Assembly: GCA_964016885.1 (NCBI GenBank)
Contig: OZ024743.1
Span: 53,630,001-53,694,000 of the forward strand
From: Eledone cirrhosa
Taxonomy: Eukaryota
Direction: 5' to 3'
DNA: 64,000 nucleotides
The position numbers and the translations under genes are program-made. The notes under the pieces are model-generated. The model worked only from the letters and a program-made list of their open reading frames with translations, ran no database searches and was not told the origin of the DNA. Shown piece by piece: positions 1 to 64,000 of this stretch (position 1 is its first letter; the number at the start of each line of letters is the position of its first letter).

Positions 1-190
1 TTAAACTTTGCTTCACGACATCTTCTACATACGGATTACATTGAGTTCTTCATACGGTTTAGACCCTTCCATTGATTGGTAGATTTATCTCTGTGTGTGC
101 ATATGTATATATATATATATGCCAGTTTAGTCGCCAACGACCCGACCATGGGACAGGTTGTACATATACATACATACATACATACATACA

Positions 191-300
<110 letters not shown>

Positions 301-302
301 TG

Positions 303-875
303 TATCCCAGTACAACCTGTCTCATGGTCGGGTCGTTGGCGACTAAACTGGCAACCCCACCAAGATTTCTTGGTGAGGAGGGTGACTTTGGACATCCTGC
401 AGGACTAAAAACAAAACTTGTCAAAGGGCAAAGGAGCTCTTAAGAGTCAATGGCCATCCAAAATCACCGGGAGAGATAACCCCTTAGCCTTTGTCAGGGC
501 AGAATTCTAGGAGAAGGAAAACTCTGATATAACACCTGCAACACTGATGGTATCCAATGATGTTGACTTGTTCTTCTTTTTGGTAAATATCATCTTGGTT
601 AAGAGAGTGGGACTGGCTTTGTGCAGTGCCTTTGCTCACTATAAAAGCTTCACGGCACAGGCATTGCTTTATATCTGGAGATCTCTCTGCACTTGTCGTC
701 ACATGGTACCATGGGCCCAGCACTGTGTCAATAATTGTCACAAGTGTAGTGTTTGTACCAGAGTTTTCAAGTCGCTGGCTGGACTAAAAAGTCACACTCG
801 TTCAGCGCATCGGTAGGGGTTCTCCTACATGGATATAAAGTAGTGGCCGTACTCGAAAACGAGTTGGCAGCCACC
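303..875 (+). mobile_element. Non-autonomous RTE-derived element (RTE 5'UTR-like part fused to C2H2 zinc-finger/3' tail), copy 1
   Basis: Near-identical to 8449-9028(-) and 57584-58126(-). Contains ctaggagaaggaaaactctga (RTE 5'UTR-like) and encodes CSVCTRVFKSLAGLKSHTRSAH*. Lies between (TATG)n and (TA)n. Confidence 0.7.
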
Positions 876-1149
876 ATATATATATATATATAGTGAGGGA
901 CTGGGACAGAGAGTGGATGGCGGCATGTTCCATATTTGTTTAAGGTATGATAATTTCTTTTTAATTACACACTAATCCGTTTGAAGTGTACCGACATGAA
1001 AAGAGGCTGAGTACCTCACCTCTACCACATCTCCTATTCGAACCAGCAACCCCCACTGAGCACTCAAGCAGGAGTGGCGCCATCTACCTATCTCAATTAA
1101 TAATAAATATATTTAATAAATAAATACACATAAATAAAATAGACAGACG

Positions 1150-1460
1150 GCACCACGACCTCCACAGTCGCCAATGCACCGTCACCACCATAACCACTTT
1201 CACAGCCACTTGCCCCACCATTGCCACTACCATCGCTACCTCCACCACAACTGTCACAGCCACTTGCCCCATATCTTCCACTACCATCGTCACCGCCACC
1301 ACTACTAATACCACTATCCACTTATCGCCGTTGCTACCACCCCTACCACTACCACCGCTGTCGCCGTCTCCACCACCACCACCACTAATATCACTATCAC
1401 TATCGCTATTACCACCACTGCCCCCCTCAACACCACCACCACCACCGCCATCATCACCAA
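1150..1460. repeat. Degenerate (ACC/ACT)n low-complexity tract
   Basis: caccaccaccactaata-type repeats visible directly. Confidence 0.75.
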
Positions 1461-1536
1461 GAATTTAGCGTCTACTCTGTTGCTTGATGATAGCCGAAGA
1501 AAGGCGATTGCAGGCGAACATTCGGTTAATACGTAA

Positions 1537-1870
1537 ATGTGTGTGAGTGTGCGTGCGTGTTTGTGCCTGCATGTGTGTAAGTGTGTAAGTGTAAGTGTGT
1601 GTGTGGGGGGGGGGGGGGGCTATGGGTGTGTGTGAGAGAGTGTGTGTGAGTGTGTGTGTGTGAGTGTGTGTGAGAGTGTGCGTGCGTATGTGCGTGTGTT
1701 TGTGAGTGTGTGTGTGAGAGTGTGTGTAAGTATGTGTGTGTGGGTAAAGGTGTGTAAGTATATGTGTGTGTGGGTAAAGGTGTGTGTATGTGCGAATGTT
1801 GTGTGAGTGTGAGCGTGTGTGTGAGTATGTGTGTGAGTGTGTGTGTGTGAGTGTGTGTCTGTGTGTGTAG
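1537..1870. repeat. (TG)n/(TGAG)n compound microsatellite
   Basis: Direct inspection. Confidence 0.9.
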
Positions 1871-1874
1871 TGAA

Positions 1875-2180
1875 AGTGTGTGGGTTGCGGTTAAGGTGTT
1901 CAGCTTACGATCTTAAAGTTCGATTCCCAGCGCCGTGTTTTGTCTTTCAGCAAGACATTTTATTTCACGTTGATCCAGTCCACTCAAAAATGATTCATAC
2001 CAAAATTTCAATGGGTCAACTTTGTCACTCACAGTGTCATACTGAATCTCCCTGAGAGTTAGTTAAAGGTGTACGTGTCTGTGGAATGCTCAACCACTTG
2101 CACGTTGATTTCAGGAACAGACTTGTTCTGTCGATCGAATCAACTGGAGCACTCATCGTCAAAATAGCCGGAGGTCCGTT
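1875..2180 (+). mobile_element. tRNA-derived SINE family B (V-domain-like core)
   Basis: B-box gttcgattcc, core agcaagacattttatttcacgttg, tail ctgaatctccctgagag...caactggagcactcatcgtc; shared with the copies at 19855, 20990 and 28815. Confidence 0.7.
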
Positions 2181-2461
2181 CCACTATCCCACATTAATCT
2201 ATTTTAACCAGCGTTCTGTGGACATTGCCGTATATAGGCTAATACAGGCTGATCAGTTATCCGAACATGTGGAGCAGTCATCGCCGAAACCGACCGAGGT
2301 CCACTCTAGCTTTGACTTTCATTGCTGAATAACGGGCAAATGTTGGCGATTCATTGGTTAGTTAAGTCATTTGTTCCTTTGGTGACGAATGGTTTCCATA
2401 CAAACATATCGAATGAAAAGCTCGACATTGTTTCCTCATAACTTCCTTTAAAATGTTTATA

Positions 2462-5400
2462 GATGGTATGATATGGTATAGTATGGTGTGGTATGGTATG
2501 GTATGGTATGGTGTGGTATGGTATGGTATGGTTGGTATAGTATGGTATGGTGTGGTATGGTATGGTATGGTATAGTATGGTATGGTGTGGTATGGTGTAG
2601 TATGGTATGGTATAGTATGGTATGGTGTGGTATGGTATGGTGTGGTATGGTGTAGTATGGTATGGTATGGTATAGTATGGTATGGTGTGGTATGGTATGG
2701 TGTGGTATGGTGTAGTATGGTATGGTATAGTATGGTATGGTGTGGTATGGTATGGTGTGGTATAGTATGGTATGGTGTGGTATGGTATGGTATGGTATAG
2801 TATGGTATGGTGTGGTATGGTGTAGTATGGTATGGCATGGTATAGTATGGTATGGTGTGGTGTAGTATGGTATGGTATGGTATGGTATGGTGTAGTATGG
2901 TATGGTGTGGTATGGTATGGTGTGGTATAGTATGGTATGGGATGGTATGTCATGGTATGGTATGGTGTGGTATAGTTTGGTATGGTATGGTGTGGTATAG
3001 TTTGGTATGGTATGGTGTGGTGTAGTATGGTGTGGTATGGTATGGTATGGTGTGGTATGGTGTGGTATGGTATGGTGTGGTATGGTATGGTATAGTATGG
3101 TATGGTGTGGTATGGTATGGTGTGGTATGTTGTGATATGGTATGGTATGGTGTGGTGTGGTGTGGTATGGTATGGTGTGGTATGGTGTGGTATGGTATAA
3201 TATGGTGTGGTATGGTATGGTATGATATGGTGTGGTATGGTATGGTATGGTATGGTATGGTGTGGTATGGTATGATATGGTGTGGTATGGTATGATATGG
3301 TATGATATGGTGTGGTATGGTATATGGTGTGGTATGGTATGGTGTGGTATGGTATGGTGTGGTGTGGTATGGTATGGTATGGTGTGGTATGGTGTGGTAT
3401 GGTATGGTGTGGTATGGTATGGTATGGTATTGTGTGGTGTGGTATGGTATGGTGTAGTATGGTATGGTGTGGTGTGGTATGGTGTGGTGTGGTATGGTAT
3501 GGTATGGTGTAGTATGGTATGGTATTGTGTGGTGTGGTGTGGTGTGGTATGGTGTGGTGTGGTATGGTATGGTGTGGTGTGGTATGGTATGGTATGGTAT
3601 GGTATGGTATGGTATGGTATGGTATTGTGTGGTGTGGTATGGTATTGAATGGTGTGGTATGGTGTGGTGTGGTATGGTATGGTATGGTGTGGTATGGTAT
3701 GGTATTGTGTGGTGTGGTGTGGTATGGTATTGTGTGTTGTGGTGTGGTGTGGCATGGTATGGTATGGTATTGTGTGGTGTGGTGTGGTGTGGTGTGGTAT
3801 GGTATGGTGTGGTATGGTGTGGTGTGGTGTGGTATGGTATGGTGTGGTGTGGTGTGGTGTGGTATGGTGTGGTGTGGTATGGTATGGTGTGGTGTGGTGT
3901 GGTGTGGTATTGTGTGGTGTGGTGTGGTGTGGTGTGGTGTGTTGTGGTGTGGTATGGTATGGTATGGTGTGGTATGGTATGGTATTGTGTGTTGTGGTGT
4001 GGTGTGGTATGGTATGGTATCGTGTGGTATGTTGTGATATGGTATGGTATGGTGTGGTATGGTATGGAGTGATATGGTATGGTATGGTGTGGTATGGTGT
4101 GGTATGGTATGGTGTGGTATGGTGTGGTATGGTATGGTATGGTGTGGTATGCTATGGTGTGGTGTGGTGTGGTGTGGTGTGGAATGGTATGGTATGGTGT
4201 GGTATGTTGTGATATGGTATGGTATGGTGTGGTATGGTATGGAGTGATATGGTGTGGTATGGTATGGTATGGTATGGTGTGGTATGGTATGGTGTGGTAT
4301 GTTGTGATATGGTATGGTATGGTGTGGTATGGTATGGAGTGATATGGTGTGGTATGGTGTGGTATGGTGTGGTATGGTATGGTATGGTATGGTGTGGTAT
4401 GGTATGGAGTGATATGGTGTGGTATGGTATGGTATGGTGTGGTATGGTATGGTGTTGTATGGTATGGTATGGTATGGTGTGGTATGGTATGGTGTGGTAT
4501 GTTGTGATATGGTATGGTATGATGTGGTATGGTATGGCGTGATATGGTGTGGTATGGTATGGTATGGTTTGGTATGGTATGGTATGGTATGGTTTGGTAT
4601 GGTATGGTGTGGTATGGTATGGAGTGATATGGTATGGTATGGTTTGGTATGGTATGGTGTGGTATGGTATGGTATGGTATGGTTTGGTATGGTATGGTAT
4701 GGTATGGTATGGTATGGTATGGTATGGTATGGTTTGGTATGGTATGGTATGGTATGGTATGGTATGGTATGGTATGGTATGGTATGGTATGGTATGGTAT
4801 GGTATGGTATGGTTTGGTATGGTATGGTATGGTATGGTATGGTATGGTATGGTATGGTATGGTGTGGTATGGTATGGTATGGTATGGTTTGGTATGGTAT
4901 GGTATGGTATGGTATGGTATGGTATGGTATGGTATGGTATGGTATGGTATGGTATGGTTTGGTATGGTATGGTATGGTATGGTATGGTATGGTATGGTAT
5001 GGTATGGTGTGGTATGGTGTAGTATGGTATGGTGTAGTATGATATGGTATGGTATGGAGTGATATGGTGTGGTATGGTATGGTATGGTATGGTTTGGTAT
5101 GGTGTGGTATGTTGTGATATGGTATGGTATGATGTGGTATGGTATGGAGTGATATGGTGTGGTATGGTATGGTATGGTATGGAGGGGAATTGTTGAGAGT
5201 ATTCCAACTTACAAGATCGAATGATGATAAAGTTATCTAAAAGTGTGCAGAGATCCTCTTCCCATGCTGTAGGTTGTGATTATGTTGTTAACATTAAAAA
5301 AAAAGAAAAGAATTTCTTTTTTTGTGGTATGGTATGGTGTGGTGTGGTATGGTATGGTGTAGTATGGTATGGTATTGTGTGGTGTGGTGTGGTGTGGTAT

Positions 5401-6582
5401 GGTGTGGTGTGGTATGGTATGGTGTGGTGTGGTATGGTATGGTATGGTATGGTATGGTATGGTATTGTGTGGTGTGGTATGGTATTGAATGGTGTGGTAT
5501 GGTGTGGTGTGGTATGGTATGGTATGGTGTGGTATGGTATGGTATTGTGTGGTGTGGTGTGGTATGGTATATGGTGTGGTATGGTGTGGTATGGTATGGT
5601 ATGGTGTGGTATGGTATGGTGTTGTATGGTATGGTATGGTATGGTATGGTGTGGTATGGTATGGTGTGGTATGTTGTGATATGGTATGGTGTGGTATGGT
5701 ATTGAATGGTGTGGTATGGTGTGGTGTGGTATGGTTTGGTATGGTGTGGTATGGTATGGTATTGTGTGGTGTGGTGTGGTATGGTATTGTGTGTTGTGGT
5801 GTGGTGTGGCATGGTATGGTGTTGTATGGTATGGTATGGTATGGTATGGTGTGGTATGGTATGGAGTGATATGGTGTGGTATGGTATGGTGTGGTATGGT
5901 ATGGTATGGTATGGTATGGTATGGTATGGTATGGTGTGGTATGGTATCGTGTGGTATGTTGTGATATGGTATGGTATGGTATGTTATGCTATCGTGTGGT
6001 ATGTTGTGATATGGTATGGTATGGTGTGGTATGGAGTGATATGGTGTGGTATGGTATGGTATGGTGTGGTATGGTATGGTATCGTGTGGTATGTTGTGAT
6101 ATGGTATGGTGTGGTATGGTATGGAGTGATATGGTATGGTATGGTGTGGTATGGTATGGTATGGTATGGTGTGGTTTATTGTGATATGGTATGGTATGGT
6201 GTGGTATGGTATGGTATGGTATGGTGTGGTATGGTATGGTATGGTATGGTTTGGTATGGTGTGGTATGTTGTGATATGGTATGGTATGATGTGGTATGGT
6301 ATGGAGTGATATGGTGTGGTATGGTATGGTATGGTATGGTTTGGTATGGTGTGGTATGTTGTGATATGGTATGGTATGATGTGGTATGGTATGGAGTGAT
6401 ATGGTGTGGTATGGTATGGTATGGTATGGTTTGGTATGGTGTGGTATGTTGTGATATGGTATGGTATGATGTGGTATGGTATGGAGTGATATGGTGTGGT
6501 ATGGTATGGTATGGTATGGTATGGTATGGTATGGTATGTTGTGGTATGGTATGGTATGGTATGGTATGGTATGGTATGGTAT
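2462..6582. repeat. (TGGTA/TGGTG)n pentanucleotide satellite in two blocks (2462-5182, 5324-6582)
   Basis: Direct inspection. Variant landmarks (tattgtgt, tattgaat, ggcatgg, ggagtgat) recur in both blocks. All MVWYG/HTIPY ORFs derive from this array. Confidence 0.97.
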
Positions 6583-6724
6583 GGAGGGGAATTGTTGAGA
6601 GTATTCCAACTTACAAGATCGAATGATGATAAAGTTATCTAAAAGTGTGCAGAGATCCTCTTCCCATGCTGTAGGTTGTGATTATGTTGTTAACATTAAA
6701 AAAAAAGAAAAGAATTTCTTTTTT
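5180..6724. repeat. Identical ~143-bp non-satellite segment duplicated (5180-5323 = 6582-6724), 1402-bp period
   Basis: ggaggggaattgttgagagt...gaatttctttttt present twice. Confidence 0.92.
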
Positions 6725-6727
6725 CAA

Positions 6728-7165
6728 TATTCTCGGGTCTTGAATAATCGTCCTCTACCCTCGTTTATTAATTTTTCAGATTTTTTTCCACCATTCCCCT
6801 CTTGTATTCCCTCGCACCCTCCGCTTATTAAGTTTTGCTACTTGATTTCTGGTGACAATTAATTTTCTTTAGACATTAAAAAACATTATACATAATAAAA
6901 AAAATAGTAAATTACTAGAAGTCCCATACATTATAAAATAAATAGGATGAGTTGGGGTATTAATATGTAAACTAAACGACTAATTCTGGGTTTTAAAACA
7001 TTAACGGAGACAACCTCGAATATTTACCGATTTTCCAACCACTCTCGTATTCCCCTCCGCTTATTCCAACTCTCCCGCTTATTTCCCCCCTCCCCTTATT
7101 CCCCCTCCCGCTTATTCCAGCTACTCTGCTTCTTTCACCTTACTTCCGCTTACCTCCTCCCCTAT
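6728..7165. mobile_element. ~440-bp TIR MITE (copy 1; reverse copy 34122-34573; partial 55915-56095)
   Basis: Ends tctcgggtcttgaataatcg / ctattattttaggacccgaaag. Internal aaataaataggatg..ttggg..aatatgtaaactaaacgactaat shared by all three copies. Confidence 0.7.
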
Positions 7166-7443
7166 TATTTAGGACCCGAAAGTTCTTTGATATCATATAG
7201 TTTTCCATTTGTGTTAGCAGTAGGTTAAATATAAACTCGGAAATCTTTTCAACATAACCTTGCAGCGCTGAGCTGTTAATGAATAATACATACCAAGATA
7301 ATATCATGGATTTTCCACAGACATATCTACAATTATGTGTAATGACATATCTACAATTATGTGTTGTGAAATATATACAGAAACTGCGTAATTTGACGGC
7401 TGTAGCTTGAAAAAGTTCGTCACTCCCATATTAATGTTTAGAG

Positions 7444-7917
7444 CAGAGGTTCTCAAACTTTTGGGGCCACCTCACGGCCACGTAATACCCTCAGCGCCCC
7501 CCACCATCAGTCTGTGATGACACATCCAAATCTTACTAGCAGAGAAAGTGGACATTAAACAATGATGGTGATGATGTTAGTTTATCATTAGTAACATAGA
7601 TGTAAAAAAATGTGATTTTGCCAATAAGAATAAAGACATCTAAGAGATTGTGTAGAATCTACACAATCTCATAGATGTCTTTATTATAGATGTCTATATA
7701 TCTTTATTATAGATGTCTATATAAATGCTTAATATACATATGCAATATATTTGTAAAAAAAAGAAAAAACAAGCTATTTATTGTTTAAAATTTAAACAAT
7801 AAATAGCTTTTTTTTTTCTTTTTTTTAATACTACACTGTCGCCCCCTAACCGTCCCCCGATATCAAAGCACCGCCCCCAGGGAGGGGGGGGGGTACCGCC
7901 TACTTTGGGAAACAATG
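7444..7917. mobile_element. hAT (Charlie-like) MITE
   Basis: Termini cagaggttctcaaact / actttgggaaacaatg; 8-bp TSD gtttagag / gttcagag. Confidence 0.7.
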
Positions 7918-8123
7918 GTTCAGAGTATATTAGGGGTTGGGATATATGGAGGATGTCTGAGGTAAGGATTATGGAAGATATCTTAGTTCTAATATAGACA
8001 TTTAGTTCATGATTGGCTTTGTTTTTATAAATGTATTATTTCCGAGTTTGGAATTCAAAGGTCTTATCCACTAGATATTTTGTTTATTGTTGGCTTTGGT
8101 TTCTGAGTGTATTATTTATGTAT

Positions 8124-8252
8124 AGGGCGGTGGATTGGCAGTATCGGTGGAGGGTCGGACACCATGCCTTTCATCCTTACGGGGTCGATAAAACAAAGTA
8201 CCAGTAATGTACTGGGATAATTGCTGGCCTTGTGCCAAAAGTAGAAACAATT
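8124..8252 (+). mobile_element. tRNA-derived SINE family A (Deu/Nin-like core), internally deleted
   Basis: A-box tggcagtatcggt; core gcctttcatccttacggggtcgataaaa..gtaccag; direct repeat attatttatgtatagggc at 8111 and 8250. Confidence 0.8.
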
Positions 8253-8448
8253 ATTTATGTATAGGGCATTCAATAATTACTTTGTATTTGTTCTAGGTAT
8301 GTCTACATTCAGAATCATGTATTTGATGGTCCTACTTACTTATTTGCATATATATATATGTGTGTGTATACAATGTGCATATATGTATATATATAATATG
8401 TGGACGGGGGAGGGCAGGGAGGCCATACTCCTCCACCCCCCAATGATT

Positions 8449-9028
8449 ATACGGCCACTACTTTATATCCATGTAGGAGAACCCCTACCGGTGCGCTGAA
8501 CGAGTGTGACTTTTTAGTCCAGCAACTTGAAAACTCTGGTACAAACACTACACCTGTGACAATTATTGACACATAGTGCTGGGCCCATGGTACCATGTGA
8601 CGACAAGTGCAGAGAGATCTCCAGATATAAAGCAATGCCTGTGCTGTGAAGCTTTTATAGTGAGCAAAGGCACTGCACAAAGCCAGTCCCTCTCTCTTAA
8701 CCAAGATGATATTTACCAAAAAGAAGAACAAGTCAACATCATTGGATACCATCAGGGTTGCAGGTGTTATATCAGAGTTTTCCTTCTCCTAGAATTCTGC
8801 CTTGACAAAGGCTAAGGGGTCATCTCTCCCGGTGATTTTGGATGGCCATTGACTCTTCAGAGCTCCTTTGCCCTTTGACAGGTTTTGTTTTTAGTCCTGC
8901 AGGATGTCCAAAGTCACCCTCCTCACCAAGAAACCTTGGTGGGGTTGCCAGTTTAGTCGCCAACGACCCGACCATGAGACAGGTTGTACTGGGATACATG
9001 TTACCAGTAGCACCAACTGGTGACCTGA
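8449..9028 (-). mobile_element. Non-autonomous RTE-derived element, copy 2
   Basis: Reverse complement of 303-850 with a slightly longer 5' end, abutting (TACA)n. Confidence 0.75.
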
Positions 9029-9069
9029 CATACATACATACATACATACATGTATGATTGTTTCATCTT

Positions 9070-9430
9070 ATCATGATAGCCGTCTCAAAACCATCTCAAT
9101 CTCTCCAGCAAATTTACACCCTGCCATGTGCACGGAGGAGATGAAGTCTGATTTACAAATCTTTGGCACAAGTAACTGATGTATGCCAGAGTGTGTACTG
9201 GGTTTATTGGATCAGAATGTGAAATCTGATATTGATGAACTTCATATGGCGTTTTAACCCGTAAGTTGTCTTACATATCTTGCTACGAATTTGATGAGTA
9301 GTCACATCTGGAGGGGCAGGAAATTTACCAACGTAATCTGCATGTGTCATTGTCTGTTCATGTGTTTTCATATGGTTTACAAAGCCAGCTTTAGAGAGAA
9401 GGACAGGGTGACAGAAATTGCAATTCCAAA
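9070..9430 (-). mobile_element. RTE-like LINE 3' fragment with degenerate C2H2 fingers
   Basis: CNFCHPVLLSKAGFVNHMKTH...CKTTYGLKRHMK. Confidence 0.5.
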
Positions 9431-9597
9431 TACATACGTAAATAAGACACGTACATAATACATACGTACATATACATGCATATACATACAATTGTACATA
9501 CATACAAAAATACACACACTCACACATACATATACATACATACATACATACATACATACATACATACATACATACATACATACATACATACATACAT

Positions 9598-10112
9598 AAT
9601 TAGCTGCGCAGCAGATGCCAATATAATATCAAAGATTAGTGAAAAGGAGAACATTTATGCAGAACTGATGAGAAATCTGCAGATACTCCACCCTGATTAC
9701 ACCTTCAGATTTATGCCTGTGATTATTGGGGCACTGGGGTATGTTAGTAACTGCCTAAATACAAATCTTGAGAAGCTAGGCTTCACAGGAACAGAAAGAA
9801 CACAACTAGTTAGGAAATTACAAGTACAATCCATTAATGGAACAGTAAAAATATGTAAAACATTCCAAAAATTTTGCATCTAATAACTGTATATACACAT
9901 GTACAGATACAAAGCATATACACATGCACACATACAACTCAAAACATACACATCCACTCATACAATAACATCCATATCTACACATGCATGCATACATACG
10001 TATCTACCTAGTTGATGTTGTGTAAATTCCAATGAGAGAGTCTTGTGTCTATGTTAGAAACCGACTCTCTCTCTATTGGTAAAACTTTGTGAAATTATAA
10101 AACCAGAAGAAC
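9598..10112 (+). mobile_element. R4/Dong-like non-LTR retrotransposon 3' end, family A (restriction-like endonuclease C-terminus + 3'UTR)
   Basis: ISCAADANIISKISEKENIYAEL...FMPVIIGALGYV..L...LEKLG...QVQSINGTVKICKTF matches the REL C-terminus of R4/Dong elements. Flanked by (TACA)n-type repeats. Confidence 0.75.
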
Positions 10113-10231
10113 ATACACAAATACACACACAAACACATACATATGTACATACATACAAAAATATACACACTAACACATACATACATGCATACATACATAC
10201 ATACATTCATACATACGTGCATACATACATC

Positions 10232-10411
10232 TGGACAAAGAGCGCAGCTCCCTAATTCATGGTCTACAAATGGCTGCGATAGCTGGCACCTTCAAAATTT
10301 GCAAAACATTCTTGCGATTCAAGGGATGACAATTTCTTTTCTTTTACAACCTTGCCACCAGGAAGTTGACCAGTCAAAAAAATATACTCGAAATTAAGAG
10401 TAAGAGATAAC
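10232..10411 (+). mobile_element. R4/Dong-like 3' end, family B (short)
   Basis: Encodes ...LQMAAIAGTFKICKTFLRFKG*. Matches 17590-17768. (TACA)n on both sides. Confidence 0.7.
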
Positions 10412-10726
10412 ATACATACATACATGCATACACACATACATACAGTTTGTATTGGTTGAGGTTTTGGAATGAATTGTTGTGGGAACGAATAAGATTTTTG
10501 GTAACGAATGGGATTCGTTAGCATAGATTCCACTGTATTTGGCCAAACATTCGGTTAATAGGTATATTGTTTGATAAATTTAGCGAAATGTCTTCTTCTG
10601 ACAGTTTTATCTTTGTAATGTCAAGTTGTCAACACAGCTATTTGTCTTCTGGTGGGGAGATGAGAGATTTAGACCCCAGGACAAAACATCTGCCGCCTTA
10701 CATTCAACTGGAAATATATGACTATG

Positions 10727-12035
10727 GTGATGATGATGATGATATATGGTGGTGGCGGCAGCGATGATGATAATAGTGAGAACGACAACGACGAAGGCGT
10801 CGACGATTAAGGTTGATTGATGACTATGATGATGATAATAGGTGGCGTGGAGGTGGCGGCGATGATGATGATGATGATGATGATGGTGAGAACGACGGCG
10901 ACGACGGCGACATAGACGATGATTAAGGTTTACGACTATGATGATGATGATAATAGATGATGGTGGTGGTGGTGGTAGTGGTGGTGGTCGTGGTGGCAGC
11001 GGTGATGGTGGTGGTAGTAGTGATGGCGGTGGTAGTAGTGATGGCGGTGGTGAGAATAGATGGTGGTGGTGATGGTAGTGATGATGATGAGAATAGATGG
11101 TGGTGGAGGTGGTGGTAGTGGTGGTGATGGTGGTGGTAGTAGTGGTGATGATGGTGGTGGTAGTAGTGGTGGTGGTAGTGGTGGTGATGATGATAATAGA
11201 TGGTGGTGGTGGTAGTAGTGGTGGTGGTAGTGGTGGTGATGATGATAATAGATGGTGGTGGTGGTAGTAGTGGTGGTGGTAGTGGTGGTAGTGATGATGA
11301 TGAGAATAGATGGTGGTGGTAGTGATGGTGGTGGTGGTAGTAGTGGTGGTGGTGGTGGTAGTGATGATGATGAGAATGGATGGTGGTGGTGGTGGTGGTA
11401 GTGATGGTGGTCGTGGTGGTGATGATGATGAGAATAGATGGTGGTGGTAGTGGTGGTGGTAGTGGTGGTGATGGTGGTGGTGGTAGTGGTGGTGATGGTG
11501 GTGGTGGTAGTGGTGATGATGATGAGAATAGATGGCGGTAGTGGTGGTAGTGGTGGTGGTGGTAGTGGTCGTAGTGGTGGTAGTGGTGGTAATGGTGGTG
11601 GTGGTCGTGGTGGTGGTAGTGGTGGTAGTGGTGGTGATGATGATGAGAATAGATAGTGGTGGTGTTGGTAGTAGTGGTGATGGTGGTGGTGGTAGTGGTG
11701 GTGATGGTGGTGGTGATGGTGGTGGTGATGGTGGTGGAAGTAGTGGTGGTGATGGTGGTGGTGGTAGTGGTGGTGATGGTGGTGGTGGTAGTGGTGGTGA
11801 TGGTGGTGGAAGTAGTGGTGGTGATGGTGGTAGTGGTAGTGGATGTGATGGTGGTGGTGGTAGTGGTGGTGATGAGAATGACGACGACGTGAACGATGAT
11901 TATGATGATGATGATGATGATGAAGATGGTAGTGGTGATGGTGCGGGTTGTGTTGGCAGTGGTGATGATGTATACTACGACCTTGTTGATGATGATGACA
12001 ATGAAGATTGTAGTGGTGTTAATGGTGGTGGTGAA
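10727..12035. repeat. (GGT/GAT/AGT)n trinucleotide array with higher-order unit marked by gatgatgagaatagat
   Basis: Direct inspection; source of the poly-T/H/V/G ORFs. Confidence 0.9.
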
Positions 12036-12307
12036 ATCGACGAGGTTGTGTTTGCATTTCATTCTTCTGTCAATCAAGTATCAATCAAGTAGTGAGTTCG
12101 ATTTAAGGAGGATAATTGTCAGAATTGTTGGGGATGTCGGATTAAATGCCGCAGTCTTTGTTCCGACACTCTACGTTCCAAGATCAAATCTAGTCGAGAA
12201 ACTGAATAGTGTGCTATATATAAAATAGCGCACAAACCATGTGCGCTATTTTATATATAGCACACTATTCAGTTTCTTAATATACTTAGAAGTGTCTAGG
12301 ATAATTC

Positions 12308-12385
12308 ATCACCCACTGATGAGCTTGAATTGGTAATTCTATTCACAATTAACATTGCGAAACAACAACAAGTTGTCTGGGTGAT
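12308..12385 (+). ncRNA. Type I hammerhead ribozyme (canonical core)
   Basis: ATCACCCA-CTGATGA-GC..GC-GAAA-CAAC aacaa GTTG-TC|TGGGTGAT: 8-bp stem I, intact core, GUC cleavage after 12377. Confidence 0.85.
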
Positions 12386-13052
12386 TGGTAGTTACCACAA
12401 TTCCGGTTTGTATTTATTTTCTTGATTTATTCTTAAATTGAGTCTGGCAAACCCTATTGTCTATAGTTAGTATCCTTTTCACCTTAGCGAATCCGCTCCC
12501 TTACGATTTGAACACATATATGTATATGTCTGTGTTCGTTTTTCTTTTATACTCTATTACGGCTCGGAAATATCTCTTTCTTAGAGCTATTTTGTTGTAA
12601 GAGACTATTTTGAGTTCCTAACTCAATATATACCTTTGATATATACCTGTGATATATATATATATATATATATTTCTCTTTCTCTCTCTCCACCTCTCTC
12701 TCTATCTATCTATCTTTAACTCCCTCTCTTGAAGAAATCGGCTGTGTTCCAACGTGGAGAAGGTTGGGCTCGACCAGGTATAAAAGACTCAAGATTTGTC
12801 GTATGTCAGGACGTATGTCTTTTGTTTTTGTTTTTTTAATTGTTGGACTCGTGACTAAACTAGGAGCATATTACAGAATGGTTGTGCAAGAGATTTGGCT
12901 ATTAAATCTAGCAAGTTGATCTTTGACTGGTCGTAATCTGACTCTGACGCGCCTTCAGTGTTCTTTATAGTGGATACAGGAAATCTCATCAACCACACCA
13001 AAAGAACTGAAATTTTGCCTTCTTCTTGAAGCTGCTGTAGTTGCTGCTGTTG

Positions 13053-13086
<34 letters not shown>

Positions 13087-13299
13087 GATAACCACCTGCA
13101 CCATTAACCTCACCACTACAACCATCCCCACAACTAACACCACCACCACCACTATAAGAGAGATAGATATCTATCTGTCTGACAAATCAGTTGGCATTAA
13201 TAGTGTAGTGTAGTGTGTTGGTTTTATTTGTTGTCATCAGTGGATGTCATGTCTCATGTAGTGAGTGTAAGTGTTGACACTGGTGGGAGGTCTAACTAC

Positions 13300-13439
13300 T
13301 GAAAGACAGGGAGGGACAGAGAGAAAGAGAGAGCAGCAGATACAGACAGAGATATGAAATGGGGAGGGAGAGAGTGAGACAGGGAGGTGCAGATACAGAC
13401 AGAGACAGAGACAAAGAGATAGACAGAGAGGAGCAGATA

Positions 13440-13503
<64 letters not shown>

Positions 13504-13865
13504 TATATGGTCTCCTTCTATCCCTCTCTCTCTATCTATGAGAGAGAGAGAGGGGACAGGAAACAAAGAGATAGACAGAAGACCAGGTACAGAAAGAGAG
13601 AGATGATGTAGGGAAAGATAGATAGAGCGAGAGAGAGAGAGAAGAGTGTAGGGAGACAGAAAAACAGAGATGAGTGCGGAGTGAGACGAAGACGCAGTCA
13701 AAGAAAGGAGTGAGGGGGGGGGTGAAAGGCAGACAAGCATTGAGTGAGAAAGTTAGAGTAAGAGTGAAACAGAGACAAAGAGAGGGAGAGAGAGAGAGGA
13801 GTCGTCGGAGATAGTCGAGAGACGGAGGGAGAGAAAGACAGTGATGGAGGAGACGGGGAGTGGTG
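13300..13865. repeat. (GA)n-rich purine tract
   Basis: Direct inspection. Confidence 0.85.
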
Positions 13866-14127
13866 ATAGGCAGCGGCTTGTACAACGACTGGATAGATCG
13901 GTGGTAGGGTGGTAGACAGGAGTTAAATAGGTGGGGAGGGAGCGAACGTGAAAGGGCGAAGATCGTTTACATAGATAAACCCATTAAAAGCTATCACGAC
14001 AAACTATATAGTTTAGTAAGGTGTGTAAAGAGCGTGAGTATGGTGGTGTTGGTGGTGGTGGCAATGTTGGTATTGTTGCTATTGGTGGTGGTGGTTGTGA
14101 TGGTTGTGGTAATAGTGGTAGTAATAA

Positions 14128-14313
14128 TTGTTTCTACTTTTGGCACAAGGCCAGCAATTATTCAGTACATTACTGGTACTTTATTTTATCTACCCCGTAA
14201 GGATGAAAAGCAAAGTTAACCTCGACCGGATTTGTACTCAGACCGTAAAGGGACGTAATTATGCTGCAAAGCATGGCGTCCGACCCTCTACCGATACTGC
14301 CAATTCACCGCCC
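14128..14313 (-). mobile_element. SINE family A
   Basis: ttgtttctacttttggcacaaggccagc...accgatactgccaattcaccgccc. Confidence 0.8.
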
Positions 14314-14419
14314 TGTAGTAGTAATAATATTGTTAGTAATAATATAGTAGTAGTAATAATATTGTTTTGTGGGGTATTCCTTTTGTTTTGCGCCAGGTTA
14401 GCCCAATGAAATAGAATTA

Positions 14420-14564
14420 CCGTATTTCCCGGCGTCGAAGACGCTACTTTTTTCCTAAAAAGAGTCTAAAAAGAAAGGTTGTTTATTACTTTTTTCAAAT
14501 TTTTGTTTGTCAAAATTAGGGTCCGTCCTCGAGGACGAAGCGTCTTCGGCGCCGGGAAATACGG
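14420..14564. mobile_element. Tc1/mariner (Tc2/pogo-type) MITE
   Basis: TIRs ccgtatttcccggcgtcgaagacgc / gcgtcttcggcgccgggaaatacgg with TA on both sides. Orphan right end also at ~33205-33229. Confidence 0.85.
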
Positions 14565-16114
14565 TATTTATCAGTGACGTTCTAGTTTTGACCATCCAAA
14601 CTTATTCATCTAGGGAGGTAATTGTCAACTAGAGCAAGTTTCATATCAATCACACAAGTTATGCCAGATATATTTCCATTAATGTTAATTTCAAGAAGCT
14701 AATGTTAGCCTCTCTGGACTGGAAGCCAAAAATGAGAAGTAGGAGCTAAGGTAGACGTGTTATGACCTGGCAGATATGGGTTGACCTGGGAGAAAGTCCT
14801 GACAGGAATAGATCTATCATTGGAACGGGGCCGTGACGAGGGTTGCGATTGTACAATGCAGTCCTTCCAAGGCTTTGTTGAGGTCCGGGGTGTAAGACCT
14901 GACAGAAATGGATCTGTCCAGGGAGCAGCTACATGACAGGGCTTGCGAACGTACAGCAGAATGGAGATTTATCGTCGTCCAATGCTCCATACGGAGCAAC
15001 AAGAAATAGAGAAGGAAGAAAACGTGAAATTAATATAAGGCTGCCAATGTTATGCAATACCTTGTGTTTTTTACAAGATTATTTTTTTCTTCTTTCCTTC
15101 TTTACTGTTTACTCAAGAAGGGAAGGACAGGGACTGTGAAACTGATACGTGTGTGAAGATATCTTCAAACCGCAGACCTGACTTGAATGCTTGTAACAGA
15201 GTCGACTAAACTAAAGGTAATCACGGGTTAGGTCATAGTGTTATACTATGCGACTATTACAACCACATCGTAATTTGAACTCTGAACACAACGTGTTGAA
15301 ACAAATACCACGAGGCCTGTTGCCCAAATCTTGAACAATTCCGCTAATTCGTTGCCCTGGACGGGTTCTTTATTTCTTCGAATCGATAACAATCGAAAGC
15401 AAAGTTGTCTGTGACGGGATTTGAACTTAAGTACCAGTAATCCAGAACAAATACTGTGATGCAGTCTACCTTACACGGTAACTAGTTAGCTGGGGTATAG
15501 ATAAACGTCCAAGAAACTCTGTTCTGGTGATGATGAGTCCTCCGTCAATTTCGACGATGAGCATTCAGTTGTTCAGTCATCTGAACGGTCACCTCATGGA
15601 TTAACGTGTACCCTTAAAGTAATCTTCAAGCCGAATCAGCTGGTCCTTTTTGAATGTACAATCCCTCCGACGGGCTTCAACGCAGTTTCCGACTACTTAA
15701 ATTCACTCACAAGGCTTGAGTAAACTCGAGGCTATGGTAGAGAACTCACCCAAACTTCCACGCAGTGGGATCGTACCAGTGGCTTCATGATACAAAGCAA
15801 CCTTCTCAACCTCTTAGCCATGCCTGCATCTATATTACAGACATATCCAACGTGTCTTTGTTTTTCTTTGAGGGTGTGATTTCTCTACCATTTTTAGCAG
15901 GTCCAGTGATCACGTAAAATTGCTTTGATTGAAATCGTCAACTTTGTTGTTGTTGTCGTTATTATTGTTGCTGTTTTTGGTGTTGTTGTTGTTTATGTTG
16001 TTGTTGAGGGGAAAAGGTGAACGTTGATAACTGCTGTGAACTGATGTGAATAAATTAATTTCCTGGGCATCTCTGTTGTAGTTGGTTGGGTAAAGGGTGG
16101 AGTGACTTTCTGGG

Positions 16115-16150
<36 letters not shown>

Positions 16151-16178
16151 GTATGTATATATATATAGAGAGAGAGAT

Positions 16179-16220
<42 letters not shown>

Positions 16221-16479
16221 AGGAAACGGGCGAGATACAAGAGAGTGAGAGAGGGGTGAGATAGAAGAGAGTGAGTGAGAATGAGAGAGGAAGGGAAAAA
16301 GGAGTGAGAAACAGTCTGGGTTTAATTACACATGCATACACATTTCAAACGCATTTACACACACACTCACTCACACAGACATGCACGCACACATGCACAC
16401 ACGCATACACACTTACATATAGTCGCATACGTTATAATTATAATATATATCCATATCTAATATCTATACATGTTTTCTT

Positions 16480-16675
16480 GCTGTGTTGTGTTGGACTTCC
16501 GTCTGTTTCGACGATGAGTGTTTCAGGTGTTCGATCAACTAACAGTCTGCTCGTGAAATTAACATGTAAATGGCTGCACATTCCACAGACACATGTACCC
16601 TAAACATAATTCTCAATGGGATACAGTATGGCACAGTGTGTGACAAGGATGGTCCTTTAAATTACAGATACAATT
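16480..16675 (-). mobile_element. SINE family B, 3' part
   Basis: gacgatgagtgtttcaggtgttcgatc...cattccacagacacatgtaccc matches the family B tail. Confidence 0.6.
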
Positions 16676-16768
16676 CATTAGAGGTTTTGCTCAAGGACAG
16701 CACACCGCCGATCGTTGACCAAACACCCTAAGCACTAAGACACGCGCCTTCGCTACATTTATACACAT

Positions 16769-16804
<36 letters not shown>

Positions 16805-16880
16805 ACACACACAATACATACATATATACACACACACATATATATACATACATGCATACATTCGAAGAAATAATAATAAT

Positions 16881-17064
16881 TGTTTCTACTTTAGGCACAA
16901 GGCCAGCAATTACCCAGTGCATTACTGGTACTTTATTTTATCGACCCCGTAAGGATGAAAGGCAAGGTCAACCTCGGCGGGATTTGAACTCAGATCGTAA
17001 AGGGACGTAACTATGCTGGAAAGCATGGCGTCCGACCCTCTACCGATACTGCCAATCCACCGCC
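16881..17064 (-). mobile_element. SINE family A, full length with TSD
   Basis: A and B boxes, Deu/Nin-like core; TSD cgaagaaataataataat at 16863 and 17065. Confidence 0.85.
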
Positions 17065-17146
17065 CGAAGAAATAATAATAATAATCTAAGAAATTTGACA
17101 CCACGTGTACCATCCGAGTTTAGCTCGACTGTTGTGGAAAAACACG

Positions 17147-17450
17147 ACTAGTTAGGAAATTACAAGTACAATCCATTAATGGAACAGTACAAATATGTAT
17201 AACATTCCCAAAACTCTGCATCTAATAACTGCATATACACTTGTACAGATACAAAGCATATGCAGATGCACACATACAACTCAAAACATCCACATCCACA
17301 ACATCCATACCTGCACACACATGCACATTTATATGCATGCATATTTACCCAGTTGATGTTGTGTAAATTCCAATGAGAGAGTCTTGTATCTATGTTAGAA
17401 ACCGACTCTCTCTATTGGTAAAAATATGTGAAATTATAACACCAGAAGAA
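17147..17450 (+). mobile_element. R4/Dong-like 3' end, family A (second copy)
   Basis: Homologous to 9806-10112; ends directly in (CATA)n. Confidence 0.75.
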
Positions 17451-17521
17451 CATACATACATACATACATACATACATACATACATACATACATACATACA
17501 TACATACATACATACATACAT

Positions 17522-17768
17522 ACCATTATTGGTGCTACGGGTTATATACAAACCCGCTTGGACCAAAGTATGACTGAACTTGGATTTGCGGACAAAAAGC
17601 GCAGCTCCATAATTCATAGTCTGCAAATGGCTGCGATAGCTGGCACCTTCAAAATTTGCAAAACATTCTTGCGATTCAAGGGATGACAATTTCTTTTCTT
17701 TTACAACCTTGCCACCAGGAAGGTGGCCGGTCAAAAAAATATACTCGAAATTAAGAGAAAGAGAAAAC
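17522..17768 (+). mobile_element. R4/Dong-like 3' end, family B (second copy)
   Basis: Encodes IIGATGYIQTRLDQSMTELGFADKKRSSIIHSLQMAAIAGTFKICKTFLRFKG*. (TACA)n on both sides. Confidence 0.75.
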
Positions 17769-17810
17769 ATACATACATACATACATACATACATACATAC
17801 TTACATACAT

Positions 17811-18100
17811 GATGGCTGCCCCCTCGTTATCGAGTATGGCCATTGCATGATATACAATTATTAATAATTATTAATTAATTCTATCGTGCTATGCCTGTGC
17901 GTGAAGATATTTTTTAAAGTGAGGAAAGACTGTGCACTGAGCCAATCCCACTCTCTGAGCGACAGTAGCTATAACCCGAAAGGAAGAAAAGATCAACATC
18001 ATCGGTAACTACTGAGCCGCAGGGTTTTATATCGGAGTTATCCCAGTTTCCCGAGTTGCCTTCTCCTAGAAGAATGCCCTGACAAAGGCTAGGAGTCTTC
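17811..18100 (-). mobile_element. Divergent short relative of the RTE-derived non-autonomous element
   Basis: Shares ccttctcctaga..tgcc.tgacaaaggctag, caacatcat.gg.a.c and the tggctgcc..ctcgtt.tcgagta.ggcca terminus with 57584-58000. Embedded in (TACA)n. Confidence 0.55.
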
Positions 18101-18381
18101 ACATACATACATACATACATACATACATACATACATACATACATACATACATACATACATACATACATAATGGCTGCAACTCGATTTCGAGTAATACCAT
18201 CACTTGATACTTAAGCATGAGCATCACCGACGTGGCTTTTTATATATATCGTTATTTAATACAGAAATGGCTTCTACAGGACTAGAACTTTTTCATTCGG
18301 ATAAAATCATCAGGAATCAGGATTTTCATACGAATAAAACAGTTCTTGTCCTGTAGAAACCATTCCTATATTTAATATTTG

Positions 18382-18411
<30 letters not shown>

Positions 18412-18418
<7 letters not shown>

Positions 18419-19072
18419 TGTATATATAGTGTATTTTGCAATACACTCTATGCTTAATTAAAAGCATTTCGAAAAGCTTATGCTATTGTTATAGAGTAGT
18501 GACAGACTCACATACTTTAATTTTCAGCAAACAGGGGAGATAAAGCTGATAAGCATCAATAAATGCGAAACAGGGTCTTGTCAGCTTGATCTCCCCTGTT
18601 TGTTGAAAATTAAAGTAAGTGAGTCTGTCACTACTCTAAAACAATAGCATAAGGTCTTCGAAATGCTTTTAATTAAGCATACAGTGTATTGAAAAATACA
18701 CTATATATACATTCATATATATATATAGCTATTTCAGAGCACCAATTCTAATTTTCAATTTCTGCTTGACCGGCAACTGCTCTGTATAATCAGTTCCTGA
18801 TTATTTACTAGAATTCTATAAGAACCAAACATCCATGATTTCAGGAAACAGGAGGAGTAGTTGGCTTTGATAAGCATCAATAAATGCGAAACAGGGCCTT
18901 GTCAGCTTTATCTCCCCTGTTTGCTGAAAGTTAAAGTAAGTGAGTCTGTCACTACTCTAAAACAATAGCATAAGGTCTTCGAAATGCTTTTAATTAAGCA
19001 TACAGTGTATTGCAAAATACACTATATATACATTCATATATATATAGCTATTTCAGAGCACCAATTCTAATT
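18412..19072 (+). mobile_element. PLE/retrozyme-like non-coding element: inverted arm plus two tandem HHR-bearing units (~321-bp period)
   Basis: 18412-18553 is the reverse complement of 18577-18717; 18547-18756 is repeated at 18868-19072; (TA)n on both sides. Confidence 0.7.
18846..18922 (+). ncRNA. Type I hammerhead ribozyme, U3-A8 covariant core
   Basis: GGCT-TTGATAA-GCAT caataa ATGC-GAAA-CAGG gc CTTG-TC|AGCT; stem I extended by GGAG/CTCC and AAACAGG/CCTGTTT. Confidence 0.75.
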
Positions 19073-19242
19073 TATATATATATATATATATATAGCAAAA
19101 TTTACATTAGTAGTGTGAACATCATATTAAACATAGAAATGGTTTCTACAGGACGAGAACTGTGTTATTCGTATGAAATCCTGATTCCTGATGATTTTAT
19201 CCGAATGAAACTGTTCTAATCCCGTAGAAGCCATTTCTGTAT

Positions 19243-19387
<145 letters not shown>

Positions 19388-19854
19388 AGTGTAACTTGGT
19401 GAAACGCGCGTCACCTACCAATAAATGTAATGAAGGAGTAACCAATCGTCCTTGTTATCCTTCCAATATATATTTATATATATACACACACATATGTGTA
19501 TGTGAGTACATGTATGTATTTATGTGTGTGTGTACTCTTTTATCTAGTCAGTATTCCATTTAAGGAAGACATTTATAAAGTTTCTGCCAGTTAATTCTGG
19601 CTCGACATCGCTTCACTGACCACACTAACGCACGAGAAGATGAAAAACACAGACTTTGATGATAGAACCATTATATTTGCCTTAAGATGGAGTGAGACAG
19701 AAATGTTTCATTGAAAAACAATGCATTTATTAATTCTACAGGGGAAACAAAAGAAGAAAGGAAGAATGAATTATAAACAACGAACAAATTATGCCCTATA
19801 AAAAGGTTGTGGTGTTATTATGCATTAGTGCTCTCTGCGACCAAATAATGTGAA

Positions 19855-20162
19855 AGCTGAAAGCGAGTAGTTTAATGATTAGGGCGTTCGGCACACGATC
19901 GTATTATCATATGGTTCCAGGCGGCGCGTTGTGTCTTTGCGGAAGACATTTTACTTCACTTTGCTGTAGTGCAATCAGCTGGAAAAATGAGTTGTAAATA
20001 TAATTTGAATGACAAACCTTGTCACATGGTGTCATACTGACTCTCCCTGAGAACTGCATTAAGAGTTACATCCGTCTGTAAAATGCCCAGCCACTTACAC
20101 GCTAATTTCAAGAGCAGGCTGAACAACTGGAATATTCCTCATCGGAACCGACGGAGGACCAA
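19855..20162 (+). mobile_element. SINE family B
   Basis: Collinear with 1875-2180. Confidence 0.7.
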
Positions 20163-20235
20163 TACTGCACCCATTAGTTCTACAGTGAAGACGAAAAAGA
20201 AAGCAAGAAAGAATTATAAACAACAGACAAATAAT

Positions 20236-20425
20236 GGTTTCTGATTTAGGCACAAGGCCAACAATTTTTCGGGAAGGGAAGTCAGTTAAATCGAACCAGT
20301 GAATTACTGGTACTTTATTTTATCGACCAGGTAAGGATTAAAGGCACAGCTAACCTCGGCGGGTTTTGAACTCAAAACGTAAAGCATGTTGTCTGACGCT
20401 CTACGATACTGCCAATCTACCGCCC
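20236..20425 (-). mobile_element. SINE family A with 17-bp TSD
   Basis: TSD aacaacagacaaataat (20219) / aacaacaggcaaataat (20427). Confidence 0.85.
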
Positions 20426-20989
20426 TAACAACAGGCAAATAATATGCTATAAAAAGACTGGTGTGTTATTGTGCATTAACGCCGTCTACGACCAAGATAT
20501 GGTTACATGAAATTATAATTAATAATTCCTCCTCGTTTGGTCTTCTAACAAGCTTCGTTTTTTAAGATTGTTTTGATCTTATATAATTGAAGGGGAAGAA
20601 AGAGATTTGATAGTCTGGATTATAGGAAATCATTCCGCAATGTTGTTCTAAAGAAGGAATTAGTTTATAAACGTCTTTATGCTTATTTTTGTCGTTTCCA
20701 GTTAGCTTCACCTCTCTTCAGGGGAAAATACACATCTGCTGAAGCTCATTGCTTCTCTTGCAGCGAGCACATTAAAGATCTGAAGAATAGCAAGTTCGAT
20801 GCTCCTGTTAATGATCTCATTAAACTGTAGTGTAATGAAGGAATGCTTACATAACCTTTGGTCATTCTTCACTCTTCTGTAAGAAAAGAGACATTAAGCA
20901 TATATTTCTTTTGGACTATTTTACGCCTCTTTATTGCAGACTAGTCTGGTGAAAACGAATCAAAATACAGAACAACAGAGAAAGAGTAT

Positions 20990-21272
20990 GTTTTAGAGGT
21001 TAGAGTGTACGGTTCACGATTGTATAACCGTGAGTTCGATTCCAGGTGATGTGTTGCGACCTTGATCAAAACTCTTTATTTCATGTTGCTTCAGTTCCCT
21101 CAACTGGAAAAAATGAGTTGTACTTGTGATTTAAAGAGCCAGCTTTGAGGCACTCTGTACCACACTGAATTTCCATTAAGGTTACATCTATCTATGGCAT
21201 GCTTAGCCACTTGCACGTTCATTTTAAGGAGTAAAAAGTAGCACTCATTGTCGGAACCCTTGGGGGTTCGAC
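20990..21272 (+). mobile_element. SINE family B
   Basis: gagttcgattcc B-box with family B core and tail. Confidence 0.7.
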
Positions 21273-22224
21273 AAGAACAACAATTCTGATAAATTAGTCC
21301 AGTTACTACAAATTATTCGGTGCATTTCAGCGCGTATTTCTGCTCTTTACTTTTTCACATTTCTTTCTGTAATCTGACCATAGTGAAACCTCTTGTGTCC
21401 TCAGGCATCGCACTGCTTGTTTTCCTGCACCAGACAGTGAGGACAGAGCCAGTGGGTAATGTTGACTGTTCTGCGAAGGAATGCTTTCGTCATCTTGTTC
21501 GCAGGACGTAGCAGCTGAAATATGCCCTCTCTCGATTTCTCCTTTTTTGTTTATTTTCTTTCTTTTTTTTCTTTCTGTCATTCTGATATTATAAATGTAT
21601 TCTAAATAAAATCCTAGCAATAAAAAAAATTATCTTTTATTTTCTCATAATACACCCAATAACAGTCGAGGCCAAGCAGAAACTTTCAGTGTTTTATTTC
21701 GTAAAGTTTAGGGAAAGGAATTTATAGAGAATAAATACAAGTATACTTTATACATCCAGAAACGTATCGAATTAACTTTCTTGCTGAAGGAAGCAACAGA
21801 GAGAGAACACATACACACACTCTGGGAATGAACTGAATTAAATTGCTTGTCTTATATTCATAAGACCGTTGGTTCGATTCCTGGATGGGGTGGTGTGTTG
21901 TGTTCTTCAACAAGATACTTCATTTCACGTTGCCTTTCGTAGTAGAACTGGGGCAGCTATCATTAAACCACCTGAAAGACCTTCTAAGAGATAGAAGGCA
22001 CGGCTAGACCTACATACGTGTAAACTGTAACAATAACATATGTGTGTGTGATAGGACTGAGCCCCTATCCTTAACACCCAAGAAACCTCCTATGAATATC
22101 TTTTAGGAGGCCAGCTTAACCTGCAAATGTGTGAGCTGTAAATCTTATATATATATTCATATGCGTTCGGATCTAGCTGTCGAAACGGCCGGAGTTCACC
22201 CTGACGTTCACCCCCCCCCCCCCC

Positions 22225-22267
<43 letters not shown>

Positions 22268-22295
22268 TGTGTGTGTGTATGTGCGTGTGTGTACG

Positions 22296-22330
<35 letters not shown>

Positions 22331-23504
22331 ACGTACATATATATATATGTGTGTGTGTGTATATACACGTACTCACACACACACATATATATAATTTTTT
22401 TGCAGTGTTTAGTTACGTCCCAGTACATTGTGTGAGTTCAAATTCCGTCATGGTTTACTACTTTTCATACTTCTGACGGTCGATAAAATATGTACTATTG
22501 AAGTATTGTTTGTGATCAATATAATCAACTATAGCTCTTACTTCTCCTCCTTCTCCCACCTTTCCAAAGAATTTATGGCTTATACTTAAGTTAGAAATCA
22601 TTATTATTATATATTATATATATTGTTTCCAGCAATGAATCTATTTTGTTGTCATTGTTAAATGATAGTTGTTGCTACACAATATTTCTTACTTCTAACA
22701 ATCTGCCTTACATTATTTTTCTATTTATATATTTCGGCGTCTTCTGATCTCATTAATTTTCTCATTGTCTCCAATAAACATGTGTTTCGTTCGAATCGTT
22801 TTCTCACGAAACTTACTGATTACATTCAACCTCCGGCGAAAAATGGCACCTTCTTACATTTATCCTAATTATACTTATCTTGCAAACATTCTATACATGC
22901 GGACTAAAATACTCGGAAAATATTCGAATAATAATAAAGTCATGACTAAAATATATTTTATTGATCTGAATTATTTACTGTATATATTCATTAGTAGTTT
23001 TTAGTTTCATTTCCTCAGAATTTTCGAGAAAACGTGTGAATTAACGAATCAAACTATAATTGTATTTCAATACATACAGCTCAGGAGCTTTGTGTTAGCT
23101 GTGGTACTTTTATTTGTTTTTGCTTTTATTTTATGAACTTATAAAACCTTCATATTTTGCTATTAACAATGAAAATCATCGTTTTTTTTTTTTTGTTAGA
23201 GAACTGCCCTAACACATGATTCCGACCCAACTCCAAACCACCCATTTTAAAGTGCTCCTATTTTAATTAAAATTTTCCAACATAATTTTGACAAGACTAA
23301 TATGTAAAGTTTTGCCAAAACCAGCTCTGATTTTATAAAACAAAACCAACCATTTTATAAGGTTACTGTTTAAATTAAAATCTTTCAACATAATTTTATA
23401 TGAGAACCACATGTTAAGTTACTTAGTAATAAAATAATAAATAGTTTTAGAAAATCATTTTCTTCCAGCACAGAAACATCCATAAATATACATAGTATAA
23501 GGGG

Positions 23505-25200
23505 AATCAAGGATAGATGTCAATAATTGATTTTGTTGTCTCTGATTTCTTTGATTCTGTGCTGGATGTTCGAGTTAAGAGAGAGGCTGAGCTGTCAACT
23601 GATCACCCTCTAGTTATCTGCAACTTGAGACCACCTAAAGCCAAAGAAGCCCACAAAACTGGCAGGTCCACGGTGACCTACAGGATAAAATGGGAAGCAT
23701 CGGATAAAGAAGTCAGGAACAGGTATGCAGATACTATTGCATCCAAATTTAGAGAACTCCCTGGGCGAACTGAGGATGTTGAGACAGAGTGGAGATTATT
23801 CAGCTCAGCAGTTTCTGCTTCAGCTGTTAAATGCTGCAGGCGAAAGAGGCTTGGTGTGGTACCGGATGGCAGGAGGACCCCTTGGTTCAATCATGAAATC
23901 AAAGATGCCATCTGAGCAAAGAAGGAGGCCAACAAAGCTTGACTTGGAAATAAGTCCTTGCACTTGCGGTACAAGCAGGCACGAAAAATCACACCAGAGA
24001 CAGTAAAGGTGTCCAAAGTTGGAGGAACTTCAGCAAATAAAGTGTTCTAGCGGACAATCCGCTGACTTCATAATAAGAAGCCCTCCTCCACAATTGCTAT
24101 CAGGAACGCGTTTAGGATTCTCCTCTCTTCAGAGCAGTGCAACCACGTGATGTGGAGAGAAAACTTTGCTGCTCTCCTAAACCCGATCACAACAACATCT
24201 TCTTATGTATACTAGGTGCATCTGGGAGCGGTGATTAACCTCTCAGAGGCTGAGGTCACAAGAGCAGGTAAAAATCTCAAATGTGGCAAGGCCTCTATAA
24301 GAATGCCCGAGTATTTGTGTTTGGATAAAGGTTGGTAAATCGAAACGATTCAATGTGGGAGTCGGATTTCGCCAAGGTTGCGTACTGTCACTAACCACTC
24401 CTGTTCATTATTTATATAAACAGGATTGACATGCGTAGCCGGGTTGGAAAGTGATGTAAAATCAGATGGCTGGAATTTGTAGACGGCATGGTGTTACTTA
24501 ATTCGACAGAAGGAGATCTCCGACTTGCATTTGATAGGTTTGATGCCTAGTACTGCATGACTGCAATGAAAATCAATGATGTGAAAACTGAGACACTCGT
24601 CCTGTCAAGGAAGCCTGCGCAGTGCACTCTACATATGAATGGAGTTCTACTGAAGCAAGTAGAGAAGTTCAAACATCTCGGGGCCGTGTTCACGTGTGAT
24701 GGAAGGCAGGAAACTGAATTAAATGCAAGAATTGCAGAAGCTGGTGCTGTAATGTGCCAGTTTCAGCATTCGGTAATCAGGAGAAGGGAGGTAATCGTAA
24801 AGTCCTAACTTGTTATCTTCAATTCGGTATTCGGGACAACTCTTACCTATGGTCATGAATCTTGGGTAATGACCGAAAGAATACGATCGCGGATACAAGC
24901 GACCGAAATGGGGTTTCCCGAAGGGTCTTTGGTGAAACGTTACTCGATAGAATGCGTAGCTCGGAGATCAGAGAGTCACTCCATGTTGAGCCGTGACTTC
25001 TCCGAATTGAGAGATCACCACCCCGATATTATGGGCATGTGGTTAGAATGTATCAGGAAAGAATCACTGGACAAAACCAACCCAGGTGTAAAACCCGAGC
25101 AAGATGGTTGGATAACATCCATAAGCTTGGCTGGTCTCGCTTGGGAATCCAGCCAGATCAGTTGGAGACGGTTGCTTCTGACAGGACCCGCTGGAGATTA
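23505..25200 (+). pseudogene. Decayed RTE-clade (Expander/Rex3-like) LINE: APE C-terminus, RT and C-terminal fragments
   Basis: SIIDFVVS..VLDVRVKREAELSTDH.LV (APE end), LKQVEKFKHLG..FT.DG, YGHESWVMTERIRSRIQATEM; many stops and frameshifts. Confidence 0.85.
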
Positions 25201-25299
25201 GCAGGAAATTCATCGAGATGGCTTTTGAGGAAATGAATCTTTTTACTCATTTTGCAACCTAAAGGATGAAAGCTACTAAGCAATATCTCCACCAAATTC

Positions 25300-26586
25300 T
25301 CGTCGTTTGCAGCATTTTTGCTGCCCTAAAATCCTTTCACAACAGACACCAATAAATCCCATGCTCTTTTTTTTACGTCAGTCACCGAGCTTGAGAAGTT
25401 TTGGCATTTCATTAACTTAATGATTTGTGTCCTGTCAAAAACACCAGCCTTTATTTCATCATAACTTAGGCTAGGAAATGTACATATGAATTTGAAACAG
25501 TCACCCTCCACATTAAGAGCTTTGACAAACTTTCATTAGTCCTAGTTGAATATGAAAGGGTGTGAAGATGATTTTCTCTCACCCAACAAGTGGTTAGTGT
25601 ATGATATTCTTCTCCTCAATAGTCAAACGTTTTCTAACTGACCAGTGTTTCTGTTCCCAATGTTTGTTTTTCACTCTGCTATCCCATAAACACAGGAAAC
25701 ATTGATTTTTGTATACCCTCCTTGTTGGCCAAGTAAACAGTTGACCATTTTCAGATCCATACATATGTCCTATTTCTGTTCATCAGACTTGAGTAAATCT
25801 ATATCAGTTTTTACGTTTTCATGCTTCTCTTTTAAGTGCGCAGTGACCAATAGGAATTGCACCTCACAAATTTCCATTATGGAGTAATATACATTTTAGA
25901 TTCTTCTTTGAATTATCTATAAAGAGTTTCCATTCCCGAGGATCATACTATAGAGCGCTCATCGTTTTTAACAGTCCCACCACGTCACAAGAGTAAACAA
26001 AATCTTTTTCAATTTTAAAGAATGCCAAGAGATCTTTTCCCCCGTTCCTATAAAAGATACATGTGTTTCTTTCTTCAACATATTCTCTTTAAGTCTAGAA
26101 GCTAACAGTTCTGATAACTCTTTTGACAGACTTAATTGTCTAACAAAATCATTCAGTTCTGCCTGGTTGACGTTTTCACTGTTTTCATCTGATACACATA
26201 TATCACTATCACCTTCCAGTGAAGGTACTTCTGTGTAAACGGGAGTGAAGCACGGGACGAATTGCTAAATCCAGATTTGGGAATTTATTTTGTGTCGAGT
26301 TTTCTTGCTATTACCAGAAGTCTTTGTGAGACAAAAGTAGCAATCTTCTGCATAGTTCTTTGGTTCCCGCCATACCTTAGGAATGCTAAATGCTAGTTCT
26401 TTCCTTGTGCCCTTTGTCCATTCGCATAGATTTTCGAGACATGATTTACATACATTGTGCGGGGCCCACGTTTATCCTGAACACATAATAGAAATAAAAA
26501 GCATTGTCATTTTTAAACTCAACGGTCCCCAAAACAGGTCTCAAACTTAGGTCAGCAGAAAAAAAGCCAACTTTTGTTGACCAGTG
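25300..26586 (-). mobile_element. Decayed DNA transposon (widespread invertebrate family; TA-flanked CACTG terminus, Tc1/mariner-like)
   Basis: Minus-strand pieces WAPHNVCKSC...IPKVWREPKN..DCYFC, GYTK..CFLCLWDSR, FVKAL..EG.CFK..FPSLS..IKAGVF; terminus TA|CACTGGTCAACAAAAG at 26586. Confidence 0.7.
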
Positions 26587-27365
26587 TAATTACTTGAAAG
26601 AGTGTATATTCCCTAAGAAATACGACGAGGAAAGCGTTAACGTACTACTGCATTATTTTTAGCATGCTTGTTTATAATAACATTCCCCTCTGGTTATACA
26701 TGTTACACCATAAAGAGAAATATTAACATATTATTACATGTCTATATCAATATATCAAATAGCATGTTTAGTTGTGATAACATGATTTAACTACACCATA
26801 AAGCAACATGGTTACTCGTTATACTACGAGTTTGTTTAAACATAATATATCACCGCTGTCTCTTATGTATCACCACATGACCATAACTCATTTCAGTTTA
26901 GCACATTAACACAAGTTCTCTTCAAAATATTTTTAAGCCAAAGTAAGTTCTAAGAAAACGAGAAGATTACGAATGCCTTTATTATCATTTACTGTCATAT
27001 TTCTATCCAAACTGTCATATTTCTCTCAAAGGGGAAGTTGCAGATACACAGAAACCACATAAGACTACTGCAATCAGATGACATCCATACCAGTAATTAG
27101 AACGGCTTTATTTATTGTTATGTATGGGAGTGTACTTTTGATATAGTTCTGATGGGATAATTTTTTTTTTTTTTAAACAACTACACATGTTTAGTGTGGT
27201 GTGTACCTTATTGGTTTAGATTTTATGGGGAGTATTTGTTTGGTTCATGGCTACGTTAGATGGTTTTGCTTTTTATGATAGGCGTTATATAATATATTTC
27301 TTCCATGTACTGTGCGGTTGTTTTGTTATTTCTGTTTAGCATTTACACACATACTATGTATATAC

Positions 27366-27435
<70 letters not shown>

Positions 27436-28075
27436 TATAGCGCATACATGTTAAGTATATGAAACTTTGTTTATACTATATATATATATATAGTATAAAC
27501 AAAGTTTCATATACTTAACATATATGCGCTACCAATGGTTTCGGCGTCCAATCATGGTCACCTCAGTATAATGGAGGAGACACTTTTAAAGTGGTCTTTC
27601 TAAAGGCACGTGGACAAAAACACTTTTGTCCACGTGTCTCAACGAAGGGCCAGTTCCTGGCGCTTCATGGAGGCACGTGGATTAAGTATTTTTGTCCATG
27701 TGCCTGCTTTAAAGGTACCTCCTGCATTATACTGAGGTGACCATGACTGGACCCCGAAACCATTGGTAGCGCATACGTGTTAAGTATATGAAACTTTGTT
27801 TACATCAAATAAGCTTTCTTCCAACAGATAGGGCACTGTTTTCCTTGATCTTTCATCTACGGATTTCTACCAACGTACACACACACACATACATACATAC
27901 ATACATACATACATACATACATACATACATACATACATACATACATACATGCATGCATACACAGAGACACAGACACCCACACACATATATATATAAATTT
28001 CCCACTCTATTACCCATAGTATCGAGTACTTTGGTGCTTTACGGTCCACCTGGTTCCTTACCACACTTCCTTCGT

Positions 28076-28146
<71 letters not shown>

Positions 28147-28432
28147 GGATGCTTAGTAAAATCGAATCTTTGGCGATTTGCAACCAAATTCGACCTACTG
28201 TATGAATGAGTTAGCAAAGCACTCGACAAGGTCCTTAGAGTAATAACATACGTTTAAATAGCTTGACAAATTGAACATTGTGGTAGGCAAAATCTAACAC
28301 ACAATACCAAAGTAACGAAAGAACTAACAAATTGAGAAAATATATATATATATATATATATATTGTTATACTTGGGGAGGGTCATATTTGTGTAATATTG
28401 CCAGAATTAATAACAAAACTAATTCATCGCCG

Positions 28433-28472
<40 letters not shown>

Positions 28473-28814
28473 TATCATGGTAAATACATGGAAATGTGTT
28501 TTGATAGAGATCAAATTAAGACACAAACGACATAGAAAATATTAAAACATTATGAGAGGACATACAATGTAAATTAGGTATAGTTGAACTTAACAGTTGT
28601 GTCATCATTATCATTCAGGATTTGCATTGGTATCTCTATACATGGATCTATGTGGGCATGTCTTCGTGGATGTATATAGCCATGTCTTTTTATGTATATA
28701 TTACTATGTGTTGGCGTGTTTATATTGGTGGTGTGTCTTCATGTGTGCATGGGTATGTATTTATGTGTATATTAGTATGTGTTCTGAACTGTATAGGTAT
28801 GTATGTGATGGGGC

Positions 28815-29117
28815 GTAGCTTATTAATTAGGTATTTCGATTCTAGATCGTAAAGCCATTACTTCTATTCCCGGCAGCGAGTTGTGTCCTTGAGCAAGATT
28901 CTTTATTTTTCGTTGCTCCAATCTACTCAGCTAACAAAAAGGGTGTAATTTTAGAGGACACACTTATCACACAATGTTTCACGCTGAATCTCCCTGAGAG
29001 CTACGTTAAGTTTACATGGGCCAATAGAATACTCAGCCAATTGTACGTGAATTTCAAGAACAGGATGCTCTGTAGTTCGAACATCTGGAACACTCGTCGT
29101 AACTCATGAAGGTCCGG
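28815..29117 (+). mobile_element. SINE family B
   Basis: gtgtccttgagcaaga..tttatttt.cgttgctcca core; ctgaatctccctgagag tail. Confidence 0.7.
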
Positions 29118-29291
29118 CAACAATAACAACAACATCTTTAGTCATGTGTGATGTGTACGTGTGTGAGTGTGTATGTGTATGTCTATGTATGTGTGTGTGT
29201 ACATGTGTGCGTCTGTGTGTGTGTGAACGAGGCAGAAGAAATATAGAAGTTCTATTGTAACAAGGATGGTGTTCACAACTTGGTTTACATT

Positions 29292-29505
29292 CTTCTTCTT
29301 CGCCCACTTATTCCTGAGAGGATCGAGGTAGCAAAGTCCTCAACCACTCCTTCCAGCGGGTCCTGTCAGAACCAACCGTCTCCAACTGATCCGACTGGAT
29401 CCCCAAGCGAGACCAGCCAAGCTCCTGGATTTTATCCAACCATCTTATTCGGTGTCTACCCCTGGGTCTCCTGCCGGTTGGTTTTGCCCGTAAAATCTGT
29501 CCAGG
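29292..29505 (-). mobile_element. 3' fragment of the Expander-like RTE
   Basis: KPTGRRPRGRHRIRWLDKIQELGWSRLGI..LETV.SDRTRW; tail gaagaagaa. Confidence 0.8.
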
Positions 29506-29752
29506 TTTCCAATTAAAAATAAAACGTGCCATTGAGGTAAAACTTGATTTATCATCATCACTTAACGCCCGCGTTCCCTGCTAGGATATAAGGCAACGTT
29601 TTGGTCAGTCAACTAACGCTGGCTGTCCTTCGACATGTATCGGTAGGAGGTCTGACACACAAGTGTTGAAAAACCTCATGGCCTTATAAATAAAGACGAG
29701 TGGAGTTTATAGGCAGCCATCACTACCATCCGGCAGATAGCAGTATACGTAG

Positions 29753-29819
<67 letters not shown>

Positions 29820-29964
29820 TGTGTGTGTGTGTGTGTACGTGTGTGTGTACGTGTGTGTGTCGAGGCGGCGAAGAGTACGTGTTTGTATTTATACACAGAA
29901 TTCATAAATGCATGCATACACACACATACACGCGCTCATGCACACACTCATAAACATGCACAAA

Positions 29965-30020
<56 letters not shown>

Positions 30021-30125
30021 ATATGTGTGTGTGTAATGATAACAATAATAATAAAGCACTTATTTGGCGCCATATATCCATCAAAACGAAAGAATGTTTA
30101 TAAGTAATCTACGACACACACTCAT

Positions 30126-30183
<58 letters not shown>

Positions 30184-30830
30184 TACCAGTGTTTTCTCAG
30201 TACTTACTTGCCTGTTTTGTCGTGTAACCTGCGTTTCTTTCGTCCATTGCAATAAAAATGTCATAAAAACGAAACAAAGAATTTAATTCTGTTTGTTTTT
30301 CCACTGCAGCAGCAAATATGAGAAAGAAAAAGAGTAGAAAATAGTCCAACTTAAGACTAAACAAAAGATTGATAACCCACCATTTTCCCCTCTCAGAGCG
30401 ATGATAAATGAAATGGCGGTGAAACGAATATTTATATTCCCCTCCAAGACAACAGATTGCGGATTTAATAGAAGCCATGTTCTGATAATATTTGTTTATT
30501 TATTAATCATTTAATCATTTTAACGTCCGTGGAAAGCTGGAAATGGTATCTAATATCCTTTATAATTAAGTATATAAAGTTTGTATATCCAATGATATAC
30601 GTTATGTTTATGATTAAAGATTTAAATGCCTTTAGCTATGAGTTTTAAAAGATTGCGTCTGCCAACACCTTTTAAAATTCATAGCTGAAGGCTTTCAAAT
30701 GTTTATCCATAAACATAACGTATATTATTCGATATACAGAGTTTACACACTTATGTTATATAGTTATGTTGGAGCGACACCTTAATTCTATATCTTTATA
30801 ATTAAGATTGGGAGGGTTTCTAATATCCCT

Positions 30831-30985
30831 CAGACCTGTCAACTCTCCCCGTCAGACGGGGAGATCTCCCACCCACATTGGTGTGGGTGAGAGATGTCTT
30901 TCATTACGTAAAATCTCATTTTGCCTCATTTCTCCCCGTTTTGGGGCACTTTTTTTCTTTGAGTTTTTAGAGTTTGGCAGGTCTG
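30831..30985. mobile_element. MITE with CAGACCTG termini and 6-bp TSD (copy 1)
   Basis: cagacctgtcaactct / agagtttggcaggtctg; atccct duplicated on both sides. Confidence 0.75.
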
Positions 30986-31489
30986 ATCCCTTATAATTAA
31001 GGAACAAACACATAAGAGAGGCAGAGAGAGAAGGAGAAAGAGAAAGATAGTGAGGTGAGGCAAAAGAGACAAAAATAAAAAAATAATTGAAAAACAGACA
31101 GCTAGAGAGCAGTTAAATGTTTCTGTTGGATTTTTCGTAGTTTCCATGATTTGGAAGATCTTGTTTATAGTTGATAGATCCTTTACAATATATTGTGCCT
31201 TCAATCTTGATAGTTTTTAACGACAAGTTTTTGACAGTAATAATTTAATCTTGGTTTAAGATTTAGATTGTTCTAGTTAGCTGAACAAGCCAGGTAAGAG
31301 TTTTAATAATAGTTGCTGAGATTCAATATGGTAACTGGCAGGGCAATTTATCTTTCTTCAGTTCATGGCCTTTTGGATATTTTCTATTTAACGAACAGTT
31401 TCCATTTCTTTTTGTAAATTTCCACATAGATATAGTGTCTTGCATGCTGATTGCAAAAATCATAACCACCTCTTTTTTTAGAAATTACT

Positions 31490-31688
31490 AATGGTTTCTG
31501 ATTCAGGTACAAGGTCAACAATTTTTGGGGAGGGGAAAGTCCATTAAATTGATTCCAGTGCGTGTCTAGTACTTTATTTTATCGACCTCATAAGGATGAA
31601 AGGCAAAGCTAACCTTGGCGGGATTTTAACCCAGAACATAAATGGCCATGGTACCTGACGCTTTACCGATACTGCCAATACACCGCCC
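31490..31688 (-). mobile_element. SINE family A
   Basis: Collinear with 20236-20425. Confidence 0.75.
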
Positions 31689-32545
31689 TCTTGTGAAATT
31701 AATAATTGTTTCTACTTTACACTAAAATACATTCGTCCTCTTGAGAAATTAATAATAAAATGTTAGAGATTTAATTTTTTAAAGTAAATTTAGCCAATCA
31801 GAGTTAACCATCCTTTACACCTTCGATTAGTTAGCGACACGATAGAAACGATAGCAATGACAACAACAAAACAAATAACCATCTAGCTGCAATCAAGAGA
31901 TGGCGAATGTATCTATAAACAGTGAGCAAAACCATCTGTGTAGTCCTTTTGCATAAGGAAGTTGAATAAGTCCTGTATATTAGAGATATAGTGAATTTGT
32001 AAACTTTCATTTAATGGGGTGCAAAGGGTGAAATTGCCCCGGGCCCTCTGGAGTGGGGAGCCCGACAAGCGACGGCCATAGCAATTTATTTGTGCCCTCA
32101 GCTAGGCTTTTTAGTTTTAGGATGGTTATAATCTTTGAATTTAATACCTGTATGTATAACTTTTCAATTCCAATTACTTGCGCCAAGCTACCTTTGATAT
32201 GTAAAATTAGGGTGTTTACTGTGTATTCTAATTTTTTGTGTATTAAGGCCCTTCCCTCAAACCTGTAGTACCCCGGTTCCAGACCAGGTAGTGTAAGCTA
32301 TATGTTAGGGGTGACATGGAGATAAAAAATGGAGAGCGGTGTGAAACTGCCTAAAAATTACACTCATCTAGACACTTTAACTTATCAAGGGCTTACTCAC
32401 TCAACAACACACTCTAACTGTTATAAGACTCACTCACTAACCCACTACAATAATTCAAAAGAATACCCATTTAACACAGTAATGGTTACGAAGTTTATCT
32501 CGCAACCAGGAGGCTTCGTCGACAAGAATCTTTAGCATAGTATCC

Positions 32546-32736
32546 CAGACATGTCAACCTCTAAAAACCCAAACAGGAAGTACCATGAAACCAAATGCCT
32601 CAAAATGGAGAGAAATGAGGCAAAATGAGATTTTACATAAAGAAAGTTATATCCATTTTCACAAAAGAAGACATCTCTCACTCACCCAAAGTGGGTGGCA
32701 GATCTCCCCATCCGACGGGGAGAGTTGACAGGTCTG
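32546..32736. mobile_element. MITE with CAGACCTG termini and 6-bp TSD (copy 2, opposite orientation)
   Basis: cagacatgtcaacctc / gagagttgacaggtctg; gtatcc duplicated on both sides. Confidence 0.75.
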
Positions 32737-33499
32737 GTATCCTTTTACTGTGATTGAAATTAAACAGGCGGAGACTGGATCGTAAACTGTCGGCTGAATT
32801 ATACTAGTAATTCAAAGGTCCTACGATGTCACATATTCTGTCAAGCTGATTCGGCTCATGAATTACGTTATGAATGCACTTAAGACACACGTAAATTTAA
32901 TACGTAGAGCATTCAGTTGATTTTCAGAATACCAATTTTGACAACAAAAATTTGATAAACAATGATAAACATAAAAATAAGGTCCCGACACTTCATGTCT
33001 TGTTACCTAATTTTTTATGACATTTTGTTTATTTACTACTTTAACTAAATATAATTTATATACTTCATTGAGAGGTCATGAGTTCAGATTACTGTCTAGC
33101 AGAGAAAATTATCCTCGGGCTTAGGATACGCCTATGAGAAACGCAATCTTCTACCTTCAGGACCCATGGTAGATTTTCGAGGCTTATTTTAGGGAAAAAA
33201 TAACCTCTTCCACGCCGGGAAATACGGTAATTCTTACATATATAGCCATTATTAAACCATAATAACTTTTGTTAAATATTAATTTGTCTAGAATTTTCAT
33301 CTATACTACCTTGGTGACTGTTGTTATTACTGGCAATATCCCGTATATGTCAACTATATTTTACAAAAAGAAGTTACACAATGATGGAAAGATAAAAAAA
33401 AATGAAGTAATGCAAAGAGGGTGGAGGGGGAAAAGAAAGGCAGATCTGGCTGCATGGGAAAGTAGAGGAAAGGGTTATAAATGCCAGAAATGAGAAGAA

Positions 33500-33810
33500 A
33501 GGGAAGGAAAAGCAAAGAACTCTTGGGCCACGGAAGAAAGGGAGGGAAAAAGGAGAGGGTGTTGGGCTCTATGCCTAGGGCGGGGTGGTGTTTCGGCTGC
33601 GCCCCGCTGACAAAACTGCAAAAATATTTCCACGGGCAATAGCCAGCGACACCCGCTGCAACAGCCACCCCACTTCGCGGGGCTTCTTCCTCAGACGGAC
33701 TGCTGATGTTCCGATTTTGAGAAGGAGCTTGGCCGTATGGAGTCCAAGGACGCCTGAGATCTCGACGGCGACTGGTACGAAGAGGAAGCGGCCTGATGAG
33801 CCCCGTATAA
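33500..33810 (-). mobile_element. CRE-like non-LTR retrotransposon 3' fragment (REL endonuclease C-terminus)
   Basis: FVPVAVEISGVLG..TAKLL..IG....RKKPREVGWLLQRVSLAIARGN..AVL. Confidence 0.7.
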
Positions 33811-34121
33811 TGTTTGCAAATATCATAGTTTTATAGTCTCTTTATATTAGTAACACATGTCAGTTCTGGTTTACTTCTACATTTATTAAATTATGTATTT
33901 TATTATATCTATATATAATCTGTAATATAATTATCTACTTATTACCTCTTAATTCATTTTTAATATTACTTACTCCGTTGATATTTTACACGTTTTCACT
34001 CTAATATATCATTTATCACGTTAATACGCTTTCTTTCACTCGCTTACTTTCACTTACGCAAATATAATGACGTTGTTGTCATTTAAAATTTAGCATTTGT
34101 TTTTAACGGTTATTATTGAAG

Positions 34122-34573
34122 TACTTTCGGGTCCCAAATATTAAGAGGAGGTGGAATAAGCGAGGGCGTTGGAATAATCGGGGGTGGGGTACTGTAATAA
34201 GCGGGAGGGGGGGGGGAATAACCAGGGGGGTGTAATTTTTCTAGGTTGTCTCCGTTGATTTTTTAAAAACCCAGAATTAGTCGTTTAGTTTACATATTGA
34301 GACCCCAACCCATCCTATTTATTTTATAACGTATGGGATTTCTTGTAATGTTCTTTTTTTTGTCATGTCTAATGTTTTTTAATCTATATAGAAAATTAAT
34401 TTTCGCAGGAATGCTCCTACTTAAAATAAAATTTTACCTGAGATAGATTAGCAAAATTTAATTAGTATGTGTGTGTGTGTGTGGGGGGGGGGTCTAGAAT
34501 AAGATCGGGTTGGGAGGGATCTGAAAAGTTAAAAAGTGGGAGTGGGAGAACGATTATTCGAGATCCGAGAGTA
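34122..34573. mobile_element. ~450-bp TIR MITE (reverse copy of 6728-7165)
   Basis: tactttcgggtcccaaata / attattcgagatccgagagta termini. Confidence 0.7.
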
Positions 34574-34693
34574 CGTTATTTTTTAGATATAAAATTGATG
34601 TGTTATAAGGATGTGTTTTATGAAATTTCTGATGACACAAGAACGAATGGAGTTAACGTTTAATACCACATTCCTTGCTCATAATATATAGAC

Positions 34694-35725
34694 CAGGCAT
34701 GGGCAACCATTTTCGAGCAGTGGGCTGCATAGAATGTGGCTAACCATAAAGCGAACCGGACTACTAAAAAACAACCAAGAAACAAGGCAATTTTGAAATT
34801 AGAGGTGCTATTCAGAAAACCAAACTGGCTGTATGTGACTCATGGACCGCAGTTTGTCATGACTGATATAGACACATCTATACATTAATAATTTACTGTA
34901 AATTGTGCAATTGTGAGATAACTGATCGCTTAAGTCAAACAGTAAGGCAAATAGTAAGAAAAACACCAAAAGAATGCGAAAGTAGCGAAACAAACAGTGA
35001 AGGTGACAGATTTGATAAAGCCTGCTAAATGTTCTGCTCACTTAACGAAAATAGCATCAGTTGAGCTGAAACTGTGCGGATTTATTGTTGAGCACAACCT
35101 ACCCATTGCTATTTTGGATCATTTTCTGGCATTATTGCCGACATATTCTCTGATTAAAAAATCGTCAAAGACATCAAGTGCGCAAGAACTAAAGGAACTT
35201 GCATTTCTTCATATGTAATCGGTTCCAATGCTTTCAATGAGTTTTTGTCTAAGTTAAATTCAGCAAAGTTCTCTCTTATTGTAGATGAAACAATGGATAT
35301 TTCTACCAACAAACAACTTGTTCTAGTAGCTTTAGACCTGACCAATGTTATTGGAAATGAAATTTTCCAATCTTGTGGATGGAGACCAATATAAAAAAAT
35401 AAATAGAGAATGGAGGGAACTGACTCTGCAAGATGTATCTCTTAATGCACAAGATGAGACTGAGAAATACTAGTTTCTTGTTTCTCAAGAAAAATGTGGT
35501 GGCATATATCGCTACCTGTTACTATCTAAGTTCATGATGCAACTTCTTTCATTGCCACATTCTTCAGCAGCGACAGAAAGAGGGTTTTCTCTTCTCAATA
35601 ACATAAAAACAAAAGATTGCAATTCTTTAAAAACATTAAATTTCTTGCTAAGATCGAAGTGTCTGCTGCAAAATGTTGACTGCACTAAGTAGCATCCACA
35701 ACAGCAACTTTGTCTCAAACTACAA
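34694..35725 (+). pseudogene. Decayed hAT transposon (left terminus plus transposase remnants)
   Basis: caggcatgggcaac hAT-like end; ELKLCGFIVEHNLPIAILDH, FSLIVDETMDISTNKQL, LLSLPHSSAATERGFS.LNNIKTK (hATC dimerisation motif). Confidence 0.8.
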
Positions 35726-36490
35726 ACTACTTTTTAATTAAAATATATGAAGTAAATGTAAAACATTATCTTTTTTAACACTGTTTACCGTCCATTTTTC
35801 CATGCTAGAATGGGTTAGATTAGTTGTCACGTTGTGAGACTAGTTAGATCAGATGACTATGTCTTACACATACAGAACTGTTTTTGGCTTGGTTTATGGC
35901 ACCAACACGTCCGCTTTACAGTATGGACTGGGCGCGTTTGGTCGTGGTACCAAATCGACTACTTTACGTCTGAGGGCTGTGATGGGAAAGGTGCGTGTAT
36001 GTAGGATAGGGATTGGAAGTAGGTCTAGGGTGGGGTATTTAGCTGGTGAAAAGGTGGAGTGGTAGAACGTGGGAGGTGTATGGAAGTGGGTAACTAGATT
36101 TGGTACGTCTTTGTATATTTTGGAACTTTTAAACAAAGTTTTTGGTAATATCGAGAAAAAAGGTTCAGCAACCCTGTATGTGAGAGCCTTAACTGCAGAG
36201 ATTGACTGTAATAACGGCCGATCACTATAAACTATAACTAAGATAATTTGGTGAATTACTCTTAGAGCTGTGGTTCATAGTGATCAGTTGTTATTGCAGT
36301 CCTTTTCTGCGTTTGCGACGCCCACATACTCCTATATATACACTTATTGAGTACATACACGTATGTGGGTGCAAACAGTTTTAAGTATATGCACCAGTAC
36401 ATTCATGTAAAAAGTGCAGAACCTACTTGGAACTTAGTTAAATTATTCTATTCGACATAATACCCACAACACTTACACAGACCTGCATGT

Positions 36491-36648
<158 letters not shown>

Positions 36649-36924
36649 AACACATCATCCCCCATATATACACATACACACACATATATATATATGCGTG
36701 TATGAGTTTGTGACTCTACCTGCCTGTATCTGCCTATATCTAGCTGAAAACGTGCCTACATACAAGGGCGCACACACACATAGGCAAATATATATAATTC
36801 TGCATGAATTAATACATGAAATGTTTGTATGCAAGCATTTCTCTGTTTCTACTCTACCCTATTTAGTATTCACATGCATATATATACACACACACACATT
36901 CAGATACACACATACACACCCACA

Positions 36925-37033
<109 letters not shown>

Positions 37034-37607
37034 ATATACATATATATGTGTATATATATGTTTATATATATATGTATATATATCATCATCATCATCATCG
37101 TTTAACGTCCATGTTCCACGCTTGCATGGGTTTGGACGGGAGTTTTCCCACTTGAGGCAAGAGTGGTTGTCTTGCTCGCATAGGACTGTCTGGCGGGTTT
37201 TCTACAGCTGGATGCCCTTCCTAACACCAACCACATTTACAGTGTGGGACTGGGAGATTTTTACCGTGTTGCCTACACGGCCACATTACAGCGTGGACTG
37301 TGTGTTTTTTTGTCGTGACACCTACACGATCTCATTTGTTTCGGCCTGGATGTTGTGGCACCAACATAACTTTACATTGAAAGGGGCGGTGTGGATGGGA
37401 CGGGGATGGTGGGACGAGGGTGTATTTTGTTAGAGATGCCTACTGACTGTAGTAGGTTTTACTTTGTATTTAGGTAAGGCGGGTCTTCTCTATTACTGAG
37501 TACCGCCAAAGATCTCGGTCCAGTGACATTGTCTTGGAGAGGTGTAAGTGTGTGAGGTCGGAATATATATATATATATATATATATACACGTCTCTCTCT
37601 CACTCTC

Positions 37608-37742
<135 letters not shown>

Positions 37743-37807
37743 TGCGGTCTTGAGATTGGGGAGACACAGAAGCCCAAACCACTTGGCATCATGTTATCGG
37801 GATTTTA

Positions 37808-37936
<129 letters not shown>

Positions 37937-38332
37937 AAACTCGAGTCCTGTTAAACTCGATGGATTATTTTTACAAACTATGAATATTGCTTTGATAAAA
38001 CTGTAACTTCCAATTCATTTTTGGAAAATTACTACTCTTCCAATGACTCGCTGTTATTTGAACTACGACTTAATTAGATAAGTGATATATGTTATCTGTT
38101 GTCCTTGAATGATTTGTTTTGATATTTCATTAATCGTTTGGATTTTAATTAAACTCTGATGACTTCTATAATTTATGCTCACTAATAGCAAATTGTTAAA
38201 TAAAATAATTTGCTGTCTGTGGTATATTCCTATGGGAAGAAACAATTGTCAGTGATTAAATATCGTTTTTGGTTTAAAAGCAAATTGTAACTATGTACTG
38301 GCTCTCTCTCACACACACACACACACACACGA

Positions 38333-38683
38333 TGACTAGAAGGGTCGTCGCATGCAAGTGTGCCAGGACATCCTCGAGCGTCTTGAAACCGAACCAGACT
38401 TGCTAGGGACAGTCATCGCCGTTGATGAGTCATGGATCTTCGAGTACGACTCGGAGGGGACCCGTTTTGAAGACGTAGACGACATTAAAAAGGCCGTGAC
38501 GGCGGAACTGCAGAGGATCCCGGAAGAATCCTTCCAGGAGTGCATGCAAGAGTGGCAGAAAAGGATGGAAAAGTGCATTAGACTCCAGAGGGTTACTTTG
38601 AAGGAGAAAACTCTTAGTGTGAAGTTTGGGTTTGAAATAAATCTTTTGTGACATCAGTCCTGGAGCTTTTCTGACACACCTCG
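38333..38683 (+). mobile_element. Internally deleted mariner element (transposase fragment + right TIR)
   Basis: RMQVCQDIL....PDLL..VIAVDESWIFEYD joined to GTRFEDVDDIKKAVTAELQRIP..FQECMQEW.KR..KCI; ends gacacacctcg|TA. Confidence 0.85.
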
Positions 38684-38708
38684 TATACATATACGCCCCC
38701 CCCCCCCC

Positions 38709-38744
<36 letters not shown>

Positions 38745-38745
<1 letters not shown>

Positions 38746-39050
38746 GATAGAGCGTCGGGCTTACAATCGTGAGGTTGTGAGTTCGATTCTCGGACCGGGT
38801 TTTGCGTTGTGTTCTTGAGCAAGACACTTTATTTCGTGTTACTACAGTTTACTCAGCTGTAGAATGAGTTGAGATGTCACTGGTGCCAAGCTGTATCGAC
38901 CTTTCCCTTTCCCTTGGACAACATCGGTAGCGTGGAGAGGAGAGACTGGTATTCATGGGTGACTGCCGGTCTTCTACAAACAACCTTGCCTGGATTTGTG
39001 CTTCGGACGGGAACATTCTATGTGCAAATACCATGGTCATTCGTGGCCGA
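38745..39050 (+). mobile_element. tRNA-derived SINE with family-B head and a different tail
   Basis: gagttcgattc B-box; gtgttcttgagcaagacactttatttc core. Confidence 0.6.
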
Positions 39051-39509
39051 AAGGGGTCTTTTCGCTTTTTTATGTATATGTATGTGTGTTTCTGTATGAA
39101 TGTATGCGTGTGCGCGCGCAGGTGTGTGTGTGTATGTGCACATGTGTATAATTATATAATAATTATGAACAGTTTTCTGAAGAGGAACGGAAAGGAACTG
39201 CAGTTGAAAACGGTTCTCAATACATTGCAAGAAAACGTCCATATTTATATCATAGAAATTAGCTGAAAGCATCAGATTTCAAATGAAAGTATCAGTTCTA
39301 GTCATGTAGATTAAATTATATATACACAAACTTGCCATATATTGTGATAGAGTACTCCATCAAAATATGACAGACTGAATGAGTTAGTGTTAAATCCAAC
39401 GAAACTTAAGTATCTGCGTATGCGATTGCTGTAACTTATAATACATAACTCATCCCACGGACTAGGTGCTCTAAGCCCTTGAATATACATACCAAGTTCG
39501 TAATACAAA

Positions 39510-39617
<108 letters not shown>

Positions 39618-39632
39618 ACACACACACACACA

Positions 39633-39746
<114 letters not shown>

Positions 39747-39832
39747 GTGGTTCAGTAGATTCGAGGTTTACTGAAGTATACATACCAAAGTATACATTCT
39801 ATGCTAAGGCAGAGTGTACATATTAAAAACAA

Positions 39833-39903
<71 letters not shown>

Positions 39904-40205
39904 TGTAATAAACAACATAAGATAATCATTTCATTTACCAGTGGTTTCTTGAAACATAATTTGCTTTCAGTCATCAGAATGAAAAAATCCTGGTGTATTT
40001 ATTGACAGTGGATTTTAAAAACAAAAATATAATCTATATAAAAGTGAGGCTGGAAAAGGAAGAAGGAAAGGAAACAGAATAAATATAAAAGTAGATAAAC
40101 ACACACACATATACATACACACACACACACACACACACACGCGCGCACACACATACACATACACACATATATACATATATATATATATATAATACATATA
40201 TATAT

Positions 40206-40272
<67 letters not shown>

Positions 40273-40275
40273 TAC

Positions 40276-40307
<32 letters not shown>

Positions 40308-40360
40308 TATATATATATATATATACACATACACACATATATATATATATATATAACTTT

Positions 40361-40432
<72 letters not shown>

Positions 40433-40493
40433 CATACATATATATATATACATATCCATACATACACATACACACAAATACACAAACACACAC

Positions 40494-40537
<44 letters not shown>

Positions 40538-40542
<5 letters not shown>

Positions 40543-41139
40543 ACGTCAAGACAGGCGGTTTCAAAAGTGAAAGTAAATTTATTTTCATTTTCGAACGTCG
40601 TGTTTACATTTTGTGTGTGTTTAGATCTAAATTAGTTACTGAGATTAAAGACAGAATCAGAGCCTCTGTCGTTTTAACTGATTATATATATATGTATATG
40701 TGTGTGTGTAGTTGACGGTTGAGAGAAGAATACTCAATACCGAAGTAATCTTGTAATGAGGCTTGCAGAATGGTGTGAGTCCGCCATTCTAGACGCTGCT
40801 GTCTTGTAGAATTCCCAAATCGAAGCTCTGACACTCTCGTCCCCATAATTCAGCAGGGATTTTGCCAGGCAGCCGCATCATCTCCGATGGTTGGGCTTCC
40901 TATTCTGAAATTGAAGATGGGATTTACGTTCATGATGTTGTGGTGCACGAACGGTACTTTGTAGATCCTGCGGACCTTGATGTGCACACAAGCTCATAAA
41001 GAACACATGGAGCCGTGCAAAGAAGAAGCTTCGTCGCCAGCATGTTTCGTTTGAACACACACACAAAATGTAAACACGACCTTCGAAAATGAAAATAAAT
41101 TTACTTTCACTTTTGAGACCGCCCGTCTTGACGTATGCC
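40538..41139 (+). mobile_element. Non-autonomous Merlin (IS1595/ISXO2-like) DNA transposon
   Basis: ~85-bp TIRs starting ggcatacgtcaagac; internal frameshifted LVEFPNRSSDTLVPIIQQ/ILPGSRIISDGWASY...HDVVVHERYFVDP..DVHT/IKNTWSRAK; flanks tatatatat / tatacatat. Confidence 0.8.
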
Positions 41140-41454
41140 TATACATATATATATATACATATACACACACATACAATCATACATATATACACACGTACAT
41201 ACACACACATACATACACACATATATACACGCATACATACGCACATACATATATAGATATATGTACAAACACCTACTACCCACACACAATTAATTATAAG
41301 AAAAAATATTAAAAAATAAAAATAAAAAAACAAAAAGCCGTCACATCAATATAAAAATGAAAAATAAAAAATATACGACTTAAGAAAATAAAAATAAAAA
41401 TTATTATAAAGTTGACAGCGATACAGGAAAGACACAAATAAATAAATAAACACA

Positions 41455-42860
41455 CGTGTTAAAAATGTCTAGAGATGAAGATAAGGTAGAAATCCTATGG
41501 CTAATGTTGGGAATAAGATTTTTTTAAACTATAGGGGGATGGCAAGACTCTTTGTGTATATATCTAAGATTTTCGTTAGGTTTATGATAAGGTTTAAAAG
41601 AGGCAGTAAGTAGATCAAGATTAATGTCAAGAAAGTTAGCATTGGTAAGGTTCGTATCTATAGTAATTTTAAGGTTAAGATTAGCAAAAGTATTGATTAA
41701 ATCTTTACGGAATTTATCAAGGTTATGGCCGTTGGTTATGGCCGTTGGTGAGAAACTGCCAATCCGTCGTCACGGTATAAACCGATATCATGGGAAGGAA
41801 ATTTCTCTTTAAGGGTGTGGAGAAGGAATAATCCTACTAAGTCACACACATCCGCACTGTCATATGAACCCATTGCAACATCAAAAGAGTTTTCAGGGTT
41901 TGACTTTTTAACCCAAATACTTTCATTAGTAAAGAGTAGAGTTTTCCTAGCATGAAAGATAATGTCTTCTTCAAATTTAGAAATATTAATGAAGAGTCTT
42001 TGAAAATCTAAGGCTTTAGTTAATAAGGAAACAGTAATAGAGGGGTAAAAATCAACAATATCAAATTGGGTAAATCTACACTTATTTTTACCTTGTATAT
42101 TATTAAACGAAGAAATAACAGAGGATGTATTTAACCATTGTGATAAGTCAGTCTTAGTTCTAATTTTGAGAATTATTTTTCTTAAGATTTTTTTACTTGC
42201 AAGGCCAACTTCGGATTTAGCCGGGTTAATCAGTCTACAGCTAGGTCGATTAGTAAAGTCTAATTTATGGTCTTTAAGGGTAATATATTCTTTACGTTTA
42301 GCCAGGCTTTCAATCCGGTTGAATATTTTTAAAGAACTAGCTAGTTATTTAGCTTCTATATTAATAGTATTGTAGGTGTTATTATTAGTTAATTGATATT
42401 TGTTGGTGATACTATTAGTTAAAAGTTGGTTATACAAAATACTATTAACTTCAAAGAGATTTTTAGTTTTATCGGAAAGAACAAAAGTGTTTGTAGAATT
42501 TTTAAAATTAGAAATATCGTTAGACAGTTTAGTTTGAAAATTATTATTGTACTTACGAAATTTTATATCACTAATTAAATTAACAAGCTCTAATTCGAAG
42601 TTGGCTATGTCTTTAATTCTAGGTGGGTATTTACGGGATTTTATGTCAAAACAATCATTTGTATCAGCACTGAATAGTCCATTGTAAACCATTGCCTTCG
42701 ATCTCATTCTTTTAACGACTTGTTCGGTTTTCTCTATAAACAGTTTGGTATAAATTGTGTTGGAAGGAGTAGGTATATTTTTGATTGAATAATCCAATTC
42801 ATAAAGGTCCATGGTGTATGTTGGTTGAATTCCTGAAAACTGTAGAGTGCTCAACTAATC
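41455..42860 (-). pseudogene. Penelope-like element ORF (N-terminus + RT + thumb), frameshifted, 3'-truncated
   Basis: YSIKNIPTPS...KRMR, DKTKN, ITLKDHK..CRLINPAKSE, QFDIVDFYPSI, FDVAMGSYD, IGLYRDDG, NFLD, YIH..S.HPP. Confidence 0.88.
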
Positions 42861-43016
42861 GGGCTGGAAAGTTCCAATCATATATGTAATATAGAATATG
42901 TTTCAATCAATCCCGGTTGGAGCTGTATAAATGAAGTAATTCCGTCGGAAAGGTCCAGGAAAAAAGAGTGCTCTATGTAGGTTACAAAGCTTAATAGTTA
43001 TGTAATAACAATTATT

Positions 43017-43076
<60 letters not shown>

Positions 43077-43200
43077 GAAATAATTGTTTCTACTTTTTTG
43101 GCACAAGGCCAGCAATTACCCAGTACATTACTGGTACTTTATTTTATTGACAATGTAAATATATTTAGTATTTTGTGCTCTTTGCAAAGCAAAACATATT

Positions 43201-43241
<41 letters not shown>

Positions 43242-43370
43242 AAAGTTATATTTAAAATTGTTGGGTTACAACTAGTAAATATTTATAACTGATATAAAAG
43301 CACTCGACAAATATTTGGAGTATATTTACAATATTAAATAAATGGAAACTATATTTATAAAACCATATTT

Positions 43371-43434
43371 ATTTCATTATATATATTTCAGGGATATCAT
43401 ATTAACAATATGCTATGCCTTCCTCAGACAAAAT
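43371..43434 (-). ncRNA. Type I hammerhead ribozyme (minus-strand mirror copy)
   Basis: Exact reverse complement of 43596-43659. Confidence 0.72.
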
Positions 43435-43595
43435 ACAATATAAACAGTTTTATAGATAAATAGATTCGACATACCGTAACAACATCGACTTGCATTTGAA
43501 GAGGTTGATTTGACTGCCAAATCAACCTCTTCAAATGCAAGTCGATGTTGTTACGGTATATCGAATCTATTTATCTATAAAACTGTTTATATTGT

Positions 43596-43659
43596 ATTTT
43601 GTCTGAGGAAGGCATAGCATATTGTTAATATGATATCCCTGAAATATATATAATGAAAT
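43596..43659 (+). ncRNA. Type I hammerhead ribozyme with palindromic stem III
   Basis: ATTTTGT-CTGAGGA-AGG..CATATT gtt AATATG..CCT-GAAA-TATATA-TA|ATGAAAT. Confidence 0.72.
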
Positions 43660-44221
43660 AAATATGGTTTTATAAATATAGTTTCCATTTATTTAATATT
43701 GTATATATATATATATATATATATACACAGACACACACATACACACACACAGACACACACACACATGTATATATATATATAATCTAATTTTTCAACCTAT
43801 TATTATAAGTATTGTAATCAAAACGTAATGAAACCTGCATTATAAATATTATTCTTTCACGTTAATCTTATTTCATCTTATTTCTTCTTTCACTTAGATA
43901 TACTTACGCTGTGTATATTTCTCGTTTGAAACTTATTTCTTCATGCACGCTATCTTCACTATCAATATGTATAATCGTTCTTTATTTCCTCTTCTATCTT
44001 TCTCCTTTTTTTTTTTCTCTCTCCCTTACATATCATCTTCTTCCAACAGTTTAATTTAAATAAACCGTTATCTTTTCAACCTTTCGGACACTCAGTTGCA
44101 TACTCACTCATAACTTTGTATTACAATCAATAAATGTAATATCTCCACTATTCAGGAAGCTCCAACCGTTAAGGTTGTCTTTTTTCCGGGTATGTCAATA
44201 TTTATTTATAAAACAAATGTG

Positions 44222-44287
44222 TATTTTATCTGATGAAAGCGCACCATAATTTGCCTTGGTTGCCCTTAAAATATGTATAATAAAATA
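44222..44287 (+). ncRNA. Hammerhead ribozyme relic (G12A), paralog of 43596
   Basis: TATTTTAT-CTGATGA-AAG..CTT-aAAA-TATGTA-TA|ATAAAATA; same downstream tail aatatgg.ttta.aaatatagtttccatttatt. Confidence 0.6.
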
Positions 44288-44325
44288 AATATGGCTTTAC
44301 AAATATAGTTTCCATTTATTAATAT

Positions 44326-44363
<38 letters not shown>

Positions 44364-44484
44364 TCTAGATTGCGGTTTTGGGACTCCTCTATAAGTCGGC
44401 GAAGGCAGAGAATCTGGCTAAGTGTTGATCTACCTCTCCTAAATCCATTCTGGTTGTTACGAAGGATTGGCTCAAGAAATGGGA

Positions 44485-44540
<56 letters not shown>

Positions 44541-44544
<4 letters not shown>

Positions 44545-45769
44545 TCCCATTTCTTGAGCCAATCCTTCGTAACAACCAGAATGGATTTAGGAGAGGTAGA
44601 TCAACACTTAGCCAGATTCTCTGCCTTCGCCGACTTATAGAGGAGTCCCAAAACCGCAATCTAGACCTTGCACTCATCTTTGTTGATTTTTCAAAAGCCT
44701 TCGACTCAGTTGACAGGTCGGGGATGTTTGAAATTCTACAACTCTATGGGATTCCTGATAAAATCATCGCGGCCATACGTGTAATGTGTACAGATACCAA
44801 ATCAACTGTCCTGACCCCAGATGGGGAAACACCACCTTTCTCAATCCTCGCTGGAATTTTACAGGGCGATACCCTTGCTCCGTATCTATTTATCATTGTT
44901 GTGGATTATGTTTTGCGCATGTCTGTGGATAGGATTCAGGATAGGGGATACCAACTACAGCCTAGGAGAAGCTCACGCTACCCAGCAAAATACTTGACCG
45001 ACACCGACTTTGCTGACCACATCGCATTGATCAGTCGGTCACTGGAAAATGCTGAGAGTCTTTTGAAGTCATTAGAGCAAGCGTCCAACTGTGTTGGACT
45101 GTACCTCAACGAATCCAAGACTGAGTATGTGAACAGATGCGCAGACAGCCCAAACTACCCCATCAGAACCCTTAATGGTACCACCCTTAAGCAAGTGGAA
45201 GATTACAAGTATCTTGGCTCATATATCTCCTCCTCCAAAAAGGATTTTCTAACCAGGAAGGGTATGGCATGGTCAGCATGCAATGACATGCACGCCATAT
45301 GGACATCTCAACTTACCAACAAGCTAAAACTGGCAATATTCCAAGCAACCATTAAGCCCATATTACTTTATGGATCCGAAACTTGGACACTAACATCACA
45401 ACTTGAGAGGAGATTGGATGGCACATATACCCGCCTCTTAATGAGAGTGCAAAACCTATCCTGGAAACGACATCCCACCTTGTCTAAAATCTATGGCAAA
45501 CTCCCTCGAGCCTCTGCCCTTCTAAAATCCCGGAGAGCCCAATTTGCTGGCCACTGTCACCGTGCCAGAAATGAAATCATATCCGCTCTCTTGCTCTGGA
45601 ACCCTGACTCCAGCCTGACTAGGAGTAGGAAGCTGTCATTCCCTGACGTTATCTCTAGGGATACGGGAATCAGTAGACAGGACCTGTAGACAGCGATGGG
45701 GGACAGGGAATTCTGGGGCATGAGAGTGAGATCCATCATCTCGACAGTAGTCGACGAGTGATGATGATG
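44541..45769 (+). mobile_element. 5'-truncated RTE(-X)-clade LINE, RT domain open over 44541-45689
   Basis: NQNGFRRGRST, FVDFSKAFDSV, GILQGDTLAPYLF, DFADH (catalytic D->H), YKYLGS, LLYGSETWTL; tail (TGA)n then (TA)n. Confidence 0.92.
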
Positions 45770-45806
45770 ATATATATATATGTGTGTGTGTGTATATATA
45801 TGTATG

Positions 45807-45840
<34 letters not shown>

Positions 45841-46106
45841 TGTATGTATGTATGTATGTATGTATGTATGTATATATATATATATATATATATATAGTGG
45901 AACGCTGGAACACTGGAAGGTAATATCCGTAGTGGTAGACCACTCAATCCATGGGACGAGTTAGGTAGAAGTGGTTACACAACAGTTAGTTCATCATACC
46001 TAGAACAATTGTTTAACCTTAGCGGATCCTCGGCTGATTACGAGCTCCGGATCCGCTAAGGTGAAACAATTGTTCTCGATATGGTGAACTAACTGTTGTG
46101 TAACCA

Positions 46107-46165
<59 letters not shown>

Positions 46166-47039
46166 CAGTAACATTTTGGTGTAATTTTCATGTAAATTCC
46201 GTCTATGCACCTAAATCCGACCTAACCTATCATATATACATACCACACTAGACATAATGTGAAAAACTAATTATGTTCTTTAGTAGTATATCCCGATCGA
46301 GGTGGGCGTGGAACAAGAATTAGATGATCAAGTTAGATAAGTCTCCATGTGGTCTAGCAGGACGACGGTCTAAGCAAACACGGACACAAGCATGACCAGA
46401 AATACGCCTGGCAACCACAACTTAACTATTGACAAAGTAGTGCAGTTAAAGTTGGTCCCATGTCACACAAATGAAAATCGCCTGGACAAGGTACAATTAA
46501 GGAAACCAATAAATAAAAATAAAATTAAAACAAAAACAAAATGACAAAACAAGCATAAAACACGAGGAATACAAGAATGCACAACAGAAACCAGGTGACA
46601 TGTAGATTCTTTCTAAACATCTACTTTAGGCAGGGAAGTGATAAGGCAAACTGCCATACTGCCTTCCTCAAGTCGTGTCAAAACCTGGCCTCTCAGAAGC
46701 GAGAGAACGAACGCATGGAAATATTCTTTCAGTGAACCTAATACCTCATATGACTCTAGAAGTAAAGCGGGAAAACTCAAATTACAGAGGCAGAAGCATC
46801 TACCCGAAATAGGGTCCCCATAAAAAAGGCAAGGTGCAATGTTGTTCAAACTGCAGCAGCTGAACAGCAAGCTATTTTAAAGGATAACACCGAAAATTGA
46901 GTAACAGTAGACCTGGCTGCAAGAAATACAGAGCCACAGCTATGTACAGCAACAACAAGTCCATTACAACTATTAGCTCTAGGATGACCACATTTGACAC
47001 CCGTGCAAATGTCACACTAATATTACTGATATATGTCAC

Positions 47040-48265
47040 ATCAGTAATACTGATGAATATCAGAGGTCTACTACATCTTAATAACAGAAATTCACTACCT
47101 GAGAAAACTTACCACATGCAGTCAAGGAAAGAGGCCTACAGCTTCGTCAGATGCTTGGTGTTTCGCAAATCTGGCAAAGCAGGTTACAGTGGTTTGGCCG
47201 TCTGCAGGATGAGTACCGGAAGGCTCCCACACCAACTTTTGTCACGACAGTGACCCAGGCACGAGGGAATCCAGTGCATCACAGCGAAGAAGATATGAGC
47301 AAAACAAATCGAGGAGGACCCAAAATCGCAGCGCCTCGACTTCGACCATCTTAAGATCAGCGCTATGGATGAAAGAGCATAGAATAACATCATCATCGGA
47401 ATCCATCATCCAGCGGCCCCGACAGCAGCGTATTGGTTGAGAGGACAGCCTCCAACAATCGCCAGCTAAGGATTGAAGAAGAAGTATCAAAGAAAATTCG
47501 TAGCTCTCACAGAAACGCATCTAATATCATAGCAGATGTGAAAATACACATAGCAATGTATGTCGTGTTTGAAACATACAGGAAAGAAAGAACTCATGGT
47601 GGATTTGTAATGTACATTCGTGAAGAAAACACTGAAATACGGTTGGTGACACACTGATAAGGGATCGATCGACAAAATCCCAAACTTCATTTGCTTACCC
47701 AGTGGGGTGGATCCTGTCAAATTGGACCAAGGAAACAATGTTTCCATTGGTCTTTCCATCGCTGATACTATCTACAGGTCTCAACTCCTGGTAAAGATTA
47801 ACGTGAAATAAAGTGTCTTGCTCAAGAACATAACGCATCGCCCGGTTTGGAAATCGAACTCGCAACCTAACGTTTGCGAATACAACTCTCTAACCACTAA
47901 CCCACGTGCCTTCACACTAGTAGTACATACCAAACTATTTGAAACAGTTGTATGCACAACATATTGTCCATTAGAAACCTCAAATTATAAGGATAAATCA
48001 AATGACAACCAAAGAAAGATAGAAGAGGTATTAACTGGAGCAACACACCCATGGGTGATATCAAACTCTCCCATGTCAAATGGACCAAATGCCACGTTCT
48101 CTTTAAAATAGCGCAAGTTAAGCAGAATCATTGCTTAACTTGTCCCACACGTTGTTCATTGAATGAATTGTACTCTACAAAGAAAGCAATAGTATTTATT
48201 CTAGAATTTTGCTTCATAAATAACAAGGAGCTCATTCACAATGTGAAGGTGGGGTTATCCATTCA
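47040..48265 (+). pseudogene. Highly decayed LINE pieces (APE-like motifs; RTE-like piece 47140-47370), interrupted by a SINE head at 47800-47895
   Basis: ILMNIRGL, YRKERTHGGFVMYIRE, MGDIKLSHVKW, ILEFCFINNKELIHNVKV; SRLQWFG. Confidence 0.45.
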
Positions 48266-48357
48266 CTAATTATATGCAAATTAGTATGTCCATTTCAGAA
48301 TATTACTAAGAGGGCATGGGTATATATGTTTCCCTGTGGTTGTTGGATGATATACAC

Positions 48358-48402
48358 GCCTTCTGATGAGGGTCCAATTAGGTTCGAAAATCGATTAAAG
48401 GC
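48358..48402 (+). ncRNA. Minimal type I hammerhead ribozyme (PLE-type, palindromic stem III)
   Basis: GCCTT-CTGATGA-GGGTC..GGTTC-GAAA-ATCGAT-TA|AAGGC. Confidence 0.75.
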
Positions 48403-49437
48403 ATTTATCATGTTTTCATGTCCTTGGAAATTCGTCTGTCTTCGGCATGTTTAGATGCCTCCATATTAAATATGTGTATATTTATATACACATTGGTGCA
48501 GTCTCAATTATACGCTATGTATGTATACAGATGCAAATTTATCGTACGTTTCTGCCGCTATCGCACTACTTTATATCTATCTATATATATTACATGTATT
48601 ATACATGTATATTACATGTATATTATATGTATTATACATGCGTGTCCACCAGTTGCACGTCCAAAACTACGTCCCTTCAGTCAGTGTGTGTGTGTGAGGG
48701 GGGAGGTATCCGCTGTTTTGCAATGTATAGCTAAAAATAGCGCCCGCATAATTGCAACCCACCCTGCTGTCAGTGTGGAGAGGGGGGGGCGTTTTTGTGA
48801 AGTCAAATCAGACATCTGCTCTGTCTAGTGCACTAGACATGGCGTGGAAGTCGGCTATCAAGAAATCACATGCTTCATTTTTGGCTTATATATTTAAAAA
48901 TGATAAAAACGACATGGATGTATATCGATCTAGGTCGAATTTGCGCCCCCCCCCCTAAATATGGCGCCCGTGGCACGTGCCCTGCTTGCCACACCCTAGC
49001 TACGCCATTGCATGTATATGCACATATACATGTAATATATATATATATAAGGTCGGTTGTTCTTTATTCTTTCTCGGCTACGATTTCACAGAACTTATGT
49101 TCACCGATTTCAGGGAGTTGACTCCTTCTTCCTCCCGTTTGACCTGTGCGAAATTCTTTCCTTGCTCACATTTAGACCAGGTTTGATGGTCTTTATTCTC
49201 TCTCGTCCACGATTTCACAGAACTTATGTTCATCGATTTCAGGGACTTGACTCCTTCTTCCTCACTTTTCGTTGCATTACCATCTTTGATTGTTTACAGT
49301 CTCGTTCGTTCCCCTTATTTACGTGTCCCAACGACTTTCTTTAGCCGTTGCTCGCACCAACCGGAGGTATATGGTCTTTAAAGCGATGAAATACCAATGA
49401 AGGTTGGCAGATCACTGATGAAGGACTAAATTTATTC

Positions 49438-49476
<39 letters not shown>

Positions 49477-50065
49477 TAGATATATAGATATGTATATGTA
49501 TAACATATGTATATGCACATATACATATGTTTGTATATTTATATATAAATATAAGTATGGATACATGTATATGTAAATAAATGTGTGTGTGTAAATATAC
49601 ATATAGATACACATACACACACTCACACACATATATTTGCATACATACACATATATTCACATACATATACATATAAATTATATATATATATTATATATAT
49701 ATATATGCATACATGTATATATATATATATACATACATACACGCATACATACTTGCATACACATACATACATAGATACACCTTTAATTCTTATCAGAGGA
49801 AGCGCTTTGTCAAATGGAAAATCGGTGAGTCTAAAAATTGAATGATTTAATAGGATTCCTGATATATATGGAGTGGATCGATGTGTATATTTATGGTTGA
49901 TTAGTATCGAATATTTATGGATCAATTGTTATTGGTTTGTCTTTTTGTTTTCGCATATTGAATAGATGTAAACTTATGTGTTTGTGAATGTGTGGTTTGT
50001 GTTTCTATGAGAAGACAGAAGGTCCCAAAATTATATATATATATATATAAATATATGTATATATA

Positions 50066-50304
<239 letters not shown>

Positions 50305-50777
50305 AAATATATATATATATACATATATTTCGTTTCTGAATTTGTTTAGCAAGATTCTTTATCTGAAAACGTGTGTTGAAACCGATATTGTTATACTTCG
50401 GGAGGGTGATGTTGCCAATAAGCAACACACGCACCAGTTACTTTCAATTCAATTTATTATAATAAATTTATAAATTTAGGAATTTATAAATTTCCGGTTG
50501 GTTGGTTCCACAACCAGACGATTGTTTATATATTGTCAAAGTTCTTTCGTCACACATTCTGTGACCTCTTCAGTGCCTGGGATTCTTTTCTTTGTTTTTG
50601 TGCCTCTCCTTTGTTCTGTCCCACGCTATCTTGTTTCTGTGTGTGTGTTGTGTGCTCAGTCTGCGCATGCGCCACATCCGGGTGTCTGTGTGTGTTTATA
50701 TTCGTTTATTTATTTGTTCATTTACATGTTACTGGTTGGTTGTTTGTTCTATGTGCGTGTGTGTTTTCATTTTGTTC

Positions 50778-51311
50778 TTAATTGTAAGTTGTGATGTTGC
50801 TGTTCCACTCATGTTTTCTATTTAATTTTGGTTGTAATTCTTTTATGTTTATTGTCTCTGTGATTTGTCTAAATATTGCGTCTTTTCTGTGTGTAGATTC
50901 TATTTTTATTTCTATGTTCTCTAATTTACCCTTATGTTCTATTTTAGCATGTTGGTAGAGTACAGATGATTCTTTACTATCTTGAAGGTCTCGCCAGTGT
51001 TCATTTATCCGTTCCCCTACACTACGAGCTGTCTCACCTATGTACACTATATTTTTATCTCTACATTGTCCTTCAGTATATCTTATGCTATATACTACAT
51101 TTCTAGTTTTACAGTTAATATGGGGGCTTAATTTACAGGTTATACATTTCTTATCTATACAGGGGGGTCTTTGAAAAGGGTATGTCTTGCTAATAAGTGT
51201 TTTTATGGAGGTACCTGGTCTTTCTACTATCTTAATATTGAGTTTATGTTTATCTAGGGCCCTTCTAAATTTGTAAGCTAATTCACCTCTAGGGGTTGTA
51301 TCGATGAACAT
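50778..51311 (-). CDS. PLE GIY-YIG endonuclease domain (fragment of a frameshifted polyprotein)
   Basis: CIDKKCITC..C, NVVYSI, YIGETARSVGERINEH, S.LYQH...H, RQITE..I....PKLN.K.EW. Confidence 0.8.
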   Translation of the reverse strand: MFIDTTPRGELAYKFRRALDKHKLNIKIVERPGTSIKTLISKTYPFQRPPCIDKKCITCKLSPHINCKTRNVVYSIRYTEGQCRDKNIVYIGETARSVGERINEHWRDLQDSKESSVLYQHAKIEHKGKLENIEIKIESTHRKDAIFRQITETINIKELQPKLNRKHEWNSNITTYN

Positions 51312-51821
51312 TACACTCTGGTATTTATTGCTATCATACCATGAGTTTATTCTATTAGTCTTATTCCTAGTTCTTTCTATTCTATTCTAAAATTTGCTCC
51401 TATACAAGGGGCAGGTCCCATTTGTATCATTATTTACCATTTTTTCCCATTTGGTTCTGGGTCCTCTATACACTCTGATTTTATCTCTCTGATTGTAACC
51501 AGAGAACTGCATACGGTGGATGAAGTGTTGTATGTGTCTCTCTAGTTCTTCGGGGTTGCACATGCGGGACACGTTTCTCATCACCCGTACCAAATCCGCA
51601 ATCAGAATGTTTATTTTGGTATGGTCCGAAACAGCTGAGTTTCGTTGGATCAGATCTTTGGAAGTCATGGGTTTGGCATAATGGGAATGGAGGATTTGTT
51701 TTTTGTTATTAATGGTATCTAACCAGAGCTCTGTGTCTAGTACAAGTAATCGATGGTTGGGGTGTTTGCTTGGGTAGTCTATAGTAACTCTAATACTCTG
51801 GTGGATGGAGTTAGCTATTTG

Positions 51822-52433
51822 CTAGATGCTTTCCATTGTGTTTTTCTCTAATTCCTGACTGTTCTCTAGTGGGGGTGTTTTAACTACGATGTTTATATCA
51901 TCAACGTAGCGGGAGTGCATTATCAGGGTTAAGGGGTCTTCTAATTGTTCTTTAAGTTTAAGTTTACGTCTACTGTCCCACCATACCATGAATAAGTTAG
52001 CTATGTCGCCTGCAATGCTAACACCAATGGCTGCTCCCTCCTCTTGGGCATATGTTTTTCCATTAAATTTGAACATATGTTCCTTAAGGGTTAATTTTAT
52101 GCTGGCTCCCACCGCATGTGCAATCATTTTCTTTAGTTCATCGTGGTTTTCGGGGGTCCGTATGGCTCTGGTCCACCCGTTCCATCTATCTGTGTGGGTT
52201 TTCTTGGCCATTGAGGTAATGGTAGGTGGTCTGCCGCTTGCTGGTCTTGTAGGGCACAGGTTGCTAAGGTCATATGCGTCTAGATAATTATTACTATAGG
52301 TAAGTTTAAGTAGGAGTCCCAGCTCACTGGTATCAATCCCACGGAACTCAACATTGCTCTCACTGATCATTTCTACGCATTTCTCCACAGCAAAATCCAC
52401 GTCAATAGATGGATACAGGGACACAACATCCAT
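51822..52433 (-). CDS. PLE reverse transcriptase core (fragment)
   Basis: SMDVVSLYPSI, FKFNGKTYAQEEGAAIG, ANLFM, RYVDD. Confidence 0.8.
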   Translation of the reverse strand: MDVVSLYPSIDVDFAVEKCVEMISESNVEFRGIDTSELGLLLKLTYSNNYLDAYDLSNLCPTRPASGRPPTITSMAKKTHTDRWNGWTRAIRTPENHDELKKMIAHAVGASIKLTLKEHMFKFNGKTYAQEEGAAIGVSIAGDIANLFMVWWDSRRKLKLKEQLEDPLTLIMHSRYVDDINIVVKTPPLENSQELEKNTMESI

Positions 52434-54122
52434 ACTACCTATTATGCAGTTTGTTAGGTCCCTAGATCGGTTACTCTCGCCGATTCTGCTGAGGAGGTCC
52501 TCCGTGCTGTCACATACATCTGGGACATTTCAATGATGGGGCGTATGATCAAGGAGAGGAAGTAGGACAGTCTGTAGTTACTAGCAATGTTAGCTCCAAA
52601 GACTGGCCGTGTTGGTGGTCCCGTGACAGGGTCACTGCCCGTTTTATGGTCTTTTCGAAGCCCATACAACGCTGGCACGTCATTGTTCCAGGCCTGGAAG
52701 TTGTTGGCAGTCTTTTTGTTGGGCTGCATTATATTTGTCCACATCACCATATGGGCATTGAGGGCTTTTTCTCTATCCTCATGCTCTTGTGGTGTTACTT
52801 CTCTTGTGTTAGTGATGTGGGGTTGCATTGCCTGGATGTAGTTTGGCAGATTGTCAACCGACATTATGCCAGACTTGTCTGTTGGAAAGCATGCTATCCC
52901 TCCATTACGCGAGCGCTGCATGAGCTTACGCAAGCCATTTGCAGATTTTTCTCCCAGTTGCTGGGCCTCCATTCTATTATGCTTCTTGCTATACTGTTCT
53001 ATAATATTTCTAAGTTTAGATCTAGCTATACTAAATTGTGCTTCTGTTTGTTCTTCGACCTGCGACGGCAATTGCGTGCGTTTGTTAAAAGCTAAAGTCG
53101 TGGCGTGGACTTGTCGCAGGTCGAACGATTTATCGGAGGGATTATAAAAAGTAGACTTCCAGGCTGCTGCTTTATGTGTACTAGTGCTATTGTTCTTGTT
53201 AGTTGTGTTGTTTCTATTTCTATTCCCACCAAAAGCCTCATGATTGTTTCTATGTCTCTCATTATTACTCCCGTCTCTTTCCTCTGGCTCATTGTTATTA
53301 TCTATTCTATTTTGTGTGTCTGTGTGTTTGTTAAGATTGTGGTGGTGGTGAGAGGCATTGGATGTGTGTGTGTGTGTTGTTGTTGTTGATGTGTGTGTTG
53401 TTGATGTGTGTTGTTGTTGTTGTCTCCGTGTATGTTATTATTGTTGTGTGTGTTGTTATTGTTGTTTGTGTCTGCGTGTCTGTTGTTGTTGTTTCTGAGT
53501 ATGTTATTATTGTTGATGTGTGTGTTGTTATTGTTGTTTGTGTCTGTGTGTCTGTTGTTGTTGGGATGTGTGTTGTATATGTGTGTGTGTGTGTGCGTAT
53601 GTTGTTACTTTTGTTTTTGTTTTTGTTTTTGTTTTTGTTTTTGTTTTTGAGGCTCCAACGTAATTTTGTAAATGATTTTTCTATTTCTGACAAACATCTA
53701 ATCATATTTACCTTATTGAATGTGGCATACTTAGGCGGCAGTTGTAATACAGATAATTCATCAGAGTCGACCGTAGTGTTGCCGTATATATTTGTGTTGT
53801 TGTTGCTGAATTCATCTGTTAATGAGATGTCGGCCATATTTAGAAGGGCCCTAGATAAACATAAACTCAATATTAAGATAGTAGAAAGACCAGGTACCTC
53901 CATAAAAACATTTATTAGCAAGACATACCCTTTTCAAAGACCCCCCTGTATAGATAAGAAATGTATAACCTGTAAATTAAGCCCCCATATTAACTGTAAA
54001 ACTAGAAATGTAGTATATAGCATAAGATGTACTGAAGGACAATGTAGAGATAAAAATATAGTGTACATAGGAGAGAATTTACTGCTCTTTCTAGCACACA
54101 AGTACTCTTGGCTATAACATAT

Positions 54123-55056
54123 TCTATAATAAAAGCCGTGTCTGTCTGGTCGTCCGTCCGTCGTACTATCTATATAGAAAGAAGGAAAATACTACTCCAC
54201 CTCTCATATTATAGATATTTTGAATGATATACAGAAATACACACACAAGCACACACACAAACAGAAATACACACAAACAGGCATACAAAAATATACACAG
54301 AAACACACACAAGCACACACACACAAAAATACCATACAACAAAGTTTTGACGAGGATGAAGCTGTTCATTATCCCATCGAATTTTTCAACAGTCTGAAAC
54401 CATCGGGTATACTGCTACACAACCTTTAATTGAAGAAGGGCACAGTCATCATGCTCCTCAGAAACCTGGATCAGCCATGATTGTGCAATGGGACATGTAT
54501 TGTTGTGATTGAACTACAGCCTCACATTATCGAAGCCAAAATCCTCACTGGATGTGGTAACGGAGACATTGTATTTATACTTAGTATACCACTAATATCA
54601 ACAGATGTCCCCTTTTATTTCAAACAATTGTAATTCCCAGTGAAAGTCAGTTACGCAATGTCCATTAATAAGTCTCAAGGTCAAACACTACAGGTTGTCG
54701 GTCTCCATCTAGAAGAGGTCTGTTTCTCACATGGTCACTTGTACGTAGATTATTCTAGAGTAGGAAGCCCGAACAAACTCTTCATATATGCTCCAAAGAA
54801 AAAAAGCTAAAAACATTGTATATACTGAAGTTCTGTATATGTTTTATAATTTTCGTAGACTAAGTTTGTCTATTATTTTCTTTATTACTTTCTGTATTTA
54901 GATATTCTAAAATAATATTCTAAAATTATGTTATGCAATATTCAAATACCTTTTAACATCTTTTATTTTAAGGAAAATGGACATTACGATAGATGCTAAT
55001 AGGTGCCTTATAAATAGATTTGAGCACAGACCATGGCGAAGGCCGGGAGGTCGCTA

Positions 55057-55057
<1 letters not shown>
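54123..55057 (+). mobile_element. Non-autonomous Helitron carrying a decayed Pif1-like helicase C-terminus
   Basis: 5' TCTATAATAAAAG..tgtctgtctg; YPIEFFNSL.PSG, IMLLRNL...LCNGT, FPVKVSYAMSINKSQGQTL..VGL.L...FSHG.LYV..SRV; 3' gcgaaggccgggaggtcgCTAG|T. Confidence 0.88.
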
Positions 55058-55119
<62 letters not shown>

Positions 55120-55120
<1 letters not shown>

Positions 55121-55590
55121 TATTATTCTTGCGAGGATAATTGAGGAAGAGTCCTTCAGCATGCCTTCCAGCGGGTCCTCTCACATGTTAGTGTCTCCAA
55201 TTGAGCCGACTGGATCCCCAAGCAAGACCAACCGAGCTCATGAATGATATCCAACCACCTTGCTCGGGGTTTACCCCAGGGTCTCGTGTTGGTTGGTTTG
55301 GCCGGTAAAATCTGTCCTGCGATTCTTTTCTTAGACATTCTGATTACATGTCCGTAGTATCGGAGTAGTGATCTCTTAATTTGGATAAGTAGCGGGTCTA
55401 CTTGGAACAAACCACTTATTTCCGAGCTACTGAGACTATCGAGTAACTTTACTCCAAAGACTCTTCGGAGAAACCCCATTTCGGCGCTTGGGAGCGTGAT
55501 CGTATTCTTTCGGTCATTACTCGAAATTCACTAGCATAGGGAAAGTTTGACACCAATAACGAACTGAAGATAGCGAGTTTGGCTTTCTTC
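55120..55590 (-). mobile_element. 3' fragment of the Expander-like RTE
   Basis: EMGFLRRVFG..LLD...LRYYGHVIRM...RPWGKPRARWLD.I.ELGWS.LGI. Confidence 0.82.
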
Positions 55591-56095
55591 CCTTTTCGGC
55601 AGAGCTTTTCTGCAAGAGAACGGGTCGCAGGTGGCGGATAGCGATACAGTCACCAAATATAATGACTAGTTGCTATATAAGCGGGCTTTTGCCGGACAAT
55701 TAAGCAACTTTAAACCAACAAGGGTAAACTACAAGGGGAGTTGGAGCAGTGGGCGACGTTGTTAGCTCCCAAGAAAACTTTCACAATACATTGATGTAGC
55801 TACGCTGAAGCTTATTATTTCAACCCCATCGCTTATTAAATGTTGCTAATCTATCTTTGGCGGAATTTTATTTTAAGTGGTAGCATTCCTTGCGACAGTT
55901 AATTTTCTTTATACATTAAAAAGTATCATACATGACATAAAAGTGCATTACTAGAAATCCCATACATTATAAAATAAATAGGATGGGTTGGGGTCTCAAT
56001 ATGTAAACTAAACGACTAATACTAGTTTTTTAAAAACAATTCAACGGGGCCATCCTTATTCCACTCCCTGCTTATTACTCTCCCCCTATTATTTG

Positions 56096-56228
56096 TATTG
56101 GTAGAGGGTCGGACGTCATGCTTTGTAGCATAAAGTTACGGCTCTTTATGATCGAGTTCAAATCCCGCCGAGGTTAAAGTTGCCTTTCATCCTTACGAGG
56201 TCGCTAAAATAGTACCAGCAATACACTG
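56096..56228 (+). mobile_element. SINE family A (partial)
   Basis: ggtagagggtcggac...gagttcaaatcccgccgagg...gcctttcatccttacg. Confidence 0.75.
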
Positions 56229-56394
56229 AATATTTAGTTTTTGTATTTGTTTTGCAAGATTTTCTATCTGAAAACGTGTGTTGAAACAGATATTTTTTTT
56301 ATACTTTGGGAAATAATAATAAATTGAAGTGAAACCCAACAGAAGCATGTGCTTTTTTATTGGGAGCAGGACCCTCCGAAAGGACACACAGACA

Positions 56395-56456
<62 letters not shown>

Positions 56457-56706
56457 AATAAAGATTCAGCGAGAATCGCATTTCGGCGGGTAGGAAAGGC
56501 GAAGCGAAACGCAAAAATCAGAAATGATACTGGCAAAGTGCTCAATAGTTAAAAACCAGAGCTAAACAATGTGTTAAGAAGCCATACATAACTGAAAAGG
56601 TGGTCAAGAAGGCATTAACCACCCAAGCCCAAAACCAAATCAAGCTAAACAGGTCAAAACAGAATAAATGATAAAAAATAAATGATAACCATATATATAT
56701 ATATAT

Positions 56707-57560
56707 CTAAGGCGGGTAAAATTCCCGAGATTCATGGACGAGTTCTCTCCAGCGGTCTCTGTCCCTCATTATCACTGCCATGTCCTGCGTCTCCAACAGA
56801 CCAGTGTCTGTCCTTAGGGCATCAACATACGTTAACCTTGATCTTCTTCTACTAGTGTGTCCATGTAGGGGCTCCCAAAGGAGCACTGAGTGCAATGTCA
56901 ACTCTGGATGTCGGTGAGCATGTCCAGCTAACCTCAGTCTCCTCTGTGTCACTTTTGAGCTGACTTTTGGGATGCTCCCTTACAGCTCTGAGTTTTTCAT
57001 CCTCAGTGTATACTGATTAATATTCAGAGCCATCCTCAACATTCTCGTGTAGCACCCATCCACCATCTGAGTGAGTTTCTTGGTCAGTGTCCAAGTCTCA
57101 GACCCATACAGCAGCACAGACTCCACTACAGCAATGAAGAGGCGGATTTTCAGGTCTCTACGAAGGTCCGACTTCCACACCGATCTCAAGCTGTGGCACG
57201 CCGCCTAGGCCTTGCTCTTCCTCTCAACCACATCATCTTCCGTATTCCCAATCTTTGCTCCCAAATACAAGAAGCCCTCAACCAATTCTAGCGGCTTCCC
57301 GCCTACATTGGTGATCCCCTCTGGCTTCTCAACATTCTCTACCAGATATTTTGTTTTAGTCTCATTCATTCTCAGCCCCACACTTATCGACACAGTCTCA
57401 ACCTCCCGCATCAAATCCTCTGCCTCCTTCACTGTATTTGTCACCAAAATTATGTCGTCGGCAAATTCAGCATCCGATACCTTTTTCGCCCTAACTCTCC
57501 TGCTCTGAGCCGGTGCTACAGTAAAACCAGAGTCCTGGTGTTTCTCCAGTGCAAGGCGCA
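56707..57560 (-). mobile_element. 5'-truncated RTE(-X)-clade LINE (RT end + C-terminus), frameshifted
   Basis: AEFADDIIL, VGLRMNETKTKY, FLYLG, VLLYGSETWTL, RRLRLAGH; (TA)n on both sides. Confidence 0.9.
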
Positions 57561-57583
57561 TACATATATATATATATATATAT

Positions 57584-58126
57584 GGTGGCTGCCAACTCGT
57601 TTTCGAGTACGGCCACTACTTTATATCCATGTGGGAGAAGAACCCCTACCGATGCGCTGATTGTGTGACTTTTTAGTCCAGCCAGCGGCTTGAAAACACT
57701 GGTACAAACACTACACTTGTGACAATTATTGACACATAGTGTTGGGCCCATGGTACCATGTGATGACAAGTGCAGAGAGATCTCCAGATATAAAGCAATG
57801 GCTGTGCCGTGAAGATTTTATAGTGAGCAAATGCACTGCACAAAGCCAGTCCCACTCTCTTAACCAAGATGATATTTACCAAAAAGAAGAACAAGTCAAC
57901 ATCATTGGATACCATCAGAGTTGCAGGTGTTATATCAGAGTTTTCCTTCTCCTAGAATTCTGCCTTGAGAAAGGCTAAAGGGTCATCTCTCCCAGTGATT
58001 TTGGATGGCCATTGACTCTTAAGAGCTCCTTTGTCCTTTGACAGGTTTTGTTTTTAGTCCTGCAGGATGTCCAAAGTCACCCTCCTCACCAAGAAACCTT
58101 GGTGGGGTTGCCAGTTTAGTCGCCAA
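57584..58126 (-). mobile_element. Non-autonomous RTE-derived element, copy 3
   Basis: Reverse complement of 336-875; (TA)n on both sides. Confidence 0.75.
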
Positions 58127-58236
58127 TATATATATATATATATATACTCACATACGTAGATGCATATAAGCATTGAAGTTTATTTTAAGTTGACACTCCC
58201 TAAACCCCAAAATTTAGAATCAAACGATATTATATT

Positions 58237-58391
58237 CGCCATGCTTTGCAGCATAGAGTTACGCCCCTTTACAGTCTGAGTTCAATTCCTGCTGAGGTCA
58301 ACTTTGCCTTTCATCCTTACGTGATCGATAAAATAAAGTACCAGTAATGTACTGGGTATTTGCTGGCCTTGTACCAAAAGTAGAAACAATT
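58237..58391 (+). mobile_element. SINE family A (5'-truncated)
   Basis: gagttcaattcc, Deu/Nin-like core, tail ggccttgtaccaaaagtagaaacaatt. Confidence 0.78.
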
Positions 58392-58882
58392 ATATTCATA
58401 TTTAAAGTAAAAAGAATACGCGATGTATCTTTTGATTTGTTGGAGATGTGGCTGCTATTTCTAGCAGTTCGAACTATCGAACACAATCCCCCTTATTGGT
58501 TCGTGTCTCCTTCCTTTTTTGAAACGGATGAGAGAGTGTGATCTGAAGGAGATGTGACTATTATTTCTAGTAGATCAAGTTATATTATAGAAGTATCCTT
58601 TGCTTGAAAGGGTCCCTCGCCAGGTCGTTAATTATTCGATCGCCGACATTACTGTCAGCAGTCTAGGTCCTGACTGTGACCTTACTTTAACAACCGCTGT
58701 CAACTGCTTGACCTTCGTTCGTTGACTTCAACTTGATGTTTACAACCCACCCTTTGTCATAACGACATTTATTTCCTTTCATTTCATTGTTGTTCATGCT
58801 GTTTTCTTGTCACAGTTCCGCCACCTTTGATGTTTTATTTATGTTGAGGGTCCTTTGTACCCGAAATATCGAATAAAAAGAC

Positions 58883-59008
<126 letters not shown>

Positions 59009-59076
59009 ACAGATATACCTTATTTTATTTCAGTACGTCGCTTCACCGCCCACAAAATCTACTGGATTGATTTATG

Positions 59077-59150
<74 letters not shown>

Positions 59151-60038
59151 TCTATCTATCTATCTATCTATTATTATTGGGCTGATGTTACCAGAATCAC
59201 TAGAGCGAGAGCGCGATATGTTTGGCCACATTAAGTTCGGCTTTCCTTTTCATCATTCTGCGCTCAATAAAATACGTACCAGCCAACTACTTAGGTTGAC
59301 TTAATCGACATCCCATAAACTGTGTCGCCATCTATCTATGTTAGAAATATATCAGGATAGAACCAGTTTTAAACCAGTTAGACCATTACTCAACAGAGTG
59401 CTCGATAGTGGGATAGTATGGCTATATTATAAAGAGTCGGGACAAGACCACTGAGCTCTGGCAGTTTCAACAGCTAGTTCCAGAGTCTATTGAAACGGCA
59501 AGAGCTCAGCCGTCGTGCCACGACTCTTTATAATATATTAGAAATAATAATTTAAATAAAAAAAATTATAAAATGCTAGAAAATTTCAAGAAAAATGCCC
59601 CTTTCAGTTATAACAGATCGTGAAATTTCACCAGGAAAGTTACTCTCCTAGTCACAAGACTGCGCAATGTGTTTTGTGGAAGTCTGTCAGTCATTCATTC
59701 ATGCCAGTTTAAATTTCCTATTCCCACATCTCAGATGTTGTCCAAGTGAAATGACACCTTGGTCTAGCTCGCCGGTCTCCACCTGCCTCTCAAACTACTG
59801 CCATACGACACGAAGAAATGAAAGGCAATGTGTCGTCAAATTATTTTGTGGCAATCCGCAAATCTATCCGTAGGGAAAATGTGAATATATAACTGATGCA
59901 CCAGGGCCCTCCATTGTGGAGACTATTGTCTAGAAACCCACTTACACCAGCGACATATCCACGATCCTTAACTGCGGAAATGTGCATGAGATCGTACGTG
60001 ATTTTCACGAATTACCCATAACACATGTGGTGGTCCCT

Positions 60039-60114
<76 letters not shown>

Positions 60115-60882
60115 TTAGTTATACTATTTATGGTTATGTAAACACAAAACCTTATGCAGTTATAAGTATTTTACACACACCCTAAATAGTGGTAGGCAGT
60201 AATGTATTGGATTAATCCACCATAATAATATGATCACCTTCAGCATAACTTAATTAAACTACTCTATAGTTAATACACTTTGTGCTTTAAAAATTTCTCT
60301 TGGAGGATGCGCATCACCATAGAAATTAGGGTCTATATTGGGACACATTTTAATAGCTAGGTATAGAAACCCCAGAGTTACCTCCCCGCATGCATTAACT
60401 CCCCTTAGCCACACACACACTTCCGGGCGGTATTCAATGGCGTTTCTCGAAACGTAACAGCCTCCTGTATTGAACTAAAGAACACCAGACTACGATCTCT
60501 AACTGGATTGTCGTGGATTATGTGAAGGGCATATAATCGAAAAATACACTCCCCTGACCATGAAAATGCCGAAGTACATGAAATACTTGACTTCCCTGCG
60601 CTGTGCCTCTCCAATACTTTTAACACTTTTAATGCTTGCACTATTTTTAATGCTTATAATATTTCTCCACACACAGACTATATCAATCATATAAAGAATT
60701 TGCCACCAGATCTACCAACCTAACACTCTTGTTTACCTACCTAAGTGCCTCTACCACACATATCTCTCTGCCACACTATATAAAGAAGACGCACATGCGT
60801 GCCACACATATAACATTTCCACTATATAACCGCTTATCTTCATGTTGTATTTTAACCTGTATTTTTGATTTTTGATTGTACC

Positions 60883-61282
60883 TCTTGATATAAATGTAAT
60901 CTCGAAGTGTGTACTGCCACTCTAAATTCTGTAATGAATGTTGACCCACACTGTTTGAATATGTATCAATGTTTGAATATGTATCGGTATGTCTCTCGGC
61001 TGAAAAGGAGGTCATATTACTGTCCATGCATTAATAAATTGCTCCGAAGAATCCAAACCTCGGTTTGGAGGAAACAGCTGTATCTTAATATAAATGTAAT
61101 CTCGAAGTGTGTACTGCCACTCTAAATTCTGTAATGAATGTTGACCCACAATGTTTGAATATGTATCAATGTTTGAATATGTATCGGTATGTCTCTCGGC
61201 TGAAAAGGAGGTCATATAACTGTCCATGCATTAATAAATTGCTCCGAAGAATCCAAACCTCGGTTTGGAGGAAACAGCTGTA
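60883..61282 (+). repeat. Exact-period 200-bp tandem duplication (60883-61082, 61083-61282), each unit ending in an HHR motif
   Basis: tctt(g/a)atataaatgtaat...ggaggaaacagctgta present twice with about 3 differences. Confidence 0.92.
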
Positions 61283-61286
61283 AGCA
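61240..61286 (+). ncRNA. Variant type I hammerhead motif (U4C; A.G at base of stem II)
   Basis: TGCT-CCGAAGA-a TCCAAAC ctcg GTTTGGA g-GAAA-CAGCTG-TA|AGCA. Confidence 0.6.
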
Positions 61287-61317
61287 CAATAATGTTTTGA
61301 ACAGTTCTTTGATTCTT

Positions 61318-61413
<96 letters not shown>

Positions 61414-61516
61414 GAGAGAGAGAGAAATAAAATCCCGACCACGACGCAAAGCGATTTCGGTCTGTGTGTTCAGCAACGACAGATGCTCTGCCGATGGGTC
61501 CCGACTCTTTATAATA

Positions 61517-61652
<136 letters not shown>

Positions 61653-61820
61653 TACTTATATGTTTATATATATATATATATGTTTATATATATATATAAT
61701 ATATATATATCTTTAAAACTGCTGGACTGGCAACCTGACAGATACCTCAGGCACAGAGGATGATGATTATCACTAAATACTGATGTTGGTTAGATTATCA
61801 ATATTAGTATTATTGGGGCA

Positions 61821-61947
61821 CCCACTGATGAATTATAGGAGCCCACTTGAATATATATCTATTGATGATATACAAGCTCCTACATAAATTGGTATAATTT
61901 CACCCAAATTGTAGGAATCCTATAATGAAACGAGACGTCCGCCTGGG
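61821..61947 (+). ncRNA. Type I hammerhead motif with long branched stem II (probably U16.1C-inactivated)
   Basis: CCCA-CTGATGA-ATTATAGGA[77 nt]TCCTATAAT-GAAA-CGAGACGTCCG-cC|TGGG, in a ~410-bp island between (TA)n tracts. Confidence 0.6.
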
Positions 61948-62122
61948 AAGAGATATATTAGATATGTCTCATATGAAATAATACAGCCAATTTTCCACGC
62001 AATACTTTTAGTTAGAACCCCGAACGCATAATTGGGAATATAATCACTTATTTCCTAATGTTTGTTGAGTGAGTTGGAACTTGGCCGGAGTATCGCTAAA
62101 TAGCTTTCTCCGATATTGTATT

Positions 62123-62660
<538 letters not shown>

Positions 62661-62663
62661 ATA

Positions 62664-62728
<65 letters not shown>

Positions 62729-62730
<2 letters not shown>

Positions 62731-64000
62731 TTTTCTTTATTAACCACAAGGGTTTACATAAAGTAGACATTAAGGACAGTACAGGACAATACAGGACAAT
62801 ACAGGACGGTACAAATGGGCATTTCTGCGTGTAAAAAAAACAGAGGATGAAATAAAATAACAAAGAAAAATTCCCCAATAGGGGGGAGACTTCCGAGGGA
62901 CATTTGTGGAGAAAGCCCATTAAAAGACCACAGTGGCCCTGACCACCAGGGCAAGTGCCCTCTCCCAGTTTTCCACCTTTAATTTACAGACACATACTCA
63001 GAGAAGGCCCATTCATTCGGGCCATACTTGCTTCTCTCACCCATCTTTCAACAAAATGCTGGGAAGAGAGCACTTCCTTCTCTACCCTGATTTTCCTTTT
63101 CCGATGAAATTTGAAAAAGTTAATCAGGGCATCACCGAAGAGGTAAGTGCTCGTCTTCAGCCCTTTCAAACGTGTCCACCATACTATCTCTTTCGCCATG
63201 GCCACCAGACAGATAAAAACTGCCTGCCCTTCCCGGCTAAAGGAAGAGGGCGGGGCAATCCTCACGATGGACTCAGCTGATAGCTGGATCCGTCCTACAC
63301 GTGACAGCAGGTGTTCGACATAAACCCACAAGACAGCAATGCTCGGACACTGGACGAGTGCGTGCAGGACGGTTTCGTCGCCCTGTGCGCATCTCGGACA
63401 TGCCCGGCTGACGGCACCTCCATGCCTGTAAAGTTTATCCCGAACTGGCAAAGCACCCCGGTAGCACTGCCAGGCCAGGGATTTCTGGAAGTTGTCCATA
63501 GGCCCCGGCCCGAAAGTCCTTCCGAAGAGATTGGCTAGTTGATTTTCGTCGACGCCTAGAGTTTCTCCAAGTACGTCGTCGCTCTTCCCCTCCACTAATC
63601 CCCTATAGAACGCCAAGGTGGAGTTTCCACCGATTACATTGCCCGATTGGTCGAGGGCTGTGAGCGCCTGAAGACATTCCAGTCTCCAAGCGCTCTCTCT
63701 CGGTCTTCGCTTGACCCAGGACTGCAGCTCCGTCAAGGAGACGAGCTGGGGAAAAACGTGTCTAGCAAACGGCGACCACACCTGATCACCGTCGAGGAAG
63801 AGATGGAGATGTCGTAGCCTGAGCGCGTGTCTGCGCATCATCAGCCACGGCCTGCCCAGCCCTCCACGTAGCGGGTGTTGACAGCAGATGGACCGCCTGA
63901 CCATCGGAGCGCGTCCCTTCCACAAGAAGCGAAAGAGCAAACGCTCCAGCGCAGTCAGGCGGGGCTTAGGACAAGGTACGACGGTCAGGCGGTAGTAGAT
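62729..64000 (-). mobile_element. Tx1/L1-clade LINE 3' part, running off the window end; 3' end abuts (TTA)n
   Basis: Intact C-terminal ORF2, pyrimidine-rich 3'UTR, aataaa signal, then (ATT)n at 62672-62728. Confidence 0.85.
62984..64000 (-). CDS. Tx1/L1 ORF2 C-terminal region with zf-RVT-type CCHC finger (5'-partial)
   Basis: Open from the window end (IYYRLTVVPCP..LERLLFRFLWKG), GGLG.P, LAWQCYRGALPVRDKL, CPRC...ETVLHALVQC. Confidence 0.85.
   Translation of the reverse strand: MYYRLTVVPCPKPRLTALERLLFRFLWKGRAPMVRRSICCQHPLRGGLGRPWLMMRRHALRLRHLHLFLDGDQVWSPFARHVFPQLVSLTELQSWVKRRPRESAWRLECLQALTALDQSGNVIGGNSTLAFYRGLVEGKSDDVLGETLGVDENQLANLFGRTFGPGPMDNFQKSLAWQCYRGALPVRDKLYRHGGAVSRACPRCAQGDETVLHALVQCPSIAVLWVYVEHLLSRVGRIQLSAESIVRIAPPSSFSREGQAVFICLVAMAKEIVWWTRLKGLKTSTYLFGDALINFFKFHRKRKIRVEKEVLSSQHFVERWVREASMARMNGPSLSMCL

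What the first reader, a model, noticed from the sequence alone, without database searches (positions are those of the whole stretch)
12198..12520. Canonical hammerhead preceded by a perfect 37-bp-arm hairpin
Seen: gaaactgaatagtgtgctatatataaaatagcgcaca-aacca-tgtgcgctattttatatatagcacactattcagtttc (12198-12276). An HHR follows with 8-bp stem I, intact CUGAUGA/GAAA core, a real 4-bp stem III and a GUC site (12308-12385), then a ~130-bp tail ending at ATATATG. Unlike minimal PLE HHRs, stem III looks stable enough for monomeric cleavage (inference). It would be the best test candidate in the window.
Basis: partly seen in the sequence, partly recalled or inferred. Interest (0 to 1): 0.75.

Follow-up and report, generated by a model that had tools for sequence, protein, structure and literature searches.

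The report
Pseudoknotted hammerhead in Penelope-type repeat
This is one truncated copy of an abundant non-coding jumping repeat in an animal genome; its hammerhead self-cutting RNA motif is real and is likely braced by an extra knotted helix, while the eye-catching perfect hairpin is most likely a by-product of how this one copy was inserted.

Summary
The hairpin and the hammerhead are both at the stated places. They belong to a 5'-truncated copy (12237-12642, not ending at 12520) of a 509-nt non-coding repeat with about 2,400-2,500 search candidates in this 3.0-Gb animal genome. Copies form head-to-tail partial tandems, end at two fixed points in (TA)n, and 28 of 51 carry a 5' inverted segment: the footprint of Penelope-like elements (PLEs). 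The hairpin is this copy's own 5' inversion; no other sampled copy has the same short arm. The hammerhead is real: stems I and III covary across four sister families. It is not canonical. Stem II has two Watson-Crick pairs plus U-U, and the 5' leader is predicted to pair with loop II as a pseudoknot (102 of 112 pairs in register versus 42-68 when slid). Stem III is long enough for monomer cleavage to be plausible. This copy is a poor test candidate: a private 3-nt deletion weakens its pseudoknot (-3.9 versus -9.7 kcal/mol). Cleavage, expression and the mobilising PLE were not shown. Verdict: a retrozyme-type non-autonomous PLE with a pseudoknotted type I hammerhead; moderate interest.

The parts
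12197..12234 (-). Left hairpin arm: inverted duplicate of unit positions 97-134, specific to this copy
12235..12239 (.). 5-nt hairpin loop; junction of the inverted and forward segments
12237..12642 (+). 5'-truncated copy (unit positions 94-509) of a 509-nt non-coding repeat, family A; 11 substitutions in 406 positions from the family majority, plus a 3-nt and a 7-nt deletion
12269..12303 (+). Initiator-like TCAGTT and DPE-like GGATA at +29 to +33; candidate internal promoter (lead only; consensus recalled; same spacing within 1 nt in families B and C, absent from D)
12302..12308 (+). Pseudoknot 5' strand (leader of stem I), shortened here by a private 3-nt deletion
12309..12315 (+). Stem I 5' strand (7 bp; an eighth pair with A12308 competes with the pseudoknot)
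12316..12322 (+). Catalytic core CUGAUGA
12323..12358 (+). Domain II: stem II (G-C, C-G, U-U; 12323-12325 with 12356-12358), pseudoknot 3' strand 12326-12332, then a linker
12359..12377 (+). GAAA, stem III (A-U plus 4 bp, 5-nt non-palindromic loop) and GUC; predicted cut after C12377
12378..12385 (+). Stem I 3' strand
12560..12588 (+). CGGCTC...GAGCT stem-loop directly after the first common 3' end point (unit position about 426); a second copy opens the unit, after the other end point (509)
12633..12672 (+). 3' end of the unit at 12642, running into a short duplication and (TA)n
12103..12196 (+). Left flank: old dispersed repeat cut off at the outer edge of the hairpin, with no (TA)n on this side

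Best explanation
The stretch is a 5'-truncated copy of a 509-nt non-coding repeat that is likely a non-autonomous Penelope-like element (a retrozyme); it carries a type I hammerhead predicted to be braced by a pseudoknot, and the perfect hairpin is likely an insertion by-product of this copy. Shown: the family, its tandem and inverted layout, the two end points in (TA)n, the lack of an ORF, and covariation of stems I and III and of the leader/loop II helix. Inferred: (1) tandem copies are transcribed, and the hammerhead cuts after GUC as a monomer, with stems I and II held parallel by a helix of 6-10 bp or more between the 5' leader and the strand that leaves stem II; (2) a PLE protein supplied in trans cuts (TA)n DNA and starts reverse transcription inside the RNA, just 5' of either CGGCTC...GAGCT stem-loop; (3) the cDNA runs through the hammerhead cut site, so the template is a religated circle or an uncut multimer; (4) priming from the second DNA strand, or fold-back of the cDNA, adds an inverted 5' arm, which in this copy abuts the forward copy and is only 38 bp long, probably after loss of its outer part.
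For: Family: 2385 and 2515 first-look candidates; no long ORF in six frames of families A and B. Of 51 distinct loci (60 fetched, 9 duplicates dropped): 24 partial tandems, 28 with an abutting 5' inversion, 48 ending at unit position about 426 (19) or about 509 (29); 24 longer than one unit; 4 cross the cut site twice. Families B and D show the same two ends about 80 nt apart. Of 30 loci taken by position from a motif search, 26 have the unit's own 3' end upstream, 3 an inverted copy and 1 (TA)n; none has an ORF end. Same-locus inverted arms share minority alleles with the forward copy (84 of 399) more often than copies at different loci do (4250 of 71880). Hammerhead: stem I sequences differ among the four families and stay paired, with two-sided changes within families C and D; D has the U3-A8 core. 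Pseudoknot: 102 of 112 pairs in register against 42-68 for slides of 1-3 nt; first four pairs 61 of 64 against a mean of 48.5 and a maximum of 58 in 20,000 partner swaps; five pair types at position 1; helix 91.0% paired with 2 two-sided pairs in 25 aligned copies. Literature: PLE partial tandems, 5' inverted copies, tails and (TA)n bias (PMC8557442); two internal RT start sites defining the tail (PMC11167929); pseudoknots in about 40% of hammerheads, one active with a 1-bp stem II (PMC3088659).
Against: No cleavage or RNA data. No autonomous PLE with a homologous terminal repeat was found among 30 GIY-YIG loci, 19 longer PLE stretches and 12 loci of a second PLE family. Without the pseudoknot the hammerhead fold is 4.0 kcal/mol above the minimum, and the stem II closing pair has probability 0.002. 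In one search two of the five measures did not beat the shuffles (pairs with two-sided change 73 of 500; further pair types 431 of 500). The subtypes are related and were hand-picked, and the stem I length was set by eye, so the controls are not probabilities. The family B pseudoknot is weak against shuffles (202 of 2000). The tail is about 83 nt, longer than the 30-40 bp reported for PLEs. Both family A searches favoured copies that span the cut site, which biases the 5'-end test. One public contig continues differently beyond the left arm.
Confidence: 0.75

Rival explanations
1. The unit is the terminal repeat (pLTR) of an autonomous PLE, and the copies are solo or truncated pLTRs rather than a non-autonomous element.
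For: The same insertion signature as autonomous PLEs (PMC8557442); PLE ORFs are abundant here (10,595 GIY-YIG candidates; 27,953 for a second family). Only a few percent of the candidates were examined.
Against: Where sequence upstream of unit position 1 belongs to the element, it is the unit's own 3' end (24 tandems among 51 loci; 26 of 30); family D has full dimers and a near-trimer; no ORF; no homologous pLTR in the PLE loci examined.
Confidence: 0.08
2. The hammerhead is real but works only as a dimer or with protein help, like other animal PLE hammerheads; the long stem III and the pseudoknot do not give efficient monomer cleavage.
For: Misfold 4.0 kcal/mol below the hammerhead fold; stem III strands can pair between molecules (-7.2 kcal/mol in A, -15.6 in B); cDNAs always run through the cut site; the anole PLE hammerhead cuts only with protein (PMC11167929); 8 of 9 Xenopus retrozyme dimers did not cut (10.64898/2026.07.22.740005); an axolotl hammerhead with U-U in helix II cuts weakly as a monomer (PMC7229834).
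Against: Stem III keeps 4-7 pairs with two-sided changes and mostly non-palindromic loops, and is about 25 bp in family D; fungal PLE hammerheads with a large helix III cut as monomers (PMC4209133).
Confidence: 0.3
3. The hairpin is a functional RNA element coupled to the ribozyme (for example a small-RNA precursor or a protective 5' structure).
For: Perfect arms and very stable folding (z -9.9); weak matches to miRNA precursor models.
Against: Present in this form in 1 of 51 loci; inversions elsewhere differ in position and length; the Rfam scores are far below the gathering thresholds (46.5 against 96.2 bits at best); perfect hairpins are common at repeats here; the candidate transcription start lies inside the right arm (lead only).
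Confidence: 0.05
4. The centre of the hairpin is an assembly artefact, or one of two alleles, rather than a fixed genomic structure.
For: In public contigs of one sample, one contig leaves the left arm through 9 other letters and joins position 12456; no listed contig spans the loop.
Against: The flank-to-left-arm junction is matched without differences in all 3 runs; contigs break at repeats and a hole proves nothing; three other family loci show fold-back junctions.
Confidence: 0.12

Closest known systems
Metazoan non-LTR retrozymes (Cervera and de la Pena 2020, PMC7229834, parts 2-3 of 6 read; Li et al. 2026, 10.64898/2026.07.22.740005, parts 1-3 of 5 read)
   Same: Non-coding AT-rich unit with one type I hammerhead, head-to-tail copies, many dispersed monomers, co-occurrence with PLEs; the circularised unit folds better than shuffles (z -4.2, 30 shuffles).
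   Different: Unit of about 500-570 nt against 170-400 nt for invertebrates; mostly partial tandems with 5' inversions rather than long arrays; long stem III and a predicted pseudoknot instead of a 1-2 bp stem III and loop-loop contacts; circular RNA not shown; no parent pLTR found.
Penelope-like elements, Neptune/Naiad-type insertion pattern (Craig et al. 2021, PMC8557442, passages; Frangieh et al. 2024, PMC11167929, parts 1-2 of 4; Schostak et al. 2008, PMC2377424, passages)
   Same: 5' truncation, partial tandems, an inverted truncated copy at the 5' end, two 3' end points defining an optional tail, (TA)n targets, a hammerhead near the 3' end.
   Different: No ORF; the tail is about 80 nt rather than 30-40 bp and starts with a second copy of the stem-loop that opens the unit.
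Minimal PLE hammerheads and the long-helix-III hammerheads of fungal and protist PLEs (Cervera and de la Pena 2014, PMC4209133, parts 1-2 of 4)
   Same: Type I order; G10.1-C11.1; the U3-A8 core variant in sister family D; a large helix III as in fungal and protist PLEs.
   Different: Animal PLE hammerheads there have no or a tiny palindromic helix III, a 7-8 bp helix II and a 4-5 bp helix I; here helix I is 7-8 bp, helix II 2-3 bp and helix III 5-7 bp or more.
Pseudoknotted hammerheads (Perreault et al. 2011, PMC3088659, passages on 'pseudoknot' only; figures not seen)
   Same: A base-paired contact between the stem I and stem II regions replaces loop-loop contacts; compatible with a very short stem II; reported for all three types, including the human C10orf118 hammerhead.
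   Different: Here it joins the 5' tail of stem I to loop II over up to 10 or more pairs, in a high-copy animal retroelement family; the passages read do not place such a pseudoknot in PLEs or retrozymes.

Membership tests
Type I hammerhead ribozyme | Core CUGANGA, GAAA and UH at a three-way junction, with stem I open | tested here: met
   core intact in 42 of 55 family A copies and 25 of 26 family D copies
Type I hammerhead ribozyme | Three helices supported by covariation | tested here: met
   Stems I and III each have 3 pairs with two-sided changes; stem II G-C and C-G are near-invariant, and its third pair is A-U in 15 of 25 and unpaired in 10
Type I hammerhead ribozyme | Self-cleavage after H17 | not testable with these tools
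   needs in vitro transcription
Type I hammerhead ribozyme | Match to an Rfam hammerhead model | tested here: not met
   the long domain II probably defeats the models
Canonical metazoan type I hammerhead (6-bp I, 4-bp II, 1-2 bp III) | Helix sizes and loop 1-loop 2 contacts | tested here: not met
   7-8 bp I, 2-3 bp II, 5 bp or more III
Pseudoknotted hammerhead | Watson-Crick helix between the stem I tail and loop II, conserved with compensation | tested here: met
   weak for family B alone; related sequences
Pseudoknotted hammerhead | The pseudoknot is needed for fast cleavage | not testable with these tools
   needs disruption and rescue mutants
Non-LTR retrozyme | Non-coding unit with a type I hammerhead in head-to-tail copies | tested here: met
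   two complete hammerheads in tandem in 1 of 51 family A loci (L023) and in several family D loci
Non-LTR retrozyme | Expressed as unit-length linear and circular RNA | not testable with these tools
   no RNA run was available to lay
Non-autonomous Penelope-like element | PLE insertion signature: 5' truncation, partial tandem, 5' inversion, optional tail, (TA)n target | tested here: met
Non-autonomous Penelope-like element | Homology to the pLTR of an autonomous PLE | tested here: inconclusive
   none among 30 + 19 + 12 PLE loci, a small part of tens of thousands of candidates
Autonomous PLE | RT plus GIY-YIG ORF | tested here: not met
miRNA or hairpin-RNA gene | Conserved precursor hairpin | tested here: not met
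   1 of 51 loci; Rfam scores far below thresholds

The most novel reading that the evidence does not exclude
A superfamily of several thousand animal retrozymes uses a fast, monomer-competent, pseudoknotted type I hammerhead, and a duplicated CGGCTC...GAGCT stem-loop is the cis signal that tells a PLE reverse transcriptase where to start. The families would then be a natural covariation set and a minimal RNA substrate for testing how PLE enzymes copy circular RNA.
Probability: 0.35. Interest if true: 0.6.

Novelty: new variant of a known kind. Interest (0 to 1): 0.4.

Why it matters
Animal PLE hammerheads are described as minimal, slow, and dependent on dimers or protein, and their role in transposition is open. 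A family with a stable helix III and a covarying pseudoknot would give a clean substrate to ask whether cutting and circularisation feed PLE-driven copying. The repeated stem-loop after both end points is a concrete candidate for the RT start signal. The hairpin itself matters little: it records the insertion event. Retrozymes, PLE inversions and pseudoknotted hammerheads are each known; only the combination was not found in the papers searched.

Tried and rejected
Rfam: no hammerhead hit; miRNA hits rejected as generic hairpin matches. A loop-closing distal stem I (leader with the 3' tail) was considered; the leader stays similar across families while the 3' tail does not, and the leader covaries with domain II instead. 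Pile-up of 5' ends at the cut site (unit 237/238): 1 of 88 within 233-243, so no sign of linear cut RNA as template; the sampling is biased. A-to-G editing excess among rare substitutions in family A: none (A>G 4.6, T>C 5.6 per 1000). Search for the autonomous partner: sister-family copies next to Neptune-type ORFs proved to be separate insertions in (TA)n; the pLTRs of a 938-aa Neptune-type element and of a 714-aa family carry unrelated hammerheads. Sequencing runs: no RNA holder listed. The hairpin loop is not covered by any listed contig, which proves nothing; the continuation of the contigs beyond the left arm remains unexamined. Literature searches 'Penelope-like + hammerhead + octopus', 'octopus + hammerhead ribozyme', 'Penelope + pseudoknot + hammerhead + retrotransposon' and a five-term retrozyme/cephalopod search listed no description of this family. 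Repbase, Dfam, subscription journals, Lunse et al. 2017, and all figures and supplements were not seen and could hold one. Earlier scan notes by sequence, by words and near the window: none.

Full report
Observation. The inverted repeat is perfect, with 37-bp arms around AACCA, and extends by one pair to 12197-12277. Rfam did not recognise it, and the unconstrained fold is not the hammerhead. The window comes from a 3.0-Gb, microsatellite-rich animal genome. An octopus-like host is my guess from recall and was not tested.

What it belongs to. The stretch matches a dispersed family with 2385 and 2515 first-look candidates, 40 scored per search. A full unit is 509 nt (L003). The window holds positions 94-509 at 12237-12642, preceded by positions 97-134 inverted. 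The element therefore does not stop at 12520. The unit has no long ORF. Among 51 distinct loci (60 fetched, 9 duplicates dropped), 24 are partial tandems in which the unit's 3' end runs into its start, 28 have an inverted segment abutting the 5' end, and 48 end at position about 426 (19) or about 509 (29), mostly into (TA)n. Craig et al. (PMC8557442, passages) describe this layout for PLEs. Frangieh et al. (PMC11167929, parts 1-2 of 4) show that the two ends of the optional tail are two internal RT start sites. Both end points here lie directly before a CGGCTC...GAGCT stem-loop, seen in families A, B and C and by eye in D. A pattern for its first copy has 598 exact matches against 0 for the reversed control.

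The hairpin. It is the 5' inversion of this copy. Inversions at other loci differ in position and length. By my reading, 23 of 28 reach one of the two canonical ends, and 4 of 51 loci (the window, L018, L024, L037) are true fold-backs. Same-locus arms share minority alleles with the forward copy in 84 of 399 variable sites, against 4250 of 71880 between loci, as expected if both arms come from one event. The window's arm is short, lacks a (TA)n flank and abuts an old repeat that is cut off there, so loss of the outer part is likely but not shown. Perfect hairpins are common here: 4 in the window and 16 of 175 loci. Public contigs of one sample match the flank-to-arm junction without differences in 3 of 3 runs. 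One contig then continues through 9 other letters to position 12456; this could be another allele or a graph artefact and is unresolved.

The hammerhead. Sister families B, C and D, and further subtypes, share the scaffold but differ in the helices. Stem I stays paired, with two-sided changes between families and within C and D, and D has the U3-A8 core. Stem III keeps 4-7 pairs and is about 25 bp in D. Stem II is short: G-C, C-G and a third pair that is A-U in most subtypes and U-U in the majority of family A, the window included.

The pseudoknot. The nucleotides that follow stem II are complementary to the leader just 5' of stem I. Over 16 hand-picked subtype representatives (stem I set to 7 bp for A and C, 8 bp for B and D), 102 of 112 positions pair in register against 42-68 when slid. 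The first four positions give 61 of 64, against a mean of 48.5 and a maximum of 58 in 20,000 partner swaps, and position 1 shows five pair types. On an alignment of 25 of 88 distinct A-like, B and C copies (B left out because it misaligns), the helix is 91.0% paired with two two-sided pairs. For the whole structure, cells with two-sided change (47 against 15.8), percent paired and the covariation score beat all 500 shuffles, but the two measures that count pairs or types did not (73 and 431 of 500). Against shuffled partners the duplex stands out in A, C and D (9, 5 and 23 of 2000) and not in B (202 of 2000). The sequences are related, so these figures are support and not probabilities. Perreault et al. 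(PMC3088659, passages) report pseudoknots in about 40% of hammerheads of all types, and an active example with a 1-bp stem II.

This copy as a test object. It differs from the family majority at 11 of 406 positions, none in the ribozyme, but lacks unit positions 159-161 in the leader. The pseudoknot duplex drops from -9.7 to -3.9 kcal/mol, and the nested hammerhead fold is 4.0 kcal/mol above a misfold that pairs the core with the stem III 3' strand. Copies with an intact leader are better candidates. Monomer cleavage is plausible: stem III is -2.7 kcal/mol alone with a non-palindromic loop, and long-helix-III fungal PLE hammerheads cut as monomers (PMC4209133, parts 1-2 of 4). It is not assured: an axolotl hammerhead with U-U in helix II is weak (PMC7229834, parts 2-3 of 6), the anole PLE hammerhead needs protein (PMC11167929), and 8 of 9 Xenopus dimers did not cut (10.64898/2026.07.22.740005, parts 1-3 of 5). 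I put the odds at about 0.6 for typical copies and 0.4 for this one.

Mechanism. Inferred: transcription of tandem copies, possibly from an initiator/DPE-like element inside the unit (recalled consensus, absent from D); cutting into unit-length RNA; priming by a PLE RT-endonuclease in trans at (TA)n, starting before either stem-loop; copying through the cut site. For the last step, 24 of 51 insertions exceed one unit, 4 cross the cut site twice, and 1 of 88 5' ends falls within 233-243 (biased sampling). A circle and an uncut multimer fit equally well. The circularised unit folds at z -4.2 against 30 shuffles. The partner was not found among 30, 19 and 12 PLE loci, although PLEs with long open frames exist in the genome.

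Comparison and verdict. It works like a non-LTR retrozyme and meets the sequence-level tests for a non-autonomous PLE; expression, circularity and a parent pLTR are untested or unresolved. It fails the helix sizes of the canonical metazoan type I hammerhead and of the minimal PLE hammerhead. Four literature searches listed no description of the family or of a pseudoknotted PLE or retrozyme hammerhead; Repbase, Dfam, figures, supplements and Lunse et al. 2017 were not seen. Unchecked notes of this scan report the same two-armed, two-ended layout for other families of this genome, so the layout is not special to this finding. Rated a new variant of a known kind, interest 0.4.

Noticed in passing
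window 43321-43709: A 192-bp near-perfect palindrome with a 5-nt loop; each arm carries a hammerhead-like core (CTGAGGA...GAAA), and a related element lies in L218. Another fold-back insertion of a different family.
   Followed up: partly
window 18398-19070: Fold-back plus partial tandem of another repeat with a hammerhead-like motif: U3-A8 core variant and a near-palindromic stem III, near 18866-18903.
   Followed up: no
window 50330-53434 (-) and 53835-54117: Broken Neptune-like PLE (weak RT and GIY-YIG Pfam matches, CxxC linker) with an inverted partial copy, and a hammerhead-like core in its 3' repeat near 50573 on the minus strand.
   Followed up: partly
window 41470-43020 (-): Broken copy of a very abundant PLE-like family (27,953 candidates; many 714-aa open frames elsewhere) whose terminal repeat has its own hammerhead-like motif; Hydra-clade-like by recall only.
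   Followed up: partly
window 44289-45689: RT fragment of a non-LTR element (RVT_1, E 4e-21) with a perfect 154-bp-arm palindrome at 44361-44668 centred on (AT)n.
   Followed up: no
L122, L125, L129 (family D): Full dimers of a unit of about 560 nt; the hammerhead has a U3-A8 core and a stem III of about 25 bp after two U-U mismatches; core intact in 25 of 26 copies.
   Followed up: partly
L167 (G000:C1:145870300-145876600): Neptune-type PLE with a 938-aa open frame between two terminal repeats, each with a minimal U3-A8 hammerhead.
   Followed up: partly
window 12234 and 12456: One public contig joins the end of the left arm, through 9 other letters, to unit position about 322, skipping the hammerhead: a possible second allele.
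   Followed up: no
window 2463-6584: 4-kb array of the pentamer ATGGT.
   Followed up: no
window 300-728, 8571-8999, 57734-58126: Three copies, 96-98% alike, of another dispersed repeat of about 430 bp.
   Followed up: no
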